Of a stretch of 64,000 nucleotides of DNA, positions 1 to 64,000 are shown piece after piece. This DNA comes from Candidatus Latescibacterota bacterium (GTDB taxonomy: Bacteria; Latescibacterota; UBA2968; UBA8231). The translations under genes and the position numbers were made by a program. The stretch lies in assembly GCA_965217585.1 (NCBI GenBank), contig OZ244561.1:5216001-5280000 (forward strand). The letters run 5' to 3'. The notes under the pieces are model-generated. The model did no database searches and was not told the origin of the DNA. It saw only the letters and a program-made list of their open reading frames with translations. Position 1 is the first letter of the stretch. Each line of letters starts with the position of its first letter.

Positions 1-1130
1 GCGGCCGACTGCGGGCCGCTGTACGGCGGCAGCGACGCCCCAACGCCATAGGGATCATCCGCGGGCGTTTTGGTGCGTATCGCGTCGATTGCAGCGATGG
101 CCGCGTCGATGTTGCCCAATATGGCGTGGGCCTCGGCGCGCGTCAGGACCATTTCCCCGGGGAGATAGGCCGGAATAGACGACGTGGCCGAGTGCCAAAA
201 GCCGGCCAAATTCTCAATGGGAAAGCCGTTGGGGTTGCTCGTTCTCTCGCTCGGCACGGTGTAAAAGGCGAGCCGCGTATCGCCGCTTTCTGTACTGCTC
301 AGGCCAAAGTGGTCGCGCGGAGCGTAGTCGTCCGAAACGACAACCTGCGCGTACAGGGGATTCTCGTTTTCCGCGTCGTATGTATAGACCGATGTCGCCG
401 CTGGATCGACGGCATCGGCGTCCTCCAGCGCGGCTTGATAATTGCCGGTAAACAAGTGGTAGCGCGCTCGATAGGCCCGTGTGGTGTTGAGCAGATCAAA
501 ACCCTCGCCCAATATGTCCGCATTGAATTCGTCGGACGGAGGCGTGGAAGTGGCGGTTTCGAGGGCGCGGTCCAACGAGCGAATTGCTGCGGCGAAAAGC
601 TCCGCACGCGGCCTAAATGGTGCCTGCCCATCGGCCTGCACGTCTAGGGGCGCGTGGGCAAAAGCCTGCGCGACAAACCCCAAGCACTGCGCTTTGTATA
701 GGTGCGCCAATGCCACAATGCCGCTGCGCGTTCCCGTGGCAAGCGGCACCTTGGGCGCGTTGGCGATCAGGTCGTTGGCCATGCCTATGATGCGGTAGGA
801 GTTAGACCAAATACTACTCACGCCGCTGTTGGTTCCCGTTAGGGAGCCGAGGCCGTCTTCTAGTTCGATGAGATTGGAAAACGTCGTATTGGCCGCTAGC
901 TCGCGGCTGGTGATGGCCGGATGGCGCACGTAGGCATCGACGTTGTTGCTCGCGTAGCCGCGCTGCATACCAATAGCCAGTGCTTTGATGCCGTCGCTGG
1001 TGTTCAACACCTGCTCTTCGAACGCTTGGTTGGGATTTGCTACGTTCAAATCGCAACCCCAAAGCAGCCCACCTACAATAAGTAGCCCGCAAAAAGTCGC
1101 TTGCATCGTCTTGCTTCTCGTCGGTTGCAT
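1..1130 (-). CDS. RagB/SusD-family outer-membrane lipoprotein (3' end runs off window)
   Basis: Not in the ORF track; N-terminal part translated by hand from ATG at 1130: MQPTRSKTMQATFCGLLIVGGLLWGCDLNVANPNQAFEEQVLNT... Lipobox LWGC; directly downstream of susC-like gene. Confidence 0.85.
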   Translation of the reverse strand, partial: MQPTRSKTMQATFCGLLIVGGLLWGCDLNVANPNQAFEEQVLNTSDGIKALAIGMQRGYASNNVDAYVRHPAITSRELAANTTFSNLIELEDGLGSLTGTNSGVSSIWSNSYRIIGMANDLIANAPKVPLATGTRSGIVALAHLYKAQCLGFVAQAFAHAPLDVQADGQAPFRPRAELFAAAIRSLDRALETATSTPPSDEFNADILGEGFDLLNTTRAYRARYHLFTGNYQAALEDADAVDPAATSVYTYDAENENPLYAQVVVSDDYAPRDHFGLSSTESGDTRLAFYTVPSERTSNPNGFPIENLAGFWHSATSSIPAYLPGEMVLTRAEAHAILGNIDAAIAAIDAIRTKTPADDPYGVGASLPPYSGPQSA

Positions 1131-1147
1131 AGTTGTCTGAATCCTGC

Positions 1148-4063
1148 TCAGTAATGCAGGCTGACGCGCATTGAGAAACTGCGCGGAATGGGCACTTCGA
1201 CAAAGTCAAAGCCGCGCACGGCGGTGCGTTGGCCCGCGACATTGGTCTCTGGGTCGTAGCCGCTGTAGTTGTCGAGGGAAAACAAATTGCGCCCCACCAA
1301 GCTCAACTGAACGCTGCTGGTGCCCAAAAACGAGGGCTGCCAGCGATACGACGCAGATAACTCGCGCAACTTTACAAAGGAGCCGTCTTCGATCCAGTGT
1401 TCAAAAATGCGGAAGACTCGCGCATTGTAGCCGGCCGGCAGTTCGCCGTTTAATTCGCGTTCGTAGTCTGTCAACACGCCAAACGAACTGAGGGCGGCCA
1501 AGCGCCGCGTAAAGTTAAACACATCGCCCCCTACGACCGCGTCCAATTGGGCGCGCACCGACCAGTGCCGCCCCACGGCGAACTGGTTGATCCAGGAAGC
1601 GGTAAAATCCGGGTTGGGGTCGCCGATGATTTTGCGCTCAGCCGCTCGCATGGGGAGGCCGTCTGCGTCGAGGGCGATGTGGCCATTGGCATCGCGTGCG
1701 AAGGCCGTGCTAAAGAACACGCCGAGGGGGTTGCCGTTGATGGCCGAGACTTGCGAAAACGAATTGGGCAGGATCAAGCGCCCGCCTTCGATACCATCGA
1801 CGCGGTTTTTGTTGGTCGCATACGTCAGGGTCGATTCCCAGCGGAGCTGGGAATGCACCAGCGGAATGGTGCGCACGAGCAACTCCCACCCCTTGTTGTC
1901 CATGGTGCCGACATTTTGCAAAATCCGCGCATGGCCGGTGGATGGGGACAACGTGCGCATCAACAATAAGTCGTCGATATGTTGATCGTAATACGTGAGC
2001 TCCACGCCGAGGCGATTGGACCAAAAACCAACATCCGCGCCGACTTCGATTTCTCGCTGTCGCTCGGGTTTGATCGCCCCGCCGAGTTGGATGCTGGGGA
2101 CTAGGCCGGGGCGGCCGTTGTATGCGGAGGCATTGTAATTGGTAAAGCGGTCAAACGGGCCAATGGCGGTTTGACCACCGGACGTGCCGATGGAAGCACG
2201 CAGCTTGAAGTCTGCAAACACGTCGTCTAGGGCGCTGTTTTGCCAGAAGCCCGCCTTTGAAATGAGATAGGCCGCGCCGGCCTTTGGATAAAATTGCCAG
2301 CGCTGGTCCTTGCCATAGACCGAAGAGGCATCGACGCGGGCCGCGCCGGTGAGAAACAGTTGATCGAAAAGCGCCACAGTTTGCTGCACAAAGCCGCCGT
2401 ACAGGGCCTTCTCGCTCCTAAATTCGCTGGCCACGACGGTCGCCCCGCTCGACACGGTTTGGGCGACTGGACTCAGGTCCTTGGCCTCCGCGCTAAAGGT
2501 TTCCCCCTTTTCGTATTGCAGGGTTCCGCCGACGAGCAGGGTCGATTGCACGTGGGGCGCTACGTCCTGCTGGTAGCGTACATGGATGTCGTTGTTGAGT
2601 TGGAGAAAGTCGAATGCGGCGCGGCGCGCAAAGCCGTTGGTCAAGCCCGGCGCGGAGGTCCCGGCCGGGATAAATGCAAGGGCCGTTTGATCGTAGGTGT
2701 CAAGCCCCAACGTATAGTCGATGCTCAAGCGAGATAGCGGGGCGAGCTCGAGTCGGGCATAGCCTATATAGCGAGAGACTTCTTGCGTAAAATCGTAGCG
2801 GTCAATGACCTCTAATGGGTTGGCGAGAACGCCTTTATTGGGATACGCGCCGGTTGTGGGATCGGGCGTGGGGTCGTAGGTATTGGGGCCAAAAATAAAA
2901 CCCGTCAGTGCCCCGTAGTTTGAGTTTAATCCGCCGTTGGGAATGTCGTTGCTCTTGCTAAATGCGAAATGGCCGCCCACAGACAACGTGGCCCAAGGCG
3001 ACAATTCCTGATCGATGCGCGTGCGCCCCCCCATGCGCCGAAACGAACTATTGGCAACCACGCCCTGATCTGCCAAGTAGGATCCCGAGGCAAAGTAGCG
3101 GGTGCTGCCGGCCCCGCCCAATACCGAGACGTAGTGCTCGGTGCCGGCGGCGCGGCGAAAAATGAAATCTTGGTGATCGAAGCGCTGCACGTCCGAGCCG
3201 TCGGGATTTTTGTCGCCGTTGTTGTCAACAGGTGCCTTGTTGACCGCAAGCGTTTTGCGCACTTGGGCGGTTGAAAAACGGGAAGTGTAGGTGATCTGCG
3301 GCTTGCCCAACGCGCCGCGCTTGGTAAAGATCTGCACGACGCCGTTGTTGGCACGCGAGCCGTACAGGGCGGCGGCCGCCGCGCCTTTGACGACCTCAAC
3401 GCGCTCTATGTCGTTGGGGTTGAGATCGACGAGGCGGTTTTGCGCCCCGCCGCCGAGGCGGATGAGTTCGGGCGAACTGTTGTTGACAACGACGCCATCC
3501 ACCATATAGAGCGGATCGGCGTCGCCCAACACCGTACCAGTGCCGCGCAAGCGGACGGTCGCGCCGCCGGCCGGATTGCCCGAATTTTGCTGAACGAGCA
3601 CACCGGCCAATTTGCCGGTCAGCGCTTTGTCGAGGGCCGAGGTGCCGGCCGTTGCCAACTGCCGTGCGCTGAGGGTGGAAATGGCATTGCCCAGTTGCTT
3701 TTTACTCGCGGCAGCGGAAAGGCCGGTGACGACAATTTCATCCAATTGCAAGGCATCCACGGCAAGCTGAAAAACAACGGTTGTCAGGCCGTCGTTTTGG
3801 CGAATGGCGTGTCGGGCGGATTGGTAGCCCACAAACCGCGCTTCGAGCAGGGTTTCCGTCGCCGGCAGCGGCAGGACGAGTGCGAACTTGCCGTCAGTAT
3901 CGGCGGTGGTGCCGATGGTTGTCCCAACGACGCCAATGCTAGCGCCGGGCAGGGGCTCGCCGCGTTCATCGGTGACCGCCCCTGCAATGGTGAGTTGGGC
4001 AAAAGCCGCCGCGGGAATGCCGAACCAAAAAAGAAATGCGAATAGGCAATATAGGCTTGCCAT
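1148..4063 (-). CDS. SusC/RagA-family TonB-dependent outer-membrane receptor
   Basis: Signal peptide, CarboxypepD_reg-like N-domain (GEPLPGASI..GT..GT.D.DG.F), plug motif DLNPNDIERVEVVKGAAAAALYGSRANNGVVQIFTKRG, C-terminal Y(S)GYDPE...PIPRSF. Confidence 0.93.
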   Translation of the reverse strand: MASLYCLFAFLFWFGIPAAAFAQLTIAGAVTDERGEPLPGASIGVVGTTIGTTADTDGKFALVLPLPATETLLEARFVGYQSARHAIRQNDGLTTVVFQLAVDALQLDEIVVTGLSAAASKKQLGNAISTLSARQLATAGTSALDKALTGKLAGVLVQQNSGNPAGGATVRLRGTGTVLGDADPLYMVDGVVVNNSSPELIRLGGGAQNRLVDLNPNDIERVEVVKGAAAAALYGSRANNGVVQIFTKRGALGKPQITYTSRFSTAQVRKTLAVNKAPVDNNGDKNPDGSDVQRFDHQDFIFRRAAGTEHYVSVLGGAGSTRYFASGSYLADQGVVANSSFRRMGGRTRIDQELSPWATLSVGGHFAFSKSNDIPNGGLNSNYGALTGFIFGPNTYDPTPDPTTGAYPNKGVLANPLEVIDRYDFTQEVSRYIGYARLELAPLSRLSIDYTLGLDTYDQTALAFIPAGTSAPGLTNGFARRAAFDFLQLNNDIHVRYQQDVAPHVQSTLLVGGTLQYEKGETFSAEAKDLSPVAQTVSSGATVVASEFRSEKALYGGFVQQTVALFDQLFLTGAARVDASSVYGKDQRWQFYPKAGAAYLISKAGFWQNSALDDVFADFKLRASIGTSGGQTAIGPFDRFTNYNASAYNGRPGLVPSIQLGGAIKPERQREIEVGADVGFWSNRLGVELTYYDQHIDDLLLMRTLSPSTGHARILQNVGTMDNKGWELLVRTIPLVHSQLRWESTLTYATNKNRVDGIEGGRLILPNSFSQVSAINGNPLGVFFSTAFARDANGHIALDADGLPMRAAERKIIGDPNPDFTASWINQFAVGRHWSVRAQLDAVVGGDVFNFTRRLAALSSFGVLTDYERELNGELPAGYNARVFRIFEHWIEDGSFVKLRELSASYRWQPSFLGTSSVQLSLVGRNLFSLDNYSGYDPETNVAGQRTAVRGFDFVEVPIPRSFSMRVSLHY

Positions 4064-4075
4064 GGGTAGAAAACC

Positions 4076-5995
4076 CTACTTCTTGTCGTCATCAACGACC
4101 TTGAAGTCCGCATCCACTGGCTCCGTATCCCCGCTCCCTTGAGGCTGACCGGCGGCACCTTCTGGCGCTGGCTCGCCCTGGGCCTGTTCGGCTTGGGTGT
4201 CCTTGTACATTTCCTCCGCCAGCTTGTGCGACGCCTGTTGCAGCGCGGTCATGGCCTGATTGATGGCCTCGTCGTCCGTGCCTTCGAGTGCTTCCTTTAG
4301 CGCGGTGACTGCGTCCTCAACGCCTTTCTTGTCGGCGTCGGCCAGCTTGTCGCCGTACTCGGCCAGCGATTTTTCCGTCGCGTAAATGAGCTGGTCGGCC
4401 TCGTTGCGGCGATCGACGGCTTCGCGGCGCTGTTTGTCCTCATCGGCGTGGGCCTCGGCGTCCTTCTGCATGGTGTCGATCTCATCTTGGCTCAAGCCCG
4501 AGGACGACTCGATGTGAATGGATTGCTCCTTGCTGGTGCCCTTATCCTTGGCCCCGACGTTGAGGATGCCGTTGGCGTCAATGTCGAAGGTCACCTCGAT
4601 TTGAGGCATGCCGCGCGGGGCCGAGGGGATGCCGTCGAGGTGGAAGCGGCCGAGGGTGCGGTTGTCGTTGGCGAATTCCCGCTCGCCTTGCAGCACGTGG
4701 ACCTCCACCGAGGGCTGGTTGTCCGAGGCCGTGGAAAAGATCTGGCTCTTCTTGGTGGGGATGGTGGTGTTGCGGTCGATCAGCCGCGTCATTACTCCGC
4801 CCATGGTCTCGATCCCCAGCGACAGCGGCGTCACGTCGAGGAGCAGGACGTCGTCGACGTCGCCAGCCAGGACGCCAGCTTGGATAGCCGCGCCCAAGGC
4901 CACCACCTCGTCGGGGTTGACGCTGCGGTTTGGCTCTTGGTTGAAGAGGGCTTGGATGGTCTCTTGGATTTTGGGGATGCGCGTCGAGCCACCGACCAAA
5001 ATCACTTGGTCTATTTCGCTGGCTTGCAATTCGGCGTCGGCGAGGGCTTGCTGGCAGGGGCCCTTGGTGCGCTCGATCAGGTCGTCAACCAAGCGCTCAA
5101 ACTGGGCGCGGGACAGGCTGGTTTGCAAGTGCTTCGGCCCCGTTTGATCGGCGGTGATAAACGGCAGATTGATTTCGGTCGCAGTGGAGGAAGACAGCTC
5201 GATCTTGGCTTTTTCGGCCGCTTCCTTGAGCCGTTGCAGGGCCATAGGGTCGCGGCGCAGGTCGATGCCCTCGTTCTTTGCAAATTCCTCGGCGAGCCAA
5301 TCGATGATTTTCTGGTCGAAGTCGTCGCCGCCAAGGTGGGTGTCGCCGTTGGTGGATTTGACCTCAAAGACGCCGTCGCCCAGTTCGAGGATGGAAATGT
5401 CGAAGGTGCCGCCGCCGAGGTCGTACACGGCGATCTGCTCGTTGGTGCCGCCCTTATCTAAGCCGTAGGCCAGCGCCGCGGCGGTCGGCTCGTTGACGAT
5501 GCGCAAAACCTCCAGGCCGGCGATGGTGCCCGCGTCCTTGGTGGCTTGGCGTTGGGCGTCGTTGAAATACGCCGGGACGGTGACAACGGCTTGTTGCACT
5601 TCCTCGCCCAGATAGTCTTCGGCCGTCTGCTTCATCTTTTGCAAGATCATGGCCGAGATTTCCGGCGGCGTGTGTTCCTTGCCGTCGATTTTGGCCACGG
5701 CCATGTCGCGGCCACTTGGGGCCACTTCGTAGGGAACTTCGCTTATTTCGTTGGCGACTTCGCCGTAGCGGCGGCCCATGAAGCGCTTGATCGAATAGAC
5801 CGTGTTTTGCGGGTTGGTGACGGCTTGGCGCTTGGCGGTCTGGCCGACGAGGCGCTCGCCGTCTTTGGTGAAACCGACCATGGAGGGCGTGGTGCGGCCC
5901 CCTTCGGAGTTGGGGATGACCTCCGAGTCTTGGCCTTCGATGACGGCCACGCACGAGTTGGTGGTGCCTAAGTCGATGCCGATGACTTTAGCCAT
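4076..5995 (-). CDS. dnaK: Chaperone DnaK (Hsp70)
   Basis: [37 protein letters not shown] motifs; SD AAGGAG upstream of ATG at 5995. Confidence 0.99.
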
Positions 5996-6030
5996 TGTTT
6001 TTTTCTCCTTTTTTGAGGTTAGGGTCATTA

Positions 6031-6291
6031 CTACGTGATCGCGCTCGATTTAGTGGTGAAAATGTTTAGCGGTTCGATTTCCACACGGACCACATCAAAG
6101 CCTGCTTTTCTGACATGCGCCAGCGCAGAAGTGATGGCGTCCTCCAACGACGGGGCTTCTCGGTGAAAGTGAACCTGCGGGACACCAGCCATAGTGACAA
6201 GCGTACCGTCATTGAAGATGCCGTAGAGTCGATCCGATTCTTCTTCGTTGGGATCGGCTGTTAAAATAAGTGTGAATTCATGCACTCTCAT
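6031..6291 (-). CDS. HicB-like antitoxin N-terminal domain (no C-terminal HTH)
   Basis: HEFTLIL...[18 protein letters not shown] pattern; SD AAGGA; immediately downstream of HicA-like gene. Confidence 0.55.
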
Positions 6292-6303
6292 GGTAAGTTC
6301 CTT

Positions 6304-6543
6304 TTATCTATTCCCTTCATAATGAGGGCAATGGTCAATGTAGCGGCAAATGTCCCGTGCATGTCGTTCAGGGTTCAGCGGCGTTGACATGACTCGAATG
6401 CGACAGCCTTCGCGGGTGCGTTTCGGACACCATAATGTACCCCATATATGAGCTCGAGGCCCAGCTTTCGTGACGCTCCATTCTTTGCTTTCAGCGTAAC
6501 GAATCGCATCGCGGATATGTTTGTTTGAGTGGCTAGCTCGCAT
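6304..6543 (-). CDS. HicA-like small basic protein (putative toxin)
   Basis: 79 aa, H.NK.I..AI.YAE..W...AH.WG.L.C...C...V.STP.NPE.HA pattern resembles atypical HicA dsRBD-fold proteins. Confidence 0.55.
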   Translation of the reverse strand: MRASHSNKHIRDAIRYAESKEWSVTKAGPRAHIWGTLWCPKRTREGCRIRVMSTPLNPERHARDICRYIDHCPHYEGNR

Positions 6544-6559
6544 TGAGTTGTTCTATTGA

Positions 6560-6590
6560 GCCTTAACGCAAGGATGGTCTGCGTTAAGGC
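6560..6590. promoter_or_regulatory. Perfect 11-bp inverted repeat upstream of hicA-like gene (operator or stem-loop)
   Basis: gccttaacgca-N9-tgcgttaaggc. Confidence 0.5.
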
Positions 6591-6600
6591 AGTCCAGTCT

Positions 6601-6778
6601 CCTCAGAAGCGTTTTAAAATCCTCTCAAAAGCGTTCTTAAAATCCCCGTCGGGCTGCTTTTACGGGGCTGTCGAGTGGCCTTGGCGTCAAGCGTTTTTAG
6701 AGCGCGCGACGCCCTTGGTTCCAGATGCTTGGAACCAAGCGAGAGACCGAAATCCTAGTTTTAAGAACGCTTCTGAGG
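6601..6778. mobile_element. MITE/REP-like non-autonomous element with ~20-bp terminal inverted repeats
   Basis: Left ends cctcagaagcgttttaaaa (6601-6619) and tctcaaaagcgttcttaaaa (6623-6642); right end ttttaagaacgcttctgagg (6759-6778); internal hairpin cttggttcc...ggaaccaag. Confidence 0.6.
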
Positions 6779-9700
6779 TAGAATACGTCGGGCCAGCCCT
6801 TCCTTAAAATTGGTGGTACCCGGAGAGAGCTGGACGAGATCAAGAGTACCATCCTCACGTCCAATTTTTACGAACCGTGCAACCGGCCCCTCTTGCCTTG
6901 GTGATAGGCACTTCAAGTGCCCGAATACGATGACGGCATCCCGCGCCCTCGACAGAGCGACATTGAGACGATGTTCATCGAGCAAGAACTGAACGCGGCC
7001 GCTATTCCTCGTCATCAGAAGGATCACAATATCCGCTTCACCACCTTGAACCGCATCTACTGTGGTAGTACTTACTTTGAATTCGAAATTCAAGTTCTTG
7101 ATCTCGTTGGCAACGGCAATCTGTTGAGCTTTATATGGGCAAATCACCAAAACGCTGGACGTTACACCTTTAGTATGCTGCTGAAGGTGCTCAAGCACAG
7201 CGCGAAGTGCCTTCCTCTCAGTGGGATTTTCTATCGACTTCGAGGATTGACTCTTGGAGTGGCGATAGGTCGAAACTTTTGTGAAATCGACGAATACCAA
7301 TCGCTTGCTTGTTAGCGTCCAGCCACCGTCTTTTCTATGGGATTTGAGGTTCCCATCGTAAAACAAATTGCTGATGATGTCACCGATATCTTTGTGCATA
7401 CGGTACTGTGTTGTCAGCATGCCCTTGCTGGAATCTGGTAGCTGGTCGAATATCTCGTGAAACATGTTGCGCCGAAGGAGTTCCTCGACCTCTTTCAAAG
7501 GTAACCTGTAGCCAATATCTTCATCTAAGACGTCGTTTGTCACTGTTGGGGGCAACTGGTTGTGATCGCCAACGAGGATGATCTTTCGGGCAACGGAGGC
7601 AGGAATAAGTAGCTCTGCACCAAAGGCCTTTCCCGCTTCGTCAATAATCGCGATGTCGAACGTGCGATTCCATAACCCAAAGTCGCGTCTAGCCATTCCG
7701 ACACACGTCGCAGTATGGATCCGCCGGGATCCCAAGAGCCACTTCGTCGCTGATTCTCGGCCCTCGCGCGTGCCTAGCAACTCATTCCACCGTTTCCAAG
7801 ATTCGTTCCCACGCTCTTCTTCGTCTGGCTCCTTTCTTGATCCCTCTAACAAACCCTCTAACAAGCGCGAATGCCACACCGGCTCAAGCGCAGTTCCCTT
7901 GATCCGCTCCTTACTGCCGTAACGCACAACTTCCTCAGAGAGCCTGCTCGCCTTCATCAGGAGGTCGTTGACGAGCTTGGTGATCGCTACGTGAGTTGGG
8001 GCTGCAATAAGAACGCTAGGCCATGTCTGTTCTTGCCCTTGCTTGAAAAGCGAAAGAAGCCACTTCACGAGAAGCGTAGTCTTCCCAGTACCAGGTGGGC
8101 CCCAGACTGCCACAACAGCTTCGTCAGAGTTCAACAACCTCTCGACAGGTGCCCTGCCGAGTTGACGATTTTTAATGGCATCACCTGATAGACCGAGAAG
8201 AGTCGAATGAATCCTTGGAGAAGCAAACTTTCCAAGAATGGCATGCTCAAGTGCCCTAGATAGGGTTTGCTGCTGCGACCCCTCGGCCTGTTCAATGCGG
8301 GAAAGTCCGAACGGATTGATATCTCGAGGGGTCGCCTCGGACGGGACATCGAGTTCGAGACGACAAATGCCAAGCCGTCGATCTTCCCAGGTGGCACGTT
8401 TCACCTCCCAACTGAGATCATGCCCAACTACCCGAAGTCTGGTGTACCCATCAGCGGAAACGGCTTCGTCAACCCAGTCGGGAGGTTCGTTGTCTAAAAT
8501 CGTGCCAACAACGATACGCCCGCCACGTTTGATCTCGCCGGGAAGAAAACCGCAGGAACCCGTTATTTGCTGGTACTCTTGTTGGTCTTGATAGATCAGT
8601 GACAGTTTCCTCAGGTGGAGCGCCGTTCTGCGTTGCAGCAGCATCTGCTTCTGACTGCTGAGTTCCGCATGTATGGCTTCGACGAACAAATTGAAGAGCG
8701 AGCGATCTGCTGCTTCGTCATCTGGCGTCCCTGGTACAAAAGCGGTGATACTAGCGTGAATACGAATGGAGATCTGCGGATCGGTTTCATCGAAGAGCAC
8801 ATCTTCGAGGACAAATGCCTTATGTCCCGAATCGACCGTCGTTACAAGTGTGGCTTGACCCATCGTGAAGGCAATTCTGCCTGATTCCATAAGATGTATT
8901 CGCCAAGGGGCACCAGTCTCATTGGAGATACGTTCGTGTGCCTGCACGAGACGTGACAACATCGCTTCGTTAACCGACAGCAGGATGGGTGCCCAATACT
9001 TGCGGCTGCCTCCAACACGAGGATGAGCACGCACATGGAGAGGCTGATCGCTGTGTCGGTGCGTGATCTCTCGTAGCGTCCATATTTCGGGATAGACATC
9101 TGCGTTGGTCTCGGGCGTTAACCAACTATAATCTTGTGAACTTTTACAAGGCAGAATAAGTGAAGCGTCAAGATACTCAAGTAGAATGCCCTCTTCATCC
9201 CGCCGGATGACCTTTGCGGGTAGTGCCCCGCCACCATCGATCAGGTTGGCCTCGAGCAAAGCGGCACCTGTAGTCGTTACATTTGCAACTCGCTTCTCGT
9301 GGTCGACATTGAAAAGCATTGCGCGTCCATTGAGGTCGCTGAACCAATCTTCCACTTTGAGGCGGTAACCATAGAGTTGCTTGGGGATTTCTCCTTCAAA
9401 ATGGATTAGCCCGGCCTCTCTTGGGAAATCATTGGGTAGCTGAAGGGTTGCTGGACTCGGGATCTCGCTATGGGCACCATTTGCTGCAGTAGAGAGTTCT
9501 ATCTCTAGCTGCATCAAATAGGCCCTTTCCGCATTGATTCGGCTCAGGGCAAGGTCAAGTTCCAAAACGATCTGGCAAAAAGAATCAGACTCGCGGAGGC
9601 TTCCGAAAGGCTTCTTCAGAATCTCACGAGCTTTTTTGTGGCCAGCATCTAATTCGGTAGCAACGGCATTCCTCGTAGTGAGTTCTTGGTCAACGAGAGA

Positions 9701-9886
9701 ATTCAAATTCCTCAGGTAGTCATTGATCAGAGGACTCCTTGCTTTTGCATCAGCGGCATGAATTTGGGCAAGCTGTGCCTCTAGCGCATCAATTTCTTCC
9801 TTAACCTCAGCGGTGCGACGATTATTCCACCAGCTAACGGCACTAGCCGTGAGGCTGATTCCAGCGATGGCGAGTAGGGGTATCAC
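6761..9886 (-). CDS. Superfamily-1 (Upf1/DNA2/NAM7-like) helicase with N-terminal hydrophobic anchor and coiled coil
   Basis: GPPGTGKTT, IAAPTHVA, IIDEAGK, LVGDHNQLPP, QYRMH, TVDAVQGGEAD, RLNVALSRAR; GTG start overlaps upstream stop (GTGA). Confidence 0.9.
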   Translation of the reverse strand: MIPLLAIAGISLTASAVSWWNNRRTAEVKEEIDALEAQLAQIHAADAKARSPLINDYLRNLNSLVDQELTTRNAVATELDAGHKKAREILKKPFGSLRESDSFCQIVLELDLALSRINAERAYLMQLEIELSTAANGAHSEIPSPATLQLPNDFPREAGLIHFEGEIPKQLYGYRLKVEDWFSDLNGRAMLFNVDHEKRVANVTTTGAALLEANLIDGGGALPAKVIRRDEEGILLEYLDASLILPCKSSQDYSWLTPETNADVYPEIWTLREITHRHSDQPLHVRAHPRVGGSRKYWAPILLSVNEAMLSRLVQAHERISNETGAPWRIHLMESGRIAFTMGQATLVTTVDSGHKAFVLEDVLFDETDPQISIRIHASITAFVPGTPDDEAADRSLFNLFVEAIHAELSSQKQMLLQRRTALHLRKLSLIYQDQQEYQQITGSCGFLPGEIKRGGRIVVGTILDNEPPDWVDEAVSADGYTRLRVVGHDLSWEVKRATWEDRRLGICRLELDVPSEATPRDINPFGLSRIEQAEGSQQQTLSRALEHAILGKFASPRIHSTLLGLSGDAIKNRQLGRAPVERLLNSDEAVVAVWGPPGTGKTTLLVKWLLSLFKQGQEQTWPSVLIAAPTHVAITKLVNDLLMKASRLSEEVVRYGSKERIKGTALEPVWHSRLLEGLLEGSRKEPDEEERGNESWKRWNELLGTREGRESATKWLLGSRRIHTATCVGMARRDFGLWNRTFDIAIIDEAGKAFGAELLIPASVARKIILVGDHNQLPPTVTNDVLDEDIGYRLPLKEVEELLRRNMFHEIFDQLPDSSKGMLTTQYRMHKDIGDIISNLFYDGNLKSHRKDGGWTLTSKRLVFVDFTKVSTYRHSKSQSSKSIENPTERKALRAVLEHLQQHTKGVTSSVLVICPYKAQQIAVANEIKNLNFEFKVSTTTVDAVQGGEADIVILLMTRNSGRVQFLLDEHRLNVALSRARDAVIVFGHLKCLSPRQEGPVARFVKIGREDGTLDLVQLSPGTTNFKEGLARRILPQKRS

Positions 9887-10368
9887 TTAGTTGCGTCGCT
9901 ATTATCTAGCCTCACGATTTGCACGATTTGGTCGGATAGTTGCAATAGGGATTGACGTGCCTCCTTTCTATCATCTTCACTGAGATCAGCATCCATGACC
10001 TGCTTATAGAACCCGTCAAATACCAACAACAGACTCATCAGTGCTTCACGGGATAGCTCAAGCTTCTTCATTAGAGGCTTGTTCTTTTCTTGGGCCATCT
10101 TTAGATCGACTTCCGCCTTCTTGACTGCGATCTCAGCTTCTTTGATACGTCCTTCCCACTCCTCACGTACGGACTGAAGTTCGTTGTAGGAGCGGAACGC
10201 ATCGGGAAAAGCTTTGATAGCCTCAATCAATACCATTATCTTAGCTCGTCTCGTCTCAGCGTCCTGCTCTATGTACACATTTGGTATCTTGCTGAGCTCC
10301 GTGACAGGTTTGACAAGCTCTTTGCTAAGCTCAGCGGCGGCGGGAAGTGTCAGCATTGCATGGGACAT
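9883..10368 (-). CDS. Hypothetical alpha-helical/coiled-coil protein
   Basis: 161 aa, SD GAGGAG, 3 nt after upstream stop, stop overlaps helicase start. Confidence 0.8.
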   Translation of the reverse strand: MSHAMLTLPAAAELSKELVKPVTELSKIPNVYIEQDAETRRAKIMVLIEAIKAFPDAFRSYNELQSVREEWEGRIKEAEIAVKKAEVDLKMAQEKNKPLMKKLELSREALMSLLLVFDGFYKQVMDADLSEDDRKEARQSLLQLSDQIVQIVRLDNSDATK

Positions 10369-10371
10369 CGT

Positions 10372-10884
10372 TCACTCCTCTGTTTGGACCGAAGTCTCGT
10401 TATAGTTTTTGAGTACGTGGCAAAGATCTGTCCACACGTTTTCCAGCGATTGTAGTTGACTGTCAAAGGCTTCCAAGTCCGGCAGTTCGGATGAACGAAT
10501 AACCGCGAGTTCATCCCAAGCCGTTCTACATACACGGCTACAAGCCAAGGCCAACGCACCAATCCTTCTCTGGACATCCTGTTCTTGTTTTATTGTCTCC
10601 TTGGCTAAATCCAGTTGTTCGCCGAGTTGTTGAAGCTCAAGTCGCAGTCGTTCTTCTTCGTGCGGAATGAATTTTCGTAACCCGTCTCGATGCTCTCTGG
10701 TGGCTCTGAGTTTCAGATAGGACTTCACGGCATCCGCGACTGAAACTGCCGCCTCGATAGTCAACAAAGTAGGATTGGCTTTTGCTGCTGCTCCCGTCAG
10801 ACCCTTCTTAAGACCATGCTTGGCAGCAAGTCTTGCACTACTTGCCATAAAAATGAGAGCGTGTCTGGGGACGCGGGTTGTCAT
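10372..10884 (-). CDS. Hypothetical coiled-coil protein
   Basis: ATG at 10884 overlaps stop of the S1 gene (TGATG); heptad-like E/Q/L-rich central helix. Confidence 0.8.
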   Translation of the reverse strand: MTTRVPRHALIFMASSARLAAKHGLKKGLTGAAAKANPTLLTIEAAVSVADAVKSYLKLRATREHRDGLRKFIPHEEERLRLELQQLGEQLDLAKETIKQEQDVQRRIGALALACSRVCRTAWDELAVIRSSELPDLEAFDSQLQSLENVWTDLCHVLKNYNETSVQTEE

Positions 10885-12461
10885 CAACTCATCCTTACAA
10901 TGCACCAAGAAGCTGGAAGTAGATGCTTTGCAACCTCACCTGAAGCCAAAGGGGTGCCATTTTTGCCTAGCGAGGGTAAACAAGGGAAAGACGATCCTTC
11001 TTGTTCCCAGACACGAACGCGCTTTTCATCCTTCAGTTGCCATACTGTAGCTGTGTACGGTTCAAAAAACAGGGTTTCAAGAGGCGTACCGTTCTTCCGC
11101 GCAACTGCATGGCATTGGGCCATGAGAAAGTTACGACATCTTAAGTTTCCATTCGCAGGACGAAATGGTTTCTTCCCAAGGGGTTCGAAGGCGACCCACA
11201 GTCCAGCCAAGAGCCAGTGTTCCGGTGTGTCAACGTAAACGGGTTTCCACGGAAGTGATCCGTCACGACGCAGGAACACGCGCAATCGGTCGTCCTCTTG
11301 GAGACGTGCAAGTATTGCTCTCTTATCTTCGGTGACAATGTGATTTATGGGCAGTTCAGGCAAAGCCTCGTCAGCCGTTCGGACAAACCTATCCTCCTCT
11401 AGTCTGTTGAAAGGGGGGCGAGGCCAAGTACTAGGATATTCGTCCTGTTCACGCTGGTCTTCGACGCGGATGAATTGGGAGGACGGGTATGCAGCACTCG
11501 CAAACAGGCCATGAATGGGGTCCGCATTGAGCTCTCGAGCACGAGCCATAGCCTCGGTAAGGTGCTCGCCTTTTGCGCTTGGACTCCATGATTCGACTAA
11601 GCCTTCGTCAACGAGGACTCTATGCACCTGATCAAGTGCCGAACAAGGCAAGCCTGTCGTCGACTGAATATCGTCCCGCGATCTTCCTGCGGCGAGCTCC
11701 TCTAGGACGTAGAGTACAACCGGATCACAGTTTTGCGGTGTTTTTGCAATCCCCCATACTTTGAAGGGCAGGCTACTGAACGCGACTGATATTTTTGGAG
11801 ATTCGGGCTGTGGCATACATGCCCGGAGGCTTCCAATGGCTTGAGCTCGCCGTTTCCGCTTGTTGGTCAACCAGCCTTCGGGAAGCTCCACACGGATGAT
11901 TTCGACCTCAGCTTCGTCCCCAAGGGCAACAACTTCGGAAGGATGGTCAATCCATGTCCAGTCGAGTTCCACGATAGGCAGCCAGACTTGGAAAGAACCC
12001 GAGTCTAGGATTGCGCCATGGTCCTTAAAGTCGATGATCTTGCCCTTGACTCGATCACCTTCATTCAGGCCTGAGAGTGCTTCACGAGTTTTGGCTTCGG
12101 CGGCAGCGCTGATACTTGCCACCCACCCTTTGAGATCATGCTTAATGAGGACAAAATCGACAGATTGCCCCTCGTGAAGTACATCGGATGGGTGATTGAT
12201 GAGGTCTGCCATATCGTGCAAGAAGACGACAGCCGTAAGCCCCCCTGAAGAGACCTTGACGAATTTATCGCCGACGTAGTCAACGCGGCCACTGAAGAGG
12301 TCGCCAGGGCTTGGTCCACTCCGAACAGTGGTACCTTTCTCCCGTCTGTCCTTCTCTGCCTTCGGGGCACTAGAGATCAAGGCCAAGAAGAGGCCGACGG
12401 CACCGGCGGCAAGGGCGAGGATGACTTTTCCGACCTTGTCTTCATCGGGTTTTTTAAACAT
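10884..12461 (-). CDS. Membrane-anchored protein with two S1 (OB-fold) domains and a winged-helix-like region
   Basis: Start MFKKPDE with SD GGAGAGG; TM VILALAAGAVGLFLALIS; S1 repeats GDLFSGRV...HPSDVLHEGQSVDFV and GDRVKGKI...HPSEVVALGDEAEVEI; HTH-like GRSRDDIQSTTGLPCSALDQVHRVLVDEGLV. Confidence 0.8.
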   Translation of the reverse strand: MFKKPDEDKVGKVILALAAGAVGLFLALISSAPKAEKDRREKGTTVRSGPSPGDLFSGRVDYVGDKFVKVSSGGLTAVVFLHDMADLINHPSDVLHEGQSVDFVLIKHDLKGWVASISAAAEAKTREALSGLNEGDRVKGKIIDFKDHGAILDSGSFQVWLPIVELDWTWIDHPSEVVALGDEAEVEIIRVELPEGWLTNKRKRRAQAIGSLRACMPQPESPKISVAFSSLPFKVWGIAKTPQNCDPVVLYVLEELAAGRSRDDIQSTTGLPCSALDQVHRVLVDEGLVESWSPSAKGEHLTEAMARARELNADPIHGLFASAAYPSSQFIRVEDQREQDEYPSTWPRPPFNRLEEDRFVRTADEALPELPINHIVTEDKRAILARLQEDDRLRVFLRRDGSLPWKPVYVDTPEHWLLAGLWVAFEPLGKKPFRPANGNLRCRNFLMAQCHAVARKNGTPLETLFFEPYTATVWQLKDEKRVRVWEQEGSSFPCLPSLGKNGTPLASGEVAKHLLPASWCIVRMS

Positions 12462-12627
12462 TAGCCACCTCTCCTGTTCTCTGCCTCGGCAATGGCGACA
12501 GCCCAAGATCGTGGACGCTCCCGCTTGGAAGGTTGCTTTCTCCTCCAAACAGTAGGTCATTCCAAGGATTCACCGATCCCCACCGTCGTTACTATTATTT
12601 AAGATAGCTCTATAATGAGCCAGGCAT

Positions 12628-12792
12628 TCATGCGTCGTCGTCTGGCCAAGGAGCCTCTTCCGCGTTGAGCCGGTCTGTGGCATGATTGTAGTCGTCTTCG
12701 GCGTGTACCCAGTTCGCATTATCTTCGTCCTCTTCAATGCGGTTGTGGAGGTCTTTTTCGTAGTCGTTGGGGTCGGGTACGTCTTGGGGCAT
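12628..12792 (-). CDS. 54-aa highly acidic small protein (not in ORF track)
   Basis: AGGAGG-5 nt-ATG; MPQDVPDPNDYEKDLHNRIEEDEDNANWVHAEDDYNHATDRLNAEEAPWPDDDA; 19 D/E versus 3 K/R. Confidence 0.7.
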   Translation of the reverse strand: MPQDVPDPNDYEKDLHNRIEEDEDNANWVHAEDDYNHATDRLNAEEAPWPDDDA

Positions 12793-12943
12793 GGTGTCCT
12801 CCTATGAATTAGAGGAATTGTTCTACTTCCTCCTACGAAGGGGCTCAGCATGGGCAGCGATGTACCCGCCCAGTGCCGCAGAGGCCGATTCCCTCCACGA
12901 CGTTCAATGATAGTTTTTCTGCTTTTGTTGGGTGTAATGGGCA

Positions 12944-12983
12944 GCAGGTAGCGTATAGGGCGATCCCCCCAGACGCTACCTGC
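12944..12983. terminator. Stem-loop downstream of GIY-YIG-like gene
   Basis: gcaggtagcgt...acgctacctgc 11-bp perfect stem; no clear U-tract on the minus strand. Confidence 0.4.
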
Positions 12984-13007
12984 CTTCCTTACTTGACTTA
13001 AAGTATT

Positions 13008-13241
13008 TTAATAGCCAGCATGGTCAAATACATACACGTACCAACGTGCATGTTCTGGCCCGGCTCCACCGGGCGAAGCGTCGCAACCGCAAGAGCGGGC
13101 GATCCTATTCTCTTCCTGTTGAGCTGCCGACTTGGAGCTATGCCTACTGACAATCCTCCAATTTCTAAGGGTGGAGTACTCGGATTCCCATTCCCGCTTT
13201 CTCCTGTCAGGGTCCGTAGTGATCCCAACTCTACAAGCCAT
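13008..13241 (-). CDS. 77-aa GIY-YIG-like microprotein (apparently circularly permuted)
   Basis: SD AAGGAG/AAGGA; MACRVGITTDPDRRKREW ... KSAAQQEENRI ... WYVYVF. Confidence 0.65.
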   Translation of the reverse strand: MACRVGITTDPDRRKREWESEYSTLRNWRIVSRHSSKSAAQQEENRIARSCGCDASPGGAGPEHARWYVYVFDHAGY

Positions 13242-13439
13242 GTCCTTACTCCTTATGGCTATTGTTCTGGACGCCGCTGTCTGGTATTTCCAGTTCGTAA
13301 GCATCCGGGACGTTATGGGATAGTTAAAAGCAAGATACGTACCACCCTATAATTAAGAATAAGATCGGCTAAAAAGCGCCTTTTGGCGACACGATGGCAG
13401 CGATTTGTGTTATCGTGTCATTAATATGAACGCGGCACA

Positions 13440-13468
13440 TTGACAGGGTGCTGCCATCCGGCTAGATT
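13440..13468 (+). promoter_or_regulatory. sigma70-type promoter of uvrB
   Basis: TTGACA-17 nt-TAGATT followed by AGGAGG SD. Confidence 0.7.
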
Positions 13469-13490
13469 GGCCGCCTAGCAAGGAGGATGA

Positions 13491-15485
13491 ATGGAGCAGT
13501 TTAAGCTGGTTTCCGAGTACTCGCCCGCTGGCGACCAACCCCAAGCCATCGCCGAGCTAGTCGAGGGCGTGCGGCAGCAGCACGCCCAACAGACGCTTTT
13601 GGGCGTGACCGGCAGCGGCAAAACCTTCACCATGGCCAACGTCGTCAAGGAGTTGCAGATGCCGGCCTTGGTCATCTCGCACAACAAGACGCTGGCTGCC
13701 CAACTCTACGGCGAATTCAAGGGATATTTCCCCGACAATGCGGTCGAGTATTTCGTCAGCTACTACGACTACTATCAGCCCGAAGCCTACAAGCCGAGTA
13801 CGGACACGTACATCGAGAAGGAGGTCGAGCGCAACGAGGAGATCGATCGCTTGCGGCTCAAGGCTATCAGCTCGCTGGTGCAGCGCCGCGATGTGATCGT
13901 CGTCGCCACGGTCTCGTGCATTTACGGCATTGGCTCGCCCCGCGAATACAACGAACAGAAGGTCTCTTTGCGGCGAGGCGAGCAGGTCGAGCGCGACGAC
14001 ATTTTGCGCGCCTTAATAGACATCTATTACAGCCGCAATGACTTCGAGCTACAACGCGGCTGCTTTCGGGTGCGGGGCGACATCGTCGAGATCGTGCCTG
14101 GGTCGGAAGACCGCGCCGTGCGCATCGAGATGTTTGGCGATGAGATCGAGGGCATTTACCTGATTGACGCGCTCACCGGCGATGTGTTGGAGCCGCGCGA
14201 ACACGTCAGTCTCTTCCCGGCCAGAGCCTACGTGACCGACGAGGAGCGGGTAGAGCAAGCCTGCGAGCAAATCCTCGTCGAGCTGGAGCATCACCTCCTC
14301 GACCTGCGCACCGAAAATAAGCTGGTGGAGGCGCATCGTTTGGAGACGCGCACCAAGTACGATTTGGAGCTGGTCCGCGAGGTCGGCTTCTGTCCGGGGA
14401 TCGAAAACTACTCGCGCTACATGGACGGGCGTCAGCCGGGTTCCGCTCCGTATGTGTTGCTCGATTACTTCCCCGAGGATTACCTGCTTTTTATCGACGA
14501 GTCGCACGTGACCGTGCCGCAGATCCGGGGCATGTTTCGCGGGGACCGCTCGCGCAAGGAGACCTTGGTCGAGCACGGCTTCCGCCTGCCGTCGGCCTAC
14601 GACAATCGGCCGCTGGTGTTCAAGGAATTTGAGGAGCGGATGGGATGGACGGTCTTCGTGTCGGCCACGCCGGCGGAGTACGAACTAAAGCAGTCGGGTG
14701 GTGTGGTGGTCGAGCAGGTGATTCGGCCCACGGGATTGATCGATCCCTCCATTGAGGTGCGTCCCCAAGAGGGGCAGATCGACGACCTCGTCGAGGAAAT
14801 AAGGCAGCGGGCCGAAAGGCAAGAGCGGGTCTTGGTCACGACCATGACCAAGCGCATGGCCGAAAACCTCGCCGACTACTTTGAACAACTCGACATCCGG
14901 GTGCGCTACCTGCATTCGGATATCGAGACGTTGGACCGCGTCGAGATCCTCCGCGATTTGCGCTTAGGGAAATTTGACGTGCTGGTGGGGATCAACCTGC
15001 TGCGCGAAGGCTTGGATTTGCCCGAGGTCTCGCTGGTGGCCGTGCTCGACGCCAGCAAGGAGGGTTTCCTGCGCTCGGAGGTCGCACTGATCCAAACGGT
15101 TGGCCGCGCGGCCCGCAACGTCGCCGGCATGGTGATCTTCTACGCCGACCGCGTCACCAATTCGATGCAGAAGGCCATCGACGAGACCTATCGCCGCCGC
15201 CACAAGCAGGAGGCGCACAACGCCGAGCACGCCATTGTGCCGGAGACCATATACCGCAGTCGGGAAGAGATCATCCAGGCGACCTCGGTGCTCGAAAGCG
15301 TGCGCGGCGTTGCGCCCGAATTGGCAGCCGAGCCGACCGTGAATTACCAAGAAATAGAAGACCAAGAGGAACTGCTCGCCGACTTGGAGCAGCAGATGAA
15401 GGCCGCAGCGGCCAATTTGCAGTTCGAGAAGGCCGCGCATCTGCGCGATGAAATCACGCGGATCAAGGAGCAGCAGGTGAGTTGA
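13491..15485 (+). CDS. uvrB: Excinuclease ABC subunit B
   Basis: [42 protein letters not shown]-terminal UVR domain. Confidence 0.99.
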
Positions 15486-15502
15486 AGGGCGCGCCGCCAA
15501 AT

Positions 15503-15531
15503 TTGACCTGCGGCGTTGTCCATTTTAGATT
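15503..15531 (+). promoter_or_regulatory. sigma70-type promoter
   Basis: TTGACC-17 nt-TAGATT upstream of ABC ATPase. Confidence 0.55.
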
Positions 15532-15576
15532 GATCCGGTCTTGGAGGAGCGGAGCAACATCAAATAGGAGCACATT

Positions 15577-16326
15577 ATGTCCAATGACCACGATGTGATC
15601 GTCGACGTTCGAGACGTCAAGATGGTTTACAATGCCAAGAACCGCGACGAATCAACCCATGTTCACGCGCTGCGCGGTTTGACCGTAGAGGTGTACGAAA
15701 ACGAGTTTTTTGCCATTATGGGGCCTTCTGGGTCGGGGAAGAGCACGCTTTTCAACATGATCGGTGCCCTGCAGACGCCCACCGGCGGCGAGGTGCTGAT
15801 CGAGGGCGTCAATCTGGCCTCGCTCAACACACAGCAGCAGGCTGCGGTGCGCTGCTTTGAGCTGGGTTACATTTTCCAGACCTACAATCTCCTGCCGGTG
15901 ATGAGCGCGCTGATGAACGTGTCGCTGCCCACCGTGTTTGCCGGTATGACCACGGTCGAGGGCGAAAGCCGGGCCATGGAATGTTTGAAGATTGTCGGCC
16001 TAGGCGATCGGGCCCACCACATCCCCTCCGAGCTGTCGGGTGGTCAGCAGCAGCGCGTAGCCATTGCCCGCGCCTTCGTCAACAAGCCGCGCATCATCCT
16101 CGCCGACGAGCCGACGGGCAACCTCGACAGCAACACGGGTCAAGAGATCATCAACTATATGAAGAGCCTACAACAGGAGATGGGGACGACGATCATTACC
16201 GTGACCCACGACGACAAAATGCTCACGGCCGCCGACCGCATGGCTTGGATCCGCGATGGGCGGCTAGAGCGGGTAGCCAACCGCGAGGACATCGAGATCC
16301 AGGTGGGCAGCATCAAAGAGCACTAG
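15577..16326 (+). CDS. ABC transporter ATP-binding protein (LolD/MacB-like); no permease adjacent
   Basis: [37 protein letters not shown]. Confidence 0.93.
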
Positions 16327-16437
16327 CCTACTGCCGGACCCGCTCCCTTTCACGTCGGCGAAATGCCACTGACAAGAGAATTTCCGCTCAATCAAATAGA
16401 TAGGTGAATGAGGAGTCCCCTTTCGTTGAGAAGCTGC

Positions 16438-16475
16438 TTGACATCTTTCGACAGTAAACTAAGTTTAGCTAAACT
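16438..16475 (+). promoter_or_regulatory. TA promoter with palindromic operator
   Basis: TTGACA at 16438; perfect palindrome agtttagctaaact 16462-16475 overlapping taaactaagttta. Confidence 0.6.
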
Positions 16476-16492
16476 ACAAAGGAGGCGAATCC

Positions 16493-16732
16493 ATGCAGAT
16501 CACCAATATCCACCAAGCTAAAACACAGCTTTCCAGACTGGTCGAACGGGTGCTCCAAGGAGAGGAGATCGTCATCGGCCGGGCTGGCAAGCCGGTGGCC
16601 AAACTCGTTCCGTACGAGCGGCCTGTGCAGCCCCGTAAGGGGGGACAGTGGCGTGGTCAAGTCGCAATGGAGGACAACTTCGACGAGTTACCGGCAGAAA
16701 TAGCTACGGCCTTTATGGGCGAACAACCGTGA
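16493..16732 (+). CDS. Phd/YefM-family antitoxin
   Basis: NIHQAKTQLSRLVERV..GEEIVI.RAGKPVAKLVP. Confidence 0.92.
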   Translation: MQITNIHQAKTQLSRLVERVLQGEEIVIGRAGKPVAKLVPYERPVQPRKGGQWRGQVAMEDNFDELPAEIATAFMGEQP

Positions 16733-17106
16733 ATCTCCTCCTAGACACCCACGCGCTATTGTGGTGGCTCGACGACCCCACCCTCCTTGCTCCGACCGCC
16801 CGGGTCGCCATCAGCCAAGGCCAGAACGCGGTTTTCATCAGCGCGGCAGCCGCTTGGGAAATCGCCATCAAAAAGGCGCTGGGCCGTCTGAAAGCGCCGG
16901 ATAACTTGGAAGAAGTCTTGGAGGAAGAGCGATTTCAACCACTGCCCATCACCTTAGCACATGCCTTGGCCGTGGTCTCCTTGCCCGCGATCCATCAGGA
17001 CCCCTTTGATCGCATACAAGCGGCGCAGGCGAAATTGGAGAGTTTGATCTTGGTGACGCGGGACGCACGCCTCAAGCAGTACGGCATCCCCTATATCGAC
17101 GCCTGA
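16729..17106 (+). CDS. vapC: VapC/PIN-domain toxin
   Basis: GTG start overlapping antitoxin stop; LLLDTHALLWW, S...WEIAIK, H.DPFDR..AQA, LVTRD. Confidence 0.92.
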   Translation: MNLLLDTHALLWWLDDPTLLAPTARVAISQGQNAVFISAAAAWEIAIKKALGRLKAPDNLEEVLEEERFQPLPITLAHALAVVSLPAIHQDPFDRIQAAQAKLESLILVTRDARLKQYGIPYIDA

Positions 17107-17216
17107 AACCCGAGCAGCCGGACATCCTTCGCCCTATAGATAGCTGGTACATCGCCGGGCTGGATTGAAACTATTCATGAGACAGCACTACGTCCCGAGA
17201 TTCTATCTCAACTAGT

Positions 17217-17253
17217 AAAGCGCCCGATGCTGGCGGAGCATCGGGCGCTTTTT
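17217..17253. terminator. Bidirectional rho-independent terminator
   Basis: aaagcgcccgatgct-ggcgg-agcatcgggcgcttttt between convergent genes. Confidence 0.8.
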
Positions 17254-17296
17254 CGCGCTTACTCCGCGCGCTCTAAGTTGGGTTCGCAGGTGGCCC

Positions 17297-19612
17297 TCAG
17301 CGCAGCAGCAACATGCGCCGATGCACGGCCCACTCGCCCACATCCAGCCGATAGATGTACACCCCGCTGGCCACTTCGCGGCCGTAGCCGTCGCGGCCGT
17401 CCCAACTCAGGCTGTGTTCGCCGGCCTGCTGCGTATCGGCCTGCAGCACGCGCACGAGCTGGCCCGCCAAGTTGTAGATGCTCAGGCGGGTCGCCTCGTG
17501 CGCCAGACGGAACGGGATCAGGAAGGAAATCGTCGTGGAGGCGTTGAAGGGGTTGGGGGCGTTCTGCAGGAGTACCGGCCGGCTGCCTTGGGCGTTTGCG
17601 CGGATCTCGTAGGCCTGCTCTTCCACCACCACTAGCATGGCTTGGCCCAACCGGGCGAAGTTGGCTAGCTCGGCGGGCTGATAGGTGCGGCCTTCATACA
17701 GTTCCTTGGGCATACCCGGCTGGTAAGTTAGGTCGATCCACACTTCGTCCTGTAGCACGAAGTCGCGGCCCAACCAGTGGGTCGTCGGACGGGCGTCGTT
17801 GACGTCTGTAGTGCTAAAGGAGTCACCAAAGTCGCCGAAGTTTAACGCCACCTCCTCACCGCGCGGTTGGGGATTGACCTCGACGCCGTCGTCCGGGGCA
17901 AACAGTGAGGTGCGCCGCGTCACTAGCCGGTATTCTAAGCCGAGCGTTAGGATGTCGTCGAGCAGTTCTTGTTGCTCGCCGAAGCGGGCGATCTGCTCTT
18001 CGAGGGCTTGGATCTTCTGGTAAGCCCACAGCCGGGGAATCAAGCTGCCCGAGACATCGGTCTGGGTAAACTCCAGTGGGAAGTCTAAGCTCACGCTCTC
18101 TTCCCCCACGTGGCCGGTCAAGCTCAACGTGAAGGTCCCGCCGCCCCGGTAGCGGCCCACTTGGAACAGTTCCCGGCCTGCGGCTAGGGCCTCCACTCCG
18201 CGTGGGTGGATGTCGTGGATCTCCACTTGGTCGAAGCTCAACTCGTCGAGCAGCAGGATGGGAAAGGTAAAGGACTCAAACAGTTCTTGCAGCGCGGCTT
18301 CGATATCGCCTTCTTCCGAGAGGAAGTACGCCTCGCCTCGGTGCTCTTCGGCCAAGCCAGTCAAAAAGCCCTGATCCACGTCCTGACCCACGCCGATGGT
18401 GAAAAGGCGCGCTTGGCCAGCGGACCACTCGCCGATCAGCTCGCTCAAAGATTCCAGATCGAGTTCGCCGAGGGTGGGCAGGCCGTCGGTGAGGAAGATG
18501 ACGTGGTTGACCCGGTTGGCGGGAAAGGCCTGCTGCATGGCGCGGCCCAATCCCGCTTCAAAATTGCTCACGCCGAGCGCGTCCTGCTGGTTGATGAAAG
18601 CGGTGGCCGCCTTCTTGTTGGCCGGATCGGCGGGTACCGGGGCGGCGGCAAAGGAGTCGGCCCGGTGGGTGAAAACGACAATGTTGAATAGATCCGCTGC
18701 GTCCAGTGCGTCAATTGCCGCAACGAGTGCGCCTTTGACGGCTTGGAGCTTGCCCTGCTGCATGCTCGACGAAATATCGATGACAAAGGTCAGGCTACGC
18801 GGCAGGGGATCGCCTTGCGTCAATTCGGGCAGGGGCGGCAGCCACAGGGCGTAGTAGCCGAGGTCGTCGTTCGGCTGCGGCGCAAAGCTGAGTACGCTTG
18901 GCTTGGGCCGGTCGTCGGTCTGGCGGATGGCCAGGGTGAAGTCCTCCCGGGGCTTCACTCGCTCGTCGCCGAAGAAGATGTTGGCGCGGTGCGCGTCGGG
19001 TCGGTTTACCTCGGTGAGCCGCGGCAGCCCCGAGGTCGTTACCTCAAAGGCGTGCTGGCTGCGCACCTGGGCCCGCAGCACGAACAGCTCCATTTGCAGG
19101 GGCTGGTCGGTCTCGGGGGCCAGCGGGAAGGAGTAGTCGAGGCGGCCGCTGCGGGATTCGAGGAGCTGCATGTACTCGAATTCGACGCGGCGGCTGCCTT
19201 GGGCCGGAAAGGGGAAGATGCTCAGGCGGAATTGGTTGGGGGTCACCTGCTCGATCAGGGCTGGGTCGATGCGGCGGCCCACGATATCGTCGTACGTGCG
19301 GCGCGCCTCTTCCTTTTCGAGGACCTCCCCCTGTATCCGCTTGTCGCCGATCCACAGCACTAGATCGGTGATGATCGCCCCTTCGGGCAGGGTGAATTCG
19401 TAGATGCCTTCCACCTCCCATTCGGCGTGGTTGGTGAAGATCTGGTCGGTGCGCGTGCGGGCGATGCGCTCGTCGATTTGCACATCAACGGTGACCGAGG
19501 TCAGTTCGAGGTGCTGGAGGCCGTCGTCGCCCACGCCGGTGTACACGTAGCCGATGCTGAGGGCGGGAAGAGGGGCCAGCAGGGCGAGGAGGAGGGTAAG
19601 TTGGGCTTTCAT
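17297..19612 (-). CDS. Secreted VIT + vWA domain protein with C-terminal FlgD/T9SS-like sorting domain
   Basis: Signal peptide; VIT (F.N...EVEG.Y.F.LPEGA.I); MIDAS DISSSM, FLTDG; QNAPNPFN...IYNLAGQLVR...WDGRD..G..VASGVY.Y.L. Confidence 0.88.
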   Translation of the reverse strand: MKAQLTLLLALLAPLPALSIGYVYTGVGDDGLQHLELTSVTVDVQIDERIARTRTDQIFTNHAEWEVEGIYEFTLPEGAIITDLVLWIGDKRIQGEVLEKEEARRTYDDIVGRRIDPALIEQVTPNQFRLSIFPFPAQGSRRVEFEYMQLLESRSGRLDYSFPLAPETDQPLQMELFVLRAQVRSQHAFEVTTSGLPRLTEVNRPDAHRANIFFGDERVKPREDFTLAIRQTDDRPKPSVLSFAPQPNDDLGYYALWLPPLPELTQGDPLPRSLTFVIDISSSMQQGKLQAVKGALVAAIDALDAADLFNIVVFTHRADSFAAAPVPADPANKKAATAFINQQDALGVSNFEAGLGRAMQQAFPANRVNHVIFLTDGLPTLGELDLESLSELIGEWSAGQARLFTIGVGQDVDQGFLTGLAEEHRGEAYFLSEEGDIEAALQELFESFTFPILLLDELSFDQVEIHDIHPRGVEALAAGRELFQVGRYRGGGTFTLSLTGHVGEESVSLDFPLEFTQTDVSGSLIPRLWAYQKIQALEEQIARFGEQQELLDDILTLGLEYRLVTRRTSLFAPDDGVEVNPQPRGEEVALNFGDFGDSFSTTDVNDARPTTHWLGRDFVLQDEVWIDLTYQPGMPKELYEGRTYQPAELANFARLGQAMLVVVEEQAYEIRANAQGSRPVLLQNAPNPFNASTTISFLIPFRLAHEATRLSIYNLAGQLVRVLQADTQQAGEHSLSWDGRDGYGREVASGVYIYRLDVGEWAVHRRMLLLR

Positions 19613-19640
19613 GGTGGGTCCTTTCGTTGAAGAGGGACGG

Positions 19641-21014
19641 TTAGTGGATGACTTCGACGCCCCGTGCTTGTAGGGTGGGGATGTGTTCGTTGCGGGCTTG
19701 GTCGCTGAGAGGATTGCCTTCCAATCTTACTTGATCACCGTCATCTAGGCCGGGATGGACGACTAGAGGATTTAGGTCGGCAATCTGATTGTAATCCAGA
19801 TATAGCTCTTGCAGTTTGATTAGTTGCTTGAGCGGGGTTATATCGACAATCTGGTTATAACCTATCCATAGCTGTGTCAGATTGTTTAATTGGCTTAGCG
19901 GGGTTATATCGGCAATCTGGTTGCGGCCGGGCAAGGTTAGATAACGGAGGTTGCTTAATTGTCTCAGTGGGGTTATATCGGCAATCTCGTTGCGGCCGGG
20001 CAAGGTTAGGTAACGGAGGTTGCTTAATTGTCTCAGTGGGGTTATATCGACAATCTCATTGTTGTTCAGCTCTAGATAACGCAGATTACTTAATTGTTCC
20101 AGCGGGGTTATATCGACAATATAGTTGCCATACAAATCCAGCCGCTGCAGGGCCACAAAGTGCTCAATACCCACCAGACTGCGAATGTCCTTACTTATGG
20201 CCTTGATCTCGGTCAAGGAAGCGACTTCCTCCAGCGTAAGGCGGCCCTGCGGTCGGTCCAGCGCCTGTCGCACTGCCTCCTCTAGATTCGAGTCATCGAA
20301 CAAGGAGGCATAGCGGAGAATCACGCCTTCCCGCAAACCCAGACTTCCTGTAAACACTTGCATTTCCAAGGGATCGATTTCTCCAATCGAGGCCGCCGCT
20401 AGCTGCTGCATCTGTCTCAGGTGCGCCACCAGCGTCTCTATGTCCTCTGGGTGATCCACTCTAACTATCAAGGTACTGGTATCGAGTTGCACCGCGACTC
20501 GTCCCGTCTGGTCATGCCAGCGCTTCCACAAAAACGCTGCCACCGCCTCCCAGCCGATCAACCGGATCTCCTCCACTGGCTCTAGCAAAGATTCAGCGCT
20601 CGTGTCAATTTGCCAGTCGATGGAGACCAGCCCCTCTGGCAGGTCAACGGCTTCTTTGGGCTTCAATATCAAGCGCAGGAGAGTGCTCTCGGGCCGAGTC
20701 CAAACCAGCGTCTCCTGCACCTCTCCGACCGGATCGACGCAGCGAATCGCCACCAAACTGTCAGGCTGGCCTTGGTATTCGACCTGAAGACCGGCCAGCG
20801 CATCTCCCGCTTCATCGACCAAGTGCAGCCACAGGCCGCGCGGATACTGCGGCGACTCGATCAGCACGTGGCCGTCGGCATTGCTTTGCGCCTGCGCCCA
20901 GCCGGTGCTATCGACGCCGGTGGCAAAGAAGAGTTCGGTCTGCGCCGTCGCCGCAGAGGCCCCGAGTGCTGCCAGTGCTAGGAGGATTCCTGATTGAAGG
21001 ATCGCCGCGCGCAT
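19641..21014 (-). CDS. Secreted internalin-like leucine-rich-repeat protein (~7 LRRs)
   Basis: Signal peptide; D.NLE.AVR..L cap; 22-23-aa LxxLxxLxLxxNxIxDITPL repeats; L.GNPLS C-cap. Confidence 0.88.
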   Translation of the reverse strand: MRAAILQSGILLALAALGASAATAQTELFFATGVDSTGWAQAQSNADGHVLIESPQYPRGLWLHLVDEAGDALAGLQVEYQGQPDSLVAIRCVDPVGEVQETLVWTRPESTLLRLILKPKEAVDLPEGLVSIDWQIDTSAESLLEPVEEIRLIGWEAVAAFLWKRWHDQTGRVAVQLDTSTLIVRVDHPEDIETLVAHLRQMQQLAAASIGEIDPLEMQVFTGSLGLREGVILRYASLFDDSNLEEAVRQALDRPQGRLTLEEVASLTEIKAISKDIRSLVGIEHFVALQRLDLYGNYIVDITPLEQLSNLRYLELNNNEIVDITPLRQLSNLRYLTLPGRNEIADITPLRQLSNLRYLTLPGRNQIADITPLSQLNNLTQLWIGYNQIVDITPLKQLIKLQELYLDYNQIADLNPLVVHPGLDDGDQVRLEGNPLSDQARNEHIPTLQARGVEVIH

Positions 21015-21196
21015 GAGGAGAGTCCTTATTCGGTTGCCTTGGCTTTGACGATTAACTTGGGGACGCGCCCCTATCCCGTCCACTATGAACACTATAACGT
21101 GTTCAATACTATCAAATATACCATTTGGGCACCAGAATCAAGCACGGCGCGCGTGCCATTGGGCCTCGGCGGGAGGAAGCAGGGTGAGTTGGGCTT

Positions 21197-23317
21197 TCAT
21201 GGCGGGAGCCTTTCGCTGAAGAGGGACGGATGCGGGCGGTGGTGGGCCTCAACGTTTAACTTGGCGGGATAGCCGCGGGAGGGTACTGCGTGTAGGATGA
21301 CACTGACGCCCCTTACTTTCAGGGCGGGGATGTGTTCGTTGCGGGCTTGGTCGCTGAGGGGGTTGCCATGCAAATATATCCTATCGTCTTCACCTAGATC
21401 AGTGTTGGCGACTAAGGGCTTTATGTTCTCGATCTGATTATCCTGTAGAAACAGCGTTTCGAGGTTATCCAAGCCGGCCAGCGAGGTTAAATCGATAATT
21501 TGGTTGGTGGCCAGATCTAGGAATGTCAGGCTGTTCAATTGGGCTAGTGGCGTCAGATTGCTAATCTGGTTGGTGTTTAGCCTCAGCCATTCCAAGTTGT
21601 TCAATTGGGCCAGTGGCGTCAGATCGGCAATCCTGTTGTAGTCCAGCTCTAGGTATATCAGGTTGTTTAAGCCGACCAGCGGGGTCAGATCGCTAATCTG
21701 GTTCCTGCGTAGCCCTAGGTGTGTCAGGTTGTTCAATTGGGCCAGTGGCGTCAGATCTCTAATCTGGTTAGTGGGTAGAAGTAGCCATTCGAGGTTATTC
21801 AGGCTGGCCAGTGGCGTCAGATCGCTAATCTGATTAGTGCCTAGAATCAGCCTTTCTAAGTTGGTCAAATCAGCCAGCGGATTTAGGTCGCTAATCTGGT
21901 TGCCGCTTAGACTAAGGTATGTCAAGCTGTTCAATTGGGCTAGTAGAATCAGATCGGCAATCCTGTTGTGGTCCAGTGCTAGTGACTCTAGGTTATTCAA
22001 ATGGGTCAGCGGGGTTAGGCTGACAATCTGGTTCCAGCGCAGATGCAGCGATGTCAGGTTTTTTAAAAATACTAGCGGGGTTAGATCGGCAATCCTGTTG
22101 TGGTCCAGTGCTAGTGACTCTAGGTTGTTCAAATGGGTCAGCGGGGTTAGATCGGCAATCTGGTTCCAGCCCAGACGCAGCGATGTCAGGTTTGTTAAGG
22201 ATGCTAGCGGGGTTAGATCGGCAATCTGGTTCCCGCTCAGATGCAGCGATGTCAGGTTTGTTAAGGATGCTAGCGGGGTTAGATCGGCAATCTGGTTTTG
22301 CCACAGACTTAGGTCTGTCAGGTTGTTTAAGGATGCCAGTGGCGTCAGATCGACAATCTGGTTCCTGCCCAGATATAGCGATGTCAGGTTTGTTAAGGAT
22401 GCTAGCGGGGTTAGATCGGCAATCTGGTTAGTATAGTTCAAATCCAGCCATTGCAGGGCGGTAAGATGCTCGAGACCCGCCAAACTATGAATGTCTTTAC
22501 TCTCGACCGTGAGGGCGGTTAGGGAAGCGACGTCCTCTGGTGTAAGGCGGCCTTGTGGTCGGCCCAGCCTCCCCCGCACCATACGCTCTAGATTGGCGTC
22601 CGCGAACAAGGGGAAATAGAGGATCACGCCTTCCTGTAAAGAAGCAAAGCCTCCTCTAAACACTTGTGCGTATAGAGCGGTTTTTTCTTCAAGCGAGGTT
22701 CCTGCTGGCCGATGTACCTGTTTCAGGTGGGCCACCAGCGTCTCTATGTTCTCTGGGTGATCCATTCCAACTGCCAAGGTACTGGTATCGAGCTGCACCA
22801 CCACGCGCCCGGCTTGGTCCTGCCAGCGTTCCTGTAGGAAGGCTGCTACGGCCTCCCAGCCGATCAGCCGGGTCTCCGCCGGCTCTAGCAGAGATTCAGC
22901 GCTCGTGTCAATTTGCCAGTCAATGGAGACCAGCCCCGCTGGCAGGTCAGCGGCTTCTTTGGGCTTCAATATCAAGCGCAAGAGGGTGCCATCGGGCCGA
23001 GTCCAAACCAGCGTCTCCTGCACACCGCCGGTCGGATCAACGCAGCGTAAGACCACCAAGCTGTCGGGTCGGCCTTGGTATTCGACCTGAAGACCGGCCA
23101 GCGCACCCCCCGCTTCATCGACCAAGTGCAGCCACAGACCGCGCGGATACTGCGGCGACTCGATCAGCACGTGGCCGTCGGCATTGCTTTGCGCCTGTGC
23201 CCAGCCGGTACTATCGACGCCGGTGGCAAAGAATAATTCGGTCTGCGCCGTCGCCGCAGAGACCCCAAGTGCCGCGAATGTTAGGAGAATTCCTAATCGA
23301 ACAATAGACAGGTGCAT
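21197..23317 (-). CDS. Secreted internalin-like leucine-rich-repeat protein (~17 LRRs), paralogue of upstream-coordinate LRR gene
   Basis: N-terminal domain nearly identical to 19641-21014; 22-aa repeats LxNLxxLxLxxNQIxDLTPL. Confidence 0.9.
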   Translation of the reverse strand: MHLSIVRLGILLTFAALGVSAATAQTELFFATGVDSTGWAQAQSNADGHVLIESPQYPRGLWLHLVDEAGGALAGLQVEYQGRPDSLVVLRCVDPTGGVQETLVWTRPDGTLLRLILKPKEAADLPAGLVSIDWQIDTSAESLLEPAETRLIGWEAVAAFLQERWQDQAGRVVVQLDTSTLAVGMDHPENIETLVAHLKQVHRPAGTSLEEKTALYAQVFRGGFASLQEGVILYFPLFADANLERMVRGRLGRPQGRLTPEDVASLTALTVESKDIHSLAGLEHLTALQWLDLNYTNQIADLTPLASLTNLTSLYLGRNQIVDLTPLASLNNLTDLSLWQNQIADLTPLASLTNLTSLHLSGNQIADLTPLASLTNLTSLRLGWNQIADLTPLTHLNNLESLALDHNRIADLTPLVFLKNLTSLHLRWNQIVSLTPLTHLNNLESLALDHNRIADLILLAQLNSLTYLSLSGNQISDLNPLADLTNLERLILGTNQISDLTPLASLNNLEWLLLPTNQIRDLTPLAQLNNLTHLGLRRNQISDLTPLVGLNNLIYLELDYNRIADLTPLAQLNNLEWLRLNTNQISNLTPLAQLNSLTFLDLATNQIIDLTSLAGLDNLETLFLQDNQIENIKPLVANTDLGEDDRIYLHGNPLSDQARNEHIPALKVRGVSVILHAVPSRGYPAKLNVEAHHRPHPSLFSERLPP
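21420..22500 (-). repeat. 66-bp coding tandem repeats (LRR units)
   Basis: Recurrent gcggggttagatcggcaatctggtt / gccagtggcgtcagatc at ~66-nt period. Confidence 0.85.
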
Positions 23318-23468
23318 GAAGAGGCTCCCTATTCGGTTGCCTAGTCTTCGACTTTTAACCTGGAAACGCGCCCAAATTCTTTGTTGCTATCCCATCTATT
23401 ACTAAAACCATCTGAGCGCGTTCAACTATGTGCTGAACGTAACCGTTGGGTCACCAAAATCAAAGCGG

Positions 23469-23993
23469 CTAGGGTCGAGGTGCGGCGTTGCGCATGCGGA
23501 TGAAGGAAAACCGCATGGTGGATTGCAACACTGCGTTGCGTAGGGGCCACAGGGAAGGGGTGACGCGGATCTCCACGTCGCGGGCGGCCAAGCAGGCGAG
23601 AATATCGTCGATGGTTTCCACCGAACGGGGCGTCACCCCTTGGCGGGAGATATAGTATCCAGCGCCTTTATCCACCGGTTGGAAGGTTTCATTGGGCAGG
23701 GCATAAATGTAGAGGCACTCGGTGCGTAAAGCCTGCAACCAAGCCGTCTCAATGGCCACCACGTGGCGGGCGGTAGTGATGCCTAAAAAGCGTTCGGCGT
23801 CCTCGGCACTAGTCCGGGGACCAGTGTAGAAGGTGACCCGGGGACAGTCGCGCGGCACCAAGTAATTGTGCAGCAGGCGCTGGCCCACGGCCCAGACCAT
23901 GCGGCCGGTACAGGTGGTATTGCCCGGAGGCGGGGGACGCGGCTCAAAGCGGGTTATGCCGGGCTGGTCGCTGACGTGAAACAGCTCTTCCAT
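23469..23993 (-). CDS. Conserved hypothetical protein (DUF6886-like)
   Basis: MEELFHVS..PGI..FEPRP, VWAV, NYLVPRDCPRV, FSFIRMRNA. Confidence 0.65.
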   Translation of the reverse strand: MEELFHVSDQPGITRFEPRPPPPGNTTCTGRMVWAVGQRLLHNYLVPRDCPRVTFYTGPRTSAEDAERFLGITTARHVVAIETAWLQALRTECLYIYALPNETFQPVDKGAGYYISRQGVTPRSVETIDDILACLAARDVEIRVTPSLWPLRNAVLQSTMRFSFIRMRNAAPRP

Positions 23994-24053
23994 GGGACTT
24001 GAGACCGAAGAGGATCCTTGCCGCAAGACGGCGAAGGCAGCCCGTCGTCTGTG

Positions 24054-24962
24054 TCAAGAACTGGATTGCCGCTTCCGCAAGCCCTCTTGGAGAAAGACCT
24101 CGCGGTTGGGAAAATTGCCGGGCAGGGTAAAGCCGCCGTCAACGGCGATGAGCTGGCCGGTCATGTAGGGAATCTGGGTAAAGGCGTAGGCGGCGAAGGC
24201 GATGTCCTCGGGGCGTCCGATGCGGCGAATGGGTTGGGACCCCCCTTCGGCCATCAAACCGTAGATCTCGGCCACGGTGAATTCGCGGCCCGATTGCGGA
24301 TCTTCCACGCCCGAGGGGCGGCTCGTCATCGGCGTATCGACGACGCCGGGGCGCAGGGCGTTGACTGTGATGTTATAAGGCCCGCCGTCAAAGGCTGCGC
24401 CTGCGACCACGTGGTTGAGGCCGGCTTTGCTGACGCCGTAGGGAATGCGGGTGCTCTCGGGGGCAATATCCGAGATAGAGGTGATCAAGAGGATGCTGCG
24501 GTGGAGGGGATCCGCTTCTTGCGCGGCTTGTTCCACCATGTGCTTGAGGGCGCGTTGAGCCAGCCGGTAGGCCCCCATGAGGTTGAGGCTGAGGACGCGG
24601 TCCATCTCCTTGTCGAGGTGTTCGACCGGAGTTTCGCTAAAGTGGTAGCGGACGAGTCGGCCCTGTTCGTCGGCGACGTAGTTGGGCACGCCGCTGTTGC
24701 TGATTGCCACGTCGAGGCGACCAAAATGCGCGAAGGTGCGGTCCACTAGTTCGAAAGGGGCCTCTGGCTGCGAGAGATCGGCACCGAGGACTAGGGCTTC
24801 GACGGCGTGCTCGGCGCGAATGGCCGCGGCGATCTGGGCGGCGCGCTCCTCGCCAGAGTTGTAGTGGACCACCACATCGTAGCCTTGGGTGGCGTATTGG
24901 CGGATGATGGCCGCGCCAATCCCGCTCGAAGAGCCCGTGACCAAGCAAACCGGGCGCGACAA
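24054..24962 (-). CDS. Short-chain dehydrogenase/reductase
   Basis: VTGSSSGIG, YGVSK catalytic motif, VNALRPGVVDT, GQLIAVDGG; probable TTG start just after E1-beta stop. Confidence 0.9.
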   Translation of the reverse strand: MSRPVCLVTGSSSGIGAAIIRQYATQGYDVVVHYNSGEERAAQIAAAIRAEHAVEALVLGADLSQPEAPFELVDRTFAHFGRLDVAISNSGVPNYVADEQGRLVRYHFSETPVEHLDKEMDRVLSLNLMGAYRLAQRALKHMVEQAAQEADPLHRSILLITSISDIAPESTRIPYGVSKAGLNHVVAGAAFDGGPYNITVNALRPGVVDTPMTSRPSGVEDPQSGREFTVAEIYGLMAEGGSQPIRRIGRPEDIAFAAYAFTQIPYMTGQLIAVDGGFTLPGNFPNREVFLQEGLRKRQSSS

Positions 24963-24966
24963 AAGC

Positions 24967-25950
24967 CTAACCTCGCTGGGAGAGGACGGTCTCGACGATG
25001 CGCTCTTGGCTGGGAATGGTCGGCATCTCGAGGGTTGGACTGAAGGGAATGGGCACGTCGGCCGCGCCGATGCGCAAGACGGGTGCGTCGAGCCAATCGA
25101 ATGCCTCGGCGTTGAGGATGGAAGCGAGCTCGGCCGTGGTGCCGTAGCGCTCGACGCCTTCATCAATCACCACCGCATAGCCGGTTTTGCGCACCGAGGC
25201 CAGCAGGGTCTCCTTGTCCAGCGGCACCAAGGTGCGCGGATCGACGACCTCGGCTTCTAGGCCTTGGGCGGCAAGTTCTTCCGCCGCAGCCAAGGCGACG
25301 CCGACCATGCTGGAAGTGGCGACGAGGGTCAGGTCGGTACCGGCGCGCTTGATCTCGGCTGCGCCAAAGGGAATGAGGAAGTCGTCTTCTTCGGGAACGG
25401 GGCCGGAGTCGTTGTACATCATCTTGTCTTCAAAGAAGAGCACGGGGTTGTCGTCGCGGATCGCGGTCTTGAGCAGGCCCTTGGCGTCGCGTGGGGTTGC
25501 AGGGACGGCGACTTTGAGCCCGGGGATGTGGGCAAAGATTGCATGCAGGCTCTGCGAGTGCTGCGCGGCGGAAGAGCGCCCGGCTCCCATCGACAGTCGG
25601 ATCGTCAGCGGCACCTTGCACTGGCCGCCCGACATGTAGCGGATCTTGGCGGCCTGATTGACGATCTGGTCCATGGTCAACAGCGAAAAGTCGCCGAACA
25701 TCAGTTCGCATAAGGGGCGCATGCCGGTCATGGCGGCACCGACGCCAAGCCCGATATAGCCCGCCTCGGCAATGGGGGTGTCGATGACGCGCTCAGCGCC
25801 AAACTCCTCGAAGAGGCCCTCGCAGCATTTGAAGATGCCGCCGGAGGCCCCCACGTCCTCGCCCATGACAAAGACGGTCTCGTCACGGCGCATTTCCTCG
25901 GCGGTGGCTAGGCCGATCGCCTCTCTAAACAGCATGTCCCGATCAGGCAT
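24967..25950 (-). CDS. 2-oxoacid/acetoin dehydrogenase E1 beta subunit
   Basis: MGEDVG..GG, DTPIAE, QHSQ, DPRTLVPLD, LDAPVLR. Confidence 0.95.
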   Translation of the reverse strand: MPDRDMLFREAIGLATAEEMRRDETVFVMGEDVGASGGIFKCCEGLFEEFGAERVIDTPIAEAGYIGLGVGAAMTGMRPLCELMFGDFSLLTMDQIVNQAAKIRYMSGGQCKVPLTIRLSMGAGRSSAAQHSQSLHAIFAHIPGLKVAVPATPRDAKGLLKTAIRDDNPVLFFEDKMMYNDSGPVPEEDDFLIPFGAAEIKRAGTDLTLVATSSMVGVALAAAEELAAQGLEAEVVDPRTLVPLDKETLLASVRKTGYAVVIDEGVERYGTTAELASILNAEAFDWLDAPVLRIGAADVPIPFSPTLEMPTIPSQERIVETVLSQRG

Positions 25951-26953
25951 ATATATCCTCAAAAGCTTGTTCTGGCGGAGGGAAGGCGGCTTCTTTGCCG
26001 AATTCGATGGCGTCGAGGACCTCGCGCTCCACTTGCTCGTACAGGGTGTCGAGTTCGGCCTGTTTGGCGACCCGGTTGGCGATCATGTACTGGCCCAACA
26101 GGCGAATGGGGTCCTTGTTTTCAGACCACCAACCGACCTCATCGCGGGTGCGGTAGGTCTGGGCGTCGCCGACGTGGTGCCCGTGATAGCGGTAGGTTTT
26201 AGCTTCGATCAGGCTCGGGCCGTGGCCCTTGCGCGCCTTGGCCACGGCGGCGGTTACTTTTTCGCACATGTCCAGCACATCGGCACCGTCGGCGATAACC
26301 CCTTCGAGGCCAAGGCCCTTGGCGCGGTCGGCGATGTCGGTGACGCCGGTGACGCTCTCGTAGGGGGTGTGCTCGCCGTACTGGTTATTCTCGCAGATGT
26401 AGATGACCGGCAGGTTCCATATCACGGCCATGTTAATTGTTTCGAGCATAATCCCTTGGTTGGCAGCGCCGTCGCCGAAGAAGCAGACGCCCACTTGATC
26501 GGTACCCCGCAGCTTGGCCGAGAGGCCGGCGCCGGTGCAGATGCCGAAGCCGCCACCGACAATGCCGTTGGCACCGAGAATGCCCACCGACATGTCGGCG
26601 ATGTGCATGGAGCCGCCCTTGCCGCGGCAATAGCCGGCCTCCTTGCCCATGATTTCGGCCATCATGCGGTCGAGTTGACCTCCCTTGGCCAGACAGTGCC
26701 CGTGGCCGCGGTGCGTGCTGGTAATGTAGTCGGCGTCGCGCAGGGCCGCGCAAGTGCCTACGGCCACGCCTTCCTCGCCGATGTAGAGGTGAGCTAGGCC
26801 GGGCATCAGTCCGCGGGTATAGACGTCCCAGACGTGCTCTTCAAAGAGGCGGATCTCCGACATCTTGCGGTACATGAACCACAGTTTGTCGGGCGCGGCC
26901 CGGAGCTTAGCTTTCTTTTTTTGAGGCTTTTTTCGGGCAGTTGTCTTCGCCAT
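25943..26953 (-). CDS. 2-oxoacid/acetoin dehydrogenase E1 alpha subunit
   Basis: HLYIGEE, STHRGHGH, GKGGSMH, TPP motif GDGAANQG...ENN, TYRYHGH. Confidence 0.95.
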   Translation of the reverse strand: MAKTTARKKPQKKKAKLRAAPDKLWFMYRKMSEIRLFEEHVWDVYTRGLMPGLAHLYIGEEGVAVGTCAALRDADYITSTHRGHGHCLAKGGQLDRMMAEIMGKEAGYCRGKGGSMHIADMSVGILGANGIVGGGFGICTGAGLSAKLRGTDQVGVCFFGDGAANQGIMLETINMAVIWNLPVIYICENNQYGEHTPYESVTGVTDIADRAKGLGLEGVIADGADVLDMCEKVTAAVAKARKGHGPSLIEAKTYRYHGHHVGDAQTYRTRDEVGWWSENKDPIRLLGQYMIANRVAKQAELDTLYEQVEREVLDAIEFGKEAAFPPPEQAFEDIYA

Positions 26954-27021
26954 GTATCCGATCTCCGGCAATGCTCGTTAGGCAAAAAATAAGCGGGGTG
27001 GGTCCGATATCGTCAAGCGCG

Positions 27022-27058
27022 AAAAAGCCGGGAACCCCGTGGGGCGTCCCGGCTTTTT
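27022..27058. terminator. Rho-independent terminator after ferredoxin
   Basis: aaaaagccggga...tcccggcttttt. Confidence 0.8.
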
Positions 27059-27077
27059 TGCGCGAAGGGCGGGAGTC

Positions 27078-27392
27078 CTAGCTGGTCTTTTCGAATTCGG
27101 CCGCGTGTCCCTGCTTCCACTGGTCCCATTCTTCGGTGTCGTCGCGCAGCTCAAAGTACTTGGTGTTGATCTCGACGAAGCGGTCTTGGTCCTCGGGCAT
27201 GTCCTCTTCGGCGAAGATCGCCTCGACCGGGCACTCCGGCTCGCAGGCACCGCAATCGATGCACTCGTCCGGGTCGATGTAGAGCATGGGTTCGCCGTCG
27301 CCGTCGATTGGATGGATGCAGTCCACGGGGCAAACCTCGACGCAGGCCTTGTCTTTGACGTCTATGCAGGTTTCAGTGATGTAGTAAGCCAT
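27078..27392 (-). CDS. 7Fe-type (FdxA-like) ferredoxin
   Basis: CIDVKDKACVEVCPVDCI and CIDCGACEPECP. Confidence 0.93.
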   Translation of the reverse strand: MAYYITETCIDVKDKACVEVCPVDCIHPIDGDGEPMLYIDPDECIDCGACEPECPVEAIFAEEDMPEDQDRFVEINTKYFELRDDTEEWDQWKQGHAAEFEKTS

Positions 27393-27476
27393 GGGTTCCT
27401 CCCAATAAGATGCTATTGCTTCATTGTTTCTTTGAGTTTGGGAACTATCGCAAAAATACGGGCCTCTTTGCCTCTG

Positions 27477-28055
27477 TCAAGCGGCGAGATTGTCCAGCAG
27501 GGTCGCTGTGTCGGCGTCGGTTTGGCAGCGTATTCTCAGGTTGAGGCGTAGCTGAGGGGCTGGGTCGCGCTCCACTGCGTATTCGGCGTCTGCGAAGAGC
27601 TGCGCGAGTAGCGGCCCGAGGGCGGCCCGCAGGGTGTTTTCGCCTACTTCGTCGTTGGTTGCGTTGAGGCGATCGTTGGCTACTAGGAGCACGTCGCCGC
27701 AGCGAAATTTGACTTTGCCCGCTAGGCTGGGCTCTTCTTCGAGGCGTCGGCAGGCGGTGAGCGCAGCTGTGAATGCGCTGGCCAGCCGCTTTGCTAGGTC
27801 GCCATCTGCGGGCTGCTTGCGCGAGTAGAGCAAGCCCAGCTCGGCGCTGTGGTTATCGAGGCTGTAGTTGGCTTCGTGGCCGACGAGCAGGGTCAGCGGT
27901 CCCTCATCTAGATGACTGTAGTCGGCCACGTCGATGAGGACTTCGTCTGGGGTCGTCGGAATCCAACTATTGAATACGCGAAAGGCCTCTTGGGCCGATA
28001 GGGACTTGGGATCTTCGAGATAGAATTTGACGTTGATGCGCTGTAGGGTTTCCAT
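27477..28055 (-). CDS. Conserved hypothetical protein downstream of siroheme reductase
   Basis: METLQRINVKFY...FNSWI...LIDVADYSH...GP...GHEA; starts 5 nt after reductase stop. Confidence 0.7.
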   Translation of the reverse strand: METLQRINVKFYLEDPKSLSAQEAFRVFNSWIPTTPDEVLIDVADYSHLDEGPLTLLVGHEANYSLDNHSAELGLLYSRKQPADGDLAKRLASAFTAALTACRRLEEEPSLAGKVKFRCGDVLLVANDRLNATNDEVGENTLRAALGPLLAQLFADAEYAVERDPAPQLRLNLRIRCQTDADTATLLDNLAA

Positions 28056-28060
28056 GGGAC

Positions 28061-30298
<2,238 letters not shown>

Positions 30299-30367
30299 AC
30301 CTTAAACCGCCTCTATGTGGTTGTCGTCCAAATTGACTTTATAACATTAGGGATTTGCAAGAAACTG

Positions 30368-31225
30368 TCAAGATGAGTCGCCCGCTAGTTTGTCTCGCAT
30401 ATAGGCGCGGATTTGCGCCCCCCATTCCGGGTCGTCGAGCGCGTAGTCGATAAAGGCCGCAAAATAAGATAGATGGTTGCCAATGTCGCAGCGCTTTTCG
30501 TCGGCACCTAAGCGCACGGCGCGCACCGGGGCACCGGCGGCGATTAGGGCGGCAATCGCGTCGGTGAGATATACCTCACCACTCGGAGAGGGGACGGTGG
30601 CACGGATGTGGGCGAAAATGGCCGGAGAAAACACGTAGCGCGCACTAACGGCCAAGCGGCTGGAGGTTTGCGCGGGCGTTGGTTTTTCGAGTATGGCGGT
30701 CAGCTTGGAATCTTTGGCTGTGGGCACTTCGGGCACCAAGATGCCGTAGTGATGCATCTGCTCGTCTGGCACCTCGTACGCGCCGATGGTGCAGGCGGCG
30801 CGATGGCGCAGGTGCGAGTCAATCATTCGCTGCAACAGGGGGCGGTCGCTGCATGTGCGCACGATGCTGTCGCCGAAGGCTACGACAAAAGGCTCGCCGG
30901 CAGCAAAGGCCTCCCCGGTGGCGACCGCAGTACCGGTGCCGGGCGGCCGGGGTTGGCACACGGAGAAAAACTCGATGCCGCGCTCGCGATAGCCCAAGCG
31001 GCAGGCCGCCGCGCCGCTGTCGTCGAAGTGATCCTCAATCGCGCTCTTGTCGCGCCTGGTGACGAAGAGGATTTGGCGGATGCCGGCGGTTGCTAGCTCT
31101 TCGACGACGTGGTGGACGACCGGCAGGCGGCCCACCGGCAGCATTTCCTTGGGCAAGGATTTGGTGGTGGGCAGGAGTCGGGTGCCGAGGCCGGCGACCG
31201 GCACGATGGCTTTGGCGATATTCAT
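30368..31225 (-). CDS. UTP-glucose-1-phosphate uridylyltransferase-like nucleotidyltransferase
   Basis: KAIVPVAGLGTRLLPTTK..PKEMLP, LEKP, GEVYLTDAI, DIGN. Confidence 0.85.
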   Translation of the reverse strand: MNIAKAIVPVAGLGTRLLPTTKSLPKEMLPVGRLPVVHHVVEELATAGIRQILFVTRRDKSAIEDHFDDSGAAACRLGYRERGIEFFSVCQPRPPGTGTAVATGEAFAAGEPFVVAFGDSIVRTCSDRPLLQRMIDSHLRHRAACTIGAYEVPDEQMHHYGILVPEVPTAKDSKLTAILEKPTPAQTSSRLAVSARYVFSPAIFAHIRATVPSPSGEVYLTDAIAALIAAGAPVRAVRLGADEKRCDIGNHLSYFAAFIDYALDDPEWGAQIRAYMRDKLAGDSS

Positions 31226-31266
31226 CAGATGGACTCTCGCAAAAAATATGGTTGTGCTCCGGGCGT

Positions 31267-31295
31267 TTGACAAGCAGTAGGCGGAGCGATATTAT
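31267..31295 (+). promoter_or_regulatory. sigma70-type promoter
   Basis: TTGACA-17 nt-TATTAT upstream of the Nramp-like gene. Confidence 0.7.
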
Positions 31296-31328
31296 GGGCG
31301 ATCCACCAGCAAAATAGGAGTTGTTCCC

Positions 31329-32744
31329 ATGAGTGAGGTGCGGCGTTATCCCGCGCTCAGCGAGGACATGCAGGCGCGCGGTTTGAGGGCTATGCTGCGG
31401 ATCTTTGGCCCGGGTGCCATCATCGCCTCGGTGACGATCGGCAGCGGCGAGACGGTCTTCGCCTCGCGGGGCGGAGCGGTATTCGGCTACGGACTGCTGT
31501 GGTGCTTTATCGGCGGCGGCTTGATGAAGTTCGTCCAAGTCTATACGGCGGCGCGCTACATGACCCTAACAGGGGAGCATCCGCTCGAACGCTGGAAGTT
31601 TTTGCCTGGGCCGCAGGGCTGGGCGGTGTGGGTTATGGCGGTGCTGACCGTGCTTTGTTTTCCGCTCTGGCTGTCGGGTTTGCCCAAGATGCTCGGCGGG
31701 CTGACGGTGTGGATCTTGGGCTGTGAGGGGCTGGCTATATGGGGCGATCCCCGCGTGTGGGGCACGGCCTTTGTCGCTTTGGCCATCGCCATTACTATGG
31801 TCCAGAGCTATGGCGCACTGGAGAAATTTCAGACGGTGGTCGTCGGCGTCCTGCTGCTCTCGATCTTGACGGCCGCCGCGGCCGCGCAGCCCGACTGGCT
31901 GGCGGTGCTGATAGGTTCGGTCGTGCCGACCATGCCTGCTTATGATCCTTGGCTGATTAGCAAGTATCCGGCGGTGGCGGCGCGCTCGGCCTGGGTGGAG
32001 TTGGGCACCTACTTAGGTGCAATCGGCGGCGGCACGCAGGACTACTTCGGCTACATCGGCATGTTGCGGGAGAAGGCTTGGGGCCTGCTGGGCCGCAAAG
32101 TGGAGGCCGCCGAGGAGGGCGTGGCCATCGCGCCCGACGATGAAAATATCGCCCGGGGCAGAGCGTGGCTGCGGGGTCCATTGGTGGACTCGGGGGTATC
32201 CTTTGCCTGCGTGGTGATTTTTACCATGGCCTTTGTGGTGCTCGGCGCGGCCGTGCTCCGTCCCCAGCACATCGTGCCAGAGGGAATGCAGCTACTCTCG
32301 GTGCAGGCCGATTTCCTCACGATCCTGCATCCGGCCTTGGTCTATCTGTACCAATTCGGCGTGTTCACCGCGTTTTTTGGCACCATCATGGCCGCGTACG
32401 AGCTCTATACGCGCACTACCTACGAGTGCCTCCGGCCCATCGTCCGGCGGGTGCGCGAGGTGCCCGTCGCCCGGCTGCGGCCGTGGGTAGTGGCCTACTG
32501 CGGTGTTGGTGGCGTCGCCATTATGTGGCTGGGCGGCAACCCGGTGGCGATCGTGACGCCAGCGGCGATCTTCGGTGGGGTGCTCACCTGCGGGCTGTGG
32601 TGCTTACTGATGGTATGGACCGACTACCGCTTCCTGCCGGTACCGCTGCGCATGGGATGGCCGCTGCGGGCGCTCAATTTGGTTAGCGGCGTCTTCCTCA
32701 CGGTCTGGGGCCTTCGCGGTGCCTTCGACTTCTTCGCGGGTTGA
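31329..32744 (+). CDS. Nramp-like (APC superfamily) membrane transporter
   Basis: GPGAIIASVTIGSGE...GA.FGYGLLW, many TM helices. Confidence 0.8.
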   Translation: MSEVRRYPALSEDMQARGLRAMLRIFGPGAIIASVTIGSGETVFASRGGAVFGYGLLWCFIGGGLMKFVQVYTAARYMTLTGEHPLERWKFLPGPQGWAVWVMAVLTVLCFPLWLSGLPKMLGGLTVWILGCEGLAIWGDPRVWGTAFVALAIAITMVQSYGALEKFQTVVVGVLLLSILTAAAAAQPDWLAVLIGSVVPTMPAYDPWLISKYPAVAARSAWVELGTYLGAIGGGTQDYFGYIGMLREKAWGLLGRKVEAAEEGVAIAPDDENIARGRAWLRGPLVDSGVSFACVVIFTMAFVVLGAAVLRPQHIVPEGMQLLSVQADFLTILHPALVYLYQFGVFTAFFGTIMAAYELYTRTTYECLRPIVRRVREVPVARLRPWVVAYCGVGGVAIMWLGGNPVAIVTPAAIFGGVLTCGLWCLLMVWTDYRFLPVPLRMGWPLRALNLVSGVFLTVWGLRGAFDFFAG

Positions 32745-32750
32745 AGCAGC

Positions 32751-33887
32751 TTGCGCGTCTCCGACGACATCTGGACGCAGGTCGAAGCTGTGTTGCACAG
32801 CGGCACTCGGCTGGCGCTGGCGACTACCGGTGGGGGCAGCGAACTCATTAGCTGGCTCTTGAATCACCCTGGGGCCTCGCGCGCGATCATCGAAGCCCAA
32901 GTGCCCTATAGCGAGCGAGCGCTAGCGGCGTATCTGGCCTCGGCGGGGCCGCATGGGGCAAACGAGCAAACGGCGCGGGATATGGCGGGGCGGGCCTTTG
33001 TGCGGGCCGCTTCCTTTGCCGAGCCGGGGCCGGGCTATATCGGCGTGGGCTGCAGTGCGGCCTTGGCGACGAGCAGGCCGCGGCGCGGCGCGGATCGGGG
33101 CTGCCTCGCGCTGCGCTTGGAGTGCGCCTATCGCTTGTACACTCTGCGCTTTGACAAGGGCGCAGCCGACCGCTTGGAGCAAGAGGAGGTCTTGAGCCGC
33201 TTGGCTTTGGAGGCCATAGTGGAGGCCTGCGGTGGCCCGGTCGCCGGTGCATCGCTGCCGGACTACGCGCATCTTGCGCGGCGCGAGTTGGCGTTGGACG
33301 ATCCGCTGGGCTTGCTGTTTGCGGGCGAGTTGGACGTCGTCGAAATGCGTCCCGATGGGGCGATTTGCCCGGAGGTCGAGCGTGGGGAGCGCCTGCTCTT
33401 GTCCGGGTCCTTCAACCCGCTGCACGAGGGACACGAGCAACTCGCGGCTGCGGCGGGACAGCTAAGTGGTCGGCGGCCGAGCTTGGAACTGTCCATCGAA
33501 AATGTCGATAAGCCGCCCCTGCAAAGGAGCGAGGTCGAGCAGCGCTTGGCGCAGGTGCGCGGTCGCTTTCCTGTGGTGATGACGCGGTCGCCGACCTTTT
33601 TGCAGAAGGCTCGGCTCTTTGGCGGTTGCCATTTTGCGCTGGGGTACGATACGGCTGTGCGGCTTTTGCAGGGCCAATATTATGATAAAGGGGAGCGGGG
33701 CTTGGCGGCGGCGCTGGCGGAATTTGCCGCGGGGGGCTGTCGCTTTTGGGTGGCCGGACGGGTGGAGGGAGATGCGTACCGCACCTTAGCGGATATAGAT
33801 ATACCCACAAAGTATGTGGACCTTTTCGCGCCGGTGCCCTTTAGGATGGATATCAGTTCTACGGAACTCCGCGCTCGGAAGGCTTAG
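32751..33887 (+). CDS. CinA/PncC-like domain fused to HxGH nucleotidyltransferase (NMNAT-like)
   Basis: TGGG...PGAS...PYS; GSFNPLHEGH; DISSTELR. Confidence 0.8.
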   Translation: MRVSDDIWTQVEAVLHSGTRLALATTGGGSELISWLLNHPGASRAIIEAQVPYSERALAAYLASAGPHGANEQTARDMAGRAFVRAASFAEPGPGYIGVGCSAALATSRPRRGADRGCLALRLECAYRLYTLRFDKGAADRLEQEEVLSRLALEAIVEACGGPVAGASLPDYAHLARRELALDDPLGLLFAGELDVVEMRPDGAICPEVERGERLLLSGSFNPLHEGHEQLAAAAGQLSGRRPSLELSIENVDKPPLQRSEVEQRLAQVRGRFPVVMTRSPTFLQKARLFGGCHFALGYDTAVRLLQGQYYDKGERGLAAALAEFAAGGCRFWVAGRVEGDAYRTLADIDIPTKYVDLFAPVPFRMDISSTELRARKA

Positions 33888-33891
33888 GAAG

Positions 33892-34191
33892 ATGGCCGAA
33901 GAAAAATGGGAAGAGCCTGAAGCGGTGGAAGTGCCCATCGACGGCACGCTGGACCTGCACACCTTCCATCCGCGCGACCTCAAAGAGTTGTTGCCCGACT
34001 ATTTGGATGCCTGTCGCCAAGCGGGCATTTTGCAGGTGCGCGTCATCCACGGCAAGGGCACGGGCCAGTTGCGACGCTCGGTACACGCCATTTTGGGCCG
34101 CTTGCCCGAAGTGGAAACGTTCCGCTTGGCTGGCGAAGGTGGTGGTGGCTGGGGGGCTACTTTGGTCTGGTTGGTGCCGCTCGACGTTTGA
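33892..34191 (+). CDS. Smr/MutS2-domain small protein
   Basis: LDLHTF, VIHGKGTGQLR, GGWGAT. Confidence 0.9.
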   Translation: MAEEKWEEPEAVEVPIDGTLDLHTFHPRDLKELLPDYLDACRQAGILQVRVIHGKGTGQLRRSVHAILGRLPEVETFRLAGEGGGGWGATLVWLVPLDV

Positions 34192-34244
34192 CTATAGAAG
34201 GAGCGTCGCGGCAGGACGGACAGCTAACGGCCCTTAGGTTCTTC

Positions 34245-34273
34245 TTGATTCATCTTATATACATGTATATAGT
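34245..34273 (+). promoter_or_regulatory. Promoter with overlapping 16-bp palindromic operator
   Basis: TTGATT-17 nt-TATAGT; TATATACATGTATATA at 34256-34271. Confidence 0.6.
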
Positions 34274-34383
34274 TTATCACGACTTACTAACGAATATCAC
34301 GCTTCAGAGGCAGCCTTCGGTACACTATTCAGAGGTGCGCAAGGCTGGAATCTCGACTGTCTATTAAAGAGCCGATCCTCGCT

Positions 34384-36402
34384 ATGACACATCGTCTCAT
34401 CGGTTCCCTTCTCAAACTGCCGCAGTCGTTACAGATAGTCCTTCCTTTGCCAATTCTCCTTCTGCTGCTGTCCGTGTGTCCAACCAGCGCGCAGGATGTT
34501 TTTACGGTCGGCGGCGACGAACGTTCTTGGCTCAATTCTGGCACAACACCTGGGGGCGTGATCGATTTTGTCGAGCAATTGGGAACTATCGAGGACGCCA
34601 ACGGCGAAAAAGTGTTCGCCGTTGGTTTGGATTCCCTGCAAAACTGGATCATGCCGCTGCGCTTGCGCTCTGATTTCAACATTTCGCTCGGTGTTCTCGA
34701 GCGGGGGGGCACTGTAGATATTCCGGGACTGGATGCCAGCCAGAAAAATCCAGAGCAATTGGAGGGCATGCTCAATGGCGACCACCGAGTGGCTTTTGAT
34801 CGCAAGTTCGTGGCCGGCCGCATCGTGCGCAACAACGGCGTCACCATTCGCATTGACCTCGGTGCGCGCTTCGGAGTGGACCGAATTGTGTTCTATCCGA
34901 GGATGACGGCGTCGTTTCCCTTTGGGAACGAATTCATGCGGGGATATGAGTTGTTCCTCAACGACGGTTTGCCGCAAAACCTCTTTGCCAGTGGGCAACC
35001 CATTTTTACCTCGCCGGTGCGGCGCGATCCAGACAACCGCGAGGCCAGAGTGGACGCACAGATCAACCCCCAATTTGTCCGCTTTCTGCAGCTCAAGTCG
35101 ATTTCCACCCTAGGATTTGAAATTGACGAGATAGAGGTGTACGGCAGGGGGTTCGTACCGACGGCCAGCTATGTGTCCAATGTGCTAGATCTGGGCGAGG
35201 AGGTAGTCTGGGGGCGAATCGCTTGGAGCGAAGTGGCCGCGGGCAATAGCGCGGATTCCAAAATAGAAATCCGCGTACGTAGCGGGCGGGATACGACGCC
35301 AGATGTCTTTTTCCGCAATGCCAATGTAGGTGGTCGGCAACCCGAATATGTGTCCACCGATAGCGAGGGCAATAAGCTGACAGAAGAAACCTTCGAAAAA
35401 CTGGCGAAGAACCAGCAGGGGCCTATCAAATCCGACACCGACAACGGCTGGGTCCAGTGGCAAGTGGTCGACAATGGTAGCCCTCTGACGGTGCCGGCAC
35501 CACGGCGCTACTTCCAGTTCCGCATCGACTTCACCAATCTGAGCCTGGATGCTAGTCGCGCTGTCGCCGACTTGGGCTTCCAGTTCGCACGCCCCCCAGT
35601 TGACCGCATCGTCGCCGAGGTGGGACCACCGCGGACCGAGGTCGGCAAACAGACGACTTTTACGTACTTCGCCCGCATCACCAATACTACGGGCCGGCCG
35701 GGATTCACCCGCTTTGAAATCGAAACCCCGGCTCGCATCGCGGCCATCCATTCGGTGGAGATCCAAGATAGGGCGGGCAATCGCCTAGATGGAGCCGAGT
35801 TCAGCAGCGATCTGGCCGGTGTGTCTTTGCCCCTGCGCGTCGGATCGTTCTCCATTGAGGCGGTGGAGAACGACCACTTTGCCCTAAGCTTACCCTTGGT
35901 TGACGCCGATGGCACTCTTTTGAAGATTGTCTTTGATGCAGCCGTTTTCCGCTATGGTACGCGTTTCCAAGGGCGGGCTTTTGCCGATGCCAGCGTACAA
36001 GTGCCGCTGCAGACCGAAGGCGGGGATGCTTCAGCCGAACAGGATACCGACGAGTTGCTGGTGCGAATTCCCGTGGGCTCGCAGGTGGCTGGTCCGCTGG
36101 CAATCCAGCCGCGGACCTTCACCCCCAACGGAGATGGGGCCAATGACGTGGCGGAAATAAGCTATGCGGTTCTGCACCTGCTCGAACCATCGCCGAGCGA
36201 GGTAAATATCTACGACTTGACTGGTGGCCGCGTGCGGCGGCTCAACGCTGCCGAGGTCCAAAACGGCCGTATCCAGCTACAGTGGGACGGTCGTGGCGAC
36301 GACGATCGCCTAGTACCGCCGGGCATCTACTTGGCGGTAGTGGAAATTCGCTCCGACCGGGAGACCGAGCGGCGGTCCAGCAGTGTGTCCGTGGTATACT
36401 AG
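34384..36402 (+). CDS. Secreted protein, discoidin-like domain plus C-terminal PNGDG/FlgD-Ig sorting domain (paralogue 1)
   Basis: Signal peptide; IDLGARFGVDRI, EIEVYG; FTPNGDGAND, IYDLTG..VR.L, WDGRGD....PPG.Y; ends VVY. Confidence 0.8.
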   Translation: MTHRLIGSLLKLPQSLQIVLPLPILLLLLSVCPTSAQDVFTVGGDERSWLNSGTTPGGVIDFVEQLGTIEDANGEKVFAVGLDSLQNWIMPLRLRSDFNISLGVLERGGTVDIPGLDASQKNPEQLEGMLNGDHRVAFDRKFVAGRIVRNNGVTIRIDLGARFGVDRIVFYPRMTASFPFGNEFMRGYELFLNDGLPQNLFASGQPIFTSPVRRDPDNREARVDAQINPQFVRFLQLKSISTLGFEIDEIEVYGRGFVPTASYVSNVLDLGEEVVWGRIAWSEVAAGNSADSKIEIRVRSGRDTTPDVFFRNANVGGRQPEYVSTDSEGNKLTEETFEKLAKNQQGPIKSDTDNGWVQWQVVDNGSPLTVPAPRRYFQFRIDFTNLSLDASRAVADLGFQFARPPVDRIVAEVGPPRTEVGKQTTFTYFARITNTTGRPGFTRFEIETPARIAAIHSVEIQDRAGNRLDGAEFSSDLAGVSLPLRVGSFSIEAVENDHFALSLPLVDADGTLLKIVFDAAVFRYGTRFQGRAFADASVQVPLQTEGGDASAEQDTDELLVRIPVGSQVAGPLAIQPRTFTPNGDGANDVAEISYAVLHLLEPSPSEVNIYDLTGGRVRRLNAAEVQNGRIQLQWDGRGDDDRLVPPGIYLAVVEIRSDRETERRSSSVSVVY

Positions 36403-36428
36403 GGGCTAGCCAAGTGAGGAGGGGGATT

Positions 36429-39098
36429 TTGAGCAAGCGCTATCTGATTGTGGTAGGTGCTGTTCTCTGCGCGCTAGGCTGGAGTGCGCCGACTTTGGTT
36501 GGTGCCCAAGCGTACGACTCGCGCATGGGTAGAGTGAAACAGGGTGGGAAGGTGGATTTTTCTCCGCAAGGACCGGGGGTATTATTCGACGCCCTAGATC
36601 CGGCAGTACGCAAATGGTACGTCCCCCAAGAGCTGTATAAGGAGTACCAGTGGAGACAGTGGGAGTACTCCAACTACGCCCGCGAGCCCTATCAGCGCTA
36701 TGTGGACACCGCGTTGGAGGGCGATTTCTTCTACGATTTCTTCGGCAATCTAGTCACCCGAGGCTGGTTGATCTACGATTGGCAGCAAGATCGCCCCCAG
36801 CAATTCGGCAGTAGCATCCTCAAGACCAACAGGTTCAACCAATGGTTCACCCGAGTAGCCGTTTCCTCGGACCACAAGGGCCAATACCACTATAGCATCA
36901 CGATTGGCGATGAGATCCGCACTACTTTGACGCCGATGACTTTTTCTAAACCCACATTCAACGGCATTCAGTGGGACTTTGCTGCCGACAAGTACCAGGG
37001 TACTCTACTACTGGCCCGCCCCAGTCGGCCGGCCGTGGCCACCTCTTTGGATATCCCCGATCAGAAGACCAGCGTCACCAACTTACTGGGTGGGCGAGGT
37101 ATCGTTCAGGTCGGCGACTTCGTCCAGGTCGGGGCGACCTATGTGACCGCCTTCCAAGGTCAGACGCTATTCGACGATTTCACCGGCAACCCTTTTGCGG
37201 GCGGGGCTCTGACCACCGACCAGAATGCGCTACCCATATCCCGCATCATTATCCGGCTGTCGGACGACTCGCCCGCAGACGGGGTGGGCGGGGCGGCCCT
37301 GTTTGACGACGAGATCATCATCGAGGATGTGGACGGCAACATTTTCCGAGGCAGTGCCATAGGATTCGAGCCCATACGCGAAGGGGGGTTCCAACGGGTG
37401 GGGTTTTTAGCTGCGGACGGAGACGAGCGCATTACTCTCACCTACGACTTTACTGACCCTTTGTACACCGGACCCGATCCTACGACTATTGAAAGAGTAT
37501 CCTTTGAATTGGTGATCTCCAACGACTACAAGGTGGAAATCACGTCCGACCGGCAGACCAACCGGGACTCACAGCCCGTTTTCTTGCTGATCGAACGGGC
37601 CCAGAACAATATCCGCGACAACTCCAATCAGCGACTGTTGCAATTCGACTATGGTCTGCCCACGGCCAATACCATCCTTGGCGTTACTTTAGAGTCCAAC
37701 AAGGTTTGGGGTTTTGACTTGTACGGGGAGTACGATTTCAACAATCAGTACCGCCAGTATCCCAACCTCAATCTAAAGGATCATCGCAAGGCGGTTAACG
37801 ACGCCCAGGCATGGATGTTCAACCTGTCCAAGGCGTCCTATCCTTGGTTCGTCTTTCTCGAAGGCTATAGCATGGACGCGGACTATTCTACCCGCACCTT
37901 CCTAGCGGGTACTCGGGGACAGGACGAAATCGATTACGAAGACGAAATATCCTATATCTACGAGTTCGTCGAGGACAACGATGACCAAGACCGCCGGCCG
38001 GACTGGAACCGCTATAGTATGCTGTCGGACAATGCGGTCTTTCCGGGTTTTGACGAGAACAACGATTTCGTCTCGGATTTCAACCAGAACGATACGGAGG
38101 ATCGCCAGAACTTCATTCCCGATTACGAAGAGCCCTTCCTGCGCTATCACGCCGATAGACCCGAATACCTCTTTGGCGTTGACATGAACAACAACGGCTG
38201 GATCGACCGCTTTGAAAACGACGAAGAACCCGATTATCCCTATGGGCGCGACCACCGTGGCTACAATATCTACGCGGGAACCCACATCGGGCCCGAGGCC
38301 CGGCTAACCGTCGGGCGTTTGCGCGAAAAACTGCTGGCGGGGGATCGCAAAAACGAATCCACGTACCTGCTCTTCACCTACGAAAGGGATTTTGCCCAGT
38401 TGGGCCGTTTGCGGGTGTTCGACAACTTCAAACTGGTCGAGGACGACATTCCCGACAACCTCTTCCAGTGGGTGCAGCCGTCTAATTCCCGCGGTACTCA
38501 ACAGCGCGTTTTTGATTTGCTCCCGGCTCGCGACACCTGGGTCAACACTTCCTATGTACAGTTCGATTTCACGCTCGTAGGGAACCTGAATGTAATCAAC
38601 AAATTCAAGACTGAAATCTACAACCAGCGCCGGGATCAGCGCGACCTGCGCGGCACGGCTAGCTTTGTCGGTCTCATCAACAAAGTCGATTACACTTTCC
38701 CAGTGAGAAACATCGAACTTGAACCGCGCTTCAAGAGCGAATTTTTGCGCGAGCGCCCCGTGCGCAAGCGCGACCCGGAGCGCCGCGAGTTGACTGAGAC
38801 GCTTTTTCTTATTGCCCGCATTCCCCTGCTCTCCCATACGCTCATCGAGTTGGGACTAGAACTGTCCCATTTTGAGCAGTTCCGCGACGACGAGGAGGGG
38901 GTGCCGGTCAATCGCGACTTGGAGCCGGATTCTTTCAGTCGCATTGTCGCGGTGCAATTTAATAACTCTTCGGATTACTTGGGCTACAGGCTCCATCTGC
39001 AGACGGGATTTCGCCTGCAGAAGCTGACGTTTGAAAATCTGCCCCCTAGCACGACTAGCAAGATATTCATGACGGCCTATGCAGGGCTGGAACGCTAG
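36429..39098 (+). CDS. Probable outer-membrane beta-rich protein with acidic Ca-binding-like loops
   Basis: TTG start with SD GAGGAG; signal peptide; aromatic alternating strands; DNDDQD, DENNDFVSD, DMNNNGWID motifs. Confidence 0.65.
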   Translation: MSKRYLIVVGAVLCALGWSAPTLVGAQAYDSRMGRVKQGGKVDFSPQGPGVLFDALDPAVRKWYVPQELYKEYQWRQWEYSNYAREPYQRYVDTALEGDFFYDFFGNLVTRGWLIYDWQQDRPQQFGSSILKTNRFNQWFTRVAVSSDHKGQYHYSITIGDEIRTTLTPMTFSKPTFNGIQWDFAADKYQGTLLLARPSRPAVATSLDIPDQKTSVTNLLGGRGIVQVGDFVQVGATYVTAFQGQTLFDDFTGNPFAGGALTTDQNALPISRIIIRLSDDSPADGVGGAALFDDEIIIEDVDGNIFRGSAIGFEPIREGGFQRVGFLAADGDERITLTYDFTDPLYTGPDPTTIERVSFELVISNDYKVEITSDRQTNRDSQPVFLLIERAQNNIRDNSNQRLLQFDYGLPTANTILGVTLESNKVWGFDLYGEYDFNNQYRQYPNLNLKDHRKAVNDAQAWMFNLSKASYPWFVFLEGYSMDADYSTRTFLAGTRGQDEIDYEDEISYIYEFVEDNDDQDRRPDWNRYSMLSDNAVFPGFDENNDFVSDFNQNDTEDRQNFIPDYEEPFLRYHADRPEYLFGVDMNNNGWIDRFENDEEPDYPYGRDHRGYNIYAGTHIGPEARLTVGRLREKLLAGDRKNESTYLLFTYERDFAQLGRLRVFDNFKLVEDDIPDNLFQWVQPSNSRGTQQRVFDLLPARDTWVNTSYVQFDFTLVGNLNVINKFKTEIYNQRRDQRDLRGTASFVGLINKVDYTFPVRNIELEPRFKSEFLRERPVRKRDPERRELTETLFLIARIPLLSHTLIELGLELSHFEQFRDDEEGVPVNRDLEPDSFSRIVAVQFNNSSDYLGYRLHLQTGFRLQKLTFENLPPSTTSKIFMTAYAGLER

Positions 39099-39262
39099 TG
39101 GGTTTGATCTTCGCAAAGTTGAATCAGGTTGAGATTGCAGCGATATAACATGGCGATCTGTTAGCAGCTGAAAGGAGGAAAAAAAACAGTCGTCGTTTCA
39201 GCCCCTATTGGGGTAGCAAAAGACACAATGACTCACTCACTAACTTAAAAAGAGGTGTTGCA

Positions 39263-40135
39263 ATGAAGAGAATTAATGAGACAGCAATTGCTTTACTGGT
39301 CTCGGCCCTCATGGTTGGCGCGGCTTTTGGCCACCAAGGGGAGATGAGGTTCATGTTCCAGTTCCCGGATCACCTGACGCCGGTGCTGGACGGCGATATG
39401 TCGGACTGGGACATTGTAAGCGATGTGTACAAGATCAAAGCCGAAACCATGTTCAACCAGTTCGGCGCGCCCATGGATCTGAGCGACTTCAATGCCTCGC
39501 TCATTTGGGCCTACAACATCAACGACGGCAAGGCCTATTTTTCAGCTTGGATTGCCGACGACTTCATCAACGACACCGAGAAATGGTCCACGACTACAGA
39601 TTGGGACCACTCCGGCGGTATCTTTCGCGGCTTCGACCAAGGGGATGATTTCGAGACCCGCTGGGCCAGTGCCCAAGCCCAACGCTACGATCTGGCTGGC
39701 CCAATTTTCAGCTCTTCCGGTTATTATACCCGGATTATCGATGGCTCCAAAGCTTGGGCGGGCCAGCCCCCTTACGTGGAGTGGGCCGGCAAGTTTCTCC
39801 GCGGCGACGTCAATACCCAAGAGCCAGCTGAAATGTTCGGCGAATACTCCGTTGTGCCCTTTGACGACATCCATCCCGACGGTGCCGACCAGAGTGTTCA
39901 ACACAATTGGGTCGAAGGCACAGTTATCGGTATAGAGGTCAACTGGGGCGACAAGGATGCCGATCCCGGCTCCTACGACGATGCCTATTGGTCTGGTTTC
40001 GGTGGCGTAGGTGCTTCTAGGGATGCCGACCAGTTCGGCGACTATCTGTTGGCACCCATCGAAGAGGGGCTACCCGATGCCGGAGCTACCGCAGTCGAGG
40101 CCAGCACTTGGGGCCAGATCAAGTCCACCTTCTAA
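39263..40135 (+). CDS. Secreted DOMON/CBM9-like protein with AVEASTWGQIK C-terminal motif
   Basis: Signal peptide; P.LDGD.SDW; G..IG.EVNWGDKD; tail TAVEASTWGQIKSTF. Confidence 0.7.
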   Translation: MKRINETAIALLVSALMVGAAFGHQGEMRFMFQFPDHLTPVLDGDMSDWDIVSDVYKIKAETMFNQFGAPMDLSDFNASLIWAYNINDGKAYFSAWIADDFINDTEKWSTTTDWDHSGGIFRGFDQGDDFETRWASAQAQRYDLAGPIFSSSGYYTRIIDGSKAWAGQPPYVEWAGKFLRGDVNTQEPAEMFGEYSVVPFDDIHPDGADQSVQHNWVEGTVIGIEVNWGDKDADPGSYDDAYWSGFGGVGASRDADQFGDYLLAPIEEGLPDAGATAVEASTWGQIKSTF

Positions 40136-40184
40136 TAAGGCCGACTCGACTGCCTGTACCTATAGACGTTGCAGGATAGTTTCA

Positions 40185-40216
40185 GGCGGGATTTACGGGC
40201 GACTGTAAATCCCGCC
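40185..40216 (+). terminator. Intercistronic stem-loop
   Basis: ggcgggatttac-N8-gtaaatcccgcc; weak U tract. Confidence 0.6.
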
Positions 40217-40253
40217 GTTCTCTTAGTTGGCGACCAAGCAAAGGAGGCACTGG

Positions 40254-42104
40254 ATGAGACAGGTACTGATTCTAGTCCTGACAGTGTTGGGGATGGGAGT
40301 GGGCTATCGGGCCGAGGCGCGCCAATTTTACCAATTGGGGGGCCACGTTGGAAACCCTTGGAGTGAAAGCGGCACCCTGAGTTTCATCGATGTGGCAAAA
40401 GTGCCGGGTGCCATCCGCCCATTCAGCGCCGAAAGTGGCGAGAACCTGATTGCCTCGATGGGCGAGCGAAATGGCGACCTTACCAGCTTGGTGAGCATTT
40501 ACACCCTACCGGCGAATTGGTTAGAAGACCGCGTGTTGGTAGTAGATAGCGATGCGAACACGGCTTTTGTACACCCGCCGCGCATCAATTTCTTTCGCGG
40601 CCCCGGGTTCTTCTATACCACGCCGATGTTCTTCGATCTGGGGGCACCATTCCCCATCGAAGGGATCCGCTTTGCAACCCGCGCCGATCATCCGGGGCAC
40701 AAGATCCGCCAGTTTAGGCTTTCTATCAACGACGGCAGGGAAGAGAGCAAAAACGAAAAAGGAAATCTCATCTGGGCCTTGGTTCACGAAGAGAAGGACA
40801 ACTTGAGCCCAGTAGTAGAACTGGATATAGAACCCCGGATAGCACGCCACGTCTATCTCCATCCCTTGGAAGTGGGGGAGACTTGGGAAGTGGCCGAGTT
40901 CGAGGTGTACGGTCAGGGGTTCGTTCCCCAAGCCTCATTTCTGTCCGATCCGATCAATCTGGGACGAGCATCCAGTTTGGGACGCATTTGGTGGAACGGT
41001 CAACTTGATATAGGAGCGAAAATAGTCATCCAGAGCCGCAGCGGCAGCGATGACCAGCCCGAGGTCTACTGGCGCAAGACCGGGGTGGGGGGAGAGGAAG
41101 TGCCATTCGGAGCCAATGGTCGGCCCATGAGCCGCCAAGCGTATGGAGCCATGCCCCAGAATGTGCGAGGGGGCATTACCCAGGATCTGGAAAACTGGAG
41201 CGTATGGCACACCTATGAATATGCGGACGGACTCGCCGGCAGCCAGATTCGCTCTCCCAGCCCCCGGCAGTATGTGCAGTTACACATCGCTTTTTTCTCC
41301 GCCAGATTGGCGGGGGGACAGATCGACTCGCTGTTTTTTGAATTTTCCCAACCCCCTGTAGTCACCGAGGCGATTGGCGAGATCTACCCTCCTTTTGTCG
41401 AGTCACCCGACCCGGTTCGGTTCACCTATGCGGTGCGGACTCGACTGGAGGCAGAGCAATCCGGTTTCAATGTTCTCGAGGTGCGTACGCCCGCTCGTCT
41501 GGAGGCCATCCACGAGGTGCGTATCGACCGCGAAGTAGTCGATTTTACCCCGAATTTCGATCCGGCAGATCCCCACCAGTTCGCCGTCCAATTTGACCGC
41601 ATCGACCAAGACCAGACGCTGCTAGAAGTAGATTTCGACGCCCGAGTCTTCAACTACGGAACGACTTTCAGCGGCGCAGTGTCGGATGCGGACCGCGACG
41701 AAGTACCCCAGAGCGTGATTCCCGGAGATGCTATGAGCGAGTTGTTGAGCGACGCCTTGAACGTCCGCACGCCGCTCAAGGGCAGTCTGCTCAGCGTCGT
41801 GCAGGTGGTTCCCAACCCGTTCTCACCCAATGGAGACGGCGTCAACGACCAAGTGCAGTTCTCCTATACGTTACTGCGTCTGACCGATGTCGTGCCCCTT
41901 GCGACGGAAATCTACACGCTGGCGGGAAACCGAGTGCGCACCTTGGGCGGCGAGGAGGGGGGTAGCGCGCTTTATCAAGCTACTTGGGACGGTCGGGATG
42001 ACCAAGGCGAATTGGTAGCCCCAGGACTATACATTTACCGAGTCGTGGTAGAAGCGGGCAGTGGCCGGGAGGAGCGACTGGGGCCTATCGCTCTAGTGTA
42101 CTGA
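40254..42104 (+). CDS. Secreted protein with C-terminal PNGDG/FlgD-Ig domain (paralogue 2)
   Basis: SD AAGGAGG; FDLGAPFPI, EFEVYGQGF, PNPFSPNGDGVND, WDGRDDQGELVAPGLY; ends LVY. Confidence 0.8.
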   Translation: MRQVLILVLTVLGMGVGYRAEARQFYQLGGHVGNPWSESGTLSFIDVAKVPGAIRPFSAESGENLIASMGERNGDLTSLVSIYTLPANWLEDRVLVVDSDANTAFVHPPRINFFRGPGFFYTTPMFFDLGAPFPIEGIRFATRADHPGHKIRQFRLSINDGREESKNEKGNLIWALVHEEKDNLSPVVELDIEPRIARHVYLHPLEVGETWEVAEFEVYGQGFVPQASFLSDPINLGRASSLGRIWWNGQLDIGAKIVIQSRSGSDDQPEVYWRKTGVGGEEVPFGANGRPMSRQAYGAMPQNVRGGITQDLENWSVWHTYEYADGLAGSQIRSPSPRQYVQLHIAFFSARLAGGQIDSLFFEFSQPPVVTEAIGEIYPPFVESPDPVRFTYAVRTRLEAEQSGFNVLEVRTPARLEAIHEVRIDREVVDFTPNFDPADPHQFAVQFDRIDQDQTLLEVDFDARVFNYGTTFSGAVSDADRDEVPQSVIPGDAMSELLSDALNVRTPLKGSLLSVVQVVPNPFSPNGDGVNDQVQFSYTLLRLTDVVPLATEIYTLAGNRVRTLGGEEGGSALYQATWDGRDDQGELVAPGLYIYRVVVEAGSGREERLGPIALVY

Positions 42105-42112
42105 TAGAAGAC

Positions 42113-43849
42113 ATGAGAAACAGAAAACCATGGACTTGGCAAGGATGCGGGCTGGTACTCATATGGAGTCTCGCGGCGTGTTCTCCGGGTGTGGAGGTCG
42201 TCCTCGAACCCGGTGTGGTGGCGCGCATCGATTCCACTTCCATCACGGCTGCCGAAATGCGCGATTTCGTCGTCCAGATGCCCCAGTCCTTGCGCCTCCA
42301 GAGACAGGGAGACCTAGTGCGGGAGCGCTACCTGCGCAGTCTGCTGGGCAAGTACCTGCTCGTACTGGAGGCCAAAGAACGGGGATTGGATACCGCCGAG
42401 GTGGTACAGACTAAGGTGATGCACTACTGGCGACAGCACTTGGTCGACACCTATCGCCAACTCGCACTGGCCCCCAATGTGCAGGTTTCTGAGGAGGAGG
42501 TACGCGCTTATTTCGCCCACAGTGGCCTAGACCGCAAACGTCAGATGGCGGGCATTCTGGTGGAAGAGGACAGCACAGCAAAGCAAATCTATGAGCAACT
42601 CGAAGCGGGCGAGGATTTTGCCCAACTGGCCGCCGAGTACACCATAGACGAACGGTCGGCTTCCGAGGGAGGCATACTGGGATTTATCGATCTGGAGCAG
42701 GCCCGCAGGTTGCAGATTCCAGACGAGATGTTTCGCAGTCTGCCGAGTGAACAGCTATCCCCGATCCTGCCCATGGGCACGCGCTACCAAATCGTGCGTT
42801 TCCTCCAGGACCAGCCCGTTCCGCTAGAAGAGAAACGACAGCAGATTCGCGATATACTCTACGAACGCAAGCGACTAGAGCAGGAAAGGGCGGAAATCGC
42901 GGCCCTCGCCCGCAAGCTGGATGTGCAGCTAGTGCCAGAGGGATTAGATCTTCTATTGAATAAAGCGGCACTCCACACCCGGGTGCGACTCGCTCATCTG
43001 ACCACCGAGGAGGCGGGCCAGCCCCTCTTTACCTATAAGGCGGGCCAGATCGCTCTGGGAGATTACCTCAATGTTCTGTGGAAGGATATGCGGGCCCTGT
43101 CCGGCTGGGGTGTACGGGACAGTGCCGAGGTGGTTGATACAGCGCGGGAACTGGTTTTGATGCCGGCGCTGTTGGCAGAGGCGGCGCAGCGGGCCGGGTT
43201 GGAGGAGATGGCGGATGGACAACAGCGGTTGGCGGAAATACGCACGGAATCCATGATTAAACAGCTACGCCAGGAAGAGGTCATCGACCAATCAGAGGCG
43301 AGCCAGGAGGAAGCTAGGGATTTTTACGATGACAATGAGGAGTTGTTCAGGGAACCGGCCCAATACATCGTTGTTGAAGTGCTGGTCGAGACCGAGGTGG
43401 AAGCCGCCGGTTTGCTGCGCGCCATCGCACAAGGTGCGACCTTGGGAACGCTCGCCCAAAAGCACACCATCCGCCCAGGTATGAAGAAAGAAGATGGCTT
43501 GCTGCATCTGGGTGAGTACGAGCGTTTGACCCTGCCGCGGCTCTTCAAAGCAGTAAAGGCGGCCGACCTCGACAAAATCACCGGTCCGGAGCCTGTTGCA
43601 GGCGGATACAGCATTTTCAAAGTTCTCAACCGCCAGGGGGGAGAATTGTCTCCCTTTTTTCAAGTCGAGAAAAAGGCGCGGGCCTTGGTGCGTGGACAGA
43701 AGCGAGAGCAACTTTTCGAGGAATTGATAGATGACTTGCTGGACAAGTACAAAGAGCGGATCGCCGTATCTGACAGCGCGTTGACGGCGGCTCTACCCGA
43801 TGCGTTCCTGCAGCGCCAAGCATGGGAAGCCCCGACCAAGGGCGAATAG
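42113..43849 (+). CDS. Parvulin-type peptidyl-prolyl isomerase lipoprotein (PrsA/SurA-like, two PPIase-like domains)
   Basis: Lipobox LAAC; GEDFAQLAAEYTID..SA.EGG.LG; second GATLGTLAQKHT...DG.L. Confidence 0.8.
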   Translation: MRNRKPWTWQGCGLVLIWSLAACSPGVEVVLEPGVVARIDSTSITAAEMRDFVVQMPQSLRLQRQGDLVRERYLRSLLGKYLLVLEAKERGLDTAEVVQTKVMHYWRQHLVDTYRQLALAPNVQVSEEEVRAYFAHSGLDRKRQMAGILVEEDSTAKQIYEQLEAGEDFAQLAAEYTIDERSASEGGILGFIDLEQARRLQIPDEMFRSLPSEQLSPILPMGTRYQIVRFLQDQPVPLEEKRQQIRDILYERKRLEQERAEIAALARKLDVQLVPEGLDLLLNKAALHTRVRLAHLTTEEAGQPLFTYKAGQIALGDYLNVLWKDMRALSGWGVRDSAEVVDTARELVLMPALLAEAAQRAGLEEMADGQQRLAEIRTESMIKQLRQEEVIDQSEASQEEARDFYDDNEELFREPAQYIVVEVLVETEVEAAGLLRAIAQGATLGTLAQKHTIRPGMKKEDGLLHLGEYERLTLPRLFKAVKAADLDKITGPEPVAGGYSIFKVLNRQGGELSPFFQVEKKARALVRGQKREQLFEELIDDLLDKYKERIAVSDSALTAALPDAFLQRQAWEAPTKGE

Positions 43850-43883
43850 ATACGTAGGTACGTCTTATCCGGGACAATAGGTT

Positions 43884-46583
43884 ATGGAACACCGCTTACC
43901 TGCGCAGTACTCGATGATTTCGGAGACGGCCGCGAGGAGATCGGGTCTTTTGTCCCCGGCGCTCTGTTTTGTAGCCCTTTTTTTTCCTATGGCTCTAAAC
44001 GGGGTATGGGCCCAGTCGAGGGGTTACAGTCTGGGCGCGGATCGGGTAGAGGTGCGGACTCAGGCGCACTGGCAGGCTTGGGATTTTCCGAGGGATATGG
44101 TGACTATAACGCCGTCTGGCTCGGTGCAGTCCAGATTTGTACAAGTACCGCACAACGCCATATTGAATGCGGCCGACTTCAGCTATCCCATTGATGGCAG
44201 CTTGCGAGATCAGTACGCCAATTCGTTCCAAGATGAAAATAACACTCTGCTGGCGCGCGGCGGTATCAAAAGGGCTGGTTCAAATCCGCAGCTAGCGGAG
44301 CGGGCCATTGATGCAAATCCAGTTACAGCTTGGGAGCCGGACCCGGCCGATCCTCTGCGGGACTGGGTGTTGGAGATCGATCTTGGCCGTCTGGTGTCGG
44401 CCACCAAGGTCGTCGTGCGCTTTGCCGAAGAAGGGGACCCGTTCCTGCAATTCAGGGTGCATTCGGCAGGGGGGCAAAACCCCTTCGGCACGGCTGACCG
44501 CAGCGGTGCCTTGGACTATACCTTGGTCGGCAGTACCACTCAGCCCAATCGCGACCAGCGGGTCTTTGAGTTTGACCTCGCACCGCTGGGTACCCATACA
44601 GAGGAGTGGAGCGGCCGCATTATGCAGTACCTGCGCGTCGCGGCCACGGCTACCAATGGCGAGCGGGCGCAACAGCTCTCTGCCGAGGATTATCAGGCGT
44701 TGGCGGCAGAGAACCAAGGCGCTGTGGAATACGTCTGGAAAATCGCCGGTGAAGAGCGTCTAGTAACGGCCGAGCGCTACGACCAGTTGCCACTTGAGCA
44801 GCAGGGCGGGGTGCGCTATTACCGCCGCGAACGACCTCAACTCGCCGAGGTGGAGGTATGGACTATAGGCGAGAACATCGCCTTGGGAATCGTAGCGCGC
44901 GGCGGTAATTTGCACGACGTCAATCCCAATTCTTCGCCCGAACTTGCCGTTGACGGCAACGTGCGCACCGAGTGGCAGGGCATGGTTTACTTTCCCACCG
45001 GAGAGACCGCCGAGTGGGGTTTGTTGAACGTGAATCTGGGCTCTCACTTCACGATCCATGCCGTGCGCATCATTACCCGCGTCGGAGGAAGAAACCTGAT
45101 TGGTTATCTATTGCGCGGTTCGGACGGCTCGCTGGCACCCGATGGCAGTTTGATCTGGGAGGAATTGAGTGGTGAGACGCGGCAGCTAAACCAGAATACG
45201 CGGCTGTTCGAGGATCGCTTTGCGCCGCGTCCGATACGCTTTCTGGAATTCCGCAACCTAGATATTGCCCGCCGCACTAGGGCCCATGAAGGGCACCGGA
45301 TACTGAGCACGGTGACCGAAATCCAAGTCTTCGCCAACGGGCACTTGCCGATCCTCGAGATGACTTCCGACCTCATTGATCTGGGGAGTTCCAAGACGCT
45401 GACGACCATCGAATGGGAAGCTGACACTCCCTCGGGCACGGCGGTGGAAATCCGCACCCGCACGGGAAACGAGCTGCGCGAAGTAAACCGCTATTTCAAA
45501 AAAGACGGCACGGAAGTAGCCAACAAAGAAGAATACGAGGAGCAGCCGTCTTTCTACAGGGGGGAGATTCTTACCGAGTTCCTGCCGGGACCGGGCTGGA
45601 GCAACTGGAGTCAAGTCTACGTCAAATCGGGCGAAGTCGTACGTTCTCCCAATCCCCGGCGCTATATGATGATCCAGACGAGACTGCTCAGTGAAGACGC
45701 AGCCGCGGCCCCCAGCTTGGATTCGATCCAGATCCATTTCACAGCGCCGCTGGTAGAGCACATCGCTGGGGAAATAGAGCCCAAGCGGAATGTCCCCCTC
45801 GGCGAACTCACCGATTTCGACCTTTTCATCCGCCCCTCCTTCGCTGCTCGGGACCCAGGATTCGACCGCATCCGCCTCATAGCGCCTTCGCGAGCGAATA
45901 TCGAACTGCGCCAAGTGAGTTTGGGAGACGAAAGCGGATTTGCAGCCGGAAACGAGGAAATATTTGCCGAAGTAGCAAAAGGCCGTTTTGAGAATGAGGC
46001 GGGGGAGGAGCTGGAATTGACCAAGGTGGCAATTGACACTCTGCAACTAGGCCTGCCAAGGATACTGAAGCGAGGCAGTGCGGATATTGTGCGGATCTCT
46101 TTTTCGTCGCGCGTCTTCCTGAGCGGTGCCACTTTTGCAGCCGAAGTTGGGCGTTCGACGCAAGCGGACAACTGGCAGAGGGTGGATCCGGCGGACCCGG
46201 TAGGAGACGAATTGGCCGCCGGTGAGGGGTTGACAGTATTGACGACCGACCGCGGCGGACAGATCGGGATGATCGAGGTAGATCCCTCCACTTTTACCCC
46301 AAATGGCGACGGCATCAACGACACGGCTGTCTTTTCGTTTGCCGTGCTCAAAGTCAATGTAGCCCGGCAAGTAGCGGTGGATTTCTACGACTTAGCAGGC
46401 CGGAAAGTGAGGCGTCTTTCTGAGAGGCGCAATATGGCGAACGGGCTGTATCGCCTTGTCTGGGACGGACGGGACGAAGGGGGAACTTTAGTATCCCCAG
46501 GCCTTTACCTCGCCCGTATCGAGGTAGATGACGACGCGGGGGATGCCAACTCGGCTGTCCGCCTAGTTGGGGTGGCGTATTGA
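43884..46583 (+). CDS. Secreted protein with two discoidin-like domains and C-terminal PNGDG/FlgD-Ig domain (paralogue 3)
   Basis: AIDANPVTAW...IDLGRLV; VNLGSHF; FTPNGDGIND, FYDLAGRKVR, WDGRDEGG.LVSPGLY; ends VAY. Confidence 0.8.
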   Translation: MEHRLPAQYSMISETAARRSGLLSPALCFVALFFPMALNGVWAQSRGYSLGADRVEVRTQAHWQAWDFPRDMVTITPSGSVQSRFVQVPHNAILNAADFSYPIDGSLRDQYANSFQDENNTLLARGGIKRAGSNPQLAERAIDANPVTAWEPDPADPLRDWVLEIDLGRLVSATKVVVRFAEEGDPFLQFRVHSAGGQNPFGTADRSGALDYTLVGSTTQPNRDQRVFEFDLAPLGTHTEEWSGRIMQYLRVAATATNGERAQQLSAEDYQALAAENQGAVEYVWKIAGEERLVTAERYDQLPLEQQGGVRYYRRERPQLAEVEVWTIGENIALGIVARGGNLHDVNPNSSPELAVDGNVRTEWQGMVYFPTGETAEWGLLNVNLGSHFTIHAVRIITRVGGRNLIGYLLRGSDGSLAPDGSLIWEELSGETRQLNQNTRLFEDRFAPRPIRFLEFRNLDIARRTRAHEGHRILSTVTEIQVFANGHLPILEMTSDLIDLGSSKTLTTIEWEADTPSGTAVEIRTRTGNELREVNRYFKKDGTEVANKEEYEEQPSFYRGEILTEFLPGPGWSNWSQVYVKSGEVVRSPNPRRYMMIQTRLLSEDAAAAPSLDSIQIHFTAPLVEHIAGEIEPKRNVPLGELTDFDLFIRPSFAARDPGFDRIRLIAPSRANIELRQVSLGDESGFAAGNEEIFAEVAKGRFENEAGEELELTKVAIDTLQLGLPRILKRGSADIVRISFSSRVFLSGATFAAEVGRSTQADNWQRVDPADPVGDELAAGEGLTVLTTDRGGQIGMIEVDPSTFTPNGDGINDTAVFSFAVLKVNVARQVAVDFYDLAGRKVRRLSERRNMANGLYRLVWDGRDEGGTLVSPGLYLARIEVDDDAGDANSAVRLVGVAY

Positions 46584-46696
46584 CTTTTGCGCTGCGTCAG
46601 CGGTCGCACAACGGCCGTCGGAAACTTTAAGGCGGCTTCTCACCTATCCGCCCGCTCCGGCCTTGATACAGCAAAGATTCCCAGTTTAATTGGAAC

Positions 46697-47317
46697 GTGC
46701 CTACGAGCGCGGGATTAATGAACGCCTTGTCCAATTACTACGAGCCAGGCCCGCTGATCCTGTTGCAGCGTCCGGTCGTCCTCATCGGCTTCCTCGGCGT
46801 TGACCAACACGGCTTGGGCCGCGACTTGGCCGCCTTGAGCGGCCTGCCTCTCGTCGAAGTGGATCGCTGGATCGAACACGAGGCTGGCCAATCCTTGGTT
46901 TCCCTCGTGCAGACGCAGGGGATAGAGGCCTTGCGCCAATTAGAGGACCGCTTTCTCGCCCAAGCGCTGTCCGCTCGTCCGCCCGGGATCATCGTCTTGG
47001 GTGATGGGGCGCTGATCAAAGAGGCCAACCTCCGGCAGGTACTGGCCAAAGCGACGTTGGTGTACCTCAAATTGTCGCTGGCCAGCACCTATTGGAAGCT
47101 GCGCCACCAAGCCCTAGAAACGGCGCGGCGGCCGCATCCGCTGCTGCTGCAACCGCCCGAAAATACGGCGCAACTCAGGCCGCTGTTGGCCGAGCGCCAA
47201 GGCGGCTTTGACCAAGCCCACGCGACGTTGGACATGGACGAGATGGCTCCAGAGGCGGCCCTGCGCCACTTGTTGGATAAGCTGCCCCAATGGGGGACCA
47301 CGAGGCCCATATCTTAG
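46697..47317 (+). CDS. Shikimate-kinase-like protein with degenerate Walker A
   Basis: VVLIGFLG.....GRDLA, D.WIE..AG.S, G.EALR.LE; GKS/T replaced by DQH. Start could be ATG 46718. Confidence 0.7.
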   Translation: MPTSAGLMNALSNYYEPGPLILLQRPVVLIGFLGVDQHGLGRDLAALSGLPLVEVDRWIEHEAGQSLVSLVQTQGIEALRQLEDRFLAQALSARPPGIIVLGDGALIKEANLRQVLAKATLVYLKLSLASTYWKLRHQALETARRPHPLLLQPPENTAQLRPLLAERQGGFDQAHATLDMDEMAPEAALRHLLDKLPQWGTTRPIS

Positions 47318-47393
47318 GATTGCCCTACCCGGCCTCCAGCGGTACTTTCTTGGCCGAAATCGCCCTTGTTCCCATCATCTCAGGAGACTTCTC

Positions 47394-48875
47394 ATGTTAG
47401 ACCCGCAGTACCTCCTCAGCGACGAGGAGATGCAGCAGTTCATAGCCGAGGGCTGTCTCACGCTCAAGTCCTCTCTGCCCACCTCCCTCCACCAAGACAT
47501 CTACCAGCGCACCGAAGAAGTCTTTGCCAAGGAGGGCAATCCCGGCAACAACATCCTGCCCCGCATCCCGGCGTTGCAGCAGGTCTTTGACGATCCAGTC
47601 ATACGCGGTGCCCTCACTTCGGTGGTAGGGCCGGATTACATCATGCACGCCCACCGCCACTGCCACATCAATCGGCCCGGCAGCGAGGGCGGCGGCTGGC
47701 ACAAGGACAGCTATTGGGGCTATCGCAAGGTGCGCTATCACCGCAATCGCTGGGTGATGATCTTCTACTACCCCCAAGACGTCACCTTGGAAAATGGCCC
47801 CACTGGGGTCATGCCCGGCACGCATTACTACAACGACCGTGCAGCCGACGAGCAGGACGAGCGGCACTTGCCCGTCTGTGGCGAGGCTGGTACCTGCACC
47901 TTGGTGCATTTTGACTTGTGGCACCGGGCCATGCCCAACAGCACGGACGCCAACCGCTACATGATGAAGTTCCAATTTACCCGCCTCAGCGAGCCGAGCC
48001 GGCCCACTTGGAACATCCAAGCCCCGGGGTGGCCGGCCAACGGCTCGGCTCCCTCTACCAAGCATCGAATCGTGTGGTCGCGGATATGGGATTGGCACGC
48101 GGGAGCCCAAAATCAAGCCGAGGCCAACGGGCAAATCGAGCAACTAAGCGAGTTCCTTAACGGGACGTTGGAACAACGCTTGGCAGCGACCGATGCCCTC
48201 GGCGCGTTGGGGGAAAAGGCCGCTCCGGCACTAGATGCGCTGCTCGGCGCGCTGGGCGACGAAGCCGAGCCGGTGCGCCTCAACGCCGCGTATGCGCTCG
48301 GTGCAGTGGGTGCGGCCGCAGTAGGCCCGTTGCTTGCAGCCTTAGACGACGAGCGCGAACACGTGCGCGAACACGCTGCGTATGCACTCGGTGCAGTGGG
48401 AGAGGAAGCTGTGGACGCCTTGGTTGCGTCTCTTGGCGATGAGCGCGCCCACGTGCGGGGTTTTGCCGCGTACGCGCTGGGCGACATGGGGGCGCGAGCG
48501 GGTGCCGCGGCCGCGACCGCCCTGAGCGCGCTGCACGATGACTCGGACGCATGGGTGCGGCGCAACGGGGCCGAGGCCCTCGGAACCATTGCGCTGAGTC
48601 CAGAAGCCTCCGTGCCTGCGTTGGCCGCGCTGCTGGCGGACGAGGACGAGCAGGTGCGCTTCAACGCCGCCTATGCACTGGCCCACTTCGGCCCGGCGGC
48701 CGCGGCGGCCACAGACGCGTTGGCCGCGTCCCTCAGCGACGAGAATCGCTATGTCCAAGGGCACAGCACCGCGGCCCTGCAACAGATTGGCACGCCCCAG
48801 GCCCAAGACGTATTGCTGCACCATTTGACCGTAGCGCGCTGGTGCCCCATAACGACCAAGGAGACCACGTTCTGA
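47394..48875 (+). CDS. PhyH-family Fe(II)/2OG dioxygenase fused to HEAT (PBS-lyase-like) repeats
   Basis: SD AGGAG; WHKD, NGPT.V.PGTH, HFDLWHRA; repeats VR.NAAYALG. Confidence 0.88.
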   Translation: MLDPQYLLSDEEMQQFIAEGCLTLKSSLPTSLHQDIYQRTEEVFAKEGNPGNNILPRIPALQQVFDDPVIRGALTSVVGPDYIMHAHRHCHINRPGSEGGGWHKDSYWGYRKVRYHRNRWVMIFYYPQDVTLENGPTGVMPGTHYYNDRAADEQDERHLPVCGEAGTCTLVHFDLWHRAMPNSTDANRYMMKFQFTRLSEPSRPTWNIQAPGWPANGSAPSTKHRIVWSRIWDWHAGAQNQAEANGQIEQLSEFLNGTLEQRLAATDALGALGEKAAPALDALLGALGDEAEPVRLNAAYALGAVGAAAVGPLLAALDDEREHVREHAAYALGAVGEEAVDALVASLGDERAHVRGFAAYALGDMGARAGAAAATALSALHDDSDAWVRRNGAEALGTIALSPEASVPALAALLADEDEQVRFNAAYALAHFGPAAAAATDALAASLSDENRYVQGHSTAALQQIGTPQAQDVLLHHLTVARWCPITTKETTF

Positions 48876-50125
48876 GAAAATCACGTGTAAAGGCTAGGGT
48901 TCACCAATACATCGAAAAGCACCAAGAGCAGTTGCTCGGCAGCGCGCAGGCGCTAGTTCGCGTGGATACCGTCAATCCGCCGGGGCGGAACTACCAAGCG
49001 ATGGCCGACGCACTCTTGGGGTGCTGTCAGGGCTTGGGTATGCAGGCCCAAGTCCACCGCGTCCCCGATCAAGAGGTGCGTCGATTACTTGGCTCGGACG
49101 AGTTCCCGCGCTATAACCTGATTGCTCGATGGGACATCGGCCGGCCGCAGACGGTGCATTTCAACGCCCACTACGACGTGGTGCCCTGCGCCGGGCAGTG
49201 GAAATTCGGCGACCCTTTCGAGCCGGGGCTGGCCGGCGGTGCGCTCTACGGCCGCGGTGCCGGGGATATGAAAGGGTCAATCGCCGCGTTGCTGATGGCT
49301 GTGGAGGCGCTCAGGGCGGCGGGGGTTGAGCCGGCTTTCAACATCGAGTGTTCGTTCACGGCCGACGAGGAGACCGGCGGCCAATTGGGCGCGGGATGGA
49401 TCGTAAACAAGGGATTGGTGAATGCCGATTTCGCGGTCGTCTGCGAGGGAGCGGCCGGGACGCAGGTTGGCTGCGGCCACAACGGCGTACTCTGGTTAGA
49501 GGTCGAGCTGACGGGCAAGGCCGCCCATGCTTCTAGCCCAGAACAGGGGGTCAACGCCTTTGAAGCCATGGCCAGCGTAGTGCAGAAGTTGCAAGCCTAC
49601 AAACGGAAACTGAATGCGCCCCAGCGCTGCTACGTGGATTTCGACGGTCGGTCGCGCAACCCCACGCTCAATATCGGTGGCGTCTTCGCTGGCGGGGAGG
49701 GCGACAAGATCAACACCGTACCCGCCTATGCTCGCTTTTCGCTGGACCGCCGCTTAGTGCCCGGCGAACAGCTCGCAACAGTCGAGCGCGAGCTGAGACG
49801 CGCTGTGGAGCGGGCCGCCGAGCCACCCTGCCGAGTGGCAGCGCCTTTGCAGATTGAACCTTGCGTCGTCGATGCCGAGCACGCGCTGCCCCAGGCCTTT
49901 GCGCGGGCCGTGCAAGCCGTGCGCCGCCGCGCCGCTAGCTACCGGCTCAGCTCTGGCTTTACAGACTTGCACTACTTTGCGATTGACGGCGGCCTGCCCG
50001 GCATTGGCTATGGCGTAAAGGGCGAGCGCATTCACGGGGTAGATGAGCGCGTGCGGGTGCGCGACTTGGTGTTGACGGCCCGCACGTACGCCGAGTTTAT
50101 GCTGCGCGGTTTGGAGGCCCATTGA
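48872..50125 (+). CDS. M20 (ArgE/DapE) family metallo-deacylase
   Basis: TVNPPG, FNAHYDVVP, YGRGAGDMKG, ADEETGG, GKAAHAS, HGVDE; start codon uncertain (CTG 48872 or TTG 48932). Confidence 0.88.
   Translation: MRKSRVKARVHQYIEKHQEQLLGSAQALVRVDTVNPPGRNYQAMADALLGCCQGLGMQAQVHRVPDQEVRRLLGSDEFPRYNLIARWDIGRPQTVHFNAHYDVVPCAGQWKFGDPFEPGLAGGALYGRGAGDMKGSIAALLMAVEALRAAGVEPAFNIECSFTADEETGGQLGAGWIVNKGLVNADFAVVCEGAAGTQVGCGHNGVLWLEVELTGKAAHASSPEQGVNAFEAMASVVQKLQAYKRKLNAPQRCYVDFDGRSRNPTLNIGGVFAGGEGDKINTVPAYARFSLDRRLVPGEQLATVERELRRAVERAAEPPCRVAAPLQIEPCVVDAEHALPQAFARAVQAVRRRAASYRLSSGFTDLHYFAIDGGLPGIGYGVKGERIHGVDERVRVRDLVLTARTYAEFMLRGLEAH

Positions 50126-64000: not shown

What the first reader, a model, noticed from the sequence alone, without database searches (positions are those of the whole stretch)
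6761..12461. Coupled four-gene operon: TM-S1-S1-wHTH protein, two coiled-coil proteins and a membrane-anchored Upf1-like helicase
Seen: junctions TGATG (10884), a 3-nt gap (10369-10371) and GTGA (9883-9886) suggest translational coupling and a stoichiometric complex. The first and last proteins begin with hydrophobic anchors, one carries tandem S1 domains and the other intact SF1 helicase motifs. The block is compositionally distinct and sits between dnaK and uvrB next to a TA pair and a nuclease-like microgene. Established: Upf1-family helicases act in RNA surveillance and antiviral immunity (UPF1, MOV10, ZNFX1; bacterial Mokosh pairs an RNA helicase with a PLD nuclease). No PLD, kinase or nuclease domain is recognisable here. 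Inference: an undescribed membrane-tethered RNA-sensing or defence complex whose effector may be the coiled-coil pair.
Basis: partly seen in the sequence, partly recalled or inferred. Interest (0 to 1): 0.82.

Follow-up and report, generated by a model that had tools for sequence, protein, structure and literature searches.

The report
Mobile S1-protein and Upf1-helicase gene cassette
A rare four-gene cassette that pairs an RNA-binding S1 protein with a membrane-anchored Upf1-type helicase moves between distant bacteria and usually sits among anti-phage genes, so it is probably an undescribed immune system.

Summary
Four tightly coupled minus-strand genes lie at 6761-12461:
- A: S1-S1-wHTH plus a C-terminal domain with no family match.
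- B and C: about 165-aa proteins with no family match.
- D: hydrophobic N-terminal helix, long helices, two beta domains, then a complete Upf1/IGHMBP2-like helicase.

The same A-B-C-D order is kept in 16 of 18 related loci; the other two contigs end just after A. The cassette is rare: 4 of 168 genomes of the phylum, and 35 relatives of D's N-region among 1.84 billion representatives. Named relatives are proteobacterial, myxobacterial and acidobacterial.

It lies in a 6.8-kb low-GC insertion that congeners lack at this site. Elsewhere it sits beside type IIG R-M, GmrSD-like and SoFic genes, or downstream of Tn7-like transposition genes.

It is not Mokosh. The helicase core matches the MkoA model, but there is no PLD nuclease or kinase, and MkoB is absent from the genome.

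No library (PADLOC, NCBIfam, Pfam, PHROGs) or searched paper names A, B, C or the set.

Best reading, inferred: an undescribed, membrane-associated, RNA-sensing defence complex whose effector is unknown.

In one genome A's S1 domains are replaced by the host's own ribosomal bS1 domains 1-4, which points to mRNA or the ribosome.

The parts
10884..12461 (-). Gene A, 525 aa: lineage-specific hydrophobic N-terminus, disordered linker, S1, S1, wHTH, C-terminal domain with no match
   Evidence: ORF; Pfam S1 5.4e-13; AF2 pLDDT 83.3; fold matches; 47 homologous clusters
12102..12317 (-). A, first S1 domain (residues 49-120)
11808..12086 (-). A, second S1 domain (residues 126-218)
11514..11744 (-). A, winged helix-turn-helix (residues about 240-316)
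10887..11504 (-). A, C-terminal alpha/beta domain (residues 320-525), no known family
   Evidence: pLDDT mostly above 75; no Pfam or PDB sequence match with a profile of 15 homologues; Atlas gave no usable hit
12454..12573 (-). Out-of-frame remnant of the family's usual amphipathic N-terminus (39 codons from GTG, then a stop)
   Evidence: Translation; DNA alignment with L001, L002 and L016; the sequence is reproduced without differences by contigs of runs X1 and X2
10372..10884 (-). Gene B, 170 aa, no family
   Evidence: ORF and 1-nt overlap with A; 72 clusters, all about 166 aa and 'hypothetical'; no Pfam, NCBIfam or PHROG hit
9883..10368 (-). Gene C, 161 aa, no family, possibly a distant paralogue of B
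   Evidence: ORF; hhalign B against C, probability 69%, E 4.3e-05; B-C complex weak support, 0.50 against control 0.00
6761..9886 (-). Gene D, 1041 aa: N-terminal hydrophobic helix, long helices, two beta domains, Upf1-like helicase
   Evidence: ORF; AF2 pLDDT 82.0; 50 clusters, nearly all about 1030 aa
9827..9883 (-). D, conserved hydrophobic N-terminal helix (residues 2-20) followed by basic residues: putative membrane anchor
   Evidence: The most hydrophobic 19-residue window is at the N-terminus in 22 of 24 homologues, KD 1.47-2.29; G9, W19 and N21 invariant; AF2 confidence is low here
9482..9811 (-). D, three long helices (residues 26-135)
   Evidence: DSSP on the AF2 model: H26-44, H47-90, H97-135
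8738..9409 (-). D, two beta-rich domains (residues about 160-383), no known family
   Evidence: AF2 model; no Pfam or PDB sequence match with a profile; not testable by fold search as a separate domain
8237..8695 (-). D, Upf1-type stalk helices and 1B barrel (residues about 398-550)
   Evidence: VIA alignments of IGHMBP2 and Upf1 start at model residue 417-419
6827..8164 (-). D, SF1 helicase core (residues about 575-1020), Walker A at 596-604
6618..13378 (.). About 6.8-kb insertion relative to same-genus genomes: the cassette plus about 0.9 kb upstream
   Evidence: blastn against G019, G001 and G027: homology stops at about 6617 (6322-6371 in G001 and G027) and resumes at 13327-13384; loose ends of other contigs at 6658, 6697 and 13384; low GC

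Best explanation
This is an undescribed, horizontally mobile four-gene module of the defence-island type.

Shown:
- A, B, C and D are inherited together, in fixed order and tight spacing, across several phyla.
- The module is sporadic within lineages.
- Here it lies in a discrete insertion.
- It is usually flanked by recognised defence genes; in one locus Tn7-like transposition genes lie upstream.

Inferred mechanism:
1. The four proteins form a complex at the inner face of the cytoplasmic membrane.
2. D is anchored by its conserved N-terminal helix.
3. A attaches by an amphipathic N-terminal helix, or in this sub-lineage by a hydrophobic helix.
4. B and C are a helical heterodimer that bridges or regulates the two.
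5. A's bS1-type S1 domains capture single-stranded nucleic acid of an invader, most likely phage mRNA or an RNA genome.
6. A hands it to D's Upf1-like motor. Helicases of this family translocate 5'-3' on RNA or ssDNA (recalled knowledge).
7. ATP-driven remodelling then blocks the invader, or switches on an effector function that sits in one of the domains with no known family (D 140-395, A 320-525, or B/C).

My odds:
- Discrete, conserved mobile module: 0.95.
- Defence function: about 0.65.
- RNA rather than DNA as the ligand, given defence: about 0.55.
For: Synteny:
- A-B-C-D is kept in 16 of 18 loci examined. L025 and L026 end just after A. L019 and L024 are identical.
- Divergence of the four genes goes together (Spearman 0.47-0.92, n=12).

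Rarity and spread:
- Near full-length A in 4 of 61 relatives; the other 57 match only the S1 domain.
- D's N-region in 4 of 168 genomes and 2 of 49 genera of the phylum.
- 35 proteins at E<=0.001 among 1.84 billion representatives.
- Source names include Halomonas, Sandaracinus, Caballeronia, Variovorax, Duganella, Marinobacter, Pseudomonas citronellolis and Acidobacteriota.

Insertion:
- Window 6618-13378 is absent at this site in G019, G001 and G027.
- G027 and G011 carry the cassette elsewhere, between sigma-70/PhyH genes and an M3 peptidase.

Contexts:
- PDC-M06A/B next to D in the window.
- Type IIG R-M (3.6e-272) and a DrmD-like helicase upstream, HEC-05/GmrSD downstream, in L017, L019 and L029; the upstream genes are shared by L022.
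- SoFic (5.4e-118) in L028 and L023.
- An AbiLi/PDC-M38A-like ATPase about 8 kb away in L015.
- Tn7-like TnsB/TniB/TnsD genes upstream in L027.

Helicase:
- MkoA model 4.5e-92.
- Upf1 7.5e-40.
- Motifs invariant.

RNA link:
- S1 domains closest to bS1.
- In G048, A's S1 pair is replaced by the host's own bS1 domains 1-4: 97.9% aa and 95.6% nt identity to its rpsA.

Membrane link: D; two alternative N-termini of A.

B with C: ipSAE 0.50, best of 3 controls 0.00.
- The mark was reached by 58 of 80 solved complexes and 2 of 110 mismatched pairs.
- At 0.60 or under it was reached by only 7 of those 80 and by both mismatches that passed, so the support is weak.
- The runs agree in at least 70% of contacts and the partner's pLDDT is at least 70.
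- My own alignments were used.
Against: - There is no experiment. Defence is inferred from neighbours only.
- One of six independent contexts (L001/L002) shows no defence gene among the flanking genes I scanned.
- No effector domain is recognised.
- Upf1-like helicases and S1 domains also bind ssDNA, and A carries a wHTH, so the ligand could be DNA.
- D's N-terminal helix is only borderline hydrophobic, and AF2 is unsure of it (pLDDT 43).
- Complex formation rests on gene coupling and one weak prediction.
- The G048 chimera is a single genome.
Confidence: 0.6

Rival explanations
1. It is a Mokosh variant: the MkoA-like helicase works with a nuclease that is encoded elsewhere, or hidden in one of the domains with no known family.
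For: D's core is the best match to the PADLOC MkoA models (4.5e-92 and 1.2e-77) and to MkoC (2.7e-33). Mokosh is defined by a COG1112 helicase with a PLD nuclease (passages read).
Against: - No PLD or kinase family in A-D.
- MkoB has 0 matches in the window's genome, which is 94.6% complete.
- The match covers only MkoA positions 624-1080 of 1112, the helicase part.
- The MkoA model matches in 13 of 14 control genomes, so it is not specific.
- A, B and C always accompany D, and they are not Mokosh components.
Confidence: 0.08
2. Same module, but it senses DNA: single-stranded or replicating phage or plasmid DNA at the membrane. S1 and wHTH would be the DNA binders and D a DNA helicase, as are Dna2 and, in part, IGHMBP2.
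For: - wHTH in A.
- Neighbours are mostly DNA-directed systems: type IIG R-M and GmrSD-like.
- OB folds of the S1 kind can bind ssDNA (recalled).
Against: - The closest solved relatives are RNA helicases: Upf1, IGHMBP2 with RNA, Senataxin/Sen1.
- A's S1 domains are of the bS1 type, and in G048 they are the host's own mRNA- and ribosome-binding bS1 D1-D4.
Confidence: 0.22
3. It is not immunity. It is an accessory RNA-metabolism or stress module, for example membrane-localised mRNA quality control or translation control, that happens to be mobile.
For: - The bS1-like partner and the Upf1-like helicase recall RNA surveillance.
- The L001/L002 context has a sigma factor and metabolic genes.
- No effector is recognised.
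- No phage or plasmid record carries it.
Against: - Presence is sporadic: 4 of 168 genomes.
- It spreads across phyla.
- It is an insertion at a variable site.
- Defence genes flank it in 4 of 6 contexts, and Tn7-like transposition genes lie upstream in a fifth.
Confidence: 0.1

Closest known systems
Mokosh type I (MkoA helicase with MkoB PLD nuclease; Millman et al. 2022 preprint, passages read)
   Same: Upf1-like (COG1112-type) helicase core. It is the best profile match of D. Defence-island setting.
   Different: - No PLD nuclease in the cassette or the genome.
- No kinase domain.
- D has a different N-terminal half: anchor, long helices, beta domains.
- Three obligatory partners (A, B, C) that Mokosh lacks.
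CoCoNuT types II/III (CnuH Upf1-like helicase with McrBC homologues; eLife 2024, PMC11090510, passages read)
   Same: A prokaryotic Upf1-like helicase with an OB/1B barrel, stalk and coiled-coil segments. RNA targeting is predicted there too, from domain content.
   Different: - No McrB/McrC-type GTPase or nuclease genes here.
- No S1 protein is reported in the passages I read.
- A membrane anchor is present here.
Tiamat-like type VI-A neighbourhoods (bioRxiv 10.64898/2026.09.30.754977, passages read)
   Same: An S1-domain protein is encoded next to a Upf1-like helicase in a candidate defence locus.
   Different: - There the S1 domains are fused to a GHL ATPase with DUF3684, and the helicase carries a PIN nuclease.
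- Here A has a wHTH and a C-terminal domain with no match, and D has no PIN.
Eukaryotic Upf1, IGHMBP2 and Senataxin/Sen1 helicases
   Different: - No CH domain or Upf2-type partners.
- A bacterial N-terminal anchor and helices.
- Different partners.
Ribosomal protein bS1
   Same: A's S1 domains are closest to bS1 domains. The G048 homologue carries the host's bS1 D1-D4 almost unchanged.
   Different: A scores far below the rpsA cut-offs (51.6 bits against 577). It usually has two S1 domains, followed by a wHTH and a domain with no match.

Membership tests
Mokosh (type I or II) | Upf1-like / COG1112 helicase domain | tested here: met
   PADLOC MkoA 4.5e-92 over D 581-995; Upf1 7.5e-40
Mokosh (type I or II) | PLD-family nuclease, as a separate MkoB or fused (MkoC) | tested here: not met
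   No PLD family in A-D. MkoB model: 0 matches in the window's genome, which is 94.6% complete.
Mokosh (type I or II) | Ser/Thr kinase domain in type I MkoA | tested here: not met
   No kinase family in D. The MkoA model matched only from position 624.
Upf1-like SF1B helicases | Motifs I-VI intact, with two RecA domains, stalk helices and a 1B barrel | tested here: met
CoCoNuT types II/III | CnuB/CnuC (McrB/McrC homologues) encoded with the helicase | tested here: not met
   No McrB/McrC-type family in A, B or C. The order A-B-C-D is fixed.
Tiamat-like type VI-A | GHL ATPase with DUF3684 fused to the S1 domains; PIN on the helicase | tested here: not met
   Only S1 and HTH families in 18 A homologues. 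No PIN in D.
Ribosomal protein bS1 (rpsA) | Score above the NCBIfam equivalog cut-off; six (or four) S1 domains | tested here: not met
   TIGR00717 51.6 bits against a cut-off of 577. Two S1 domains. The genome has its own rpsA-like gene elsewhere.
Anti-phage defence systems in general | Protection against phage on expression | not testable with these tools
   Only the context is available.

The most novel reading that the evidence does not exclude
A is an integrated mimic of ribosomal protein bS1, and the module is a bacterial counterpart of Upf1-centred antiviral RNA surveillance.
- Phage RNAs, or phage factors that exploit bS1, engage A at the membrane. Examples are replicases of ssRNA phages and S1-dependent nucleases (recalled knowledge).
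- This loads the Upf1-like helicase, and the infection is stopped without any classical nuclease.
- The G048 version, which carries the host's own bS1 domains 1-4, would be a freshly made decoy.
Probability: 0.1. Interest if true: 0.88.

Novelty: new variant of a known kind. Interest (0 to 1): 0.64.

Why it matters
Helicase-centred defence systems are known, and Upf1-like helicases occur in Mokosh and CoCoNuTs. No described system pairs such a helicase with a bS1-type RNA-binding protein, two private partner proteins and a membrane anchor while lacking any recognisable nuclease.

If it defends, it would show either a new effector fold or a nuclease-free way of stopping an invader. It would also give a bacterial model for Upf1-type antiviral RNA surveillance.

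Cultured carriers (Variovorax, Caballeronia, Duganella, Pseudomonas citronellolis, Marinobacter) make it directly testable.

Tried and rejected

Searches that found nothing:
- Viral contigs: no relative of A.
- Plasmid and phage records: no match to D's N-region. P0117 against plasmids matched only over its helicase-containing part, query 413-1043.
- ESM Atlas: scores of 0.79 or less for D 1-575, and no usable hit for A 215-525.
- Profiles of D's N-region, B, C and A's C-terminal domain against PDB sequences: nothing below E 0.03.
- The same profiles' members against Pfam: no consistent family.
- PHROGs: none for A, B or C.
- Rfam: none in 5900-13600.
- Papers: nothing relevant for 'PLuB', none of six accession numbers of homologues, and no system with this make-up. 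Supplements are closed and could hold such loci.

Weak or uninformative tests:
- hhalign of D's N-region against A's S1 domains: probability 1.8%. There is therefore no support for a further S1 fold in D, although residues 198-272 line up with one.
- Fold searches of the whole models were filled by the S1/wHTH and helicase matches. D 140-395 and A 320-525 were barely tested, and no statement on their folds is possible.
- Promoter-like sites: 11 against 5.0 +/- 2.5 in shuffles. Terminator-like sites: 7 against 8.3 +/- 3.3. Neither is informative for the operon's ends.
- No flanking direct repeats of att type.
- No RNA holder was listed among the sequencing runs.

Rejected reading: an assembly indel as the cause of the out-of-frame N-terminus of A. 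Contigs of runs X1 and X2 reproduce the window without differences, though they may come from the same sample as the window. The hydrophobic N-terminus also recurs in 5 clusters.


Full report
**What is there.** Four ORFs lie head to tail on the minus strand.
- A: 10884-12461, 525 aa.
- B: 10372-10884, 170 aa.
- C: 9883-10368, 161 aa.
- D: 6761-9886, 1041 aa.

The A stop and B start share one base (TGATG). B and C are 3 nt apart. The C stop and the D start GTG overlap by 4 nt. A's ATG at 12461 has a GGAGAGG motif 7-13 nt upstream. GC is 0.48-0.54 over 6001-13500, against 0.59-0.62 on both sides.

The left neighbour reads as Hsp70/DnaK. This is from its sequence; I ran no family search on it. 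The right neighbour is UvrB.

**Protein A.**
- Pfam finds S1 (5.4e-13, two stretches). NCBIfam gives only sub-threshold rpsA hits (51.6 bits against a cut-off of 577).
- With 18 homologues AF2 gives pLDDT 83.3. The model has a disordered 1-47, two S1 barrels (49-120, 126-218), a wHTH (about 240-316) and a confident alpha/beta domain (320-525).
- The C-terminal domain has no Pfam or PDB sequence match, even with a profile, and was barely tested by fold.
- The hydrophobic N-terminus seen here (KD 2.41) occurs in 5 of 47 clusters. 31 of 47 start with an amphipathic M-[GS]-x-W helix, and 11 are truncated or different.
- In the window, a remnant of that usual start lies out of frame at 12454-12573. 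Contigs of two runs reproduce the sequence without differences.

**Proteins B and C.**
- No family in Pfam, NCBIfam, PADLOC (apart from a 0.015 hit to the LmuB model) or PHROGs. No PDB sequence match.
- B has 72 clusters, all about 166 aa and unnamed.
- hhalign puts B and C at 69% probability (E 4.3e-05), so they may be old paralogues.
- A complex prediction gave weak support: ipSAE 0.50, best of three controls 0.00. The mark was reached by 58 of 80 solved complexes and 2 of 110 mismatches. At 0.60 or under it was reached by only 7 of the 80 and by both mismatches. The runs agree in at least 70% of contacts, and the partner's pLDDT is at least 70.

**Protein D.**
- The C-terminal half is a complete Upf1-like SF1 helicase: Pfam AAA_11/AAA_12, PADLOC MkoA 4.5e-92, PDB Upf1 7.5e-40 and IGHMBP2 2.3e-39. 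All motif residues are invariant in 24 homologues.
- What remains unexplained is 1-395. It holds a conserved hydrophobic helix followed by basic residues, three long helices (26-135) and two beta domains (160-383). The helix is the most hydrophobic window in 22 of 24 homologues, KD 1.47-2.29.
- No sequence profile match was found for this part.

**Conservation and spread.**
- tblastn of the four proteins on 18 related loci finds A-B-C-D in that order in 16. The other two contigs end after A. Close spacing is kept.
- The identities of the four genes fall together.
- Near full-length A occurs in 4 of 61 relatives. D's N-region occurs in 4 of 168 genomes of the phylum.
- A profile of D's N-region finds 35 proteins among 1.84 billion representatives.
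- Source names show Beta- and Gammaproteobacteria, a myxobacterium and Acidobacteriota.
- The nearest public genomes with the cassette are titled Latescibacteria/Latescibacterota MAGs.

**Insertion and contexts.**
- Same-genus genomes G019 and G001 have DnaK, the PDC-M06-like gene or genes, then UvrB. G027 likewise lacks the cassette at this site. Window 6618-13378 is missing from all three.
- Contigs of other organisms in four runs break off at 6658, 6697 and 13384.
- G011 and G027 hold the cassette at another place, next to sigma-70, PhyH and M3 peptidase genes.
- Other contexts:
  - Type IIG R-M with a DrmD-like helicase upstream and HEC-05/GmrSD downstream (L017, L019, L029; the upstream genes also in L022).
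  - SoFic (L028, L023).
  - An AbiLi/PDC-M38A-like ATPase (L015).
  - Tn7-like TnsB/TniB/TnsD genes upstream (L027).
  - The PDC-M06 pair in the window.
- So 4 of 6 independent contexts have PADLOC-recognised genes within about 8 kb, a fifth has Tn7-like transposition genes upstream, and one has none.

**Comparison with known systems.**
- Mokosh is defined by a COG1112 helicase plus a PLD nuclease, with a kinase in type I MkoA. Here the nuclease and the kinase are absent. MkoB is absent from the genome. The MkoA model is unspecific, matching in 13 of 14 control genomes.
- CoCoNuTs join a Upf1-like helicase to McrBC homologues; there are none here.
- Tiamat-like type VI-A loci pair an S1-GHL ATPase with a Upf1-PIN protein. 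That is the nearest parallel in idea, but the proteins are different.
- No paper searched describes this set. Supplements were closed.

**Clues to mechanism.**
- In G048 the A homologue carries, in place of the two S1 domains, residues that are 97.9% (aa) and 95.6% (nt) identical to that genome's own rpsA. They match solved bS1 chains over residues 6-350 at 1e-129.
- That makes it bS1 domains 1-4 joined to the family's wHTH and C-terminal domain. Because the DNA identity is below 100%, I read this as a natural recombinant and not an assembly chimera.
- It suggests that A works as bS1 does, on mRNA leaders or at the ribosome, or that it imitates bS1.
- A second, distant subfamily shares only D's first 335 or so positions and the helicase. 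Of the 8 members I scanned, 7 have the helicase and 2 add a C-terminal Ppx/GppA domain.

**Verdict.** The best reading is an undescribed, mobile, defence-island module built round a membrane-anchored Upf1-like helicase and a bS1-type RNA binder. The effector and the ligand are inferred, not shown.

Noticed in passing
L015:12788-14818 (G048), compared with L044: The A homologue of G048 is a chimera. Residues 49-380 are 97.9% (aa) and 95.6% (nt) identical to that genome's own rpsA (bS1 domains 1-4). They are joined to the family's wHTH and C-terminal domain. B, C and D downstream are intact.
   Followed up: partly
window 12454-12573 (-): A 39-codon frame starting with GTG encodes the family's usual amphipathic N-terminus, but it is out of frame with gene A. 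Relative to L001 and L002, the window has about 150 extra bases that encode the hydrophobic N-terminus.
   Followed up: yes
window 6602-6620, 6624-6642 (-) and 6759-6777 (+): Three copies of a 19-nt motif: two direct copies upstream of the PDC-M06A-like gene and one inverted copy over D's stop codon. 0 of 100 shuffles gave three matches. It may be an operator, a long hairpin or a trace of the insertion.
   Followed up: partly
P0116-P0127: A distant subfamily of 1079-1458-aa proteins shares D's N-terminal 335 or so positions and a Upf1-like helicase. P0117 and P0120 add a C-terminal Ppx/GppA phosphatase-family domain. Named members come from Pontibacillus and Ignavibacteria. Their gene neighbourhoods could not be fetched.
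   Followed up: partly
window 6031-6543 (-), and L041-L043: The PDC-M06A/B-like pair next to dnaK is kept in many genomes of the genus, but at variable distance from dnaK. G019 has a duplicated 150-nt dnaK 5' fragment beside it. The site looks like a variable hotspot.
   Followed up: partly
window 13008-13304 (-) and 12570-12851 (-): Two small ORFs lie inside the inserted segment, upstream of A. One is a 98-aa ORF with a sub-threshold T5orf172 (GIY-YIG-like) hit. The other is a 93-aa Thr/Pro-rich ORF with no match. Neither is conserved next to the cassette in other loci.
   Followed up: partly
G000:C1:6254344-6256233 and about 5.06-5.07 Mb (own genome, outside the window): A second Upf1-like helicase gene (968-aa frame, MkoA model 2.9e-70), and a cluster of frames that match the N-terminal, non-helicase part (positions about 51-499) of the MkoA model.
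   Followed up: no
window 7692-11536, run X6: Contigs from another study carry a variant of the cassette with about 5-7% differences and small in-frame indels (12 nt and 3 nt). The variant departs from the window sequence at 11536, inside gene A.
   Followed up: no
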